Notes under the pieces: model-generated
Seen by the model: only the letters and a program-made list of their open reading frames with translations
Database searches by the model: none
Told to the model about the DNA's origin: nothing
Source of the DNA: Fidelibacterota bacterium
GTDB taxonomy: Bacteria > Fidelibacterota > UBA2242
Length of the DNA stretch: 64,000 nucleotides
Direction: 5' to 3'
Assembly (NCBI GenBank): GCA_049975265.1
Contig: JBNGDF010000006.1
Coordinates: 34,360-98,359, forward strand
Shown here: positions 1 to 64,000 of the stretch, piece after piece
Numbering within the stretch: the first letter of the stretch is position 1
Layout: each line of letters opens with the position of its first letter
Made by a program: the position numbers and the translations under genes

Positions 1-1119
1 GGTAAGAAATCCGTCCCTGAGGGAAGCCACCACCGCCAGATCTATTCGGTTTGAGAACCTGTTAAACGGAATCCCAATACCACAGCTCACCCCCATCTCA
101 TGCAGACCGCCCGATTGATAGACCGCCGCACTCTTATAAAAAACGCCGCCGCGCCAGGAGAGTCGCTGCCAATAGGATGAATAGAGTTTCGGAGACGGCA
201 ATCTCTCAATTCCAATCCCTACATAAAAAGGATTCTGGGCTCCAGATGTATTAATAACGTAAAAATCCTCATATAAATCCGGCGACACCAGCGCATATCC
301 CAGATCCGCCGAAATTGCCAGCGAACCTCCTAATGTCTTGCGGGCTCCCAACTGAATTGCGGTCGGAAACGGAATTGACCGGCTGCCAGAAGTTGTATCG
401 TCGCCGAAATAGTAATCGTAATAATGGTAATAATCAAACGCTAAATTGCGTGAATAAGTGGCGGCGAGCTCAAAATTTCTTTTGGAATTAATCCAATAAG
501 CACCCAACTCGATCTGAAGTCCCTCGACTCCCGCATATTTACGATAATAGGACTTCGTGCGACCATTGTCAATATCGGTCTCCATGCGGGTCAGATAGGT
601 ACCGAAAAACAGCCGCGTTTTCACCCCGCAGCTGAACCGCTCACTCCACCGATAACCGGCACCGAAAAAATACTCCGATATCCCACCCTCGACATCCACG
701 TTGGACAGATAGGGGACCGACTCTCCGTAAAAATTCACTGTGTCCTGATGGACACTAGTCCCGTGCATCCGGGAATAGGGCTGCATTCCCATGGCAAACC
801 CCATCTTTTTGCCCACCGGAAATTTAAATGAGAAGCCCAGAAACTGGGCAACCACAGAACCCGGTATCCCCACCGACGTATTGAAGGACGACATACCCAA
901 CTGTCCCTGCAGGGAGGTCGTTACAAATCCGTTCCACAGAGCCGGGTTCGAACCGTTTAAACCGATTGAATCGGGAATCGCCAGTCCGGATTGACCCAGC
1001 GCCAGAAAACGGGGCGACACCGCCGGTGACAACATACCAAAGCCATAGGAAGAATAGTATGACGTCTGCCCCAACAGAGGAATCATCAGCAGAAAAAGGA
1101 TCAGGCTCAGGCGTCTCAT
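1..1119 (-). CDS. Outer-membrane beta-barrel protein, FadL/OmpP1-like (3' end runs off the window)
   Basis: Not in the ORF track; I translated its two ends by hand. ATG at 1119 gives MRRLSLILFLLMIPLLG|QTSYYSSYGFG...LALGQSGLA...NPALW, a signal peptide plus the SxYSxYGxG...NPA N-terminus typical of FCB FadL-like barrels. The same frame reads ...GIGIPFNRFSNRIDL near the window edge. Confidence 0.65.
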   Translation of the reverse strand, partial: MRRLSLILFLLMIPLLGQTSYYSSYGFGMLSPAVSPRFLALGQSGLAIPDSIGLNGSNPALWNGFVTTSLQGQLGMSSFNTSVGIPGSVVAQFLGFSFKFPVGKKMGFAMGMQPYSRMHGTSVHQDTVNFYGESVPYLSNVDVEGGISEYFFGAGYRWSERFSCGVKTRLFFGTYLTRMETDIDNGRTKSYYRKYAGVEGLQIELGAYWINSKRNFELAATYSRNLAFDYYHYYDYYFGDDTTSGSRSIPFPTAIQLGARKTLGGSLAISADLGYALVSPDLYEDFYVINTSGAQNPFYVGIGIERLPSPKLYSSYWQRLSWRGGVFYKSAAVYQSGGLHEMGVSCGIGIPFNRFSNRIDLAVVASLRDGFLT

Positions 1120-1125
1120 ACGGTG

Positions 1126-2424
1126 TTATCTTTCTTTCATCTGCAAAATCTGAATCCGTGGGCGATATTGCTCCAGATTCTGGTCGGAAGCGTTGTAGAG
1201 GCTCAAACTTGCAATATTCGAGAACGACGGAAGTGTGTATAGTACGATTCCGTAATTGGCGGAATACCCACTGATTACACCCTGAATCAACGATTTGATA
1301 CTGATTATCACACTGTCTCCGGTCGCCGCAACGGAGGCGGAGTAGGTGTAGGATTCCTGAGCCGGATCATAACCCGGAATCAACACCGGATTGCCGGATT
1401 CATCGAGACTGTCCTGCATGACAATATTCGAATCCACCACATTGATATACAGATTGAACAGCTCCCCGTAATTGTAGGTCTGTGCCGGATCGATTTTCAG
1501 TTTCAAATCCGCCCGGGCGATGACCGCGTTCTCATCGGGGAGAAGATTCTCAAAGTTAAACTTCAACAGGCAGAAGCCGGCACGACCGGAGCTTATACTG
1601 AACCGGGTGGCAGGACTGAGTGACTGCTTAAACCGGATAATCGACAAATCTGCGGTAGGGAGTATATCACTTTTAAGTGTATCATCGGCAACCACGTACG
1701 TTACACCAATCCGGGGATAATCGGAAGCCTCGCTGGAATAAAATGCCTGAACAGCAGCAACCGTTGTATCCGCTTGCTGGAACACCAGTGTATAATCATC
1801 TATACTCTCGTCGTACCAACCGGAAACCAGGGCTGGATCCAGCGGGATGCTGACTGTGTCTGTATCGGCGGCGGAATAAGTAAATACAGTCTTCCGGTCA
1901 AGACCATAATCCGCGATATGGAAATTGCGCACATGGCTGCTGTCCTCTGTCCAGGGATCGACGCCCTCATTCATCAACTGGTCTACGTTAATAGTCATAT
2001 CCGGAAAAGGGAGATCATTCAGGCGGTACTGTTTGGCTGCGGTCAGTATCAATCGCGCCGTTAAAAAACGATCAATAGAATCGGGTAAAAAATAGCCGAC
2101 ATCTCCGAATTTCATCAGCGTGTACGCATGAACATTTTCATCATCGCCCACATAGAGCAGTGTGGAGTTTCCAATGCCCGGTTGGACCACACCCTGCGCA
2201 TACCGCATCGAATCGGCGGGAATGGTCAGTGTTCGTCGTTCAAAGAGGTCATCCAGATTCTGAATCGTCGGAATTTTTTCCTCACACGCCGCCAGCAGCA
2301 GCATTATCACAACAGACAGAGCCCCACCGATTAAAAATATATTAGGCGTCCGCCCCGCTATTTTCAGACATCTTGGCAGATGTCGTTGGGATTTATAGCT
2401 GATCCACGATTTTAATAATTTCAT
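1126..2424 (-). CDS. Predicted lipoprotein, DUF4270-like; start codon uncertain (probably downstream of 2424)
   Basis: Hydrophobic stretch ending in lipobox LLAAC and a D/S/T-rich body. Lies directly downstream of a truncated glycogen synthase gene, as DUF4270 genes do in Bacteroidota. Confidence 0.55.
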   Translation of the reverse strand: MKLLKSWISYKSQRHLPRCLKIAGRTPNIFLIGGALSVVIMLLLAACEEKIPTIQNLDDLFERRTLTIPADSMRYAQGVVQPGIGNSTLLYVGDDENVHAYTLMKFGDVGYFLPDSIDRFLTARLILTAAKQYRLNDLPFPDMTINVDQLMNEGVDPWTEDSSHVRNFHIADYGLDRKTVFTYSAADTDTVSIPLDPALVSGWYDESIDDYTLVFQQADTTVAAVQAFYSSEASDYPRIGVTYVVADDTLKSDILPTADLSIIRFKQSLSPATRFSISSGRAGFCLLKFNFENLLPDENAVIARADLKLKIDPAQTYNYGELFNLYINVVDSNIVMQDSLDESGNPVLIPGYDPAQESYTYSASVAATGDSVIISIKSLIQGVISGYSANYGIVLYTLPSFSNIASLSLYNASDQNLEQYRPRIQILQMKER

Positions 2425-3232
2425 CGGCTAAATTTTGCCACTCTTCCGGCGTTTCATTTGAGAGATTATAGGTCGTGATTTTCGAGCTGTTTTGCTTAAA
2501 CAGCTTGCTGAATACCGGGTCTGCCAGGTAGGATTTTTGCAGGTCTTCATTCTCGGTGTTAATGAGTAATGTATGATCGCTGAGTTTATACGCCGCGGCG
2601 ACACAATCGATTTTGGTATTCTTTTCGACTAACTCCTGGTCCAGGTTTGTCAATCCGACCTGTTCATAATCGGCGACCCGATATTTCGAAAGCGGATTTT
2701 TGGAATGCAGAATCTGAAGTATTTTGACGTCCTGAAAATAATCGTTCTCCAGCATCCCCGCTTTGATCACCAGAGGAATAAGACTCATCTGCCAGTCATT
2801 CAGGATGATCGCTTCCGGTTTCCAGCGCAGATAATTCAGGGTCGTCAGTGCGGCGGCGGCAAAATAGCAGAAACGCAGCGTATTGCGGTTCTTGTCACCA
2901 TCGGATTCCTGATACAGATCCTGCGGATCGTTGGAGTAAAAATCGTCGTGTTCGAGAAAATAGACCTGCACCTTGGTATTCGGAATAAATGCCGACTTGA
3001 CACTGGCTTTGACCGGCTGACTCAGAAAGGTCAAATCCATTTCGCGCAGGCGGATGACTTCCCGTAAAATATAGCGTCGCTCGCTGATGAAGGAGTACTT
3101 CGGCATCATCAGGCGAAAATCGTATTTACGTTCATTAAAGACAATAGGAATTTCCTTTGAAAACGTAGCCAGCTGATAGCTTTCAGCAAAAGGTACGATT
3201 TCGGAGGTCAAAAAATATATTCGTTTAATCAT
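2393..3232 (-). CDS. Glycogen/starch synthase N-terminal domain-only protein (Glyco_transf_5-like)
   Basis: SEIVPF, MPKY, ILREVIRL, VYFLE, NDWQ motifs; only 279 aa; the KTGGL motif is replaced by ESYQL. Confidence 0.75.
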   Translation of the reverse strand: MIKRIYFLTSEIVPFAESYQLATFSKEIPIVFNERKYDFRLMMPKYSFISERRYILREVIRLREMDLTFLSQPVKASVKSAFIPNTKVQVYFLEHDDFYSNDPQDLYQESDGDKNRNTLRFCYFAAAALTTLNYLRWKPEAIILNDWQMSLIPLVIKAGMLENDYFQDVKILQILHSKNPLSKYRVADYEQVGLTNLDQELVEKNTKIDCVAAAYKLSDHTLLINTENEDLQKSYLADPVFSKLFKQNSSKITTYNLSNETPEEWQNLADEIIKIVDQL

Positions 3233-4103
3233 GGCTCTGTTTCACAAATTGTTTGGCGTTTTTAACATATTCACTCTGGGGATAATAATCGATCAAACGC
3301 TGGAATTCATCAACCGCCTGTTCCCGCTCGCCCATAGCCGCATAGCATAATCCAAGTTTAAATTGTGCGTCATCCTCTTTATTACTGTTCTTGAATGAAA
3401 ACACATTTTCGAATTCAACGATTGCACGTCTGTATTGTTTCATTGAATAAAAACACTCCCCGATCCAGTATTGGGCATTGTCGGCTAATTCATGGTCTTT
3501 GTCCTCATTTAAAAGTTGCCGGAACAGCTGAATCGCTGCTTCGTGGTCACCGTTCTGGTAACAGGTCAGGGCTTGCAGATAGCGGTCGCGGTAGCTGACT
3601 CCGGCACTATAGTTCGCGTCCGGCATTTTCGCCTCGGCAACCGATTGCTTCTCGTGCAGAATCGTCCCCAGCGATACGATCCGGTTTTCCAGTATCACCA
3701 ACTGCGACAGGATTTCAAAATTTATGCTGTCGGTGTAGCTCGCCCGCCGGGCATTCTGGGCAACCTGCCGCTGGAGGCGCACCAGTTCGTTGCTGAGTGC
3801 CGCCGTCGCCGATTCGAGCACCCGGACAGTGCTGTCCAGGCGGCTCAATTGCCCACCAAATTCAGGCTGTGGTCGCGCGGGTTCCACCGACGTTTTCACT
3901 TTCTCCGAAAGCCGGTTGACCAGATCAATGGTTTTACTCAGCCGTTCTTCCATCCCGGCAATCCGATTCTGCAATTCGATAAGTTGTTCCGTAGATTCAT
4001 CTGTTTTCGGTTTGGGTTTCGCGTTCAAACGCCCTGCCGGCGCCAGCAGCAGACTCACTGCTCCGATCAATACCATGCATAAAAGCGATTTTTTGGTTTC
4101 CAT
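3225..4103 (-). CDS. CpoB/YbgF-like coiled-coil and TPR protein
   Basis: Signal peptide, long coiled coil, C-terminal TPRs (ADNAQYWIGECFY, DDAQFKLGLCY, LIDYYPQS). ATG at 4103 preferred over 4175. Confidence 0.8.
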   Translation of the reverse strand: METKKSLLCMVLIGAVSLLLAPAGRLNAKPKPKTDESTEQLIELQNRIAGMEERLSKTIDLVNRLSEKVKTSVEPARPQPEFGGQLSRLDSTVRVLESATAALSNELVRLQRQVAQNARRASYTDSINFEILSQLVILENRIVSLGTILHEKQSVAEAKMPDANYSAGVSYRDRYLQALTCYQNGDHEAAIQLFRQLLNEDKDHELADNAQYWIGECFYSMKQYRRAIVEFENVFSFKNSNKEDDAQFKLGLCYAAMGEREQAVDEFQRLIDYYPQSEYVKNAKQFVKQSHD

Positions 4104-4201
4104 AATTATTCTTCTAAAATAAAATTGGATATAAAATCCAGTGCTGAAAGCTACAAATTTCGGTAAAAAAAACAAATTGTAATTTATATTTTTGCAAATA
4201 C

Positions 4202-5437
4202 TTATCGGCGCCGCTCCAAACTGATATTGTAGACAATCCCGATCATCGTAAAACAGCTGATCATAAATGAACCGCCGTAACTGACGAAGGGCAGCGGCAG
4301 ACCGGTAACCGGCAGCAGTCCCACGGTCATCCCGATATTGACAACCACATGAAACAACATAACACTGGCGACACCGATCACCACCAGCGAACTGAAACGG
4401 TCCCGCAGACGATAGGCGACATTGATCAGCAATGTTATCAGCGTCAGAAACAGAAGCAGTACCAGAATGACACCGACGAAGCCATATTCCTCTCCAATGA
4501 CAGAAAAGATAAAATCGTTGTGTTGCTCCGGCAGGAATTTCAGGTGGGTCTGCGTGCCGTTTCCAAGCCCCTTCCCAAACAGTCCGCCTGAACCGATGGC
4601 AACCTGTGACTGAATAACCTGATAGCCCGATCCCTGTGGATCGACATCGACGTTAAAGAGGGTCATAATGCGGTTCTGTTGATAGGGTTTCAGGCGATTC
4701 CAGAATACAGGAGTCAAAAAACCCAGCGATAAATTAAACACAAACAGCACCACAGCAGTCCAGATTTTTTCCTTACCAAAATAGAAAACCAGAATCAGGA
4801 CCAGCACCCAGATAAAAAAACTGTAAAAATTAAACGCCGTGACGATACTAAGAATCGGCGCCACAATAATAAACAGATGATAAGGTCGGGCACCTGCCCA
4901 GAACAGCATCGGGAAAACCAATAGAAAATAGATGACGGCGGTTCCCAGGTCCGGCTGCTTGATCACAATTCCCATGGGCAGCAGCACCAACAGCAGCGGT
5001 ATGATGAGTGCCCTGAAATCCGAAATGATCAGATCGCTGCGGGAGAGATAGCGGGCGACGGTAATAATGACCAGGATTTTCATAAATTCTGACGGCTGAA
5101 AGTGAATCGGTCCTAAAACAAACCAACGATTGGTGCCGGTTACCGCATCGCCCAGAAAATAGGGCAAAACAATCAGCCCGATGCCAAGCCAATAGAGCAA
5201 ATATGCACCGTCGAACAGAACCTTTTTCTGAATTAAAAAAACGACCACCATGACAATGATTCCGAGGATCATCCAAAGCAGCTGCTTCCCCACAACCTTT
5301 TTAAAAAACGGCAGATCTACCTGCAGCGAGGCGCTGTACAGTGCCAAAAGACCAGCGACACACAACAGCAGGACGGTCAACGCGAGTAGAACGTTACCGC
5401 TTGAGATGGAACTCCCGATCTGAATCCTCCTTTTCAT
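4202..5437 (-). CDS. rodA: Rod shape-determining SEDS glycosyltransferase RodA
   Basis: QPSEFMK, QPDLGTA, GYQVIQSQVAIGSGG, PEQHNDFIF, LPFVSYGGS; ATGA overlap with the mrdA stop. Confidence 0.95.
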   Translation of the reverse strand: MKRRIQIGSSISSGNVLLALTVLLLCVAGLLALYSASLQVDLPFFKKVVGKQLLWMILGIIVMVVVFLIQKKVLFDGAYLLYWLGIGLIVLPYFLGDAVTGTNRWFVLGPIHFQPSEFMKILVIITVARYLSRSDLIISDFRALIIPLLLVLLPMGIVIKQPDLGTAVIYFLLVFPMLFWAGARPYHLFIIVAPILSIVTAFNFYSFFIWVLVLILVFYFGKEKIWTAVVLFVFNLSLGFLTPVFWNRLKPYQQNRIMTLFNVDVDPQGSGYQVIQSQVAIGSGGLFGKGLGNGTQTHLKFLPEQHNDFIFSVIGEEYGFVGVILVLLLFLTLITLLINVAYRLRDRFSSLVVIGVASVMLFHVVVNIGMTVGLLPVTGLPLPFVSYGGSFMISCFTMIGIVYNISLERRR

Positions 5438-7245
5438 CGAGCAACCACCTCCGCCCGGGGCGGTTCGTAGGGTAAATTCTTTTTGCAATAGTCCAGGATT
5501 CTCCGTACCGCCACTGCCGCTTCACCACCACCCGAGCCACCATGTTCGATGATGACCGTCACAGCCAGAACCTGACCCTCTCTTTTCGAATATCCAATAA
5601 ACCAGGAATGGGAGTCGCCGTGTGGATTCTGCGCCGTACCGGTCTTCCCGTAAACATCCAGATCACGCACTCTCGCCGCCCGACCGGTACCGTTTTTCGA
5701 ATTGACAACGTCATACATCGCCATTTCGACAAATTGCCAGCTCTTGTCTGAAATACCAGTAATTGAATCGGTCTCAGAATACATAAAGGTCTGAAAACGG
5801 TTACTTTGCCGATCCAGATATTTTAATCCGAAATGGGGGATTACCAGCTTGCCATGGGTAGCCAGCGCACCGGCAAAGCGAACCATCTGAAGCGGCGTCA
5901 CCAGCAGATCGCCCTGCCCGATTACCAGATTCAGTTTATTGCCCTCCGTCCAGCCACCGACACCATACTTTTCGTTCAAAAAGTCCTCATCCGGTACCAC
6001 TCCCTGGGATTCGCCGTACAGATCGACATTTGTTAATTTCCCGAACTGAAACCGACGGGCATACTCCGCCCACAAATTCAGGTCCATTTTCCGAATCAGC
6101 GAATAAAAATAGACGTTGCAGGAGTTCACAATCGCATCATAAAGATTCATGCGCCCGTGTCCGCTAAGCTTCCAGCATTTAAATTCCCGTCGTCCCAGTC
6201 GATAGACGCCCCGACAGAACACCTCGCTCTCCGGATCGAAAATATTCTCCTCAAGAGAAGCAAATACGGCAACGAGTTTAAAGGTGGAACCGGCAGGATA
6301 GGTACCCTGAGTCGCCCGGTTGTAGAGCGGTCGGTCGGGATCGTTCAGCAGACTGTTCCAGACATCGGGTTCCACAATCCCGGAAAACAGTCCGGGAGAA
6401 TAGTCCGGCTTGCTGACCATTGCCAAAATTTCTCCGGACTCAGCATCCATGACAATCGCCGCCCCCTTCTTTTCCCTAAGCAGCTCCTCGGCGTACGCCT
6501 GTAGACCAATATCAACTGTCAAATACAGATCGTTGCCGAACCGGGGCTGGACACTGCGCTTATCTTCGATTTTCCCCACCACCTGCCCGTAAACATTGAC
6601 CTGAACATATTCAAATCCTTTTTTACCGTGTAAAATATTCTCATATTCCCGCTCGACACCATTCCAGCCGATCAGATCCCCTGCGTGATAACCATAATCT
6701 CTGATCATCTTTAAATCATCCTTATCGACCTCGCGTAAATAGCCCAGCACATGACTGAGATTTGCCGGACCGCGAAAGGATCGGATCGGTTCCAGAGAAT
6801 AGAGCACCCCCGGCAGCTCCAGGCGCCGCTCTTCAATCTCGGTCAATACATCAAAATCGATATCCGTTGCAACCCTCGCCGGCAGGAAAAGCCCGCGGTA
6901 ATTCTTCTGCACCCGGCGGCGAATCTCCTGCTCGGAAACCCCCAGAATTACGCTCAGCAACGAGTACACCGAATCGTTTTTAGCCGTCTCATAGGGAATG
7001 ATGTTCAGGTTGTATTGCGATTTATTATCAACGATAATCCGACCATTGCGATCGTAGATCAAACCCCGGGGCGCCTCTCTGGAGACGACCCGCACCTGGT
7101 TGGCTTCGGCGATGCCCGCAAACCGACTGTATTCGACAACCTGCAACTGATATAGCCTGACTCCTAAAACGACGAACAGAGTTAACGCAATCGCCAAAAA
7201 CAGAGTACGATGCAGCGATGTTGCATTGTTCTTTACATAAAACAT
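5434..7245 (-). CDS. mrdA: Penicillin-binding protein 2
   Basis: APRGLIYDRNG; STFK, SCN and KTGT active-site motifs; lies between mreD and rodA. Confidence 0.95.
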   Translation of the reverse strand: MFYVKNNATSLHRTLFLAIALTLFVVLGVRLYQLQVVEYSRFAGIAEANQVRVVSREAPRGLIYDRNGRIIVDNKSQYNLNIIPYETAKNDSVYSLLSVILGVSEQEIRRRVQKNYRGLFLPARVATDIDFDVLTEIEERRLELPGVLYSLEPIRSFRGPANLSHVLGYLREVDKDDLKMIRDYGYHAGDLIGWNGVEREYENILHGKKGFEYVQVNVYGQVVGKIEDKRSVQPRFGNDLYLTVDIGLQAYAEELLREKKGAAIVMDAESGEILAMVSKPDYSPGLFSGIVEPDVWNSLLNDPDRPLYNRATQGTYPAGSTFKLVAVFASLEENIFDPESEVFCRGVYRLGRREFKCWKLSGHGRMNLYDAIVNSCNVYFYSLIRKMDLNLWAEYARRFQFGKLTNVDLYGESQGVVPDEDFLNEKYGVGGWTEGNKLNLVIGQGDLLVTPLQMVRFAGALATHGKLVIPHFGLKYLDRQSNRFQTFMYSETDSITGISDKSWQFVEMAMYDVVNSKNGTGRAARVRDLDVYGKTGTAQNPHGDSHSWFIGYSKREGQVLAVTVIIEHGGSGGGEAAVAVRRILDYCKKNLPYEPPRAEVVAR

Positions 7246-7247
7246 GG

Positions 7248-7724
7248 TTATGACTGTCTAAAAGATAAAATATAGTCGAAGATAATAAACACCGCTGCTG
7301 TATACAGTGTATTGGGCAGAACGTACCGGAAAACCAATAGCTGAACCGGATATTCAGCCGAGTGGTAATTAATCAGAAAAAAGATCAGATAGTGAATAAA
7401 GATTATGAAACAGACAAAGGTATAAAAGGTGAAGCCGTTCAGGCGATTGTGCTGACCCTTCAGGTAACCCGCCAGAAATCCAGCCACGGTCTTGGTCAGT
7501 GCCGACAATCCGAGAAATGATCCGATGCCGATCAGGTCCATGATCATTCCGAACCCAAAACCGCACAGTTGCCCCGATACCCGTCCGAACAAAACGGCAA
7601 TAAACAGGATCAATATCAGCACAAAATCCGGTTTAACTCCCCGGATCGCCAACCAGGGCGCCACAATCAGCTGCAACAGTACAGCAAGCAAACTGAAACC
7701 GGCAATCAGACCTATTTTCTTCAT
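7248..7724 (-). CDS. mreD: Rod shape-determining protein MreD
   Basis: Hydrophobic 158 aa with GVKPDFVLI and GFGFGMIMD; operon position. Confidence 0.9.
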   Translation of the reverse strand: MKKIGLIAGFSLLAVLLQLIVAPWLAIRGVKPDFVLILILFIAVLFGRVSGQLCGFGFGMIMDLIGIGSFLGLSALTKTVAGFLAGYLKGQHNRLNGFTFYTFVCFIIFIHYLIFFLINYHSAEYPVQLLVFRYVLPNTLYTAAVFIIFDYILSFRQS

Positions 7725-8515
7725 CAGTGGGAAATAATTACAAAAACCTCTTCTACGGTGTTTAAATCGGCATTTGAACGGATAATCGCCGTCTGATAGG
7801 GTTCGTGCTCCGCCCGCCGAATCTCCACCACCTCGCCGACGACAATGTCCGGTGGATAGATTTCGCTGTATCCCGAGGTCAGCACCAACTCTCCGGGATG
7901 TATTTCCGCAGTTGCCGGAACCTCCCTGACTTCAGCCAAACCGTTCGCCCGCCACATTACAATTCCCAGCACCCGGGAATTTTGAAATTTTACACTCAGT
8001 CGGAAATTGACATCGCTATACACCTGACACTGTGTCGTCTTATCCCCCACGGCAATGGTCTTTCCGATAATTCCCCTGGTGCTGATAACCGCCCGGTTGG
8101 GCGTGACTCCATGCTTACGACCGATATTGAGCAGGATGGAATTTGCCACCGGCGATGTGCCCCGGTTGATCACCTTTGCCGGTACCAACGTATAGCTGGT
8201 GCTGTCCATAAATCCCAGCATGCTCTGCAGGCGTCGGTTTTCCCGATAGGCTTCCAGGAATTCCAGGTTTTGCAGTCTGAGCCGCATATTCTCCTGCCGC
8301 AACACCTCATTTTCCTTTAATAATCCGGATAGGTTTTGAATCCAGATATTGGGATAGTGAACAAAGGCAAACAGGTCGCTGACTTCACCCTGAAACGTCC
8401 GCAGCTCCGGCGCTTCGCTCATCATCAGGATACTGAGTGAGAGCACAATCAGGACGACTAACAGGAGATAATCATAATAGTCAAAGAAAAAGAATACAAT
8501 TTTATGCCACATCAA
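7724..8515 (-). CDS. mreC: Rod shape-determining protein MreC
   Basis: N-terminal TM helix, coiled coil ENxxLR, VLTSGYSEIYPPDIVVG; follows mreB. Confidence 0.93.
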   Translation of the reverse strand: MMWHKIVFFFFDYYDYLLLVVLIVLSLSILMMSEAPELRTFQGEVSDLFAFVHYPNIWIQNLSGLLKENEVLRQENMRLRLQNLEFLEAYRENRRLQSMLGFMDSTSYTLVPAKVINRGTSPVANSILLNIGRKHGVTPNRAVISTRGIIGKTIAVGDKTTQCQVYSDVNFRLSVKFQNSRVLGIVMWRANGLAEVREVPATAEIHPGELVLTSGYSEIYPPDIVVGEVVEIRRAEHEPYQTAIIRSNADLNTVEEVFVIISH

Positions 8516-8518
8516 AGA

Positions 8519-9532
8519 CTACACTAGGACTTCTTTGTATTTATCAATATCTTCAATAATCAGGCCGGTGCCCCGAACCACGGAAAGCAGCGGCTCTTCA
8601 GCCACATTAACCGGCAGATCGGTCTCCACCCGGATGCGCTGATCCAGCCCTTTCAGCTGCGCACCACCGCCGGTGAGAATGATACCGCGATCCAGAATAT
8701 CGGAGGACAGTTCGGGCGGGGTCATCTCCAGCGCCTGTTTGATCGCCTGGGCAATCAGATCGATGGTATCCTTGAGACATTCCCGAATTTCGACGGAGGA
8801 TACCTCGATGGTTTTGGGGATACCCGCTACCAGACTGCGCCCCTTGACCGAAATAGTGGTATCGTTAATCGGCATCGCCGACCCGACGGTGCATTTGATC
8901 CACTCCGCAGTGCGCTCACCGATCAGAAGATTATGTTCCCCTTTAAAATACTGGATAATAGCATCGTCCATCTCATCTCCGGCAATCCGGATCGCCTGCT
9001 TGGTCACAATCCCGTTCAGGGCGATAACCGCTATCTCGGTGGTTCCGCCGCCGATATCGACAATGATATTGCCCACCGGCTTGGATATGTCGATTCCGAT
9101 CCCGATCGCCGCCGCCACGGGCTCTTCCACCAGATAGACCTCCCGGGCATTGGCGCGATCAGCGGAATCCCGTACTGCCCGTTTTTCGACTTCGGTGATA
9201 CCGGAAGGAATGCAGATGACAATTCGCGGTCGTGCAATCCGGCTCATGCTGATTTTTCGAATAAATCCGCGGATCATGGCATCGGTCATCTCAAAATCCG
9301 CAATCACCCCGTCTTTCAGAGGGCGTATCGTCGTAATATCCCGGTGGGTCTTTCCGAGCATCTCCTTGGCGTCACTGCCCACCGCTAACACCTCTCCATC
9401 GTGAGTCGAGCGGGCGACTATACTCGGTTCATCCAGAAGGATTCCCTTACCCTTCATGTAGATCAGGGTATTGGCTGTACCCAGATCAATTGCGATATCA
9501 CCGCCAAAAAAGTGAAAAAACGAGAATCCCAT
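8519..9532 (-). CDS. mreB: Rod shape-determining protein MreB
   Basis: IDLGTANT, RPLKDGVIADF, VDIGGGTTE, LTGGGA. Confidence 0.98.
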   Translation of the reverse strand: MGFSFFHFFGGDIAIDLGTANTLIYMKGKGILLDEPSIVARSTHDGEVLAVGSDAKEMLGKTHRDITTIRPLKDGVIADFEMTDAMIRGFIRKISMSRIARPRIVICIPSGITEVEKRAVRDSADRANAREVYLVEEPVAAAIGIGIDISKPVGNIIVDIGGGTTEIAVIALNGIVTKQAIRIAGDEMDDAIIQYFKGEHNLLIGERTAEWIKCTVGSAMPINDTTISVKGRSLVAGIPKTIEVSSVEIRECLKDTIDLIAQAIKQALEMTPPELSSDILDRGIILTGGGAQLKGLDQRIRVETDLPVNVAEEPLLSVVRGTGLIIEDIDKYKEVLV

Positions 9533-9546
9533 AATAGCTCCAATAA

Positions 9547-11094
9547 TTAATGTTTAAAAACGCGTTTATGTGTAAAAATCATAAACATGCCGTGCTCATT
9601 GCAGGCTTCGATAACCTCCTGATCCCGAATGCTGCCGCCGGGCTGAATAATCCCCACAAGCCCATGTTCAGCCGCCAGATCAACAGAATCCCGGAACGGA
9701 AAAAAGGCGTCGGAAGCGACGATCCCGTTTTTCAGCGAAAGCCCCGCTTCACCGGATTTCCGAAGTGCGATTTTCAGGGAATCCACCCGGGACATCTGAC
9801 CGGCACCCACCCCGAGCGTGCCCTCACCGTCCGCCAGCACAATGGCGTTGGACTTGACATGTTTTACCACATGCCACCCGATGCGCAGCGCTTCGTAAAA
9901 CTGCTGCCCGGGACCCGCTTTGGTCACCTGCTCCCACCGCCGTTCATCATCACGAGGAATCTGAATCTCCTGAATCAGTAACCCCTCTCCGTATGAACGG
10001 ACATCATAGGGAAACGCTAAGTATTCTTCATTCGGAATCAGTAACCGCAGGTTTTTACGCCTGCTCAAAATCTCCCGCGCAGCCGGTGTAAACTCCGGTG
10101 CAATGATACATTCCAGAAAACTTTTGGTAAACTCCTCCGCCAGCTCCTCCTCCACCGGCGCATTCACGCCGACGATGCCGCCGTAATAACTCACCGGGTC
10201 CGCCTGGACCGCCCGCCGATAGGCTGCCAGCACTGAATCCGCCACCCCGAATCCGCAGGGATTGGTGTGCTTCAAATTGACACAGACAGTCCGATCAGTG
10301 GCGAAGCCGGTAGCAACCCGGTACGCCGCCAGGCAATCGACATAATTATTAAAGGATATCTCCTTTCCCTGCAGCTGTGTGAATGGCAGCGCCTCCGGCG
10401 CGGATTCGGGATTATAAAGCGCCGCCTTCTGGTCGGGGTTCTCTCCATAGCGCAGCGCCTGAATTTTACGGTAATGCGACAACCAGATATCGGGCAGACC
10501 CTCAGACAGACCATAAAAATAACGGGTAATTTCCGCATCATAATTACTGGTCAGCCGAAATACATCCCGCGCCAGCAGGCGACGATAGGACTCGTCAATG
10601 TCACCGGCGTCAAGCCGCTTTTCGAACTCCGCATATTGCGAAGGGTGAGACAAGACGGCGACACTGTGGTAATTTTTGGAGGCTGCCCGGAGCATACTTG
10701 GACCGCCGATATCGATCATTTCGATGATCTCATGATCCGCCTTACCGCCCGCCCGATAGGTTTCGGAAAAGGGGTAAAGGTTCACCACCACCAGCTGAAA
10801 GCCCACACCGCCGACCCGCTGCAAGTCCTCCAGGTGACTGCGACGGCGATTGTCCGCCAGCAAACCGGCAAAAATCAGCGGATGCAGGGTTTTCACACGC
10901 CCATCCATAATCTCCGGAAAATCGGTCAGGCTTTCGACCTTTTTCACCACTATACCATTGTCACTCAGCATTCGATACGTCCCGCCGGTACTGTAGATTT
11001 CTACCTGCCGGGCTTCGAGTTTGCGGGCTAAGGATACGATCCCGGTTTTGTCCCAGACACTCAGAATAGCGCGCTTGATTGTAAAATCATTCAT
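9547..11094 (-). CDS. purH: Bifunctional AICAR transformylase/IMP cyclohydrolase
   Basis: GRVKTLHP, IDIGGPSM, LRYGENP, SDAFFPF, IQPGGS; ATG 11094 overlaps the purN stop (ATGA). Confidence 0.97.
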   Translation of the reverse strand: MNDFTIKRAILSVWDKTGIVSLARKLEARQVEIYSTGGTYRMLSDNGIVVKKVESLTDFPEIMDGRVKTLHPLIFAGLLADNRRRSHLEDLQRVGGVGFQLVVVNLYPFSETYRAGGKADHEIIEMIDIGGPSMLRAASKNYHSVAVLSHPSQYAEFEKRLDAGDIDESYRRLLARDVFRLTSNYDAEITRYFYGLSEGLPDIWLSHYRKIQALRYGENPDQKAALYNPESAPEALPFTQLQGKEISFNNYVDCLAAYRVATGFATDRTVCVNLKHTNPCGFGVADSVLAAYRRAVQADPVSYYGGIVGVNAPVEEELAEEFTKSFLECIIAPEFTPAAREILSRRKNLRLLIPNEEYLAFPYDVRSYGEGLLIQEIQIPRDDERRWEQVTKAGPGQQFYEALRIGWHVVKHVKSNAIVLADGEGTLGVGAGQMSRVDSLKIALRKSGEAGLSLKNGIVASDAFFPFRDSVDLAAEHGLVGIIQPGGSIRDQEVIEACNEHGMFMIFTHKRVFKH

Positions 11095-11726
11095 CGTTCC
11101 CAAATTACATTCCCCTTGTCCACTTTTATGTTCCCGGCGCAATACGCCGCCACCACTTCAGGGAAGAGACGGTGCTCCACCGCCAAAACCCGCTTCGCCA
11201 GCGTCGCCGGCGTATCACCTTTCAAAACCGGCACCTTCTCCTGAGCAATCACAGTTCCCTGGTCATAGTGCTCATCGACAAAATGAATCGTCACTCCGGT
11301 AATCTTGACCCCCGACTCAAGCACCGCCTGATGCACCCTTTCGCCATAGAAACCCTTGCCGCCGAAATTGGGCAGCAATGCCGGATGAATATTGATAATC
11401 GCATACCGGTAACGCTGCACCACCGGTGCCGGGATCAGCTTCAAATAGCCTGCCAGCAGAATCACATCAACCTCATACGACGCCAGCAGATTCAGGAGAA
11501 AATCCACATAGTCGGAGGCACCCGAAAACTGTTTTCGGTTTATCCAGTGCGTGGGAATTTCGTTCTTTTGGGCAATTTCAAAAACCGGCGGTCGGGCATG
11601 GTCACTGATGACACAGACGATCTCGGCGTCGATTCTTCCTGCCTTTACCCCTTCCAGGACTGCCTGAAAATTGGACCCGCGACCCGATGCGAACACTGCG
11701 ATTCTCTTCAATTCCGTATCATCCAA
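11091..11726 (-). CDS. purN: Phosphoribosylglycinamide formyltransferase
   Basis: ASGRGSNF, LAGY, NIHPALLP, HFVDEHYDQG. Confidence 0.96.
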   Translation of the reverse strand: MDDTELKRIAVFASGRGSNFQAVLEGVKAGRIDAEIVCVISDHARPPVFEIAQKNEIPTHWINRKQFSGASDYVDFLLNLLASYEVDVILLAGYLKLIPAPVVQRYRYAIINIHPALLPNFGGKGFYGERVHQAVLESGVKITGVTIHFVDEHYDQGTVIAQEKVPVLKGDTPATLAKRVLAVEHRLFPEVVAAYCAGNIKVDKGNVIWER

Positions 11727-11798
11727 TCCAATCTAAAATGCATTCAAATTTATTCATATTCGCGAGGAAAAACAATCATCGAACACGTTCGTGGGAAT

Positions 11799-12428
11799 TC
11801 ATTCCGGGCAAAAGTGCCGGATATCCTGAAGCAATTCTTCCAACTGCCGGATGTCTTCAAAAATATTAAAATTGTCCGTTTCCACGATCTTCACCGGAAA
11901 ATCCCCCTGAATGCGCTTGATCCAGCGCTCGTAGGAGATATTCAGGCGGTAGATATACTCAGGAGAGATATTCGTTTCAAAGCCCCTGGAACGTTTTTTT
12001 ATCCGTGTCAGCAGAGTGTCCACACCGGCGCGCAGGTAGAGAATCAGATCAGGTTTTTTCAGATAGGAGGTCATAATATCGAACAGAGCGCGGTAATTAT
12101 CCCAGTCCCGTTTGGACATATTTTCCATCTCATACAGATTCCGGGCAAAAATTTCCACATCCTCATAGATCGTCCGGTCCTGAACCGCCGAAAATCCGCT
12201 CTCCGTCATCATTTTATGCGTGCGGAAACGGTGGGACAGAAAATATATCTGCAGGTTGAAACTCCAGCGCTTCATATCGTCGTAAAAATCTTCCAGATAG
12301 GGATTGTCAATCACCGATTCATAATAGGGTTGCCAGCCGAAGCGATTCGCAATGATATCGGTCATGGTCGTCTTGCCCACACCGATATTCCCTGCTATGC
12401 CTATGAAATAGGTGGTCTTAGCCCTCAA
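11799..12428 (-). CDS. Deoxynucleoside kinase
   Basis: P-loop GNIGVGKTT, NPYLEDFY, QDRTIYED, PDLILYL. Confidence 0.92.
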   Translation of the reverse strand: MRAKTTYFIGIAGNIGVGKTTMTDIIANRFGWQPYYESVIDNPYLEDFYDDMKRWSFNLQIYFLSHRFRTHKMMTESGFSAVQDRTIYEDVEIFARNLYEMENMSKRDWDNYRALFDIMTSYLKKPDLILYLRAGVDTLLTRIKKRSRGFETNISPEYIYRLNISYERWIKRIQGDFPVKIVETDNFNIFEDIRQLEELLQDIRHFCPE

Positions 12429-13713
12429 CTAATTCTCCAAATGCTTCCGTTCCGACAACATGGGTTATCCGGGTGGTTTTTATACGATTCACAATTTGAG
12501 CGTCGGATTTGACATTAACCGTAATATAATTATCAGAAAGTCCCCGGTAAAGCCCCAATTTTGTTTTCTTTTCATATAATACGGCTACCTCCTGACCGAT
12601 AAATCGCTGCATAAACTGGTGTCGCTTCCGCCGGCTCAATTCCCGCAACCGGACCGAACGCTCTTTTTTGACCCGGTCTGTTACCGTATCCTCCAGTCGG
12701 TCAGCAGCGGTGCCCGGTCGCGACGAATACCGGAAGACATGCAGATAGGCGATCGGCAGCTCCTCCAGTATGTTCACCATCTCCTGAAATTGATGCTCCG
12801 TTTCACCGGGAAAACCGACCATTACATCGCTGCCGATACAGACTGACGGTATCGCCCGGGTGACTTTATGGACAAGTTCGACAAATTGCGTCACTTTGTA
12901 ACGGCGCCGCATCCGCTGTAACACCGGATCGGAACCGTGCTGCAGCGGAATGTGCATATATCTGCAAAGACGCCCCTCTTCTGCGATCATCTTAATGATG
13001 CGCTCCGAAACCAGGTCCGGCTCGATCGAGCTGATCCGTAATCGCTCTATTCGGCTTTCCTGCAGAAGAGCCGCCACCAGATCATCCAACGTATTTTCAC
13101 CGTCACGGTAACTCCCGAGATTCACACCCGTCAGTACAAGCTCCCGGAAACCCTGTTCCACCAGGCTGACCGCCTCATGAATACATGCATGAAAAGCCCG
13201 ACTGCGCGATGGTCCCCGCAGAAACGGGACGATACAGTAAGCACACCGATAATCACAGCCATCCTGAACCTTCAGATGTGCCCGGCTCAGCGATCCTTTA
13301 GCCATAACGCCTGCCGCAGGGAAGGTATCCTGCTCAAGGGTGCCGGAGACATGAATGACACAACGTTCCTGCTTCAGCTCATCGAGGTATTCCTGCAGCC
13401 GGTATTTCTCGGAATTGCCCAGTACCAGATCGACGCCGTTCACTACCGCCACGGTTTCAGGGTCCAGCTGGGGGTAACAGCCGATCACGGCAATTTTCCC
13501 CCGGGGAGAAATGCGTCGCGCTGCGGCAATGGCACCGCGGGTCTTGGCTTCCGCCTGTCGGGTCACGGCGCAGGAATTGATCACCGTCAGATCGGCAGTC
13601 TGTTTTTTATCGACAATCCGGTACCCCGCCTCCTGGAGTCCGAATTGAAGGGCATCGGATTCGGCATGATTCAGCCGGCAGCCCAGGGTTCGAAAATTGA
13701 CTGTTTTAATCAA
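12418..13713 (-). CDS. mtaB: tRNA t6A37 methylthiotransferase (radical SAM)
   Basis: TLGCRLN, INSCAVT, KVQDGCDYRCAYC, LTGVNLG, HVFRYS. Confidence 0.9.
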   Translation of the reverse strand: MIKTVNFRTLGCRLNHAESDALQFGLQEAGYRIVDKKQTADLTVINSCAVTRQAEAKTRGAIAAARRISPRGKIAVIGCYPQLDPETVAVVNGVDLVLGNSEKYRLQEYLDELKQERCVIHVSGTLEQDTFPAAGVMAKGSLSRAHLKVQDGCDYRCAYCIVPFLRGPSRSRAFHACIHEAVSLVEQGFRELVLTGVNLGSYRDGENTLDDLVAALLQESRIERLRISSIEPDLVSERIIKMIAEEGRLCRYMHIPLQHGSDPVLQRMRRRYKVTQFVELVHKVTRAIPSVCIGSDVMVGFPGETEHQFQEMVNILEELPIAYLHVFRYSSRPGTAADRLEDTVTDRVKKERSVRLRELSRRKRHQFMQRFIGQEVAVLYEKKTKLGLYRGLSDNYITVNVKSDAQIVNRIKTTRITHVVGTEAFGELVEG

Positions 13714-13715
13714 AA

Positions 13716-14780
13716 TCAGCGAATTTCGACGATGCTCTGATCGCCGACAATGAATCGGTTCGTATATGGTTTGGATTGAGCTTCAATGATCTGCACACTT
13801 TTACCCAGCAAACTTGCCTCAATGCGGATCTTTTGGTCCATAATTTGACATTCTTCGGAAATAATACTGTATTCCACTTCCGAATCCTTAATGACGCAAT
13901 AACGCTCGATCGAGGTATAGGGACCGATATAGGAGTTGATAATTTTGGTCCCTTTCCCGATAATGACCGGTCCGCGGATGTTGCTGTTCAGAATGTCACT
14001 TCCTTTTTCGATGATAACCCGCCCAAACACCTGACTATGCTTATCGATTTTCCCACCGATCCGGGTCGTAATATTATCCAGCACCAACCGATTCGCCTCC
14101 AGCAGATCATTCGGCTTCCCGGTATCTTTCCACCAGCCGGTAATTTCGGAAAAGGTAATCGTCAATCCCTTGTCAATCAGATACTGGTGAGCGTCGGAAA
14201 TCTCCAGCTCCCCCCGCGCGCTGGGCTTGATGGCATTGACCGCCTTGAAAATACTGCTGTCGTAAATATAGATGCCCGTCACGGCGTAGTCACTTTTTGG
14301 TTTTTTGGGTTTTTCTTCAATGCGGACGATCCGATTGTCTTTGATCTCCGGCACACCAAAGCGCTCCGGGTCAGTAACCTTTGCCAGAACCAGATGACAG
14401 TTGGACTTATTGGCGTAAAACTCACTGACAAAGCGCTTGATCCCGCCGACGATAATATTGTCACCCAGGTAAAATACAAAGGGTTCATTACCAATAAAGG
14501 GCTCGGCAATCCGGACACAATCTGCCAGTCCCGCCGGCTTTTCCTGGGGAATATAGGTAATGGATATCCCCAGTTTCTTTCCGTCACCGTACATATCACG
14601 AACCTCGGTGCCCTCCTGGTTGGTGATAATGCCCACCTCGCGAATTCCAGCCTCCTTTACATATTCCAGCGCGTAGCTCAGAATCGGTTTGTTGGCAATG
14701 GGAATCAGATGCTTGTTCTGAGTATGGGTAATAGGTCGGAGCCGAGTTCCGTGTCCGCCGGCGGTAATTAATGCTTTCAT
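13716..14780 (-). CDS. rfbA: Glucose-1-phosphate thymidylyltransferase, long form with C-terminal hexapeptide repeats
   Basis: GGHGTRLRPIT, YLGDN, EEKP, PSARGELEI, WWKDTG; AGGAG RBS before ATG 14780. Confidence 0.85.
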   Translation of the reverse strand: MKALITAGGHGTRLRPITHTQNKHLIPIANKPILSYALEYVKEAGIREVGIITNQEGTEVRDMYGDGKKLGISITYIPQEKPAGLADCVRIAEPFIGNEPFVFYLGDNIIVGGIKRFVSEFYANKSNCHLVLAKVTDPERFGVPEIKDNRIVRIEEKPKKPKSDYAVTGIYIYDSSIFKAVNAIKPSARGELEISDAHQYLIDKGLTITFSEITGWWKDTGKPNDLLEANRLVLDNITTRIGGKIDKHSQVFGRVIIEKGSDILNSNIRGPVIIGKGTKIINSYIGPYTSIERYCVIKDSEVEYSIISEECQIMDQKIRIEASLLGKSVQIIEAQSKPYTNRFIVGDQSIVEIR

Positions 14781-14840
14781 ATTTATACTCCTAATTCTTT
14801 CATTTGCGAAAACCAAAATTATTGCTGGTCACACCGAAAG

Positions 14841-16151
14841 TCAAGCCTCCGGCTCAGAGGAGACTCGCCCGATCAGATCAATGCCATCGACATCTGTAAT
14901 ATTCACCGGATATATCCCGCCGGTTTCCAGCGGCTGCTCCGAACTGACTTTCACGATTCCATCGATTTCCGGAGCGTCCCAGCGGCTGCGAGCCATGTAA
15001 CCGTCCACGTGCTCCGATTCAATCAACACCTCTATCGTCTGTCCAACTTTCGACATGGCAAACTCCCGGGCGATATCCCATTGCAGCTGCATGACGATAT
15101 CCCTGCGGGAATCCTTCTCTGCCCCGGAAACATCGTCCGGCAGTTTCATTGCCCGGGTATCCTCTTCCGGTGAGTAGGTAAAAACACCCAGCCGTTCGAA
15201 GCGCAACTCTTCGATAAAATTCAGAAGATCGTTAAAATCAGCCATCGATTCCGTCGGAAAGCCCACCATGACCGAAGTTCTCAGCGCTATGGTTGGCACA
15301 TCCTTCCGCAATTGCATCAGCGTCGCCTTGATCTGTGAAGGATTGTTGCCCCGCTCCATCAATTTCAGAAGCCGGGACGAGGCGTGCTGCACCGGAATAT
15401 CCAGATAGGGACACAGTTCGGCATATTTCTGAAACAGGGTATTGAGCTCTTTTTTCCAGAAATCGGGGTGAGCGTACAGCAGACGCACCCAGGAGAAAAG
15501 CCGCGCTCCAAGCAGTTCGTCCAGCAGCGTGTACAAATCCACCCGGGGATGCAGATCGGAGCCGTAGCGGGTCAGGTCCTGGGCAATCATGATCAGCTCA
15601 CGAACCCCTTTTTCATGCAGATATGCCGCTTCTCTCAGAAGGCTGTCGATCGCCCGGCTGTGCTGTTTGCCCCGCATTAAGGGAATAGAGCAGAAGCTGC
15701 AGCTGTTGTCGCAGCCTTCGGCTATTTTCAGATAGGCGGTATAAGCCGGCGTCAACAGTGAACGAATCCGCTCAACATCCTCACAGGATTCACAGGTATT
15801 GGAGATTGTCCGGACAATCTCGGCAGCAGATTCGACTCCGAATATGCCGTCCAGCTCCGGTATCTCAGCCCGCAGCTGATCGGGATAGCGCTGCGACAGA
15901 CAGCCGGTGACATAGACCCTTTTGGCGGGATCAACCTTCTTCAATTCCAGGGTCTCCAAAATCGTATCCACCGACTCCTCCCGGGCGGTTTCAATAAAAC
16001 CGCAGGTATTGATAATGATCAGATCGGCATAAGCCGGATTGGGCTCAAATTGCAGTCGAAGCAGCTCGAGATTTCCTCTCAGCACCTCCGAATCAACGGT
16101 GTTTTTTGGACAACCCAGTGAAATGATGGAAAAGGTCTGCAAGTCAGCCAA
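14841..16151 (-). CDS. rimO: Ribosomal protein S12 methylthiotransferase
   Basis: SLGCPKNTVDSE, NTCGFI, KIAEGCDNSCSFC, DAPEIDG. Confidence 0.95.
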   Translation of the reverse strand: MADLQTFSIISLGCPKNTVDSEVLRGNLELLRLQFEPNPAYADLIIINTCGFIETAREESVDTILETLELKKVDPAKRVYVTGCLSQRYPDQLRAEIPELDGIFGVESAAEIVRTISNTCESCEDVERIRSLLTPAYTAYLKIAEGCDNSCSFCSIPLMRGKQHSRAIDSLLREAAYLHEKGVRELIMIAQDLTRYGSDLHPRVDLYTLLDELLGARLFSWVRLLYAHPDFWKKELNTLFQKYAELCPYLDIPVQHASSRLLKLMERGNNPSQIKATLMQLRKDVPTIALRTSVMVGFPTESMADFNDLLNFIEELRFERLGVFTYSPEEDTRAMKLPDDVSGAEKDSRRDIVMQLQWDIAREFAMSKVGQTIEVLIESEHVDGYMARSRWDAPEIDGIVKVSSEQPLETGGIYPVNITDVDGIDLIGRVSSEPEA

Positions 16152-16158
16152 TTTATCG

Positions 16159-17643
16159 TTATTTCATCCCTTGCAAGAGTGCATCGACAAAGGTTTCCGG
16201 TTCAAACGTCACAATATCGTCGATCTTTTCGCCCACACCGAGATAGCGAATCGGTATGGATAGTTTGTGGTGAATAGCCAGTACCGCACCGCCTTTGGCG
16301 GTTCCGTCCAGTTTATTCAGGATAATCCCCGTAACCCCAACGGTGTTCATAAACTCCTGCGCCTGGACAATCCCGTTCTGTCCGGTATTTGCATCCAGAA
16401 CCAGCCAAACATCGTGGGGAGCGCCGGGCAGCTGCCTGCCGATTACCCGTTTAATTTTTACCAGCTCGTCCATCAGATTGGAACGGGTGTGCAGACGTCC
16501 GGCGGTATCGATGAGAACAGTATCGTGACCTTTTGCCAGCGCCGATTTGACGGCATCGAACGCCACGGCGGAAGGGTCCTTACCCTGCGGATTGCCCATA
16601 AAATCCGCCCCGGCACGCTCCGCCCAAACCTTTAACTGATCATATGCTGCCGCCCGAAAGGTATCCGCTGCCACCAGCAGAACCCTTTTCCCGCGACTTC
16701 GAAACCAATACCCCAGTTTCCCGATGCTTGTCGTCTTTCCGGTTCCATTGACTCCTACGAATAGAATTACCCGGGGCTTGAGGTCCCCGTCATCGGAAAT
16801 CTCATGGGTATCAATCAGCGCCTTGATTTCACCTTTCAGAATCTCGGCGAGATGCGCCGACTCACTGCGGTCCACATTTTGCAGACGATCGATTAAAACC
16901 TCCGTCAGTTCCGTACCCAGGTCCGTCGCCAGCAACGTCTCCTCAATCTTTGTCAACAAATCCCTGTCAAGGCGAAAATATTTTCCCAAAAGCGGAATCC
17001 GGGCTGCAATCCTGTGCTCGGTTTTACGCAATCCACGAGACAATTTATTTGTTCTACCGGCACCCGGCTTCTTCTTCCGGTTATAAATTTTCGTCGTGAA
17101 GGTGTAGGCATAATGAATCCAGGAAGTGACGATCAGTCCCACGGATACCCACATTATCGGAGTAACCCATTCTCCCACAACATCGGAATAGATGAACGCC
17201 AGGATCGTCGCCGATGTAAAAACAATCGAAATCTTCCCCAGCTTGTTGGCGTAAGGGGTGATTTTCAGGTTGTTCATCATATAGATGCCGACGAGCGCAA
17301 TCGACAGATCCCGAACCGCCAGAAGCATGAAATAGCCAACCGGCAGCCGATCCGACTGCAGCAGAAAGAGCATGACGCTGAAAATCACAACCTTATCGGC
17401 AAAGGGATCGAGAATCTTGCCCAAATCGGTAATCTCATTGCTGATGCGCGCCAGCCAGCCGTCCAGACTGTCGGATAAAATTGCTATCACGATAAAAATA
17501 AAGGCAATATCGCCCCGCCCGATTTTTAAATAATATATGATCGGGACGGTTAAAAATGCCCGAATAATGGAAATAATATTGGATAATGTCACAACCTTAT
17601 CGGGATGCATGGATTGATATTTTTCACGCACTCTGCTTTTCAA
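16159..17643 (-). CDS. ftsY: Fusion of a CDP-alcohol phosphatidyltransferase (PgsA-like) and the SRP receptor FtsY NG domain
   Basis: N-terminal ~185 aa carry DSLDGWLARISNEITDLGKILDPFAD. C-terminal part carries GVNGTGKTT, DTFRAAA, DTAGR, NKLDGTAKGG, GVGE. One continuous frame; TTG start 17643 (AAGGA upstream) or ATG 17610. Confidence 0.92.
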   Translation of the reverse strand: MKSRVREKYQSMHPDKVVTLSNIISIIRAFLTVPIIYYLKIGRGDIAFIFIVIAILSDSLDGWLARISNEITDLGKILDPFADKVVIFSVMLFLLQSDRLPVGYFMLLAVRDLSIALVGIYMMNNLKITPYANKLGKISIVFTSATILAFIYSDVVGEWVTPIMWVSVGLIVTSWIHYAYTFTTKIYNRKKKPGAGRTNKLSRGLRKTEHRIAARIPLLGKYFRLDRDLLTKIEETLLATDLGTELTEVLIDRLQNVDRSESAHLAEILKGEIKALIDTHEISDDGDLKPRVILFVGVNGTGKTTSIGKLGYWFRSRGKRVLLVAADTFRAAAYDQLKVWAERAGADFMGNPQGKDPSAVAFDAVKSALAKGHDTVLIDTAGRLHTRSNLMDELVKIKRVIGRQLPGAPHDVWLVLDANTGQNGIVQAQEFMNTVGVTGIILNKLDGTAKGGAVLAIHHKLSIPIRYLGVGEKIDDIVTFEPETFVDALLQGMK

Positions 17644-18394
17644 TGGGATTCTGTCCTTCGGTTATTGATTCAACGTATCGCTTCAAAGAATAAATTCCCG
17701 CCTTCTCGATAACATGGGGAAAAGAGCGCAACGACGCATCGTTGCCATTAAATATAAGTTGCCCGGCGGATAATATCCAATAATGACCACAGATTTTGGA
17801 GATTACGTCAAAATCGTGGGATACGACCAAAACTGCATGGCGCACCCGGAATGCCTCCAGAATCGAAAAGAGCTGCCTCTTGCCATTGCGATCTAATCCC
17901 ACGGTAGGCTCATCCAGAATCAGTAAATCCGGCTCCAGCGCCAGACTCAGGGCAAGCGCCAGCCGCCGCAACTCCCCACCGCTCAGCTCAAAACCGTTCC
18001 GATCCCGGACCTGCTCAAAATCCAGCGAAAAGAGCCGCAAATACTCCCGCACCGCCAACAAAATATTTCCACCGCGCTGATTCCAGGCTGCCATCCGTTG
18101 AATCGTATCGCCAATTTGAACCCCCAGCAGTATCCGCTCGGGAAATTGGGGCGAATAGACCACTCTGGGAGACATTCCTTTCCCGTCTATGGAATAGTCT
18201 ATTGTACCGGCAGTGGGCGGCAGGAGACCGGCTAACAGTCTACTGAAAGTCGTCTTGCCGGAGCCGGACAGTCCATAGATCCCAAGAGTCCCATGAAATG
18301 CGTGTTCAAGACTGCTGATATATAAGCGAAACGCTCCGGTTTTCTTAAACCGAAATTCAAGGTTCCGAACAGTTACAAAAAGTCTATTCTCCAT
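17624..18394 (-). CDS. ABC ATPase, ECF (EcfA/CbiO)-like
   Basis: GLSGSGKTT, QFPE, LSGGELRR, LILDEPTVGLD, VSHD. Confidence 0.8.
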   Translation of the reverse strand: MENRLFVTVRNLEFRFKKTGAFRLYISSLEHAFHGTLGIYGLSGSGKTTFSRLLAGLLPPTAGTIDYSIDGKGMSPRVVYSPQFPERILLGVQIGDTIQRMAAWNQRGGNILLAVREYLRLFSLDFEQVRDRNGFELSGGELRRLALALSLALEPDLLILDEPTVGLDRNGKRQLFSILEAFRVRHAVLVVSHDFDVISKICGHYWILSAGQLIFNGNDASLRSFPHVIEKAGIYSLKRYVESITEGQNPIEKQSA

Positions 18395-19067
18395 ACTGAG
18401 ATCTAATCTGTTGCCGGTATTCAGTGGGTGGACCCTGCCAGGAGATTCGACCCCTGTCCAGTTCAATCAGGTGATCCGCCAATCCGAACTCATAATCCTC
18501 CTGCGTGATCCAGATAATACTGACCCCCTCCTGCCGGAGAGTGATAATCTGCTCGTAGAACCGCACCCGTGCAATGCTGTCAAGAAACGAACAGGGTTCG
18601 TCCAGAATCATAATATCCGGCTGGCTGATCATCATCCCCGCCAGCGCTAGGCGCTGCTTCTCACCACCGGACAGCCGGTCCGGCGAATCATTCCGCCGAT
18701 CGGTTAACTCATACCGCTGCAGATACTCCTCCACCCGCCGCTGCATCTCCGCTGCCGGAACACCCCTGTTTTCCAGATTAAACGCCAATTCCCGTTCCAA
18801 ATTAAAATGAACAATCTGATCGTCCGGATTCTGAAAAAGATACCCGAACCGAACATCGCCACTGTTTCGCCCTTTGTACTCAACATTTATCTGTCCCGCT
18901 GTTGGTGTCAACAGACCGGCGACCAATTTTAACAAAGTCGTCTTACCCGAACCGCTGCTACCGGTCACAGCGACCAGAGCGTCCAGGGGAATGTCCAGGT
19001 TCAGCTGCTTAAACAGAAAGGGGGCGTCACAATACCGAAAATCCAGTCCGTCTATTTGTATTTTCAA
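18384..19067 (-). CDS. ABC ATPase, ECF (EcfA/CbiO)-like
   Basis: GSSGSGKTT, FQNPDDQIV, ELAFNLENRG, LSGGEKQR, ILDEP. Confidence 0.82.
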   Translation of the reverse strand: MKIQIDGLDFRYCDAPFLFKQLNLDIPLDALVAVTGSSGSGKTTLLKLVAGLLTPTAGQINVEYKGRNSGDVRFGYLFQNPDDQIVHFNLERELAFNLENRGVPAAEMQRRVEEYLQRYELTDRRNDSPDRLSGGEKQRLALAGMMISQPDIMILDEPCSFLDSIARVRFYEQIITLRQEGVSIIWITQEDYEFGLADHLIELDRGRISWQGPPTEYRQQIRSQYGE

Positions 19068-20344
19068 TCATTCTCCAGGATAGCCCGAACCGTGCGTGCC
19101 GAGGCGCCCAAATTATCCAGAATGACCCGCCGGGCGGATTCTGACGCCTGGTGATAAAATGCCCGGTCTCTCACCAATTTGAAAATCAGCCGATAGAGCT
19201 CTGTCCCGTTTTTGCAGCTGAAACCGCCGCCCGCTTTAACCAATAGCTCCGCCTCACGGGAATTATGATAAGCCGGACCGAAAATTACCGGGATACCGGC
19301 GACGGCGGGTTCCATTACATTATGGACGGAGCCTCGAAAACCACCGCCTACGAACGCCAGCCGGGTCTGATGATAGAGATCGGCTAAGATGCCGATCTTG
19401 TCGATTAACACAAGGGTTTCGGAAACAGGGAAGTGTTCCGCCCGGGAAAAACGACAGGATAACAGACCATTTCCGCTGAATTGGTCTTCAAAACTCTCCA
19501 GCGCGTACTCGTTGGGTTCGTGGGGGGCGATAATATAACGGATATCCGGATAGTGTTCATGCAGTTTGCGGATGACCGGCACTAGGTGCCGGGCGTCCTG
19601 AGGCCAGACACTGCCGGCAATCAGAACGAAGTGATCCGAAAAAAGTCGGGGTATCGGCATTGACCGGCGGCTGCGAGCCCGTTCGATCACCTGATCATAG
19701 CGGGTATCACCCAGGTTCAAGACCCGGATCGGGACCCCGCCCACCAACTGCTTGACCGAATCTTTATCATCTTCGGAAACGGCAAAGATATAGTCCAGCG
19801 AACGATATAGCTCCCTGAAAAAGCTGCGCACCAGCGGTAGAAATTTGGAACTGTTGCGCCGGATCCGGGCAGACATCAGATAGGTGACAATATGCAACCG
19901 CCTGGCATTCATAATCAAATTCGGCCATAATTCATAGGTCACAAAAATGATTTTTGCAGGACGTAAAATCTGTATGAAACATCGGGTGCGGTAATACGTG
20001 TCCAGAGGCAAATAAATCATTAGCCCGATTTCGGGCATCCGCTCCGCATGTTCAAAGCCACTGGGCGAAGTAAAACTGGCTGCAATCAATACATCCGGGC
20101 GAATCGCCTTGAGACCGCGAATGACCGGCTTAGCCTGCTCAAATTCACCCAGCGATGCCGAATGGATCAGATAGACCTCCCGGTCCGGATTCTCCTGGCG
20201 AAAACGCCGCAGCCGGCGCCAGCTGGCTTTGCGACCGGTTATCCCGCGACGAATTTTGCGATTGAACAGGCTCAACGACCGGATACCACAGTAGCTCACC
20301 GGCACAACAATCAGATTGTAAATAAAAAACCAGATTTTTACCAT
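19064..20344 (-). CDS. waaA: 3-deoxy-D-manno-octulosonic acid (Kdo) transferase
   Basis: HSASLGEFEQ, YLPLD, ELWPN, GDTRYD, IAPHE, FVGGGF, HNVMEPA. Confidence 0.92.
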   Translation of the reverse strand: MVKIWFFIYNLIVVPVSYCGIRSLSLFNRKIRRGITGRKASWRRLRRFRQENPDREVYLIHSASLGEFEQAKPVIRGLKAIRPDVLIAASFTSPSGFEHAERMPEIGLMIYLPLDTYYRTRCFIQILRPAKIIFVTYELWPNLIMNARRLHIVTYLMSARIRRNSSKFLPLVRSFFRELYRSLDYIFAVSEDDKDSVKQLVGGVPIRVLNLGDTRYDQVIERARSRRSMPIPRLFSDHFVLIAGSVWPQDARHLVPVIRKLHEHYPDIRYIIAPHEPNEYALESFEDQFSGNGLLSCRFSRAEHFPVSETLVLIDKIGILADLYHQTRLAFVGGGFRGSVHNVMEPAVAGIPVIFGPAYHNSREAELLVKAGGGFSCKNGTELYRLIFKLVRDRAFYHQASESARRVILDNLGASARTVRAILEND

Positions 20345-20374
20345 ACTTCAAATACTTCTGAATCGCTTACGCGT

Positions 20375-21358
20375 TCATTTCGTGCGGGCTCGATTAAATG
20401 CAACAAATCCAGCCAGGGCTGTCTTGACTTCGGAATCGGGAAAGCGCTGCAGATATTGCATCGCCTGCTCCGAAATCTCATCCAACTTCTGCTCCGCATA
20501 ATGGATGCCGCCTTCGGAAACAGTCAACTCGCTGATCCGCTGAATGTCCGCCGGCTGCAATCCCCCGCGTATGGCAGCCCGGATGCGTTTTTGCTCCGCC
20601 CGACTCATCCTATTCAGAACATGCAGCAGCGGCAGGGTGATCAGATTGGACTTCAAATCCCGACCGATCGGTTTGCCGATTTTTTCCTCCCGGGCGGTAT
20701 AATCGAAAAGATCATCCTTGACCTGAAACGCCATGCCGAGATATTTCCCGAAATTCCATAGTGTTTCCGCTTCCTCCGCGGTGCCGTCTACCGACAATAC
20801 CCCTACTTTGCAGCTGCTGGCAAACAACGAAGCGGTTTTCAGCCAGATCATGCGGAAATAGAGCTCTTCATCCATCCCGGCGTTGGAACTTTTCGCCAGT
20901 TGCAAAATTTCACCGGAGCTCAGCGCCTCCGAGGTTTCCGACAGAAGCTGCAGTGCTTCGTAGTTTCTCAGGCGCAGCATATTACTAAGAGAGCGACTGA
21001 ACAGGAAATCACCCATCAGAACCGAAATTTTATTCTGCCAGATCGCATTGACCGAGGGCGCTCCCCGCCGGGTCATCGCTTCGTCAATGATATCATCATG
21101 AATCAAGGTCGCTGTATGGAGCAGCTCCACCAGACCGGCTGATATGATCGTAGCCTCCGTCGGCGTTCCGCACAATTTTGCCGACAGCAGCACCAGAATC
21201 GGTCGGAGCCGCTTGCTTTTTTGACTGAGAATATGGCGGGCAATCCGGCGAATCAACGCCACATCGGACTGCAGAGAGGCTGCAAATTCCCGCTGAAACC
21301 GGACAAATTCCGCCCGTACCGGACGAACCAACTCTTCTGTTTCCGACCTCTGTTTCAA
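20375..21358 (-). CDS. Polyprenyl diphosphate synthase
   Basis: KRLRP, LIHDDIID..RRG, FQVKDDLFD, GKPIGRD. Confidence 0.93.
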   Translation of the reverse strand: MKQRSETEELVRPVRAEFVRFQREFAASLQSDVALIRRIARHILSQKSKRLRPILVLLSAKLCGTPTEATIISAGLVELLHTATLIHDDIIDEAMTRRGAPSVNAIWQNKISVLMGDFLFSRSLSNMLRLRNYEALQLLSETSEALSSGEILQLAKSSNAGMDEELYFRMIWLKTASLFASSCKVGVLSVDGTAEEAETLWNFGKYLGMAFQVKDDLFDYTAREEKIGKPIGRDLKSNLITLPLLHVLNRMSRAEQKRIRAAIRGGLQPADIQRISELTVSEGGIHYAEQKLDEISEQAMQYLQRFPDSEVKTALAGFVAFNRARTK

Positions 21359-22137
21359 TCTTCCATACTCTCTGTTTCGGATTCTTTCTTTTCCTGATGC
21401 AGGGCTAACCGCGACACCAGGATACTAAATTCATAGAGAAAAAGCAGGGGTACTCCCATCAGCAACATCGAAACGGGATCGGGTGGCGTAATAAACGCCG
21501 CCACAATCAGAATAATGATAATTGCATAGCGCCAGGATTTGCGCAAAAAGGTCGGCGTAATCAGCCCCATTTTCGTCAACAAAAAAGACGCCACCGGCAT
21601 TAAGAACAGCAGACCCGAGGCTACCAGCAACTGCAACACAAATTTTGCATAATAATTAATCGATATGTTCTTCTCCACGTCCGGCGAACCAATTGCCGTT
21701 AGAAATTTAATGGCAAAGGGCGCTATCACATAGTATGCAAAGACAACCCCAAGCACAAAAAAAATCGACACGCTGATCACCAGCCAGGGTCCCCACCGTT
21801 TTTCATCGGGATAGAGTCCCGGCGCCACAAAAGCCCAGAACTGGTAGGCTAAAACCGGAATGGAGGCGGCAATACCAATCACCAGTGCGACTCCGAATTT
21901 CAGCATCAACATCCCCTGAACCTTCAAGACCTGGAGCTTCATATCCGGCTGCAACATTCTCGACGGCTTTAACAGCAACTCAATGAAAAAATCCGAAACC
22001 ACAAAACTGAGCACGGTAAACAGAATAATGCTGAACAGTATTTTCAACAAGCGCCAGCGCAGCTCCTCGAGATGATCCAGAAAGCCCATCTCTTTCATAT
22101 CGGTCTTTTCTGCCACCACTCCTTTTACCTGCATCAA
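21355..22137 (-). CDS. tatC: Twin-arginine translocase subunit TatC
   Basis: FLDHLEELRWR, FVAPGLYPDEK, AAFITPPD. Confidence 0.95.
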   Translation of the reverse strand: MMQVKGVVAEKTDMKEMGFLDHLEELRWRLLKILFSIILFTVLSFVVSDFFIELLLKPSRMLQPDMKLQVLKVQGMLMLKFGVALVIGIAASIPVLAYQFWAFVAPGLYPDEKRWGPWLVISVSIFFVLGVVFAYYVIAPFAIKFLTAIGSPDVEKNISINYYAKFVLQLLVASGLLFLMPVASFLLTKMGLITPTFLRKSWRYAIIIILIVAAFITPPDPVSMLLMGVPLLFLYEFSILVSRLALHQEKKESETESMED

Positions 22138-22275
22138 TGATTATACGCAATTTCCAATCTGTAAAACGACTTCTAAATATAATTATCCCACCGTAGAAAT
22201 GCAGGGATTTATGGAAGTATTTCCAGTTTTTGCCAATAACCTCTTGCCACGATATACGGCAATCCTTCAATCAAT

Positions 22276-22299
22276 AAAAAAAGGCTGCACTTGGCAGCC
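22276..22299 (-). terminator. Intrinsic terminator after the Crp/Fnr gene
   Basis: GGCTGC/GCAGCC stem with 5-nt loop, followed by T7 on the minus strand. Confidence 0.7.
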
Positions 22300-22325
22300 C
22301 TCCTAATATTCCGTTAAAAAAAATT

Positions 22326-23003
22326 TTACCCAAACTCCTTGACAAAATCGTCATAGCGGTTGATGGTCAATCGGCGGCCCTGGCGTTGGATCCAGCCTTT
22401 TAGCTCCAACATCTTCAGCATTCTGGAGACGGTCTCCCGGGAGGTCCCCGCCATATTGGCAATATCCTGCTGAAACGGCAGTTTTTCGATAATCACCTGC
22501 CCCTGCCGGATCACCCCCAGATCCTCGGCGAACCGGATAATGCTCATGGCAATCCGGCTCTCCGCATCGCTGAGTGACAATCCCTCGATCTGCTGGTCTG
22601 AGCGTCTCAGCCGGACCGCCATCTCCTGTAACAGTGTTATGGCAATTTTCGGATGCTTTTCCAGCAGGTCCAGAAAGTCGCCCCGTTTCAGGATAAAGAC
22701 TTCGGAATCTTCCAGGGCGATCACATTGGCGGAGCGACTCTCCCCATCAAAAATAGACATTTCTCCGAAAAAATCTCCCTCCCCCAGGATCGACAAAATG
22801 ACCTCCCGCCCGTCATCGCTCAGACGGGTAATCTTGACACTGCCTTTGTTCAAAATGAATAAAGAGTCGCCGATATCCTCTTCCATTAAAATCATATTGT
22901 TCCGCTTATAGACCCGCTTTTGCATCAGGTCAGCGATCTTTTCAAGAATTTCATCCCTTAAATCGGCAAACAGCGGTATGGTTTTTAGTACATTATTGTT
23001 CAT
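22326..23003 (-). CDS. Crp/Fnr family transcriptional regulator
   Basis: cNMP-binding domain (GDFFGEMS...RSAN) and HTH QQDIANMAGTSRETVSR. Confidence 0.93.
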   Translation of the reverse strand: MNNNVLKTIPLFADLRDEILEKIADLMQKRVYKRNNMILMEEDIGDSLFILNKGSVKITRLSDDGREVILSILGEGDFFGEMSIFDGESRSANVIALEDSEVFILKRGDFLDLLEKHPKIAITLLQEMAVRLRRSDQQIEGLSLSDAESRIAMSIIRFAEDLGVIRQGQVIIEKLPFQQDIANMAGTSRETVSRMLKMLELKGWIQRQGRRLTINRYDDFVKEFG

Positions 23004-23080
23004 ACATCTCTCCCTCGCTGAAAAATAGGTGTAGACTCCATAAAATACAAGAAAAAGTTTTCCGCCCGAGCCGACTCTCT

Positions 23081-23434
23081 CTAATCCTTCTCCTTGCCTT
23101 TCCGGGCACGACCGGATTTGCTGAATTTCTTCAGGATTTCCGGCACCATTTCGATCACCTTCCCAATCGAATGGTCTTTTAAACTGTGTACCCGCACGGC
23201 GTCTTCTTCGACCATGATAATTGCCACCGGCTCGATAATCGCACCACCGCCACTTCCGGTACCTGATTCGCTGTCCGCTTTCGTGCGTCCGCCGCCCACA
23301 CCGAATCCGAAAGAAATTTTCGTCACCGGAATAACCGTCGCTTTTCCGGCTACGATCGGTTTCCCCACCACCGTCTCTGAATCCACCAGGTTTTTCAGTT
23401 TCCCCAAAAGAGTATCCAAAAGATTTTCCACCAT
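23081..23434 (-). CDS. YtfJ/GerW family protein
   Basis: TVVGKPI, VIPVTKISFGFGVGGG, GSGGGAIIEPVA. Confidence 0.85.
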   Translation of the reverse strand: MVENLLDTLLGKLKNLVDSETVVGKPIVAGKATVIPVTKISFGFGVGGGRTKADSESGTGSGGGAIIEPVAIIMVEEDAVRVHSLKDHSIGKVIEMVPEILKKFSKSGRARKGKEKD

Positions 23435-24090
23435 TATTTCACTTCCTTTCTAATCCTCAGACGCCTTCGGTATTGTTTATAACTAAAAATAAGGATTGGA
23501 ATATATTGGTGCAAATAAATAACACCGGCAGATTCAATTTCTCCATCAATCCCCGGCTGTGTGAAATTTGCTCGTAAGGTGATATTTTCCAGTTGGGACA
23601 GCGTATATTGAAACATAGTATACGCACCGAACAGCAGACCGGTCGCCGCCGGATTCCTGAAACCAATTCCAAGGTCACCCTGTAACCTCCTGAAACGAAT
23701 CGGTCGCAGCAGGCGGGGCAGCAGTTGCCGCAGCAGCTGAATCCAGTCTGTCGTCGCCAACCCGGCTCGCTTTTTTGGTTTTGTGGGGCTTGGTTCAGCC
23801 TCGCCGGTTCTCTGATCTGCTTCTCTCTGACCCGACCTGCCAAGCGCCTGCCGGTACAGCGGGAACCGTATCCCGCAAACCTTTGCCTTTAAACCCAGGG
23901 CAGGATAATCGAAGTTCAGAAATATCCGAAATGCACCGAATAACAGAGAAACCTCCGCGGTAAGTTGCTTTTCAGACTCTCTGAAATTCCCGCGAAACCG
24001 GAAATTGACGGGGACTGCCACCATCAGAATCACAAATACCAGTATTGCCACCAGGGCAATCAGCAGCAGTTTAGCAATAAAAATCAGCAC
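23434..24090 (-). CDS. DUF2953 (YtfI-like) membrane-anchored protein
   Basis: N-terminal TM helix, GFRNPAATGLLFG motif, directly upstream of the ytfJ-like gene. Confidence 0.7.
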   Translation of the reverse strand: MLIFIAKLLLIALVAILVFVILMVAVPVNFRFRGNFRESEKQLTAEVSLLFGAFRIFLNFDYPALGLKAKVCGIRFPLYRQALGRSGQREADQRTGEAEPSPTKPKKRAGLATTDWIQLLRQLLPRLLRPIRFRRLQGDLGIGFRNPAATGLLFGAYTMFQYTLSQLENITLRANFTQPGIDGEIESAGVIYLHQYIPILIFSYKQYRRRLRIRKEVK

Positions 24091-24107
24091 AATGGGTGAT
24101 TTTTCCT

Positions 24108-24136
24108 TTGATATTCAGGATTGATATAAATAAATT
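24108..24136 (+). promoter_or_regulatory. Putative sigma70 promoter of rpsT
   Basis: TTGATA-N17-TAAATT; AAGGAG RBS at 24161-24166. Confidence 0.45.
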
Positions 24137-24170
24137 TGTAAACTGTTTGAAAATTTTTGAAAGGAGTAGA

Positions 24171-24425
24171 ATGAGTAAGAATCTTTCGGTTCAAAAACGG
24201 ATTCGTCAGGCGGAAAAAGCCCGGCTGCGCAATAAACATTACAAAACATTAATGAAAACCATGATCAAAAAGGTCAAAGCCGCACCCACCAGGGAAGAAG
24301 CGGAACCGCTCTACCGGAAGACCGTCGCCATCATCGACACCATTGCCAATAAAGACATTATTCATAAAAATAACGCCGCCAATAAAAAATCCCGGCTCGC
24401 GGCACATATCGCCAAACTCTCCTGA
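24171..24425 (+). CDS. rpsT: 30S ribosomal protein S20
   Basis: KRIRQAEKARLRNK...IIHKNNAANKKSRL; RBS AAGGAG. Confidence 0.95.
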   Translation: MSKNLSVQKRIRQAEKARLRNKHYKTLMKTMIKKVKAAPTREEAEPLYRKTVAIIDTIANKDIIHKNNAANKKSRLAAHIAKLS

Positions 24426-24439
24426 CCCTTTTTACCCAA

Positions 24440-27413
<2,974 letters not shown>

Positions 27414-27494
27414 TTGAGAGCTCCCGTTCCGCCTGAAAAAATTGCTGCCAAAAGTTAGTCATGAAAGGGTTTGCAATCAAGCAAAAGCCTCTGC

Positions 27495-27523
27495 TTGCAT
27501 ATTAACCCTTTTTACCCTATATT
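27495..27523 (+). promoter_or_regulatory. Putative sigma70 promoter
   Basis: TTGCAT-N17-TATATT, upstream of a GAGG RBS and ATG 27546. Confidence 0.55.
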
Positions 27524-27545
27524 TTTAATAACCAGCGAGGTCGTT

Positions 27546-27956
27546 ATGAAAAAAATTGCCGTTTTCTCCTTCATTTTTCTGGTCTTAACGGGTGCCATCG
27601 CGCAGGAAACCGTCGAGGTCAGCGACCTTATTATTCAGCAAACCGATAATAACATGATCCGGGTAACCATCGAGATTTTCAACTCTTCCAGTCGTGAAAT
27701 CAGCGAAGTCGCCGGCTATCTGGACCTCTATGACAACTCCCACCGGATCACCGAAAAGAAGCGGGTACAGGTTCAGATGGTTCATGACGTCCCCCTTCGT
27801 CCGGGCGAATCCAAATCCCGCAGCGTCGTAATGACCCAGCGACCAAACATGTCCGGTAATGCCCAGTACCGCATTACCCATTTGCGTTTCTTCGGCGAGC
27901 AGAACGTCTATCTGGTCTGCCCCAATTGCGGCGAAATCATTCTCAAAGACAACTGA
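27546..27956 (+). CDS. Exported hypothetical protein (FxLYD-like Ig fold, C-terminal CPNC)
   Basis: Signal peptide MKKIAV...AIA|Q; GYLDLYD; own promoter and RBS. Confidence 0.65.
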   Translation: MKKIAVFSFIFLVLTGAIAQETVEVSDLIIQQTDNNMIRVTIEIFNSSSREISEVAGYLDLYDNSHRITEKKRVQVQMVHDVPLRPGESKSRSVVMTQRPNMSGNAQYRITHLRFFGEQNVYLVCPNCGEIILKDN

Positions 27957-28406
27957 TCAGTCAGCGATCACCCGTTCCATTAAATCATTAATCCAATCAC
28001 GTGCCTGCCAGAGATAGGCTTCCACATCCTCCGGTGGATAGCGCTGTTGCGTCATGACAGTGGCAATCAGGGCAGCGGGGATCGGAATATAGCGGATAGT
28101 ATTATCTTCGTAAAAATGATCCAGTCCGGCGATCAAAGAGCGCAGATTGTCCGGTGTCAGCAGATCGGCAAAGACCGAATCGGCGGATGCCAGACCGGCA
28201 TCCCTGAACTTTAATTGATAATACAGTTTGCCATCGAATAATCCGCTGAGATAGGCGCTTTTAATCCAGTAGCTGTACTCCGGATACTCCTGACAAATCC
28301 GGTCTACTTTGCGCCAGTCATAACCATCCCAGAACAGCTTGCGTTCCTGGGCATGGACAGTCCCCAGGCAAATTGCAATCATCACGAAGAATAGTACTTT
28401 TCGCAT
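27957..28406 (-). CDS. Exported hypothetical protein
   Basis: Signal peptide ...VHA|Q, AAGGA RBS, continues the upstream minus-strand operon. Confidence 0.65.
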   Translation of the reverse strand: MRKVLFFVMIAICLGTVHAQERKLFWDGYDWRKVDRICQEYPEYSYWIKSAYLSGLFDGKLYYQLKFRDAGLASADSVFADLLTPDNLRSLIAGLDHFYEDNTIRYIPIPAALIATVMTQQRYPPEDVEAYLWQARDWINDLMERVIAD

Positions 28407-28419
28407 GAGTATTCCTTTT

Positions 28420-29235
28420 CTATGGTAACAGGCTGCGGATCAGTTCCACAAAATCCAGGTATATTCTCTTCAAGCCGGGATTCTCACTCAACAGACTCAG
28501 ATGCTTGTCAATCGTCTCCTGATCTCCCCGGGCAATCGGACCGGTCAGCGATTCAGAGAGTGGCTTGAACCAACCGTTTTCCACCGCCTGCCGGGACAAG
28601 GTTCCCAGCAGAGTTGCCGCGGCTGTTTCGGAAATACCACGGCTCTGTAACAGCTGTTTAACCGCCTGAATCATTGCGGTCGGGAAGTTATTGACAAAGA
28701 CTGCACAGAGATGAATCAGGCTTTTCTGTTCTGCCTGCAAATGAAAACCGGTCCCGCCGATTTGCACCACCAAACTCTGCAAATCTCCGGCGATTTCCCC
28801 CTCACAGGTGAACACAGCCCCCGCCATCATCCGGATACCGGTTTCAATATCGGGCACACTGATCAGCGGGTGGAGAGAGCCGGTCCGAAAATTATTTTGC
28901 TGTAATTCCGCCAGCAATCCGGCATCCCGGGCACCGGAAAGATGAAACACCTTCGTCCCTTTTCCATCCGGTATTTGCGCCGCAATCTCTCCGGCTATCG
29001 GGCGTATCGCATCATCACTGACCGCAATAATGATCCAGTCGGGATTCGGCGGAACCTCATGCAAATCAGGGGCGAATCGCTGAAAATTGACAAACTCACG
29101 TGCCGTGGTGAATTTATCCCGGCTGCGATTCCAGAGACATGCCGGAACAAAACCGGATTGCTCCAGATGCCGGCTCAGCGCAAGTCCGGTGCGGCTGGCA
29201 CCGATCAGAGCAAAGGATTGACCTTTCGCCATCAT
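28420..29235 (-). CDS. Rossmann-like plus DUF2520 oxidoreductase
   Basis: IGASRTG, IAVSDDAI, HLSGA, SLHPL, LTGPIARGD. Confidence 0.85.
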   Translation of the reverse strand: MMAKGQSFALIGASRTGLALSRHLEQSGFVPACLWNRSRDKFTTAREFVNFQRFAPDLHEVPPNPDWIIIAVSDDAIRPIAGEIAAQIPDGKGTKVFHLSGARDAGLLAELQQNNFRTGSLHPLISVPDIETGIRMMAGAVFTCEGEIAGDLQSLVVQIGGTGFHLQAEQKSLIHLCAVFVNNFPTAMIQAVKQLLQSRGISETAAATLLGTLSRQAVENGWFKPLSESLTGPIARGDQETIDKHLSLLSENPGLKRIYLDFVELIRSLLP

Positions 29236-30068
29236 ACAGTTATCACCGCGGAAGTATAGCCCACTACCTGCAATTTATCTCCGCAGGTGTCGCCACTGGT
29301 GCGGTAATCCAGAATCCGGCATTCTGCCGCAGTGAACTGCCGGGCATAATTCATCAGAATCAGAATCGGCCCGAGCCCGCAAGCTTCCAGGCTCTGATCA
29401 TCATAACCCCTTTCCAGCGCCGGAAGATCGCAATTTTCAAGCAACTCTATCAAACGCCGGTCTTTCTGATGAGCCAGCGCCTGCGGATAGTAATGAGACA
29501 GATCCGAACTGGCAATCAGTACCGTGTCCCCGGCATTGACAAGTTCTTTCAGCCGCTCAGAAAACGCCTGCAGCTCCCGCGCCGACGCCATCCCCACCGT
29601 CAACGGAACCAGTTCAATGCCGTCAGGATATAGAACCTGCAGAAACGGCAGCTGGACCTCCAGGGCATGCTCCGTACGATGCCCGATATCGCCAGCCCGG
29701 GCGAGCGGACATTCTGCCGCTATCTTATCGCACAGTTGCCGATCAACCGTCACAACTCCCAAAGGGGTTGCATAGCCGTCGCCGTCGTATACCGCAATCC
29801 CGCTGAAATAGTCACTGTGACTGGGTGCAATTACGACTGCCCGCTTGAATGCAAACCGCTGCAATAGCCGATACCCGTACGCCGCCGTCAGCGCCGAGCA
29901 GGGATAGCCCGCATGCGGCGAGATCAGCCCCACAACCCGTTGCACATCCGGTTCAGGTTCAGGTACCGCCTGTAAATACTCCTGCACCTCCCGGCTCAGT
30001 CGCTCCGGAGAAGCGGCATAAAATTGCCCCGCAACCGCGGGCTGACGTATCTTTTTACCATTTGTCAT
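29232..30068 (-). CDS. amrB: MEMO1-family protein (AmmeMemoRadiSam system protein B)
   Basis: RQPAVAGQFY, PHAGY, EHALEVQLPFL, ASSDLSHY, ACG, VVGY. Confidence 0.9.
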   Translation of the reverse strand: MTNGKKIRQPAVAGQFYAASPERLSREVQEYLQAVPEPEPDVQRVVGLISPHAGYPCSALTAAYGYRLLQRFAFKRAVVIAPSHSDYFSGIAVYDGDGYATPLGVVTVDRQLCDKIAAECPLARAGDIGHRTEHALEVQLPFLQVLYPDGIELVPLTVGMASARELQAFSERLKELVNAGDTVLIASSDLSHYYPQALAHQKDRRLIELLENCDLPALERGYDDQSLEACGLGPILILMNYARQFTAAECRILDYRTSGDTCGDKLQVVGYTSAVITV

Positions 30069-30146
30069 CACACCTCCTCGTGATATCAAAGTAATTCCCG
30101 CAGTAAGGAATGTCAAGGTGCAATCGGTAATTTGCCAAAATTTTGC

Positions 30147-31409
30147 TCAATCGGCGACGATTTCGACTTCCGAAATAAGCCACTGACGCAGCCATTCCCA
30201 AATCCGCCTGTAACAGCGGCATCGGAAACGAACATATTTATCGGAAAAGGATTGCTCGGTTATCATGCAGTTGTCCCGCACCAGTGCAATGGCGCGGGTA
30301 TTCTCCAGCGGCAGTTCGATGTGAAAAGCCACCTCATCCGCCCGCAGTTTCATAAGAATATGCCTACGCAACTCACCGATCTTCAGATGTTTTAACGCCG
30401 AAATATAAAGGGCACCAGGCTGATCCCTTTTCACCATACCAAGCAGATCCCGGTCCATGCTATCAATTTTATTAAAAATTGTCAGGGACGGAATGGAAAA
30501 CAGCCCCAACTCCATCAGAATCTCATTTACCGTATTCAGATGGTCAAGACAGGCAGAATTGCTGATGTCGATGACCTTCAGAATCAGGTCGGCATCGCCC
30601 GCCTCCTGCAGCGTACTCCGAAAGGATGCCACCAGGTTCGGCGGCAGTTTGCGAATAAAACCCACCGTATCACTCAGCAGGACACTGTGATGTTTGTCGA
30701 TTCTCCATTGCCGCACGGTGGTATCCAGCGTGGCAAACAGTTTATTCTCCACCAAAACCGAGGCATTGGTTAGAAGGTTCAAGAGAGTCGATTTACCCGC
30801 GTTGGTATAACCCACAAGCGCAACCCGATACTGGCTATCGCGTCCTTTGCGCTGGGTTTCCCGTTCCCGGTCAATCCGCTGCAGGTCTTTTTTCAATCGT
30901 GCAATCCGGGTCCGGATCAGGCGGCGGTCCACCTCAATCTGAGTTTCACCAGCACCGCTGCGCATGCGGGTACCGCCGATTTGTCGCTCCAGATGGGTCC
31001 AGCGTCTGGTCAGGCGGGGTAAAAGATACTCCAGTGACGCCAGCTCAACCTGGGTTTTTGCCTCTTTTGTACGGGCATGACTGGCAAAAATCTCCAGAAT
31101 GACGCTGCTCCGGTCACGGATTTCGACATTTAATATTTTCTCCAGATTACGCAACTGGGTTGGCGAGAGATCATCATCAAAAATGACCTCGTCAACCGCC
31201 AGCGCCGGCAGCAGGGTAGCAAGCTCAGCAACCTTACCTTTACCGATGTAGAGAGACGGGGAAATCTGTTTACGGTGGACCAGATAATAATCGGCGACCT
31301 CATAGCCCAGCGTACGGACAAGCGCGCTCAGTTCCGCCAGATGCTCTTCCACCGTTTCCCGGCGGCGCAACGGCAGAATGACGCCCACCAGGATGACCCG
31401 CTCAGCCAT
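30147..31409 (-). CDS. hflX: Ribosome-splitting GTPase HflX
   Basis: GETQIEVDRR, GYTNAGKST, LFATLD, DTVGFI, NKID. Confidence 0.96.
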   Translation of the reverse strand: MAERVILVGVILPLRRRETVEEHLAELSALVRTLGYEVADYYLVHRKQISPSLYIGKGKVAELATLLPALAVDEVIFDDDLSPTQLRNLEKILNVEIRDRSSVILEIFASHARTKEAKTQVELASLEYLLPRLTRRWTHLERQIGGTRMRSGAGETQIEVDRRLIRTRIARLKKDLQRIDRERETQRKGRDSQYRVALVGYTNAGKSTLLNLLTNASVLVENKLFATLDTTVRQWRIDKHHSVLLSDTVGFIRKLPPNLVASFRSTLQEAGDADLILKVIDISNSACLDHLNTVNEILMELGLFSIPSLTIFNKIDSMDRDLLGMVKRDQPGALYISALKHLKIGELRRHILMKLRADEVAFHIELPLENTRAIALVRDNCMITEQSFSDKYVRFRCRCYRRIWEWLRQWLISEVEIVAD

Positions 31410-33480
31410 TTTTCAGACTCTCTTTGGTTTTTCGGTTCATACGACCAATATAAGTCTCCGCCAGTGCCAGAATCAAGACCAGCCCCATCAACCAGTTGCT
31501 GAACTCCCGGCTATGTTCCAGAGGCTGTAAACCGCTGTCGGTATCACTGAAAACGACATTCAGCCTGCCGTGATAGTCACGTAAAATTTTTTCAAATTCC
31601 TCAATTCCAAAAAAACCTTCCTCGGTCTCCTCCTCCGGAATGTTCACGGCATACTGAGTTATCTGCCGTCCCTGCGATAATATTTCATAAAAACCCGCTT
31701 GCCCGGTATCCTCAAACCGGATAGGATCCTCCGTCCCCAGCGGCAGTTTGATCCGACGGTTGTCAGGCGTCCGAACGACCAAATCCTCGCGAATATTCAG
31801 GCGTGCCGGCGAGATTAACAGCGTATCGCCGCACTCCAGCTTCAAGCCCGCTATTTCCTGTTGAGACAGGTAAAAAACCAGACGATTCAGCACCGTCGGG
31901 AAAAAGCCGGTTAACGGAAGGTTACTCCAGTCGGCTACCGGCGCCGCGGCGGTCAGGATACCACGGTGAACATCAGAAAGGACTTCAATCATAAAGGGTG
32001 TCTTATCTTCAAACGTTGCAATGACGGTATGACTTTTGTTCAGGCTGAAGCCCGGCACGATGTAAAATTCCGGAGAATACTCAAAACCATCCTCTTTCCG
32101 CAAAAGCCGGCTAAACACCGGGTGGTTCAGATCAACCGATCCAATCTTTAAATACTGATCGGCTGATCCCTGCCGGGTAGTACGCCAGCGGGGGAATCCG
32201 TAACCATCGGCCCAGAGTGCATTGAACGTCTCCGGCGTACAATCCTCTCCCGGAAATACAAGTACCCGACGGCTTAATTGGAAATAGCGATCCAGTTTCC
32301 GGCGACCATTTTCCGGAATTTCATCGACATTGGAAAAAATCAGGACGTCATACCGGCTTAAATCCTCCGTCAAAAAGAGGTTGACCGACGCCAATCTGGT
32401 CCTGATACCGGCGGAAGCATCCGCCTCCAGCGCCCGCTTGATAAAGCGACTGTCGGCAGGGCTCCGGGATACAATCAGTACCTCAATCTGCGCCGGAACA
32501 TGAACATTAAAATAACGCTGGTTATCCGGCATCAGGTGGTCATCGGCAATTTCCAGTCGGGCACGTTGAAATCCCGGTGCAAAGGGCAGAAACTCGAAGC
32601 GGACAGTGGCTTCTCCGAAGGGCTCTACCAGCGCCAGCGCCTGACCCAGCTTCTGTTCGTCCAGATAAAGAGCGACCGGTACTTCACGAGACACCAGGCT
32701 CCAGTTCGCGAGACGTCCCTGAACCTGCGCCGGCTGATCGAGACGGAACAGCTGACCGGGTAAAAATACGGAAGAGAGAGCAACATTTTCCTTCTCTCCG
32801 TCAGCCGCAAAAAGGATGATCCGGGTATCTGTTTTTGTCATGAATTCAGCAAAGGGCTGGAGCGCACGGAAACCGGTTTTTTGAAAGTCACTGAGAATCC
32901 AGACCGCCGGATTCAGCTCCTGCTGGGTATCTAATTCAGCCTGAACAGATCGCAGCGCAGTCTCGATTTTTCCATGACGATTGGTAACGTCAACAGCCGC
33001 CAAAATCGCCACAACATCGGCTGAACTGGTGATCAGTCCGGCGTCATTGATCTGATTCGGGCGGGTGGTCTCAACTATTTTGAGATGAATGGGAAAATCG
33101 ATCTGCCCCGTAGCCGTGACCACGCCGGATTTCACGGCTTCCAGTACGCTCTGTCCTTTGACCTGAATCTGCATAGAGAGGGAATTGTCCACGATCAAAT
33201 AGAGGGTTTCGCCACGACCCACAAAAATACCGGGCGAGCGACTGCTGCGATAGGGGCGGGCAAAGCTGAGAATCAGCGCTGCGATCAGCAGAATGCGTAG
33301 GAGCAGCAGCAGAATCTGACGGATCCTGAGCTTCCTGATCAGGTCGATCTCCAGCTGCCTCAGAAACCGTAAGGTGCTGAACTCCTGTTTGGCATACCGC
33401 TGTCGCCCGATGAGATGAATAACGACGGGCAAGGCAGCCAACGGCAACAGATAGAGAAAAAATGGATGAATAAAAGACAT
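31402..33480 (-). CDS. BatA-domain/vWA membrane protein
   Basis: BatA N-terminus (LPVVIHLI...FSTLRFL...LSFARP), MIDAS DNSLS, SDFQ, DDHLMPDNQR, C-terminal TM helix. Confidence 0.8.
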   Translation of the reverse strand: MSFIHPFFLYLLPLAALPVVIHLIGRQRYAKQEFSTLRFLRQLEIDLIRKLRIRQILLLLLRILLIAALILSFARPYRSSRSPGIFVGRGETLYLIVDNSLSMQIQVKGQSVLEAVKSGVVTATGQIDFPIHLKIVETTRPNQINDAGLITSSADVVAILAAVDVTNRHGKIETALRSVQAELDTQQELNPAVWILSDFQKTGFRALQPFAEFMTKTDTRIILFAADGEKENVALSSVFLPGQLFRLDQPAQVQGRLANWSLVSREVPVALYLDEQKLGQALALVEPFGEATVRFEFLPFAPGFQRARLEIADDHLMPDNQRYFNVHVPAQIEVLIVSRSPADSRFIKRALEADASAGIRTRLASVNLFLTEDLSRYDVLIFSNVDEIPENGRRKLDRYFQLSRRVLVFPGEDCTPETFNALWADGYGFPRWRTTRQGSADQYLKIGSVDLNHPVFSRLLRKEDGFEYSPEFYIVPGFSLNKSHTVIATFEDKTPFMIEVLSDVHRGILTAAAPVADWSNLPLTGFFPTVLNRLVFYLSQQEIAGLKLECGDTLLISPARLNIREDLVVRTPDNRRIKLPLGTEDPIRFEDTGQAGFYEILSQGRQITQYAVNIPEEETEEGFFGIEEFEKILRDYHGRLNVVFSDTDSGLQPLEHSREFSNWLMGLVLILALAETYIGRMNRKTKESLKNG

Positions 33481-33492
33481 CAGACCGAAGGA

Positions 33493-34074
33493 TTATACTA
33501 AAAAATACATGAGCAGGGCGGACATCGTGGGGATGACCAGATTATCGTCCAGCCGACCGGTTACCAACTCCAGTCCGCCGGCGAGTACTGCTCCCGCCAA
33601 CTTGACATACAGGTCGACTCCCGGGATCCACCAGGTGACCAGCAGGCTGGCGGCGATAAACGCCAGTGTCCCTTCCAGGGTTTTGGAACGGGACAGCCGG
33701 ATTTTGCCATATGCCATTCCCACCAGACAGGCACTGGGATCACCGACCAGGATAAACAACATGGCAATCACGGCAATCGTCTTGGGAAACAGGTAGACCA
33801 CCAGCAGCGATCCCAACAGCAGGTAACTGGCACCAGTGAGATGATTGGCATGTTCATGAGGTCGGGTGATATCGCCGAAAAAGCGATTATATATAGTGCG
33901 ACAGGCAGGTATCCTGATCCGCAGGATCTCGATGATCAGCATCCCCGCCGACAGGATTAGCAGAATAAGGACCGCCTCTCTCTTTTCCAGAAAAAAATAG
34001 TAGGTCAGCGGAATCAAACCGGTTAAATAGTGGATAGCCTTGCGAGCCAGCTCCGATTTAGGGATTTCATTCAC
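33493..34074 (-). CDS. SEC59/DGK1/VTE5-family CTP-dependent lipid (polyprenol/diacylglycerol) kinase
   Basis: ELARKAIH, GDPSACLVG, KTLEG, DDNLVIP; multi-pass membrane protein. Confidence 0.8.
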   Translation of the reverse strand: MNEIPKSELARKAIHYLTGLIPLTYYFFLEKREAVLILLILSAGMLIIEILRIRIPACRTIYNRFFGDITRPHEHANHLTGASYLLLGSLLVVYLFPKTIAVIAMLFILVGDPSACLVGMAYGKIRLSRSKTLEGTLAFIAASLLVTWWIPGVDLYVKLAGAVLAGGLELVTGRLDDNLVIPTMSALLMYFLV

Positions 34075-34717
34075 TTTTAAGTCTCTCCGTCAAAGCGCGA
34101 AAATTATCACCGGGTTCCCCGTTTGAAAAAACAGCTGAACCGGCAACGATTAAATCCACCCCGGCCGATTTGGCGTCCACTATGGTGTGAATATTCACAC
34201 CGCCATCGATCTCAATGGGGAAGCCGTATTTTTGAGAATAGGGTTTAGCCAGACGCACTTTATCGAGTGCCTCCTTAATCATCGTCTGCCCCCCAAATCC
34301 CGGTTCCACCGTCATCACCAGCAGATGCTCGGTATGCTCCAGATAGGGTACAATATCCAGGAAAGGGGTTGGCGGATTGATCACCAAACCGGGTTTCGCT
34401 CCCAAACGGCGAATCGTCTCAAAATCCCGCAACACATCCCGGCTGGACTCGATATGAATCCCCACCGTGTCACTCCCGGCTTTGATATAGGGTTCTATGA
34501 ATTTCTCGGGATCCGTGATCATCAGGTGGGATTCCAGATGCAAGTGCGTAATTTTCCGAATAGCCTCCACAATAAAAGGACCAATGGTAATGTTCGGAAC
34601 GAAGTGACCGTCCATAATATCCAGATGCAGCCGTTTGGCACCGGCAATCTCCACCGCTCGGATCTCTTCCCCTAATTGGGTAAAATCGGCAGACAACAAG
34701 GATGGTACGATCTCCAT
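34067..34717 (-). CDS. rpe: Ribulose-phosphate 3-epimerase
   Basis: PSLLSADF, HLDIMDGHFVPN, MTVEPGFGGQ, IDGG, VAGSA. Confidence 0.96.
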   Translation of the reverse strand: MEIVPSLLSADFTQLGEEIRAVEIAGAKRLHLDIMDGHFVPNITIGPFIVEAIRKITHLHLESHLMITDPEKFIEPYIKAGSDTVGIHIESSRDVLRDFETIRRLGAKPGLVINPPTPFLDIVPYLEHTEHLLVMTVEPGFGGQTMIKEALDKVRLAKPYSQKYGFPIEIDGGVNIHTIVDAKSAGVDLIVAGSAVFSNGEPGDNFRALTERLKSE

Positions 34718-34718
34718 T

Positions 34719-35465
34719 TTAATCTCCGGTATGGCTGGTAATGGTAACCTCCAGATCAATGGCAACCGGATTATCATAGAGAATCCCAAATTCCGGCTGC
34801 TGCCCGATCACCGTGTAGGCGACCAGATCATCATTGGTGATATAGCGAATTGACCCCACCTCGAATCCGGTATTGCGGATCAATACCTTTGCCTCTTCGA
34901 GATTCAGCCCAAACAGGTCGGGTACCTGCAACTGGCGGGGTGGCAACCCCTTACTGACCACCAGCGATACGCTGTCGTTGGACGAAACCATCTGCCGGGG
35001 ACGGATGGACTGAGCCGTGATGACACCGTTGGGCTTTTCCGAAGAATATTCATAACTGATATCCGCCACCTCTAAGTGCAGACGCTGCAGCTCCAGATTC
35101 GCCGCTTTCAAAACCTTCCCCACCAGATTCGGCATGGGAAAGAAGTGCTCGCCGCCTATGATCACCAGGCGGACAACCCGACCCTTTTTCACCGGCGTAC
35201 CGGCGGGTGGCTGCTGATCTACAATAGTCTGTGGAGGGTATTTTTCATCATGAGTGGTATCAATTACCTCATAATGCAAGCCAATCATATCGAAGATGAT
35301 CGCCGCTTCATCCAGCGACCGCCCACAGACATCCACCAGCGAAATCTCTTCGCCGTGCTCTACATAAAGCGGCATCACGATTTTGTCCATTACCAGTACA
35401 AATCCGGCGGTAAAAATGACAAAAACCGTTAAAAAACGAATCCAGTTGCGTACTCTGATGGTCAT
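34719..35465 (-). CDS. Membrane-anchored protein with three PASTA domains and no kinase domain
   Basis: N-terminal TM helix, then three repeats (LVDVCG..QQP, MPNLVG..AQS, VPDLFG..QQP). Confidence 0.85.
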   Translation of the reverse strand: MTIRVRNWIRFLTVFVIFTAGFVLVMDKIVMPLYVEHGEEISLVDVCGRSLDEAAIIFDMIGLHYEVIDTTHDEKYPPQTIVDQQPPAGTPVKKGRVVRLVIIGGEHFFPMPNLVGKVLKAANLELQRLHLEVADISYEYSSEKPNGVITAQSIRPRQMVSSNDSVSLVVSKGLPPRQLQVPDLFGLNLEEAKVLIRNTGFEVGSIRYITNDDLVAYTVIGQQPEFGILYDNPVAIDLEVTITSHTGD

Positions 35466-35466
35466 T

Positions 35467-36801
35467 TTATATTCTCATCTGTTGCTTTTTCGACAGTCGG
35501 ACGGCGAAGGCGCCGGTCGCCTGGTGGACGTGCGGCAGTACCTGCACGGTACCCTTCCTGTCAATCCATTTTTCCATCCCAAATCGATCGGCTGACTCGA
35601 TATGAAACTCTTCCTCATTCTCCAAAAACCACTCGATATTCTGCCAGTTTTCCTCCGGCTCAATGGAACAGGTGCTGTAAACCATTACTCCGCCCGGCTT
35701 CACGAATCTGCTCACATTCCTCAATATTTGCCTCTGGATTGTAACGAGCTCCTTTAGCTCTTCCGGGCTCCGATTCCAGCGCAAATCCGCCCGGCGCGCC
35801 ATCACACCCGTTCCGCTACAGGGTACATCAATCAAAATTTTGTCAGCCATCGGATACGTCGCTGAGCGGGCGTCGGCAATGCCGTAATTTACAAAATCAA
35901 TCCCTAATCGAAAGCCCTCATTTCGCATCAGTACTACTTTATCCGGTGACACATCATAAGCCCATAGCGTACTCCGGCGACCCGCCAGCTGTGCAATCAT
36001 TGTCGTCTTACCGCCGGGCGCCGCACAGACATCCAGAATCAGGTCACCCTCAAGCGGGTCCAGCAAACGAACCGCCAGCGACTGAGTGAAGTCCTGTACC
36101 GAAAAACAGCCCTGTTTGAAAAAATCGCTGCGCAACAGATCACCGGGACGATCCGTAAAGAAAAAAACCGGGCTCAAATCGGTTGCCAACTGCACACCAT
36201 ACCGCCGGGCAATCAGCTTTACATACAGCTCTTTCCAGGAAATTTTCAGCGGGTTATGACGAAAATAGATCCGCTGGTAGCGATTATTGAATTCAGCAAT
36301 CTTGCGGGTATTTTCAAACCCATAGCGGGCAATCCAGCGCTCAATTAACCATCGCGGATGAGAGCACTGCAACGCCAGAGTGTCAGATTCAGGCAAAGCA
36401 TCCAGCCGAGACTCCAGGAGTTCCCTTGATGGCAAATGCCGCAACACCGCATTGATCAGACCGGTTGCATGAAATTTATTCAGTTGACGCGCAGCAGCGA
36501 CCGTCTCATTGGTGAACGCATGCGCCGGGGTGTTCAATTCCAGATATTGAAAAACACCCAGACGCAACAGATTCAGCACCGTTTTTTCAAACTTGTGGAC
36601 CGGTCGCTGAGCAGCCATTTCGATCACAAAATCCAGGCGAGGGCGGTGCAGGATAACACCTTTGACCAGCAGATACAGAAAATCGCGGTCCCGGCGTGAC
36701 AAATGCAAATCATCCGCCTTTTGAGCAATCTTCTGCTCGTAATCGAAATAGGGATCCTGGGCGGAATTCAGAACACAGACGGCAGCAGCACGAACATTCA
36801 C
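35467..36801 (-). CDS. rsmB: 16S rRNA m5C967 methyltransferase RsmB (with NusB-like N-terminal domain)
   Basis: LINAVLR, SHPRWL, VQD, DVCAAPGGKT, DVPCSGTG, YSTCS; GTG 36801 overlaps the fmt stop. Confidence 0.92.
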   Translation of the reverse strand: MNVRAAAVCVLNSAQDPYFDYEQKIAQKADDLHLSRRDRDFLYLLVKGVILHRPRLDFVIEMAAQRPVHKFEKTVLNLLRLGVFQYLELNTPAHAFTNETVAAARQLNKFHATGLINAVLRHLPSRELLESRLDALPESDTLALQCSHPRWLIERWIARYGFENTRKIAEFNNRYQRIYFRHNPLKISWKELYVKLIARRYGVQLATDLSPVFFFTDRPGDLLRSDFFKQGCFSVQDFTQSLAVRLLDPLEGDLILDVCAAPGGKTTMIAQLAGRRSTLWAYDVSPDKVVLMRNEGFRLGIDFVNYGIADARSATYPMADKILIDVPCSGTGVMARRADLRWNRSPEELKELVTIQRQILRNVSRFVKPGGVMVYSTCSIEPEENWQNIEWFLENEEEFHIESADRFGMEKWIDRKGTVQVLPHVHQATGAFAVRLSKKQQMRI

Positions 36802-37727
36802 GACCGGAAGGAGTCTCCGGTTTTGCCCTGAAAACCGCACAAAAATTCCGTCACCGGCAGAGCCTTCTTTCCTTCCGCCTGTAACTCAAGAGGAAAGAGA
36901 ATCCCGGAACCGGTCTGAATTCCCAGCCGGTTTTTGCCCGCTTCAACAATGGTTCCCGGCGGTCTCCCCGCATCATCACTGGTACATTGAGCCCGTAAAA
37001 ACTTGACTCGTTTGCCGCCGAAGAATGAGAACGCACCCGGAGCCGGTGACAGTCCGTGAATCAGGTGCTGGATTGTGCCAGCATCTTTTGACCAGTCAAT
37101 CCGCCCTGTCTCGGCATGGATTTTCGGCGCGCGGGTAGCCTGTGAATCGTCCTGAGGGATAGAGATGACAGTGCCGCTTTCCAGCCGGTTCAGCACCTCC
37201 ACCAGTGCCGCGCCACCCAGCTGTGCCAACCGGGTATACAGCTCACCATAGGTCTCTTGTTCCCCGATCGCCACCCTCTCTTGAAACAGGATATCCCCCG
37301 TATCGACCTGCGGTGTAATCTGAAATACCGTAATCCCGGTCTCTTTTTCACCGTTGATAATCGCCCAGTTGATGGGTGCAGCGCCCCGATATTGCGGCAG
37401 CAGCGAGGCATGCAGATTAATGGCACCCAGCCGGGCAGCCCGGATCACCTCATCCGGCAATATGCGGAAGGCAACAACTACGATAAGATCGGCTTGCATG
37501 CTGCGGATTTGCTCCAGAAATTCAGGGCTATTCAGCGATGGTGGCTGCAGAATCGGCAGACTCAGCTGCCGAGCCAGCTGTTTAATCGGCATTTCACAAA
37601 CGGTCCGACCCCGTCCCGCCGGTTTGTCACAACCGGTCACCACACCGGCTATCCGATGACCGGATTCCGCAATCGCCCGTAACCCCGGAACCGCAAATTC
37701 CGGGGTGCCCATGTAAATTATTTTCAT
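36798..37727 (-). CDS. fmt: Methionyl-tRNA formyltransferase
   Basis: MGTPEFAV, NLHASLLPQYRGAAPI. Confidence 0.97.
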   Translation of the reverse strand: MKIIYMGTPEFAVPGLRAIAESGHRIAGVVTGCDKPAGRGRTVCEMPIKQLARQLSLPILQPPSLNSPEFLEQIRSMQADLIVVVAFRILPDEVIRAARLGAINLHASLLPQYRGAAPINWAIINGEKETGITVFQITPQVDTGDILFQERVAIGEQETYGELYTRLAQLGGAALVEVLNRLESGTVISIPQDDSQATRAPKIHAETGRIDWSKDAGTIQHLIHGLSPAPGAFSFFGGKRVKFLRAQCTSDDAGRPPGTIVEAGKNRLGIQTGSGILFPLELQAEGKKALPVTEFLCGFQGKTGDSFRS

Positions 37728-37733
37728 GGAAGA

Positions 37734-38267
37734 TTAAATCGTAATGGGTTCAGTCTGGTTTGTACCTTTTTCGGCAATGCGTTTTAATTTTGATTGAATA
37801 AAGCTGCGTTTCAGCGGGCTGAGCCGCTCCACAAAGAGAACTCCATTGAGATGATCCACTTCATGCTGGACAACCCGCGCCGGAAATCCCGTAAATTCTC
37901 TTTCCAGTATCTCCCGTTCAAGATTTTCATAGCGGACCCTGATTTCATACGCCCGGGTAACCTTCTCGCGGATTCCCGGAATGCTCAGGCAGCCCTCTTC
38001 CAGAATGTCGCTTCCGCGCTTTTCCAGGATTTCCGGGTTGATAAAAACCTCCCGCGACAGGGTTTTATCATGGAGCGAGAAATCGGCAATAAAAAAGCGC
38101 TGGTCCAGACCGACCTGATTGGCGGACAGACCGATCCCGTCATCGCTGTACATGGTCGTGTACATCCGTTCCAGAAATTGCGGAAATGCCCGGGGCAACT
38201 CGCCAACTCGGCGGGTATTGCGCAATAGCAGCGGACTGCCATAGAGATATATCTCCAGAGAATCCAT
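37734..38267 (-). CDS. def: Peptide deformylase
   Basis: GIGLSANQVG, EGCLS, QHEVDHLNG. Confidence 0.97.
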   Translation of the reverse strand: MDSLEIYLYGSPLLLRNTRRVGELPRAFPQFLERMYTTMYSDDGIGLSANQVGLDQRFFIADFSLHDKTLSREVFINPEILEKRGSDILEEGCLSIPGIREKVTRAYEIRVRYENLEREILEREFTGFPARVVQHEVDHLNGVLFVERLSPLKRSFIQSKLKRIAEKGTNQTEPITI

Positions 38268-38268
38268 G

Positions 38269-38604
38269 CTATTTTACAACCGACTTGTCAACCAGCTTTT
38301 CCGCCACGGCGGACCGGGTAATATGAATTTTGACATCCTTGGCAATCTTGATGATCAGGATGCCTTCGCTTTCACGCAGGCCTTCGATTTTACCGTAAAT
38401 ACCACCAATCGTCAGAACTTCGTCGCCCGGCTTCAACTCTTTCAGCATCTGCTGTTTCTCTTTCTGCTTTTTCGCCTGAGGACGAATCATCAGCAGATAC
38501 ATGATCAGAATAATTGCCAAAAAGGGCAAAAGGGACAGAATCGGGTTGCCCTGCTGGGCGCCGGCTCCGCCACCCATTGTACCGGCATAAAGTAATGTGT
38601 TCAC
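38269..38604 (-). CDS. yajC: Preprotein translocase subunit YajC
   Basis: YLLMIRPQ, LKPGDEVLTIGGIYG; GGAGG RBS with GTG start. Confidence 0.93.
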   Translation of the reverse strand: MNTLLYAGTMGGGAGAQQGNPILSLLPFLAIILIMYLLMIRPQAKKQKEKQQMLKELKPGDEVLTIGGIYGKIEGLRESEGILIIKIAKDVKIHITRSAVAEKLVDKSVVK

Positions 38605-38638
38605 GTAACCTCCAATTTCAAATCATCGTTAAGTTTAA

Positions 38639-40210
38639 TCAATCTATCCGGTAATGGCAACCCCGACTTCCTTTGTGCAGGCGGGCGGCATGCAACACCA
38701 GCAGCGAGGTCGTCGCCGCATGGCGCAGTCCGATCAGCTCATCACTCAGTTCACTATGATGGTAAAAATGCTGAATATCCTGATTAAGCTGCCATAAAAT
38801 CCCAAAAGCCCGTTCCAGCTTCTTTTTTGTCCGCACAATCCCCACATAGTTCCACATGGTTTGGCGAATGATCGAGCGGTCCTGCCGGATCAGGTCCGGA
38901 TCAATCGCCTCCGTCTCCTTTCTCCAGGCGGAGACGGCTGGTTTGATCATCTCCTCTCTGGCGATCTGTGTTGCGGCATCCTGACCCGCGATGACGCCAA
39001 AAACCAGGCACTCCAGCAGCGAACTGCTGGCGAGACGATTGGCTCCGTGCAAGCCGGTGCAGGCAACCTCACCGACGGCTTTCAGGCGCCGGATCGTGGT
39101 ATTCGCCCGCATGTCCGTCGCCACACCACCACACTCATAATGCGCCGCCGGAACCACCGGAATCCCTTCGGTGGTGATATCAACCTTATGTTCCAGACAT
39201 TTCTTATAAATCTTCGGAAAGCGCTTTTTGATCCAGGCACTGTCGCGATGGGTAATATCGAGATAAACAAATTTGCTATCCGTTTCGTTCATCTCCGTTA
39301 TGATGGCACGGGCAACGATGTCCCGGGGTGCCAGGTTCCCCAATTCATGATATCGTTTCATGAAATCTTCACCCCGCTTATTGCGGAGTACCGCACCTTC
39401 ACCCCGGAGTGCTTCCGTAATCAGAAAACGCTCCTCATTTGTCGAGAAAAGCGTAGTGGGATGAAACTGGACATACTCCATATTCATAATCCGGGCACCC
39501 GCCCGGTACGCCATGGCGTAACCGTCGCCGCGAATGCGGGTTGAGGGATTAGACGTATGCAGGTAAAGACTGCCCAGTCCGCCGGTGGCGAGGATGGTAT
39601 ATTTTGCCATTACCGGATAGACCTCTTTTTCCTTCTGATTAAATACATAGGCGCCGACGCAGGTGCTGGGCTCATAGATATGCAGGGGATTTCGGGAGTG
39701 GTGCGCCAGCGTGATCAAATCCACGGCGGTGACATTCTGCATGATCGCAATATTGTCCAATGCCCGGATTCGCCGCACAAAGCAGTCCTGAATCGATTGT
39801 CCGGTATAATCTTTGACAAAAGCGATCCGTGAAAAGCTGTGGGAGCCCTCCTTTGTCAGTGCCAGTTTGCCGTCGCTATTTCGATTAAAGGGAACCTTCA
39901 GTTCGTCACACAGTATTCGCTCGACACACTCCGGACCTCTCTGCCAGATGACCCGCACGGCATCTTCGTTGACAATCCCGGCACCGGCACGCTGGAAATC
40001 GCGCAAAAAGCTCTCTTCGGTATCCTTATCCGCCCGGTAAATAATCCCCCCCTGCGCATAATAGGACGAAGACTCCGGCAGGTCTGCCTGCGCGGTAATC
40101 AGCACGACCCTAAGACCTTCGCGGGCGGCGGCATAGGCGGCTGACAATCCCGCCAATCCCGTACCGATCACCAAAACATCTGTATCTATGAAATGATCTC
40201 TTGATTTCAT
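38639..40210 (-). CDS. nadB: L-aspartate oxidase
   Basis: IGTGLAG, AQGGI, QFHPT, EALRGEG, LAPRDIV, GLHGANRLAS; adjacent to nadA. Confidence 0.93.
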   Translation of the reverse strand: MKSRDHFIDTDVLVIGTGLAGLSAAYAAAREGLRVVLITAQADLPESSSYYAQGGIIYRADKDTEESFLRDFQRAGAGIVNEDAVRVIWQRGPECVERILCDELKVPFNRNSDGKLALTKEGSHSFSRIAFVKDYTGQSIQDCFVRRIRALDNIAIMQNVTAVDLITLAHHSRNPLHIYEPSTCVGAYVFNQKEKEVYPVMAKYTILATGGLGSLYLHTSNPSTRIRGDGYAMAYRAGARIMNMEYVQFHPTTLFSTNEERFLITEALRGEGAVLRNKRGEDFMKRYHELGNLAPRDIVARAIITEMNETDSKFVYLDITHRDSAWIKKRFPKIYKKCLEHKVDITTEGIPVVPAAHYECGGVATDMRANTTIRRLKAVGEVACTGLHGANRLASSSLLECLVFGVIAGQDAATQIAREEMIKPAVSAWRKETEAIDPDLIRQDRSIIRQTMWNYVGIVRTKKKLERAFGILWQLNQDIQHFYHHSELSDELIGLRHAATTSLLVLHAARLHKGSRGCHYRID

Positions 40211-41298
40211 GATTTTAGCTCCAACATTCGCTGCAATGCCTTCCGGGCACCAGCCGCAAAACGTTCTGCCACCACCACACGGTTGATCAGGTTGCCCCGA
40301 TCCAGCTGATCCAGCTGAAATGCCAGTTTCTCCAGACTGATCTGTGCCATAGTCCGACAGGCGGGTTCAGAAGAGTGCAGTATTTCAATCCGTTGTTCGG
40401 GGTGTTCGTTCTGCAATCGGTTCACCAGGTTTTTTTCCGTTCCGATTGCCCAGTGTGTCCCCGGCGGCGCATTTTTTACTTTTTCAATGATATCCGCTGT
40501 GCTGCCCATTTCATCGGCGGACCGGGCTACGTCAAAATTACATTCCGGATGAACGATAATGCGAATCCGTGGATCCTCCCGGCGGAACCGCTCGATGGTG
40601 TCACCGTCAAATTCCTGGTGAACATCACAGAAACCGTCCCAGAGAATTACCCGCGCCTGGCGAATCGATTTCTCCGATACGGCACCGTCGGTTTCATCAG
40701 AATTCCAGAGAATGATTTCAGCCAGGTCAATGCCCATTTTATAAGCCGTATTACGTCCCAGATGCTGATCGGGAAAAAAGAAAACCTTGTCACCCCGCTC
40801 AAACGCCCATGTCAGCGCCGCCGCCGCATTGGATGAGGTACAGACCAGACCGCCGTTCTCGCCGCAAAACGCCTTCAGATCGGCGCCGGAATTGACATAG
40901 GTTATCGGCACAATCCGTGCCCCACTCCACGAGCGGAGCGTCCGCCAGGCGGTTACCACCGATTCAATGCGCGCACAATCCGCCAGAAAACAGCCGGCGG
41001 TGGGGTCTGGAATAAACACCTGCTGCTCCGGACGAGTCACAATATCGGCGGTTTCTGCCATAAAATGCACGCCGCAGAAAACGATGTACTCCGCTGTTGC
41101 CGCAGCGGCAATCTTTGCCAGTGCAAAGGAATCGCCCCGCCGGTCGGCATGAGCGATGATAGCGTCACTCATGTAATGATGACCCAGGATCAGTAAACGC
41201 CTGCCGAATTTCCTTTTTACTCTGGTAATCAGCTCATCTAATTCATGCCCGGGCTTATTGAAAAAAGGATCGGATAAGGATATTGGATTAATCGTCAT
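40207..41298 (-). CDS. nadA: Quinolinate synthase
   Basis: GHHY, FCGVHFMAE, TYVNS, CTSSNA, PDQHLG, VHPEC. Confidence 0.94.
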   Translation of the reverse strand: MTINPISLSDPFFNKPGHELDELITRVKRKFGRRLLILGHHYMSDAIIAHADRRGDSFALAKIAAAATAEYIVFCGVHFMAETADIVTRPEQQVFIPDPTAGCFLADCARIESVVTAWRTLRSWSGARIVPITYVNSGADLKAFCGENGGLVCTSSNAAAALTWAFERGDKVFFFPDQHLGRNTAYKMGIDLAEIILWNSDETDGAVSEKSIRQARVILWDGFCDVHQEFDGDTIERFRREDPRIRIIVHPECNFDVARSADEMGSTADIIEKVKNAPPGTHWAIGTEKNLVNRLQNEHPEQRIEILHSSEPACRTMAQISLEKLAFQLDQLDRGNLINRVVVAERFAAGARKALQRMLELKS

Positions 41299-41314
41299 GA
41301 AACGGTCTTTCGAT

Positions 41315-42562
41315 TCAGGATGAACGTTCGCTCTTTTCCAAATGTTTCCGCCGTCGCTCTTCCCGACGGACAGTATTGATTTCCCAATGGTCAGCCTCCA
41401 TCGGATAAAATGTAAAAAAGTCCTTCTTCCACTGAGAAAAACGTCCCTCCCGAATAGCCTGGCGCGCCTGAGTGGTCAATTCCAGAAAAAAGTGAATGTT
41501 GTGCAGCGCATTCAGTCGTAGACCGGTCATTTCACCGCTCATGAACAGATGCCGCAGGTACGCCCTGGAAAAATTTCGGCAGGTATAGCAGTCACAATTT
41601 TCATCAGGCGGTGTCATATCCAGGCGGTACTGCGCCTGTTTTAACACGATCCGTCCCCGCCGGGTGTAGAGTGTCCCGTTGCGGGCATTCCGGGTCGGTA
41701 AAACACAATCGAACATATCCATTCCGCGCTCAATCGCCAAAATGATATCCTCCGGCTTGCCGACTCCCATCAGGTAATGCGGACGATTCGCCGGCAGCAG
41801 GGGACTTACAAAGGAGAGCATATCGAACATCTGCGTCTTCGGTTCACCCACCGCCAGCCCGCCGATGGCGTATCCGTCAAAATCGAGTTTCGACAACATC
41901 TCCGCACTCTGCGCCCGCAAATCCTGATAAACACTACCCTGCAGAATTCCAAACAAAAATTGCCCATGACCATAGCGCGGTTTCAACTTTTCAAAATGGG
42001 TTTTCGAACGTTCCGCCCAGATGTGGGTTCTGCGCAGGGATTTTTCCGCGGCGGCATAACTGCAGGGATACGGCGTACACTCGTCAAACGCCATCAGAAT
42101 GTCGGACCCCAGTTGATTCTGGATTTCCATGGAGATTTCCGGCGAGAGAACATGTTCCGAGCCGTCAATATGAGACCGGAAGGTAATATCATCGTCGCTG
42201 ATTTTCCCAAGATGCGAAAGGCTGTAGACCTGGAATCCGCCGCTGTCAGTCAGAAGCGGCTTGGACCAGCCATTAAACCGATGCAAGCCTCCGGCTTTCG
42301 CGATCACCTCCAGCCCGGGACGCAGATAGAGATGATAGGTATTGCCCAAGATAATCTGTGCTCCGCAATCGTCGAGTTCTGCCGGTGTCAGGGTCTTGAC
42401 GACACCATGCGTTCCCACCGGCATAAAGATCGGGGTCTCCACGCTGCCATGCCCTGTTTCAAAACGGCAAGCCCGTGCCAGTGTATTTTTATCCTGCGCC
42501 AGTATCTGAAATTTCAACCGCCCGACCGGACTGCCTACGTTCTGGATTTTATCTTTACACAT
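41315..42562 (-). CDS. tgt: tRNA-guanine transglycosylase
   Basis: FMPVGT, NTYHL, DSGGFQ, DCVLPTRNAR, CDCYTC. Confidence 0.97.
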   Translation of the reverse strand: MCKDKIQNVGSPVGRLKFQILAQDKNTLARACRFETGHGSVETPIFMPVGTHGVVKTLTPAELDDCGAQIILGNTYHLYLRPGLEVIAKAGGLHRFNGWSKPLLTDSGGFQVYSLSHLGKISDDDITFRSHIDGSEHVLSPEISMEIQNQLGSDILMAFDECTPYPCSYAAAEKSLRRTHIWAERSKTHFEKLKPRYGHGQFLFGILQGSVYQDLRAQSAEMLSKLDFDGYAIGGLAVGEPKTQMFDMLSFVSPLLPANRPHYLMGVGKPEDIILAIERGMDMFDCVLPTRNARNGTLYTRRGRIVLKQAQYRLDMTPPDENCDCYTCRNFSRAYLRHLFMSGEMTGLRLNALHNIHFFLELTTQARQAIREGRFSQWKKDFFTFYPMEADHWEINTVRREERRRKHLEKSERSS

Positions 42563-43914
42563 TAAAATATTTCATTAAACAGCTGATTAATGGAATCGAC
42601 TCCGACGACATCATCGGATTTGAACTGCTCCAGTTGACCTGCATTGGCTCTGGGAATATACACCGGTTTAAATCCGAATTTGAGTGCCTCCCGGACCCGC
42701 TGCTCAATCAGTGGAACGGAGCGGATTTCACCTACCAGCCCGACCTCGCCGATAAATACGGCGGACGGATTGACCGGCACATCCTTAAAACTCGACGCCA
42801 GCGCCACCACCACGGCGAGGTTGATCGCCGTCTCGTCGATCCTTAACCCCCCCACGAGATTCACGAAAATATCCTGCAATCGCAATGGAAACCCGGCGCG
42901 TTTCTCCAGCACCGCCACCAGCATCGCCAGGCGGCGATGATCGATGCCGTTCGCCGTCCGCTGGGGATTCCCGTAGGACGACTGCGTTGCCAGCGCCTGT
43001 ACCTCTATCAGAAAGGGGCGCGTTCCCTCCATACTGACCGCCACAGTGGACCCGGCGACATGTTTTTTGCGTTCCGCCAGAAAAAATTCCGACGGATTAT
43101 CCACCGGTACCAAGCCGATATCTTTCATCGTAAAAAGACCGACTTCGTGGGTGGAGCCGAAGCGGTTTTTCATGGCACGCAGCGTACGGTAGAAATTCGT
43201 CTTGCCACCCTCGAGATAGAGCACCGTGTCCACGAGATGCTCAAGAACTTTGGGACCGGCGATCATACCATCCTTGGTAATATGCCCGATCAGGACAACA
43301 CAGAAATTACCCTCTTTGGCTTTGCGCAAAAGGCTGCCGGCGCACTCCCGAACCTGGGTCACACTCCCAGGAACATTGTCATACATATCGCTATAGACCG
43401 TCTGCACAGAATCGATAACCACCAACGATGGCTGTTGACTCTCGATGTGGTTAAGAATAGTTTCCAGGTTGTTTTCACAGGCGACCAGAATGCGCTCATC
43501 CGTGACGTTCATCCGGGTGGCGCGCAGAGCCACCTGCTCCTCCGATTCTTCGCCGGAAAAATAGAGAAAGCGTTCGCCCTGCAGACGATTCACAATCTGT
43601 AGAACCAGTGTCGATTTCCCAATACCCGGCTCGCCCGCCAGCAAAATAACCATACCGTCCACAAAGCCGCCGCCCAGCACCCGATCAAACTCCTCGATCC
43701 CCGTGGCACGGCGCTGGAGATTGGTGGTCACCGGTCTGCTCAGACTCTGCAATTTGCGTTTTTCGGTTACCGGGCGCCGCGAAGATTTCTTCAATACCCG
43801 CTCTTCCACCATAGAATTCCAGGCGCCGCATTCCGGACAGAGTCCGCTCCACTTCGGCTGCTGATGCCCACACTCGTTGCAGATATACAGTATTTTGGTT
43901 TTATTGTTCATCAT
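42562..43914 (-). CDS. radA: DNA repair protein RadA/Sms
   Basis: C4 zinc finger, GEPGIGKST, KNRFG, GEVGLVGE. Confidence 0.97.
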   Translation of the reverse strand: MMNNKTKILYICNECGHQQPKWSGLCPECGAWNSMVEERVLKKSSRRPVTEKRKLQSLSRPVTTNLQRRATGIEEFDRVLGGGFVDGMVILLAGEPGIGKSTLVLQIVNRLQGERFLYFSGEESEEQVALRATRMNVTDERILVACENNLETILNHIESQQPSLVVIDSVQTVYSDMYDNVPGSVTQVRECAGSLLRKAKEGNFCVVLIGHITKDGMIAGPKVLEHLVDTVLYLEGGKTNFYRTLRAMKNRFGSTHEVGLFTMKDIGLVPVDNPSEFFLAERKKHVAGSTVAVSMEGTRPFLIEVQALATQSSYGNPQRTANGIDHRRLAMLVAVLEKRAGFPLRLQDIFVNLVGGLRIDETAINLAVVVALASSFKDVPVNPSAVFIGEVGLVGEIRSVPLIEQRVREALKFGFKPVYIPRANAGQLEQFKSDDVVGVDSINQLFNEIF

Positions 43915-44819
43915 CCGGATTGTCGCTTCGCTTGGAGTCGGCTGATAAACCGGTAATATTTTCTGAGATCATACATAAACAAACCGCTGAAAATGAACAG
44001 GATACCGAAAATCTCCTTCAAAGTAATGGTTTCATGTAAAAAAATCAAACCAACCACCGATGCCACCACCGGTGTCAGAAAGGTGACAAAGGAGACCTTG
44101 ACCACTTCAAACTGCTTTAACAGTGAAAAATAGAGAAAAAAAGCCGCCGCTGAACCAAATATACCGAGATAGGCGGCAGCTCCGATATTGCGCAGTGACC
44201 AGGTCATTACGGAAAACTGATTGGTAATCAATGCGCCCGCCAGATGGATAATGCCCCCCACCGCCAGCGAGGTCGCCGTCAGAATTAGCGGATCCAGCGA
44301 CCCTTTGAAATTTTTAATATACACATTGGGATAGGCTGCAAAAACGACTCCCAGCAGAACCACCAGGCAGCCGGTCAGGACTTCGGTGCTGAAAACCAGC
44401 CGCTGGTCCGATAAAATCAGCGTAACACCCACCATAGCGACAACGATTGACAGCAGGCGGCGGAGATTCATGCGCTCATTGGCTACATATAGATGGGCAA
44501 AAATTCCATTGAAAAGCGGCATGGTCGCCCACAAAATGGACGACAGACTGCTGGGAATAAAACTCATCGACCAGTAGGTACACAGATAGCTCAGCCCCAT
44601 ACTGAAAATCCCCACCACCAGATACAGACGGATCGATGCGGCATCTTTGGGAATGTTCCGGTTCGTCATTTTTATAATCGGTAGCAACAGCGCCAGGGCG
44701 ATGAAATAGCGCAGTGCCAAGCCCAGCATCGGCGGTGTCGATTCGGAACCGATTTTAATCGCGGCAAAGGTCGTTCCCCAAATCAGACAGAGCATTAAAA
44801 ACTGAATATATTTCTTCAC
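43911..44819 (-). CDS. EamA/DMT family transporter
   Basis: CLIWGTTFAAIK, about ten TM helices in two repeats; GTG start with GGAG RBS. Confidence 0.9.
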   Translation of the reverse strand: MKKYIQFLMLCLIWGTTFAAIKIGSESTPPMLGLALRYFIALALLLPIIKMTNRNIPKDAASIRLYLVVGIFSMGLSYLCTYWSMSFIPSSLSSILWATMPLFNGIFAHLYVANERMNLRRLLSIVVAMVGVTLILSDQRLVFSTEVLTGCLVVLLGVVFAAYPNVYIKNFKGSLDPLILTATSLAVGGIIHLAGALITNQFSVMTWSLRNIGAAAYLGIFGSAAAFFLYFSLLKQFEVVKVSFVTFLTPVVASVVGLIFLHETITLKEIFGILFIFSGLFMYDLRKYYRFISRLQAKRQSG

Positions 44820-44931
44820 GAATTCTCCAACTGCTTCCGGTACGGAATCACATGGCAAAACGGCTTGTTAAATTAATGATTCAGAGGAAATTCTGGTAAT
44901 AAAATCCGCTACAATATTCCTGGAAACGGAT

Positions 44932-47900
44932 TTAAAAGTCCAGCCCCAGCGAAAAATACCATTGCGGTGCATGGACTTTTACCATATCATAACGCCAGGC
45001 GCAATCAATTTTCAACAGAAAATAGCCGAGATAGATGCGGGTACCGACGCCAAATCCCGAGACCAGATCGTCCATCACCGTCCCGGTAAAGGGTCGTTTG
45101 GTGAAAGGGTGAAAATCATCTCCGTACCAGGCACCGCCGACATCGAAGAAGGTGATCCCCTGCAAACCGCCGATGGTCATGGGAAGCGGCCAGCCCAGCG
45201 CCAGATATTTTATGAAGGGATAACGGAATTCGAAATTGGCGAGGAAAAAACGGGTCCCGGACCGTTCATAGTAGCGGGCGCCCCGGAGTGGCGTCACGAA
45301 TTCGGAAAAATAGATATCTTCCAGCAGATCTTCGTTTTCATCGTCCAAAACGTAATTCCGCCATTTTTGATTGATCCAGTTGCTCTCTCCACCCAGGAAA
45401 AAACGCTGGGCGTTGGGTCCTTCGCTCAGCCCGGCTGTCAGGCGCAAAGCAAAAGAGTATTCCCGGTTGATTTTAAAATAGCGGCGAATATCCGCCTGAA
45501 TTGTCTGAAATTCGAGGCTGTTATCGGTGTATTTCGGACTGGCAGTGGCATCTATGCGCCAGCGCCAGCCATCAATCGGATAAAAATAACTCCACAGGGT
45601 ATTATCAAAAACGAAGGCGGCACGGGGTAAAATCGTCTGGATTTTCTGCTCATCTTCGGTGATTCCATAATAAATATTTACAAACTTCTGTTCCACATTG
45701 TAGGAAGTCGCCCCCAGTTCGATTCTGGAAAACCGGGAAAATGGTCGGGACGTTGAAATATCAAAGCCGTAGTTCCTCAGGCGGTACAGATAGTAGAGGC
45801 TGTAATACCAGAAATTGGCGGTATGAAATCCGGTCAGGGCATAATTGGTGCGATTCCCCAGATATTGATAGGATAAATAATAATCGCTGTTCTCCAGATC
45901 GATATACATCTCCGTTCCAAAGATGAGCTGGTGGTCTCCCAGGACATCGCTGAACGCAAAAACAGTAGTCCCCTGAAATCCCCAAAAAGTACTGTACCCT
46001 GCCTGGCTGTCAATCAGATCGAGACTGAACTTGGTCTTATAGGGATTGACAATAAACTCGCCGTCTTCATCACGATAGCTGAAAGAATCCGCCGGTGCCA
46101 GCAAAGTATCCGGTTCCTGATCCATATCTGTCCAGTAACCGGGCGCAAAGATATAATTCGAATAATTTTGCCCCTTCTCGACCCGGTGAGTATAGGATTG
46201 CCGGACATCTTCCGGAGCGGGAAAATTAAAGCGCCTGTTTTCTTCGGGATTTTTCCAGATCTCCTTCAGGTTTTCGGCAAAAACCGTTGAGCGGATCTCC
46301 CGGGGTTCATCATACAGGGAAAGCGGATTGTTGATGGTATAGACATCCCAGCCGTAATTGGCGTAGCCGGCAAAAACCAGCCGGGTATCATCTCTGGAGA
46401 GACCGGGTTGAAAAACCCCGGTCAGGACATTCGTAACGGCTCTCTGTTCACCCGATTCCATATCCATAATATACAGATTAGAGATTCCCTCGGCGTCGGA
46501 GGTATAGAATATTTTATTTGAGGTATTCGCCCAGACAGGATAATTTTCATTCCAGGGGGAGTCGGTAATCTGTTTAATATCGCCGGTATTCAGATCGCAG
46601 ACAAAGAGATCGGTCTGATTATAGGGAGACACCGCCCAGTTGGAGATATCCTCTTTCGGCAGGCGGCTGCTTTCAATATTCCGCTGCGAGGCAAAGATGA
46701 TTTTCGTTCCGTCCGGAGACCAGTTCGGCTCGAAGTCCGACGCCCAGTCGTTGGTGATCCGGGACAATTTATCACTCTTTAAATTGTAAATATACAGATC
46801 GGTGCGATCGCTGTTCAGCCCGATAAATGCAATCCGGTCGCCCTCGGGTGACCAGGCAGCCGTATACAGTTCGTCGAGTTCATCAAAAGTATATTTCTTC
46901 CGTTCTTTGGTTTCAACATCGATCACCACCAAGGCATCGCGGGCGCCGCTTTTCACCGCCAGGACGATCTGTTGACCGTCAGGTGACCAGCTCAGGCGCG
47001 GATTGAGCCATTTCAACTCTTCCAGGTCGGGTGTCCGTTGTCCCTTTACCAGGCGACTCTCGATTTTACCGTCAATGGCATCCATCAGAAAGATATCGGC
47101 ATAGCCCTTGCGGTCGGACATAAAGGCGATTTTTGTACCACCCGGATTGACAGCCGGTCCGGTGTTGAAATAGTTGCGGAGCTCTTTATGATCCGTTAGC
47201 TGAATCGCAATATCATCCAGATCGTCCCGTTCGGCAATGTCCGGCCAGTACTCTTTGCGCACCCATTTATGCCAGGCTTCCGTCAACTCCTTCATATCGA
47301 GCCCGATGGATTCCTTGATCCCCTTTTCGGCACTGGAGTGACTTTTCATATTGGACCAAATCTCCCCAATTTTTTGTTCCCCGTACCGTTCGGCAATAAA
47401 TCGATATACCGACTGACCGCCTTTGTATGCCAGATAATTATCCAGCTCCTTCACGCTGGGAATGTCACTATTCGTGGCGATGTCCCGCATAATCATATCG
47501 GCATTGCTATCCCAGCCCATGGAGATGTACTCCGCCAGTCCTTCGTTCATCCAGAGCGGAATTTGGAGACGGACCCGCCCCGACACGACACTTTGAATAT
47601 TGCCTCCGTAGATCATATCGTTCACCACCACGTGCACGAGTTCATGGCGGATCAGATGCCAGAGGCTGTTGATACTTCCGTCAAAGGCTACAACCATGCG
47701 GTTTTTCAGCAATTCGGTAAACCCCTGAATTCCTTCGTAAAGGTAGCTGAGAGTAACATTGGTCTGCTGAAAATCGCTGTGGGAATTATACACGATTACG
47801 GAAACCCGCTTGCGCAGTCGCCAGTTCAGTACCCGGGATATTTCATTAACCGCCTGCTCGACGACGGGCGCGGTAAAATGCGCCAGATTCTCGCCATTAT

Positions 47901-48072
47901 CGTGAAAATAAATATCGAAATGCTCAGTCTGGATATAAGACCAGTTAAAATCATCGTACTGAACTTTATTTTTCCCAAATTGTGCCGAAGCCGGTATGCT
48001 GCAGAGCAGTCCGACAAGCCAAAGGCTCAAAACAGATATTCGACCTCTTTTTCCTTTTAAAAACAATTTCAT
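44932..48072 (-). CDS. Omp85/BamA-TamA-type outer-membrane protein with N-terminal zinc-peptidase-like and PD40 beta-propeller domains
   Basis: Signal peptide ASA|QFGKNKVQY; HELVH...WMNEGLAEY; repeated WSPDG/WSPEG; C-terminal FFLGG, PLRG, EFRYPF, FFDVG, WYFSLGLDF. The start could be up to 48114. Confidence 0.85.
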   Translation of the reverse strand: MKLFLKGKRGRISVLSLWLVGLLCSIPASAQFGKNKVQYDDFNWSYIQTEHFDIYFHDNGENLAHFTAPVVEQAVNEISRVLNWRLRKRVSVIVYNSHSDFQQTNVTLSYLYEGIQGFTELLKNRMVVAFDGSINSLWHLIRHELVHVVVNDMIYGGNIQSVVSGRVRLQIPLWMNEGLAEYISMGWDSNADMIMRDIATNSDIPSVKELDNYLAYKGGQSVYRFIAERYGEQKIGEIWSNMKSHSSAEKGIKESIGLDMKELTEAWHKWVRKEYWPDIAERDDLDDIAIQLTDHKELRNYFNTGPAVNPGGTKIAFMSDRKGYADIFLMDAIDGKIESRLVKGQRTPDLEELKWLNPRLSWSPDGQQIVLAVKSGARDALVVIDVETKERKKYTFDELDELYTAAWSPEGDRIAFIGLNSDRTDLYIYNLKSDKLSRITNDWASDFEPNWSPDGTKIIFASQRNIESSRLPKEDISNWAVSPYNQTDLFVCDLNTGDIKQITDSPWNENYPVWANTSNKIFYTSDAEGISNLYIMDMESGEQRAVTNVLTGVFQPGLSRDDTRLVFAGYANYGWDVYTINNPLSLYDEPREIRSTVFAENLKEIWKNPEENRRFNFPAPEDVRQSYTHRVEKGQNYSNYIFAPGYWTDMDQEPDTLLAPADSFSYRDEDGEFIVNPYKTKFSLDLIDSQAGYSTFWGFQGTTVFAFSDVLGDHQLIFGTEMYIDLENSDYYLSYQYLGNRTNYALTGFHTANFWYYSLYYLYRLRNYGFDISTSRPFSRFSRIELGATSYNVEQKFVNIYYGITEDEQKIQTILPRAAFVFDNTLWSYFYPIDGWRWRIDATASPKYTDNSLEFQTIQADIRRYFKINREYSFALRLTAGLSEGPNAQRFFLGGESNWINQKWRNYVLDDENEDLLEDIYFSEFVTPLRGARYYERSGTRFFLANFEFRYPFIKYLALGWPLPMTIGGLQGITFFDVGGAWYGDDFHPFTKRPFTGTVMDDLVSGFGVGTRIYLGYFLLKIDCAWRYDMVKVHAPQWYFSLGLDF

Positions 48073-48139
48073 TTTCAGTGATGAGACGCTGTCTTTCATA
48101 ACTTTAGATGTCAAACCGCCTTATTTAGCTACACCAGCT

Positions 48140-50092
48140 CTACTTCAAATATACGATTTTTTTTGACAAATTGATCCAGCTGTTTTCCATCCGGATAAAA
48201 TAGAGCCCGGTAGCCAATCGCTCCGGCTGCCAGCTCAGGCGGTGGTACCCCGCCGGAATAATTCCCTCCGCAATCATTGCCACGCAACGACCCCTCAGAT
48301 CAAATACAGCTATCTTCGTTTCGGCGCTGCGGGGCAAATACGCATCAAAACGCAGCCCCGTGTTGAAGGGATTTGGATACGGATCGGTCAGGAGAAACTC
48401 CCGGGGTAAAAACCCCACATCGGGATCGATATCCCAGTATTGAATTGACTTCAGCACCCAGTTGTCCGGATCAACCGTAATGCTCTCCGGCATATCCGCA
48501 AACTGGTATTGAAACAGCTGTACCGCCGTCGAATCCCAGACGGTCAGCAGGGTATCGCCGTCAGCAAATTGGACAGATATCTCGAGCGGCATCCTGAAAA
48601 AATCGATCTGCGACTGGAGCTGATCGATCCGGACTGACAGGCGCCAGTGGTTTGAAGTGGTTTTTCGGCGTTCCCAGAGGACCTTATAATGGGGCTGCCC
48701 GGCGCGAAATATCCATTGATCAAAAAACCAACCCAAGTCTCTGCCGGTAACCTTTTCGCAAACCCGCTGAAAATCCTCCGTCGTCGCAACACTCATATAA
48801 TATTCTTCCCGGTAGGCTTTAAAAATATCAAAAAACAGCGCATCACCGACCACCTTTCTGAGCATATGCAGAACCCAGGCTCCTTTATCATAGACCAGCA
48901 GATTAAAAATTGAATAGACATCATCGGTATTGAGAATATAAACCGGTCCCGCCTGCCAGTAGGATGGTCGGTTTAGCTTATTCATGTAATCATGATAAGC
49001 TTCCCTCCCGTTTTTATATTCCTGCCAAAGGGCTTCAGAGTAGCGCGCAAAGCCCTCATTCAGCCAAATTTCACTCCAATCGGCGCAGGTAACCATATTA
49101 CCCCACCATTGATGCGCCAGTTCATGGCAGACCATCATTTCGCTATAGGCGCCGAGGCTGGTGCAGGTCTGGTGCTCCATCCCGCCGCCCCAGGAAAACT
49201 GGGCATGTCCGTATTTCTCCCGAATAAAGGGATATTCACCCCAGATGCCAGCAAAAAAGGTGATCATCTCCGGCGTTAAAAGCAGGACATTGGTCTTGTG
49301 TCCATCTTCGGGGTAGTACCAGTGATGAACCGGCATGGAGCCACCATCCAAGGTTATATAGACCTGATCGATGCGCTTGTAATTTGTCACCGCCAGCGAG
49401 ATCAAATAACTGGCGATCGGGTAGCGCTCCTGCCAGAAAAAAGTCTGCGTACCATCAGAATTATTTGTAATATCCACCAAGACACCGTTGGAGACTGCCG
49501 TCAGACTGTCAGGGACGGTCAGGCGAATATCCGCAGAATCCGCCTTGTCGCCGGGAATGTCTTTGCAGGGAAACCAGCCCCGGGCAAAATAGGGCTGACT
49601 CAGGGTCGAGACAACGGGAATGCTGTTATGATAGGCAAAGGTAAAACCTTTCAGACCGCCGGCAACCGGACTGCCGCCGTAGGCGATCCCAAAGTCGAAA
49701 ACACCGCCGCTGTCAACGGCGGTTTTCAACTGTACTCTCAATTTATTATCACCGTGATGAAAACCCGCTGCGTCACCCCAGACGCTGTCAACGCGTAAGG
49801 GGGATAGCAGGTCAAGGACCACTTCCGTCAAATCGTCCCTTGAGGCTTTGCCCCTGACGGTCACCCGCCCGGAAATGGTTTCCCCGGGAATATCGATATT
49901 CAGATCGATCCCGTAAAAGCCCACATCATAAGAATCCTGTTCAGGATCGGGAACCGTCTTCTCCAGCTCTCTCTGAAGGCGCAGGGTTCTCTGTTTCATC
50001 TGAATTTCGCGGTTGACCCAGTCAGGGTCCGCCTGACCATACAGAGACAGCCACACAATCAGAGCAACGATGACGGAAAAAGGTTTTTTCAT
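48140..50092 (-). CDS. M1 family aminopeptidase with C-terminal secretion-tail-like domain
   Basis: GGMEH, HELAHQWWGN, WLNEGFA, YDKGAWVLHML; C-terminal YPNPFN...GLYFIR...KIVYLK. Confidence 0.9.
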   Translation of the reverse strand: MKKPFSVIVALIVWLSLYGQADPDWVNREIQMKQRTLRLQRELEKTVPDPEQDSYDVGFYGIDLNIDIPGETISGRVTVRGKASRDDLTEVVLDLLSPLRVDSVWGDAAGFHHGDNKLRVQLKTAVDSGGVFDFGIAYGGSPVAGGLKGFTFAYHNSIPVVSTLSQPYFARGWFPCKDIPGDKADSADIRLTVPDSLTAVSNGVLVDITNNSDGTQTFFWQERYPIASYLISLAVTNYKRIDQVYITLDGGSMPVHHWYYPEDGHKTNVLLLTPEMITFFAGIWGEYPFIREKYGHAQFSWGGGMEHQTCTSLGAYSEMMVCHELAHQWWGNMVTCADWSEIWLNEGFARYSEALWQEYKNGREAYHDYMNKLNRPSYWQAGPVYILNTDDVYSIFNLLVYDKGAWVLHMLRKVVGDALFFDIFKAYREEYYMSVATTEDFQRVCEKVTGRDLGWFFDQWIFRAGQPHYKVLWERRKTTSNHWRLSVRIDQLQSQIDFFRMPLEISVQFADGDTLLTVWDSTAVQLFQYQFADMPESITVDPDNWVLKSIQYWDIDPDVGFLPREFLLTDPYPNPFNTGLRFDAYLPRSAETKIAVFDLRGRCVAMIAEGIIPAGYHRLSWQPERLATGLYFIRMENSWINLSKKIVYLK

Positions 50093-50200
50093 CGGGAGTA
50101 AAATCTATGCTTCTTTCCAGAATAATCCAAAAAACAACCTACTTTCAAACGGTAAAAATCCGTAGATTTAGGGCAGGTCAAATATCCGGGAGTATAACAC

Positions 50201-51046
50201 ATGGCACATATAATTGTTCCGCAGGCAGAGGCAATCTTGGATAAGGAGTTCAAGGTTTTAGATAAAGGATTCGTCCGGCTGGTGGATTATCTCGGCGGTG
50301 ACGAGCGCATCGTGCAAGCGGCTCGGGTTTCTTATGGTTCGGGAACAAAAACCGTGCGGCAGGACAAAGCTCTGATTGAATATCTGATCAGTCACGAACA
50401 TACCTCGCCCTTTGAGCAGGTTGTACTGACCTTCCACTGCAAAATGCCAATTTTTGTTGCTCGCCAATGGATTCGCCATCGCACCGCCCGACTGAACGAA
50501 ATCTCCGGTCGCTACAGCGTCATGGAAGATGAATTTTATGTTCCTGAAAAAGAGCAGATTCAATTCCAGAGCAAAGCCAATCGCCAGGGACGGGAAGCGG
50601 AAGAGGTTCCCGATGAGTTGAAAGCCAGAGTCCTCGATATCCTGGTAAGCGGTCAGAATCTCGCATATGAGGATTATCGGAAAATGATCGATAGTGACAT
50701 TGCCCGGGAGCTGGCGCGAATCAACCTGCCGCTGTCGCTCTACACCCAGTGGTACTGGCAGATCGATCTCAGCAACCTCTTCCACTTTCTGAAACTTCGG
50801 ATGGATTATCACGCCCAATGGGAAATCCGGCAATACGCCAACACAATGGCAACCATAACCCGGGCTGTCGCTCCGCTCGCTTATGAAGCCTTTGAAAAAC
50901 ATGTTCTGAACGCAGTTACATTTTCAGGCGTTGAGCTGGAGGCACTTAATCGCAAAATACAGGGCAGGGACCATCACCTCACCGGTATTCACAAAACCGA
51001 ATTCGAAGCCAAACTGGCAAAAATCCGGCGGCTGACCTCCAAATAA
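50201..51046 (+). CDS. thyX: FAD-dependent thymidylate synthase
   Basis: HTSPFE, ARQWIRHR, NEISGRY, ELARINLP, HAQWEIR. Confidence 0.96.
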   Translation: MAHIIVPQAEAILDKEFKVLDKGFVRLVDYLGGDERIVQAARVSYGSGTKTVRQDKALIEYLISHEHTSPFEQVVLTFHCKMPIFVARQWIRHRTARLNEISGRYSVMEDEFYVPEKEQIQFQSKANRQGREAEEVPDELKARVLDILVSGQNLAYEDYRKMIDSDIARELARINLPLSLYTQWYWQIDLSNLFHFLKLRMDYHAQWEIRQYANTMATITRAVAPLAYEAFEKHVLNAVTFSGVELEALNRKIQGRDHHLTGIHKTEFEAKLAKIRRLTSK

Positions 51047-51067
51047 TCCGTAATCCTTTTATGAATG

Positions 51068-51098
51068 AAAACCCCTCTCGCCAACGCTGAGAGGGGTT
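51068..51098 (-). terminator. Intrinsic terminator between the convergent thyX and small-peptide genes (possibly bidirectional)
   Basis: 10-bp perfect stem AACCCCTCTC/GAGAGGGGTT with 9-nt loop; short T tract on the minus strand. Confidence 0.7.
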
Positions 51099-51128
51099 CG
51101 CTCTAATTGAACTCGCCGGCACCCGGCT

Positions 51129-51323
51129 CTACCAACCGTGCGGCGGGGGCGGAGGTGGTGGATGTTGATGACCGTGACCATGAGCAGTCCACGGTTGAGG
51201 CTCCTGCGCCATCAATTTGAAACTCTGAATCGTGGGTACGGTAAACACCGTGGTCATTGTCAACTTTTTCAGAAAATTCCGGCGGGTGATGTTGCTATCC
51301 TGTTGATCTCTCTTCTCTTCCAT
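51129..51323 (-). CDS. 64-aa protein with a twin-arginine-type leader and a His/Pro-rich C-terminal peptide
   Basis: MEEKRDQQDSNITRRNFLKK...LMA|QEPQPWTAHGHGHQHPPPPPPPHGW; AGGA RBS, promoter and terminator all present. Confidence 0.75.
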   Translation of the reverse strand: MEEKRDQQDSNITRRNFLKKLTMTTVFTVPTIQSFKLMAQEPQPWTAHGHGHQHPPPPPPPHGW

Positions 51324-51348
51324 GGCTTCAATCCTGTTTAACAATTTG

Positions 51349-51377
51349 AATATACACTATTTTTGACTCCGAATCAA
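51349..51377 (-). promoter_or_regulatory. Putative sigma70 promoter of the small peptide gene
   Basis: TTGATT-N17-TATATT on the minus strand. Confidence 0.6.
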
Positions 51378-51417
51378 CCCCCGAATCCATCTGAAAATTT
51401 CCTGCCTTGAGTTTATT

Positions 51418-51450
51418 AAAACGGGAAATCCCGAAGCCCGGGACTTCCCG
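51418..51450 (-). terminator. Intrinsic terminator after the DUF350 gene
   Basis: Minus strand CGGGAAGTCCCG-GGCTT-CGGGATTTCCCG (12-bp stem with one G-U pair), then TTTT. Confidence 0.7.
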
Positions 51451-51477
51451 CAAATCAGTATCATCGTATGTAAATCG

Positions 51478-51711
51478 TCAAATGACCTTGTGTACCAGCA
51501 AGCCCACCATCAAAATAAGCGAGATGACGATCAAAGCAACACCGATATTGCCTTTTTTAATCTCCTCCCACTCATCAATCGAGGTGGACAGCCAGTCGAA
51601 AACCTTAATCGCCAGACCGACGCCAAAGGAAAATCCCAGCGCCGCAACGATCGCCCAGCCGATTCCTCTAAGATACATCATTAACGTATACGACCATGAA
51701 AAAGGATCCAT
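51478..51711 (-). CDS. DUF350 family small membrane protein
   Basis: Two TM helices around VFDWL..IDEWEEIKKGNIGVA; strong AAGGAGG RBS. Confidence 0.8.
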   Translation of the reverse strand: MDPFSWSYTLMMYLRGIGWAIVAALGFSFGVGLAIKVFDWLSTSIDEWEEIKKGNIGVALIVISLILMVGLLVHKVI

Positions 51712-51741
51712 GAAATTCCTCCTTAATTGTTATGTTCAATC

Positions 51742-52167
51742 CTATGCAAATTTTATCCTGCGTACAAATTCCGTCGAACTAATTTCGCCATTTGCAAATT
51801 TTACGATATCCTCCCGCTCGGCGGTGGCTACAATATTTTCCATGCCTTTATATTCTACATTCACCACGATTGTCACTTTCTCGACGGATTCTTTATGATA
51901 CACCATCGCCTTTCCGATGGCATAAAACCCAATCGTTAACACCCGGTCAAATTGATTTCGGGCACTCTTGACCGTCATGGTAAACTCTTTTTGCCCATCT
52001 GTGTGGGTAGTCATGTTCATCCGCTCATATTCAACCGGGACCTGATAGGCGGTACAAATCTGCTGGACCGACGAGTAAAACCGGGAATTCGCAAAGACAT
52101 TCAACGTAAAACCGGGAGAGACAATCAACACCATGAGCAGTAAAGAGACACGCTTCATATTTCCCAA
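51742..52167 (-). CDS. Exported hypothetical protein
   Basis: AGGAGG RBS 7 nt before TTG; signal peptide ...VFA|N. Confidence 0.7.
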   Translation of the reverse strand: MGNMKRVSLLLMVLIVSPGFTLNVFANSRFYSSVQQICTAYQVPVEYERMNMTTHTDGQKEFTMTVKSARNQFDRVLTIGFYAIGKAMVYHKESVEKVTIVVNVEYKGMENIVATAEREDIVKFANGEISSTEFVRRIKFA

Positions 52168-52257
52168 AATGTAACCTCCTTGTGTATAGTTCCCCTGTAT
52201 AATTCGTAGCAGATTTTAGCGTTTTATCGCAACTTTGTCAAATGTTTTTTATGGAAA

Positions 52258-53496
52258 TCACTGCAACGCTCCGGCAGATCGGCTTGCTGTCCAGACTCTC
52301 TTTCCCCGCTTCCAAACCGACCGGATCGAGGGATACCCCAGGAAATACGGTATTCCCTGATAGTGCTGAAACCGCCAGATCACAAAATCCGCCAGCTTGC
52401 CCGCTTCCAGACTGCCGGTTTGCTGCGACAGCGCCAGTGCCCGGGCGGCATTGTGGGTCGCCGCCTGAAGCGCTTCCAGGGGCGTCAGATGTAGTTTCAG
52501 ACACGCCAGCGCAACGACCAGCGGCATGGACTGAGTCATGGAGCTGCCCGGATTAAAATCCGTCGCAATCGCCACCGGCAATCCCCGATCCCACATTTTC
52601 CGTCCCGGAGCATAGCGGTCAGAACCGAGGAAAAAGGTCGTCGCGGGCAGCAGCACCGGCACAATGTTACCCTGCGCTAGCACCTCAATACCTTCCTCAC
52701 TGATCGCAGTCAAATGATCGGCGGATAGCGCACCCAGCCTGACCGCCAGCTGAACCCCGCCAATGGGTTTGAATTCTTCGGCATGCAGGCGAATTCCCAG
52801 ACCCAGAAATTTCGCCGCCTCCAGGACCCGTCGGGATTCATCTACGGAAAACACACCCTCTTCACAAAAAACGTCACAGAATTCCGCCAACCCTTCACGG
52901 GCAACCTGGGGCAACATTTTATTGATTATTACATCAAGGTAACCCTCATGATCATCGCGGTATTCATCGGGATACTCATGCGCCCCTAAAAAGGTACGCA
53001 GAATATCCAGCGGATGATCGGTGGCGAGCTCCTTGAGCAGTTGCAGCGACATCAACTCGCTTTCAGGGGTCAGTCCGTACCCGCTTTTGGCTTCAATCGT
53101 CGTCGTACCAAACTGCAGAAAATCATCCAGCCTGCGCCGCACCCTGTTTTTCAAATCCCCGGCATCCGCCGAGCGCAGACTGCGCACGCTGGACCTGATA
53201 CCGCCCCCGGCTGCCGCAATCTCCAGATAGGATTTCCCCATAATACGCATTTCAAATTCCATTTCCCGCGTATCAAAAAAGACCGGATGAGTATGGGAAT
53301 CCACGAATCCGGGCGTGACCAGCAAACCAGCGGCATCCGCCACATCAAATTCTGCCGAATAGAGGTCGGTCCCGATTTCCCGAACCAGTCCATCCTCTAC
53401 AATCATCTCAACATCATGCAGAACCTCCATGGATTCGGACACCGAATTGTAGCGAACCAGTTCTCCGATATTTCTGACGATCAATGGCTTTGTCAT
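52258..53496 (-). CDS. hutI: Imidazolonepropionase
   Basis: PGFVDSHTH, GGGI, EAKSGYGL, DVFCE, LHAEE, ATDFNPGS; AGGAG RBS before ATG 53496. Confidence 0.95.
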   Translation of the reverse strand: MTKPLIVRNIGELVRYNSVSESMEVLHDVEMIVEDGLVREIGTDLYSAEFDVADAAGLLVTPGFVDSHTHPVFFDTREMEFEMRIMGKSYLEIAAAGGGIRSSVRSLRSADAGDLKNRVRRRLDDFLQFGTTTIEAKSGYGLTPESELMSLQLLKELATDHPLDILRTFLGAHEYPDEYRDDHEGYLDVIINKMLPQVAREGLAEFCDVFCEEGVFSVDESRRVLEAAKFLGLGIRLHAEEFKPIGGVQLAVRLGALSADHLTAISEEGIEVLAQGNIVPVLLPATTFFLGSDRYAPGRKMWDRGLPVAIATDFNPGSSMTQSMPLVVALACLKLHLTPLEALQAATHNAARALALSQQTGSLEAGKLADFVIWRFQHYQGIPYFLGYPSIRSVWKRGKRVWTASRSAGALQ

Positions 53497-53619
53497 AGTA
53501 GAACTCCTGAACAACCTGACTAAACTAATACTTTCCTGCGGATCAATCAAGATTATCCCGAATCTTTAAGTTGAAACGGTGTTCTGAATTGAGTAACTTT
53601 ATTCCGATTATAGTGAGGA

Positions 53620-54243
53620 ATGTCTATGTACAAGCGGTTGTACCCTTTTCTGTTCGGTTTGATCCTCTCCTGTAGCTGTACGACACCGATTAAGACCGGG
53701 ATCGCTGTTCTGGAACTGGACTATCCCCCGACTCTGCAGGTTATCAGGAGAGCAGACTGGGGCTGGCAACCCCTGAAACGGACGCTCCCGACCCACGAAA
53801 TCAGTAAAATCACCCTCCATCACGGCGGCGTGGATTACCCACCCGGTAAAGACCCTGTCAAACATCTGCGCGAATTGCAGCAGTGGAGCAGATCTGAAAA
53901 AGACTGGATCGACATCCCCTATCACTTTATGATTGACCCTGGCGGCGTTATCTACGAGGCACGCCCCATTAACTATCCCGGCGCCACCAACACCGATTAC
54001 GATCCCGCCGGTCACGCCCTTATCTGTTTGATGGGAAATTACGAAAACGCCACCGTCAATCAGGAACAGCTGCAGGCGATTATCGAACTGACCGCCTTTC
54101 TGGCAGAGCAGTTTCACGTTCCGCTCTACGACATCAAAGGTCACAAAGACTATACCGAAACCCTCTGCCCCGGTAAAAATTTCTACCAGTATATAGAAAA
54201 CGGTACGATCCAGAGCCGTGTTCAGGACAGATTGACCAAATGA
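53620..54243 (+). CDS. PGRP-like N-acetylmuramoyl-L-alanine amidase (Amidase_2), probable lipoprotein
   Basis: Lipobox ILSC; ITLHH, DIPYHF, GHKDY, CPG zinc-ligand motifs. Confidence 0.85.
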   Translation: MSMYKRLYPFLFGLILSCSCTTPIKTGIAVLELDYPPTLQVIRRADWGWQPLKRTLPTHEISKITLHHGGVDYPPGKDPVKHLRELQQWSRSEKDWIDIPYHFMIDPGGVIYEARPINYPGATNTDYDPAGHALICLMGNYENATVNQEQLQAIIELTAFLAEQFHVPLYDIKGHKDYTETLCPGKNFYQYIENGTIQSRVQDRLTK

Positions 54244-54283
54244 TCACTCATCCATTATACAATTTTAAAAAGAGGCGTATTCG

Positions 54284-56332
54284 ATGAACCGTGATTCCTC
54301 CGCCACCGCCATGACCATAAAACTGCCGGCGGAATTACCTCCTCCGGCAACCTTTCAGAAAGGCATTCGCCGGGCACCCAGCCGCGGTTTCCATCTCAGC
54401 CGCAGCGAAACCGTCATCGCCCTGAAAAATGCCCTGCGCTATATTCCCAACGAACTACACCGGGAACTGGCACCCGAATTTCTGCAGGAATTAAAAACAA
54501 TGGGGCGCATATACGGCTACCGCTATCGCCCGCAAGGGCGTATCTGGGGAAAACCGGTGGATCAGTACCGGGGAATTTTAGCCGCCCGGGCGCTGCAGGT
54601 CAATATCGATAACAATCTCGATTTTGAAGTCGCCCTCTACCCCTACGAATTGGTTACCTATGGGGAAACCGGTCAGGTCTGCCAGAACTGGATGCAGTAC
54701 CGCCTGATCAAACAGTACCTCGAAACCATGACCGAAAAGCAGACCTTGGTCGTCAGCTCCGGACATCCGGTCGGTCTGTTTCCCTCAAGCCCGCAGGCAC
54801 CCCGGGTCATCTCTACCAACGGACTAATCGTGGGGGAATGGGACAACCCCGAACATTTTAAGAAACTGGCGGCGATGGGCGTCTCCAATTACGGTCAGAT
54901 GACCGCCGGCGGCTGGATGTACATCGGTCCCCAAGGCATTGTCCACGGAACCTATATAACCCTTTTAAACGCCGGACGAAAGTATCTCAACATTCCCGAC
55001 AACCAGGACCTGCGGGGCATCTGCTTCGTCAGCTCCGGACTGGGCGGAATGTCCGGCGCTCAGGCAAAGGCGGTGGAAATCGCCGGCGGAGTCGGTGTCA
55101 TCGCCGAAGTAGATTACAGCCGGATCAAAACCCGCTACGAACAGGGCTGGGTCAGTAAAGTATCCGCCGATCTGAATCAAATCGCCACCTGGATGTGGGA
55201 AGCGAAAAACTCCGGAGAGGCAGTCTCCATCGCCTTTTACGGCAATATCGTTGACCTGCTTGAGTACCTCGATGAAAAAAAGATCGCCGTGGAATTGCTC
55301 TCCGACCAGACCTCCTGCCACGCCGTCTACGAGGGCGGCTACACGCCAGCCGGGATCCGTTTCGAAGAAGGTCGGGAGCTGATTCAATCCGATCCCCGGC
55401 AATTCAAAACTCTCGTGGACAACTCTCTGAAACGTCATTATCAGGTCATCAAAAGACTCACCGCTAATGGCGCCCACTTCTGGGATTACGGCAACAGCTT
55501 CATGGCTTCGATTTACAACGCCGGGGTGAAAGAGATCGCCCGAAACGGTGTGAATCCCGACGAAGGCTTTATCTGGTCTTCCTATGTGGAGGATATTATG
55601 GGACCTATCTGCTTCGACCGGGGTTTTGGTCCCTTCCGCTGGGTCTGCCTGAGTCGCAAAGACGAAGATTTACACAAAACCGATCAGGCTGCGCTGAGCT
55701 GTATCGATCCGACCCGTAGCTCACTACACCGGGATAACTATCACTGGATCGAAACCGCTGAACAGAACCGGCTGGTGGTGGGCACCAAATGCCGGATTCT
55801 CTACTCCGATGAGGAGGGGCGCATTCGCATTGCCTTAAAGTTCAATCAAATGATCCGAGACGGCGAGATCGGTCCCGTCCTCCTCGGTCGTGATCACCAC
55901 GATGTCGCGGGAACCGACTCCCCTTACCGGGAAACCGCCAACATCTACGACGGCAGCCGGACGACCGCCGATATGTCTGTACAGTGCTTCGGCGGAAATA
56001 TCGCCCGTGGAATGACGCTGGTGGTTCTCTCCAACGGCGGCGGCGTCGGCATCGGTCGCGCCAGCAACGGTGGCAACGCTATTCTGCTCGACGGCTCCGA
56101 ACACGCCGACGATGTCATCCGCAAGGGGCTATCCTGGGATGTCATGGGTGGCATCGCCCGGCGTAGCTGGGCGCGCAATCCCAACGCCCTTCAGACAGCT
56201 GCCGACTGGAATCAAAAACATCCTTCCGATGGTCATATAACCCTGCCCTTTATACCCGATGAATCTCTGATTGAAAAAACCGTTGCGGAAATTTTTCCCG
56301 CCAACTCTTCAAGAGACCCCCTGTCCACATGA
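54284..56332 (+). CDS. hutU: Urocanate hydratase, long (~680 aa) form
   Basis: YGQMTAG, GPQGIVHGT, SGLGGMSGAQ, SDQTSCH, GPFRW, GRDHHD. Confidence 0.95.
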   Translation: MNRDSSATAMTIKLPAELPPPATFQKGIRRAPSRGFHLSRSETVIALKNALRYIPNELHRELAPEFLQELKTMGRIYGYRYRPQGRIWGKPVDQYRGILAARALQVNIDNNLDFEVALYPYELVTYGETGQVCQNWMQYRLIKQYLETMTEKQTLVVSSGHPVGLFPSSPQAPRVISTNGLIVGEWDNPEHFKKLAAMGVSNYGQMTAGGWMYIGPQGIVHGTYITLLNAGRKYLNIPDNQDLRGICFVSSGLGGMSGAQAKAVEIAGGVGVIAEVDYSRIKTRYEQGWVSKVSADLNQIATWMWEAKNSGEAVSIAFYGNIVDLLEYLDEKKIAVELLSDQTSCHAVYEGGYTPAGIRFEEGRELIQSDPRQFKTLVDNSLKRHYQVIKRLTANGAHFWDYGNSFMASIYNAGVKEIARNGVNPDEGFIWSSYVEDIMGPICFDRGFGPFRWVCLSRKDEDLHKTDQAALSCIDPTRSSLHRDNYHWIETAEQNRLVVGTKCRILYSDEEGRIRIALKFNQMIRDGEIGPVLLGRDHHDVAGTDSPYRETANIYDGSRTTADMSVQCFGGNIARGMTLVVLSNGGGVGIGRASNGGNAILLDGSEHADDVIRKGLSWDVMGGIARRSWARNPNALQTAADWNQKHPSDGHITLPFIPDESLIEKTVAEIFPANSSRDPLST

Positions 56333-56778
56333 TCCGCACCGCGACTCTGACCGATCTGGACCCTCTGATCCAACTGGAAAACCACAGTTTCGAGAGCGAT
56401 CAACTAAGTCGCCAAAACTTCCGATATCTGCTCACCAAAGCCAACGCAACAACCCTCGTCGACGCCGACAATCAGCATATTCGGGGCTATGCCATTATTC
56501 TCTACAATTCAGCCACTTCCATCGCTCGCCTCTATTCCATTGTGGTCGGTGCAGAGTACCGTGGTCAGGGCATCGGTCAGCACCTCCTCAAAGCAGCCGA
56601 GGAGGACGCTGTCCGGAACGAGTGCATTGCGCTGCGTCTGGAAGTCCGGCGCGACAATCATAAAGCCATTCAAATGTACATAAAAAACGGCTATAAAGAG
56701 ATCGGTATCCTGAATGATTATTACGAAGACCATATGGAGGCAATTAGATTTGAAAAGAGACTTGCTTCGGAAAAGTAA
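56329..56778 (+). CDS. GNAT family acetyltransferase (RimI-like)
   Basis: ARLYSIVV..YRGQGIG, LEVRRDN, YYED. Confidence 0.88.
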   Translation: MIRTATLTDLDPLIQLENHSFESDQLSRQNFRYLLTKANATTLVDADNQHIRGYAIILYNSATSIARLYSIVVGAEYRGQGIGQHLLKAAEEDAVRNECIALRLEVRRDNHKAIQMYIKNGYKEIGILNDYYEDHMEAIRFEKRLASEK

Positions 56779-56807
56779 AATGTCAACAACCAAAAGATGC
56801 ATTCACC

Positions 56808-58283
56808 ATGTCCGTCCAAATCGTTATTGTTGAAAATCCCAACGACTGGCCGAAAAACTTTCCCGACACCATCGTCGTGACCGCCAAAGACTATATCAGC
56901 CAACCCGACTATTTCACCCTGAAAAATGCCCACATCATCAACCTCTGCCACAGCTATCAATACCTCAGCATGGGCTACTACTGCTCTCTTCTTGCGACGG
57001 CACGTCGCCAGCGGGCGATTCCCCGGGTGCGCACCATGACGGAGCTCAGCCGCAAATCCATTTACAGTATTAATGTCGAAGACTTGGATGATCTGGTTCA
57101 GCGGATTCTGAAAAAAAATGCCAACGGCACCACCGAAATCGAGTTCGATATCTTCTTCGGATTGTGCCAGCAGAACGAGTTCGCTGAACTGGCGAGACAG
57201 ATTTTCGATCTCTTCCGCTGCCCTCTGCTGAAAGTCGAACTCAAATATCACGGTCGCTGGCAAATCGCCAGCATTAAGGCGCTGACGATCAATAATTTAC
57301 CCCGGGAGAAGCATCCCTTTTTCATCGATTCCTTCTATCAATACTCCCAGAAACGCTGGCAAGACCCCCGGGCGCCGAAGCCCTCCCGCTTCGACCTGGC
57401 AATCCTGTACAATCCCCGGGAACAACTTCCCCCTTCCAACCGGCGGGCGCTGAAAAAATTCATTGCCGCCGGTAAAAAAGCCGGGCTAAGTGTCGAATTA
57501 ATTGAAAAAAAAGACTACTCATCGCTTCTGGAGTACGACGCCCTCTTCATCCGTGAAACCACCCAGATCAATCACCACACCTATCTCTTCGCCAAACGCG
57601 CGGAAGCAGAAGGGATGGTCGTAATCGACGACCCCGAATCAATTGTCAAATGCACCAACAAAGTCTACCTGGCGGAGCTGTTGACCGCCAATAATATCCC
57701 GACGCCTCGAACGATCATTCTCAAAGAAGACGATTTACATTACATGAACTACCTGGAGAACCGGATCAGCTATCCGGCGATTCTGAAGATTCCCGACAGC
57801 TCCTTTTCAAGAGGGGTTTTCAAAGCAAACAATCGGACAGAGTTCCTGGAAATTTCCGCCAAACTGTTCGATGATTCCGACCTGATCTTAGCCCAGGAAT
57901 ACATGTATACTGAATACGATTGGCGCATCGGGATTTTCAACCGCCAACCGCTGTTTGCCTGTTAATATTTTATGTCAAGAAAACACTGGCAGATCGTCCG
58001 GCACACCTCTTCCGGACGCTTCAGCGAAGGAAAATTCGAAAGCTTTACCATCGCAGAGGTACCCGCTGCCATCATTAATCTTGCCCAAAAAGCCGCCGGC
58101 TTGATCGGCAACGGACTTTATGGCGTAGACCTGAAAATGGTCGGTAATAAACCCTACGTCATCGAGATTAATGACAATCCCAATATTGACGCCGGGGTCG
58201 AGGATAAACAGCTGGGTGCCCAGCTATATGAGATCATTATGAGTGAATTCGTACGCCGCATTGAAATGAAAAAATCACGCTGA
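56808..58283 (+). pseudogene. RimK-family ATP-grasp ligase with RLAN-type N-terminal domain, interrupted by an in-frame TAA at 57963-57965
   Basis: INLCHSYQYLSMGYYCSLLA, DALFIRETT, CTNKVYL, KIPDSSFSRGV. The frame reads PLFAC*YFMSRKHWQ and continues to YGVDLK..IEINDNPNID in the same phase. Confidence 0.8.
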
Positions 58284-58371
58284 GTAAAAAAACTGCCAAA
58301 CTGTGAAAAGATCCTCCAAAACAGAAATCAATCAATGGCAAAAAGGAATAGATTAAACAAAAGGAGAACCA

Positions 58372-58914
58372 ATGATTCCAAAGTACTATTTTCTCACCAA
58401 AGGTCAGGGGCGGCATAAGGACTATCTGCAATCCTTCGAACTGGCGCTGCGCAATGCCGGCATTCAGCATTGCAATCTGGTCACCGTATCCAGTATCCTG
58501 CCGCCCGGATGTAAGAAGATTTCCAGAAAAAAAGGTGAGGAAACCCTGAAACCGGGGCAGATTACCTATGTCGTCATGTCAAAAAATTCAACCAACGAAC
58601 CCAACCGCCTGATCGCCGCATCGGTGGGTATTGCCATTCCTGCCGACGCCGATGCCCACGGTTATGTGTCGGAACACCACTCTTACGGACAGACCGATGA
58701 GGTCGCCGGTGATTATGCCGAGGATCTGGCAGCCACCATGCTGGCGACGACCCGGGGCGTCAAATTCGATCCGGAACAGGCTTGGGATGAACGCAAGCAG
58801 ATTTACCGTTCCAGCGGAATGATCATCCGCACCAGTCAGATTACTCAATCCGCCCAGGGCAACAAAAACGGACTCTGGACAACGGTTTTGGCAGCAGTGG
58901 TTTTCGTCATGTAA
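58372..58914 (+). CDS. pdaD: Pyruvoyl-dependent arginine decarboxylase
   Basis: [21 protein letters not shown] (Ser-Ser self-cleavage site), GYVSEHH. Confidence 0.9.
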
Positions 58915-59002
58915 TGCGGTCCTGTAAATCCGCTTTTATCATTGCTCCATATTGTTAAATTTTATGGTGCGCTGTCCGTTTTCATTCAAAAAGAGGATTT
59001 CC

Positions 59003-60322
59003 ATGAAAGTAAACACCGTAAAAACCGTATTTTTCATACTTCTGGCAAGCAGCGGATATATTCGTGCCGCCGACTGGACCGATGCCGCTATAAACCCGCT
59101 CCCCACACCCATTCCTGACCATATTATTTTAAACTGTACCACCGATCCCGCCCACTCAATGGCGGTAACCTGGCGGACCGATACGTCGGTTTCGGAAGCC
59201 TGCGCAGAAATCGCTGTCGCCGATGCCTCCTTCAACTACATCTTCTACACCGAAAGCACCCCCGCCAAAACCGAATTGCTGAAGGATGGAGATTATGCCG
59301 CTCATTATCATTCAGTTGTTTTTGAAAATCTGAAACCAAATACCCTCTATGCCTATCGTGTCGGTACTGCGGACACCTGGAGTGAATGGCTCCAATTCCG
59401 GACCGCCGGTGAGGCAAACGAGCCCTTTACATTTCTCTATCTCGGAGATGGTCAAAACGCTATCCTTTCACTCTGGTCACGAGCCATCCGCGCCGCTTAC
59501 AGCGCTGCACCGGAAAGCCGCCTGATCATTCACGGTGGCGATATCGTCGCCAGTGGTGACTCGTACACCGAATGGAGCGAATGGCACACCGCCGCCGGCT
59601 GGATCAACGCTATGATCCCCAACGTACCAGTCTCCGGCAACCATGAATACTACCACGGACCTGGACGGGACCGCTATCTGACCGACTTCTGGTTTGCCAA
59701 TTTTACCCTCCCGGAAAACGGGATACCGACACTCCCTGAAAGTAACTACTTTTGCGACTACCAGGGCGTTCGCTTCATCATCCTGAATGGCAACGAAAAA
59801 ATCGGAGAACAGGCAGTCTGGCTGAAATCCGTGTTAAAAAACAATCCCAACCGTTGGACCGTCGCCGCCTTTCACCAAACTATTTACGCTGCCACCAACA
59901 ATCGCGACCACAAAGAGATTCGCGAAAACTGGAAACCGCTCTTCGATCAATACCATGTGGATCTTGTCCTGATGGGACACGACCACGCCTATGCCCGCGG
60001 GCATAATGTCGACCCCAAAACCAAAATCAAAGCCCCCTATACCGGACCGGTTTATGTGGTCTCGGTCAGCGGACCGAAATTTTATCATGCCAATCAAGAC
60101 CGCTGGATGGACCGCGCCGGCGAAAACACCCAGCTCTATCAGATTATCAGGATTGATAAGGATGTCCTGCACTATCAATCCTATACTGTCACCGGCGAAC
60201 TCTACGACGAATTCGAAATCCGGAAGCAATCCCGGGGACCCAATCTCTTCATCGATCAACAGGATCGCGCGATTCCCGAACGAACCTTCCGGAACTCACT
60301 GTCAAAACCGACCGGCAAATAG
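59003..60322 (+). CDS. Purple acid phosphatase-like metallophosphoesterase with FN3-like N-terminal domain
   Basis: VTWRT, LKPNTLYAYRVG, GDGQ, GDIV, GNHE, GHDH; AGAGGA RBS; signal peptide. Confidence 0.85.
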   Translation: MKVNTVKTVFFILLASSGYIRAADWTDAAINPLPTPIPDHIILNCTTDPAHSMAVTWRTDTSVSEACAEIAVADASFNYIFYTESTPAKTELLKDGDYAAHYHSVVFENLKPNTLYAYRVGTADTWSEWLQFRTAGEANEPFTFLYLGDGQNAILSLWSRAIRAAYSAAPESRLIIHGGDIVASGDSYTEWSEWHTAAGWINAMIPNVPVSGNHEYYHGPGRDRYLTDFWFANFTLPENGIPTLPESNYFCDYQGVRFIILNGNEKIGEQAVWLKSVLKNNPNRWTVAAFHQTIYAATNNRDHKEIRENWKPLFDQYHVDLVLMGHDHAYARGHNVDPKTKIKAPYTGPVYVVSVSGPKFYHANQDRWMDRAGENTQLYQIIRIDKDVLHYQSYTVTGELYDEFEIRKQSRGPNLFIDQQDRAIPERTFRNSLSKPTGK

Positions 60323-60629
60323 TAGACCTCCTTGCTTAAGCCAGTCCGGTAAACAACAATCGGGACCAGTCTAATCACCGATTCCAATTCTTAACAATTA
60401 CCGGTAATTCCCCCAAGAGAGCGGAATAAATAATTTAAGTTTATACTAAATATTCTTAATATTTTTTTAATATATGGTCATATAATTTATTATCCGACGA
60501 AATATTGCCCAAATACATAGATATTATTTGAAAAAAAGAAAACATATCTTAACTTTTGCCGTATTCAGAAGAAACCAATCATTTCTTCACATAAATCAAT
60601 TTAATACTGAGAACTATAAAGGATGGGCA

Positions 60630-63600
60630 ATGATTCGAAACATACCATTCAGACGATTCGCCGATGGCTCGCTTCCAAAACAGGGGCTGTACGATCCCCG
60701 TCATGAACATGACAGCTGCGGTATCGGCTTCGTCGCCGATCTCGATGGAATTCCCAAGCACCGGCTGATCTCCGACGGTATCATGATCCTGACCAACCTG
60801 GAACACCGCGGTGCAGTGGGCGGCGATAAAGCCACCGGTGACGGCGCCGGTCTGCTGATCCAGATTCCCGACGAATTCTTCAGGCTCAACTGCTCGGAAA
60901 TAAAGCTCCCAGCTCCGGGCGAATACTCCGTGGCAATGGTCTTTTTACCGACCCGCCGACAACTCGCCGAACGCTGCCGGAAGCTGATCGAAAGGACTGT
61001 GGAATCCGAAGGGTGCGAGATGCTGGGCTGGCGTCAGGTGCCCACTGATCGTTCCGGACTCGGCGCCCTGGCAAAATCCACCGAACCCGTCATTAATCAG
61101 CTGTTTATCGCCCGGGGCTCCATTGCTCAAAACCGCTTCGAACAGAAGCTGTACGTCATCCGCCGCAGCGTGGAAAAAGCCGCTGCCGCCTGGAAAACCG
61201 ACACCACACAATTCTACATCTCCTCTATGTCCAGTCGTATCATCGTCTACAAAGGTTTACTAACCGGTACCCAGTTACCGCAATACTATCCCGATCTGTG
61301 CCAGCCCACTCTGAAAAGCGCCTTTACACTCCTTCATCAGCGCTTCAGCACCAATACCCTGCCCGGTTGGAATCTGGCTCAGCCCTTCCGGTATATCGCC
61401 CATAACGGCGAAATTAATACACTCCAGGGCAATATCTTTCGGATGAAAGCCCGCGAGGCGTTTCTGAAATCCCCCGTTTTCGGTGAAGATATCGAAAAAC
61501 TCAAACCGATTATCCTAGAAAGCGGCAGCGATTCGGCTATTTTCGACAATGTTCTGGAACTGCTGGTACTGGCGGGGCGCTCCCTGCCACATGCCATGAT
61601 GATGATGGTCCCGGAAGCCTACGGTCCGCGAATCCAGATGAGTGAAGACAAACGCGCCTTTTACGAATTCCATTCCTCAATCATGGAGCCCTGGGACGGT
61701 CCGGCGTCACTGGTATTCACCGACGGACGCTATATCGGCGGCACCCTGGACCGCAACGGTCTGCGCCCCAGCCGTTATACAATTACCAAAAACGGCTGCA
61801 TCGTCATGGCGTCGGAATCGGGGGTGCTGGATTTCCGGGGCGGAGACATCCGCAGCCGCGGACGTCTGCAACCGGGTAAAATGTTCCTCGTTGATCTGCA
61901 GCAAAATCGGGTCATTCCCGACAATGAGATCAAGGCAAAGATTTCCCGCCAGAAACCCTATCGCCGCTGGATTCGGGACAAGCGGATCGAGCTGCGCGGG
62001 CTCTTTGCACCCTCTCACACTCCCCGCATCGAGAAACAGGAGCTGCTCCGCCTCCAGCACTCCTTTGGGTATACCGACGAGGAGTTATTAATGATCATCA
62101 ATCCGATGGCTTCCCGGGGACAGGAAGCCATTGGTTCCATGGGCAATGATACTCCCTTGGCGGTGCTTTCCTCCAAGCCCCAACTGCTGTTCAATTATTT
62201 CAAACAGCGTTTTGCTCAGGTTACCAATCCGCCGATTGATCCGCTCCGGGAAGAGCTGGTCATGTCGCTGGAGAGTTTTCTGGGTCGGGAGAGCAACCTG
62301 CTGGAAGAGACTCCCGATCAATACCGCGGTCTGAAACTGGCACATCCCATCCTGACGATTCGGGATATGCTGCGCATGCGTGAAGCCGAGCAGATGGACC
62401 TGAAATCCGCCGAGCTGAATATGCTGTTTACGGTAACTCAGCCTTTGGAAGAAGCCCTGGAATTTCTCTTCCGGCAAGCCGAAATGGCAATTAAAGACGG
62501 TGCCTCTCTTCTGATTCTGACTGACAGACAGATTGCCAAAGATCAGGCAGCCATTCCGTCTCTGCTGGCAGCCGCCGGGCTGCATCATCATCTCATCCGC
62601 AAAGGGCTGCGTAATTCCGTGGGCATTATTGTCGAAACGGCGGAGGTTCGGGAAGTCTTCCATTTTGCCTTATTAATCGGCTACGGCGTGGACGCAGTCT
62701 GCCCCTATCTGGCGCTTTATACCGTCCGGGATTTGGCGGAATCAAAGCTGCTGGAACGGGAAATTTCCGCCGTGGAGGCGCAGGACGCTTACATCACCGC
62801 CGTAAAGAAGGGTTTGTTGAAAACCTTCAGCCGGATGGGAATTTCCACCGTGCACAGCTTCTTCGGATCCCAGATTTTCGAAGCCCTCGGACTGGATCGG
62901 AGCGTCGTCGATACCTATTTTACCGGAACACCGAGTCGCATCGGCGGCATCGGTTTAAATGATATCGCCAAAGAACGCCTGGAACTGCATATCAAAGGTT
63001 TTCCGGAAAACGGTGAAGTCGCACCTCTTTTAGAAAGCGGTGGTAATTATCGGCTGCGCACCGATGGTGAAAAGCATTTCTGGAATACGGAAACCATCTA
63101 CAAACTGCAACATGCTACCCGGGTAGACAGCTATTCGGTTTTTAAGGAATATACAACTTTAATCGATCAAAAATCCGCGGATCACCGGACATTGCGCAGT
63201 CTGCTGACATTCAAGCCGAGCCAACCCATACCCCTTCACGAAGTCGAACCGGTGGAAAACATCGTCAAACGCTTTGTCTCGGCGGCGATGTCCTTCGGCT
63301 CCATCAGCAGAGAGGCGCATGAGACTATTGCCATTGCCATGAACCGGCTGGGCGCCCGAAGCAACTCCGGCGAAGGCGGCGAGGACCCGGTTCGCTCCAA
63401 ACTGCAGGATAACGGCGACAGTTTACGCTCCCGGATCAGACAGATTGCCTCGGGACGCTTCGGTGTGACCACGGAATATCTGATCCATGCCGATGAAATT
63501 CAGATCAAAACGGCTCAGGGGGCAAAACCAGGTGAAGGTGGTCAGCTGCCGGGTCACAAGGTCAGTCTGGAAATCGCCGCCGTCCGGCACACAATTCCAG

Positions 63601-64000
63601 GTGTAACACTGATATCACCACCGCCCCATCACGATATCTACTCCATCGAAGACCTGGCGCAGCTGATCTACGATCTGAAAACCATCAATCCCACCGCCCG
63701 GATATCGGTCAAACTGGTCTCAGAAGCAGGTGTCGGAACGATCGCTGCCGGAGTGGCAAAAGGCAAAGCCGATACAGTGCTGATCTGCGGGCAGGACGGC
63801 GGCACCGGTGCTTCACCCTTAACCGCCATCAAACATGCCGGACTCCCCTGGGAACTGGGGCTGGCAGAAGTCCAACAGGTGCTGACAGCCAATCGGCTGC
63901 GCGACCGGATTCGGGTCCAGGTGGACGGACAGTTAAAAACCGGACGCGATCTGGCAATCGCCGCTCTTTTGGGTGCCGAAGAATTCGGGTTCGGTACATC
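60630..64000 (+). CDS. gltB: Glutamate synthase large subunit (3' end beyond the window)
   Basis: Not in the ORF track; translated by hand from ATG 60630. Motifs [77 protein letters not shown]. Confidence 0.97.

Follow-up and report, generated by a model that had tools for sequence, protein, structure and literature searches.

The stretch of DNA analysed here (the window, 64,000 nucleotides of the host genome, G000) carries on its minus strand a 64-codon gene at 51129..51323 that encodes a putative 64-aa precursor peptide and is supported by its open reading frame, by homologs and by purifying selection. A sequence scan places a sigma-70-type promoter, TTGATT-N17-TATATT, at 51349..51377 on the same strand, and a Shine-Dalgarno-like AGGA lies at 51332..51335, 8 nt before the ATG at 51323. 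The gene converges with thyX (50201..51046, plus strand), a conserved flank, and between the two lies a 10-bp hairpin (51066..51098; -22.9 kcal/mol in a 55-nt fold) that is likely a terminator serving both genes. Upstream, a second hairpin with a T-run (about 51418-51451, minus strand; -24.2 kcal/mol in a 60-nt fold) marks the end of a gene for a DUF350 membrane protein (51478..51711, minus strand). This protein is the conserved upstream flank, and comparison of the flanks made no functional tie between it and the peptide evident. A scan of the sequence for consensus terminators called neither hairpin. The first-pass annotation had described the promoter, the AGGA, the 64-codon frame and both hairpins, and we find all of them in place on the minus strand; likewise, the tatC gene that it had reported lies in the window at 21355..22137 (minus strand) and would supply the export machinery used by the leader. 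Beyond the DUF350 gene, window positions 51742-52167 encode a 141-aa signal-peptide-like protein that is conserved at this place across many host-family genomes; a Pfam search assigned it to no family above cut-off.

The exact promoter is found upstream of 18 of 29 homologs, compared with 0.1% of shuffled upstream regions; when up to one mismatch is allowed, 21 of the 29 have it. No maturation enzyme adjoins the peptide gene at any locus examined, extending what had been remarked for the present one, and no formate dehydrogenase gene occurs in the flanks examined. Four sequencing runs, probably of DNA, gave just short contigs, 90-95% alike.

The homolog search proposed in the first-pass annotation gave, with the query counted, 78 proteins that are 49-106 aa long and have conserved leaders and variable cores; their source names put the host in Candidatus Marinimicrobia/Neomarinimicrobiota. 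A genome survey with a profile built from 24 homologs gave strong matches in 33 of the 42 host-order genomes and in none of 259 other genomes of the phylum, where three matches were weak and fell within open frames of 458-751 aa. A broader profile, run on 401 genomes, recovered the same 33 together with four weak matches in long frames. Each of the 33 holds one copy, except for a tandem pair in G026, and profile searches of the host genome found no second copy there. At the G026 locus (L022; G026:C19:39539-39925) two peptide genes with differing cores share one promoter. Over 28 leader codons in 29 sequences, pN/pS was 0.29 in the coding frame and 0.44-2.4 in the other five frames. The peptide gene is real, short, order-wide and under purifying selection.

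The first-pass annotation had reckoned with the gene being what is left of a longer Tat substrate. Such an origin, or a chance ORF, is hardly credible: the low-complexity tail would suit it, but the gene is short in every genome (all 33 genomic copies lie in open frames of 60-105 aa), the promoter is conserved and the selection is purifying. Protein searches found no form of the peptide with a longer C-terminus, and a search for longer proteins returned a single 147-aa record whose additional length lies upstream of the leader; the two longer homolog records are extended only there. More remote small proteins have the leader in common and a different core. Among sister peptides, P0090, P0093, P0095, P0096, P0100 and P0101 join the same leader to a core of repeated YPNQT units. 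One locus examined as context of the P0084 group of sister peptides held an ordinary 549-aa Tat-signal protein resembling ABC-transporter substrate-binding proteins, and was rejected. Searches with the peptide gave no match in Pfam, chance matches only in PDB sequences, and only unnamed clusters, at 0.89-0.90, in the ESM Atlas.

The leader carries the twin-arginine motif TRRNFLK at residues 13-19 (51267..51287, minus strand), near the N-terminus as in the S/T-R-R-x-F-L-K motif of Tat substrates. R-R-x-F is kept in all 77 homologs that retain their N-terminus, and the peptide scores 17.8 bits against TIGR01409, whose cut-off is 16.7. All 42 genomes of the order have TatC. The h-region is moderately hydrophobic, again as in Tat substrates, with a best 12-residue Kyte-Doolittle mean of 1.36 (family range 1.11-2.04). 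It had been called only weakly hydrophobic, but its value falls inside the 1.24-2.23 spanned by seven other Tat-like signals of the host genome. The reported LMA|Q sequence is present, as are the five His and seven Pro, but homologs do not keep it as a cleavage site: none of 77 has a strict A-x-A, and 72 of 77 have a small-x-small site in the loose sense. The suggested pyroglutamate start of the core at Q40 finds no support, because column 40 is variable.

Inside the leader lies FTVPTIQSF (residues 27-35; 51219..51245, minus strand), a predicted docking motif for an RRE, on the strength of the motif and of a complex model. F-x-x-P-x-[IVM] is present in 78 of 78 homologs and is followed by [ST]-F-x-L. 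The h/c-region of ordinary signal peptides is free to vary. That a signal peptide should be conserved in such a sequence-specific way suggests that it binds a partner. The accessible text of PMC13381572 describes [Y/W]xxPx[L/V/I/A/F/Y] as the leader motif recognised by RREs, and by sequence the motif of the peptide appears to fit it. The core contains a second conserved motif, WTAH, at residues 45-48 (51180..51191, minus strand). [WY][TS][GA]H is found in 77 of 78 homologs, and position 46 is Thr in 77 and Ser in one. Thr46 is the sole conserved hydroxyl residue of the core and would be a candidate phospho-acceptor or the residue at -1 of a cleavage. It stands about 19 to 25 residues away from the leader F, depending on the homolog. 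The remainder (51132..51179, minus strand) is a variable His/Gly-rich stretch with a poly-Pro tail, P55-P61 at 51141-51161; a Pro run of at least four occurs in 69 of 78 homologs.

These features bear on the proposal that the peptide is exported by Tat unmodified and serves as a ligand of Ni, Cu or Zn, either in the periplasm or extracellularly. The invariant twin-arginine motif, an h-region in the range of other Tat signals of the host, the presence of TatC throughout the order and a median of five core His agree with it. However, it leaves the invariant F-x-x-P-x-I and W-T motifs unexplained, in a region where ordinary signal peptides vary freely, and the His count ranges from 0 to 7, with H48 the only invariant His. 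We regard it, and with it the secreted metal-binding peptide of the first-pass annotation, as unlikely; metal binding could coexist with a modified precursor.

In 15 of the 33 peptide-bearing genomes a cassette runs on the strand opposite to the peptide gene, which lies inside it or next to it; two gene orders occur, in 8 and 7 genomes. The cassette encodes a secreted beta-helix protein of 1300-1470 aa whose tail is FlgD/T9SS-like, and FN3-TPR lipoproteins; in these 15 relatives its genes sit between the thyX flank and the peptide gene or around the latter. The beta-helix protein, an ancestral neighbour of the peptide, matches the NosD model, which would suit metal binding, but this is a generic beta-helix match overlapping PF13229. 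The peptide could be a partner, anchor or regulator of the secreted protein and the two FN3-TPR lipoproteins: it adjoins the lipoproteins in 15 of the 16 genomes that have them at full length, in both gene orders, and peptide and lipoproteins were lost together in G015 and G150. Nevertheless, 18 of the 33 genomes, the host included and on several separate branches, keep an intact peptide where the cassette is missing, indicating that the cassette is dispensable for the peptide, and the co-occurrence of the two gives a Fisher p of 0.27. We consider such a partnership improbable, and where the large secreted protein is present it might display the modified peptide. At eight loci (L025, L026, L027, L030, L031, L041, L138 and L140) the peptide gene lies antisense between two FN3-TPR lipoprotein genes; in L031 and L041 its end overlaps the stop of the first of these by about 14-19 nt.

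The host genome has three PqqD-like genes, on contigs C41, C7 and C2. Pfam, NCBIfam, PDB and fold searches identified on C41, unlinked to the peptide gene, a trio of an RRE/PqqD protein, an HprK-like kinase and a PRMT-fold methyltransferase (G000:C41:2100-4356). The locus also contains genes for a radical SAM/SPASM protein and a response regulator, followed by Wza, Wzc, small membrane proteins and a Wzy/O-ligase-like gene, after which come the RRE, kinase and methyltransferase genes; Wza, Wzc and Wzy_C genes stand directly upstream of the trio, and wzm/wzt-type genes follow it. The RRE (G000:C41:4078-4356) matches PF05402 at 41 bits, and its closest solved sequence is LppB, 9X8Z. The kinase matches TIGR04352 at E 8e-17, below the cut-off, and carries invariant G-K-T and D-E motifs. 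The methyltransferase (G000:C41:2100-3227, L193) has a full PRMT1/8-like fold, with E 1e-42 to PRMT8 and a Foldseek E of 5e-26 to yeast Hmt1. At what we take to be the PRMT double-E and THW positions of the alignment, the first Glu is invariant, the second is present in 3 of 12 sequences, and the other loop reads [NS][TS]WGQ; the protein has the PRMT fold but apparently not the full double-E/THW signature. Its C-terminal end is weakly RRE-like (hhalign probability 19%, E 0.001) and forms three helices in the model. The gene shares the range of the peptide: 28 of the 42 order genomes have it, and 0 of 259 others in the phylum sample. In L152 and L153 a candidate nucleotidyltransferase follows it. 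A plasmid tblastn search found no match for the peptide, the kinase or the methyltransferase.

Across 15 trio loci no short ORF was conserved besides the RRE and one membrane protein, and none resembling a precursor was conserved. When the host genome was filtered for short stand-alone ORFs that combine the motif with a ribosome-binding site, six passed, of which the peptide gene and one C7 precursor are credible; the peptide gene is the only credible one outside the C7 cluster. One or two small membrane proteins are encoded between wzc and the Wzy-like gene (G000:C41:5793-6641, L193), with an N-terminus rich in Arg, His and Lys and a conserved GSAVRxET-like motif. They are possible alternative substrates of the methyltransferase, and the trio could act instead on these Arg/His-rich proteins of its own operon, or on polysaccharide.

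The C7 cluster (G000:C7:15659-21253, L194) comprises an S24/S26 peptidase, NTP_transf_5, an RRE, an HprK-like kinase and sugar-nucleotide genes. It is a complete cluster, outside Bacillota, that resembles those of linear polyphosphorylated peptides (LPP), known from lppAKBSDN of Paenibacillus alginolyticus (PMC13381572, 2026, accessible text). In clusters of this type (L194; L144-L150), YxxP precursors of 45-55 aa are interleaved with secreted proteins with FlgD/T9SS tails. Seven C7-type loci other than that of the host hold 11 YxxP precursors, whose leader ends in L-Q-T and nine of which end in PDEPPPP. The peptide might be an extra substrate of C7, whose precursors have a similar aromatic-x-x-P-x-[IV] leader, in most cases finish with PPPP, and adjoin FlgD-tail secreted proteins related to the ancestral neighbour of the peptide. 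Yet the cluster has YxxP precursors of its own, and RREs, according to the accessible part of PMC13381572, discriminate on the first aromatic residue. Furthermore, C7-type RREs occur in 18 of 42 genomes of the order and are not seen in 17 of the 33 that bear the peptide (Fisher p=0.26 for co-occurrence), and we find this assignment quite improbable. The C2 gene (G000:C2:34761-37120, L195) directly follows what is presumably an OPT-family oligopeptide transporter-like gene. Similar partial PqqD matches occur in most genomes of the order, and this OPT-linked gene was set aside as a partner because it is found also in genomes without the peptide.

A complex model of peptide residues 8-55 with the C41 RRE, one of the three PqqD-like proteins of the host and the one that modelling covered, scored 0.61, while the best of three controls scored 0.01. 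The mark for such models is reached by 116 of 157 solved pairs and by 2 of 215 mismatched pairs. Partner pLDDT was 58-60, and runs agreed in at least 82% of contacts. The modelled interface is formed by FTVPTIQSF, which pairs with the third beta-strand of the RRE: residues 30-35 of the peptide lie against 33-41 of the RRE, with further contacts to its residues 79 and 82. Given the solved RRE-leader complexes (6JX3, 5V1V, 9X8Z), the model shows likeness to them and not binding or which RRE is cognate.

Peptide and trio also co-occur. Among the 42 genomes, 27 have both, two the trio only, six the peptide only and seven neither (Fisher p=0.0016, with the trio scored present for any intact trio gene and with kin that are not independent in the test); G150 was counted as trio-less once its decay had been seen, and the table would otherwise read 27/3/6/6. 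Many order-specific genes may share this range. On a TatC tree of the 42 genomes, five of seven peptide-less lineages are also without the trio. Individual genomes show how the losses run. G150 lost the peptide from an intact junction, and its RRE is internally deleted and its kinase truncated. The G008 peptide has a nonsense codon directly after WTGH; in this genome, at 99% completeness, the rSAM gene is frameshifted, the Wzy-like gene is truncated and the trio gave no match. Peptide and trio decay together in G008 and G150. G018 retains an intact peptide ORF with a decayed promoter and no trio match. The contigs of G001, G004, G005 and G007 break off within the operon without reaching the trio, and the Wzy-like gene was not found either, so that absence of the trio is indistinguishable from an assembly gap. 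G003 is peptide-less, but its assembly breaks at both flanks. G020 (94% complete) has the trio and no peptide, with both usual flanks assembled, and is a counter-example as assembled.

We consider it probable, with moderate confidence, that the peptide is an orphan precursor of the RiPP type that is bound by the C41 RRE, phosphorylated and methylated in trans, then exported by Tat and trimmed. The evidence thus favours the modification in trans put forward in the first-pass annotation, and the C41 trio is the likely machinery. The peptide would be made from its own promoter. The RRE is predicted by the model to bind residues 21-37, with FTVPTIQSF on its third beta-strand, and would hand the core to the kinase, for which Thr46 is a candidate site, and to the methyltransferase, whose target is probably not a core arginine. 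The docking site and the h/c-region of the Tat signal overlap, so release from the RRE would uncover the twin-arginine signal and Tat could then export the modified peptide. A housekeeping peptidase may cut off the leader, so that Tat and this enzyme would stand in for the ABC exporter and dedicated peptidase found in LPP clusters. The location of the trio suggests a role of the peptide in surface polysaccharide. A more specific version, doubtful in our view, holds that the leader is both RRE dock and Tat signal, that the RRE acts as a proofreading chaperone, hiding the signal until the core carries its phosphate and methyl groups, and that the exported peptide serves as primer or anchor for polysaccharide of the Wzy/ligase-Wzc-Wza system, giving a peptide-anchored capsule. 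In the accessible text of PMC13381572, LppK phosphorylates Ser and refuses Thr; this and the varying spacing between the leader F and Thr46 count against phosphorylation of Thr46.

The resemblance to LPP, as far as the available text of PMC13381572 describes it, includes a discrete RRE, a kinase of the HprK-like type, an aromatic-x-x-P leader, a linear variable core and machinery placed inside capsular polysaccharide loci, as here with Wza, Wzc and Wzy_C directly upstream. In contrast to LPP as described there, the present host is Gram-negative and the precursor is unlinked rather than in the cluster; its FxxPxI...WT[GA]H pattern with a twin-arginine signal stands against the LPP leader YxxPxV...ETxxS, and the conserved core hydroxyl is Thr instead of Ser, no core Ser being conserved. 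The SpI-like leader peptidase is missing from the C41 locus and present only in the separate C7 cluster, and C41 has a PRMT-fold methyltransferase where LPP has an NTP transferase plus an exporter resembling MsbA. By analogy, the peptide would work like an LPP precursor, but it lacks the LPP peptidase, nucleotidyltransferase, exporter and leader consensus; peptide and trio may best be read as a Gram-negative variant of LPP. The accessible text of PMC7470986 mentions neither kinase nor nucleotidyltransferase.

PMC13381572 states, in the part available, that the role of LPP and related RRE-kinase cassettes in capsule loci is unknown. The peptide would be a named, order-wide, vertically inherited candidate substrate for a capsule-locus RRE-kinase cassette, with natural cases of joint loss, making the question of the cassette testable with four small genes in E. 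coli. If the preferred reading is true, it also provides a substrate for a bacterial PRMT-fold methyltransferase, a RiPP leader that doubles as a Tat signal, and a precursor encoded at a distance from its enzymes, out of reach of cluster-based mining. Literature searches on twin-arginine or Tat-signal RiPP precursors, on Marinimicrobia RiPP precursors and on HPr-rel-A found no paper on the peptide family, and searches on bacterial PRMT with RiPP or PqqD and on small Tat formate targets found nothing.

Other known systems share parts of this arrangement. TIGR02811, the formate dehydrogenase region TAT target, is a protein of about 66 aa in which a twin-arginine leader precedes a very short passenger, but the match of the peptide to it is confined to the leader and reaches 18.7 bits against a cut-off of 48.45. 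Lasso clusters of the paeninodin type and those bearing a methyltransferase likewise combine an RRE with an HprK-like kinase, and in L268-L270 the same trio stands beside a lasso cyclase; however, the families common to the trio loci include no cyclase or B2 peptidase, and the peptide core has no conserved Asp/Glu ring acceptor as lasso precursors do. Outside the lineage, eight Pseudomonadota loci were examined of 18 matches to the methyltransferase, its closest homologs. Three of the eight encode full-length homologs together with kinase and RRE in lasso-type clusters, and the two of these that were scanned contain a lasso cyclase-type gene and a nucleotidyltransferase gene. The other five homologs are without the C-terminal extension and have no RRE or kinase nearby. 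Presence in lasso-type clusters suggests that in those Pseudomonadota the trio is a peptide-tailoring module. The L268-L270 clusters, with methyltransferase, kinase, RRE and nucleotidyltransferase, lie beside polysaccharide genes.

HPr-rel-A (TIGR04352, HprK-related kinase A; TIGR04353, PqqD family chaperone) also pairs an RRE with an HprK-like kinase. The host proteins fall far below its cut-offs (kinase 61 against 200 bits, RRE 19 against 35), and its precursors, unlike the peptide, are of about 140-190 aa and lie inside the cassette. At the best 30 HprK_rel_A loci, from 65 genomes, a twin-arginine ORF with P-x-[IV]-x-T in its leader, a pattern tuned after a first look, lies within 1.5 kb in 22. 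Of these 22 ORFs, 21 are on the kinase strand, and control loci gave 0 of 28.
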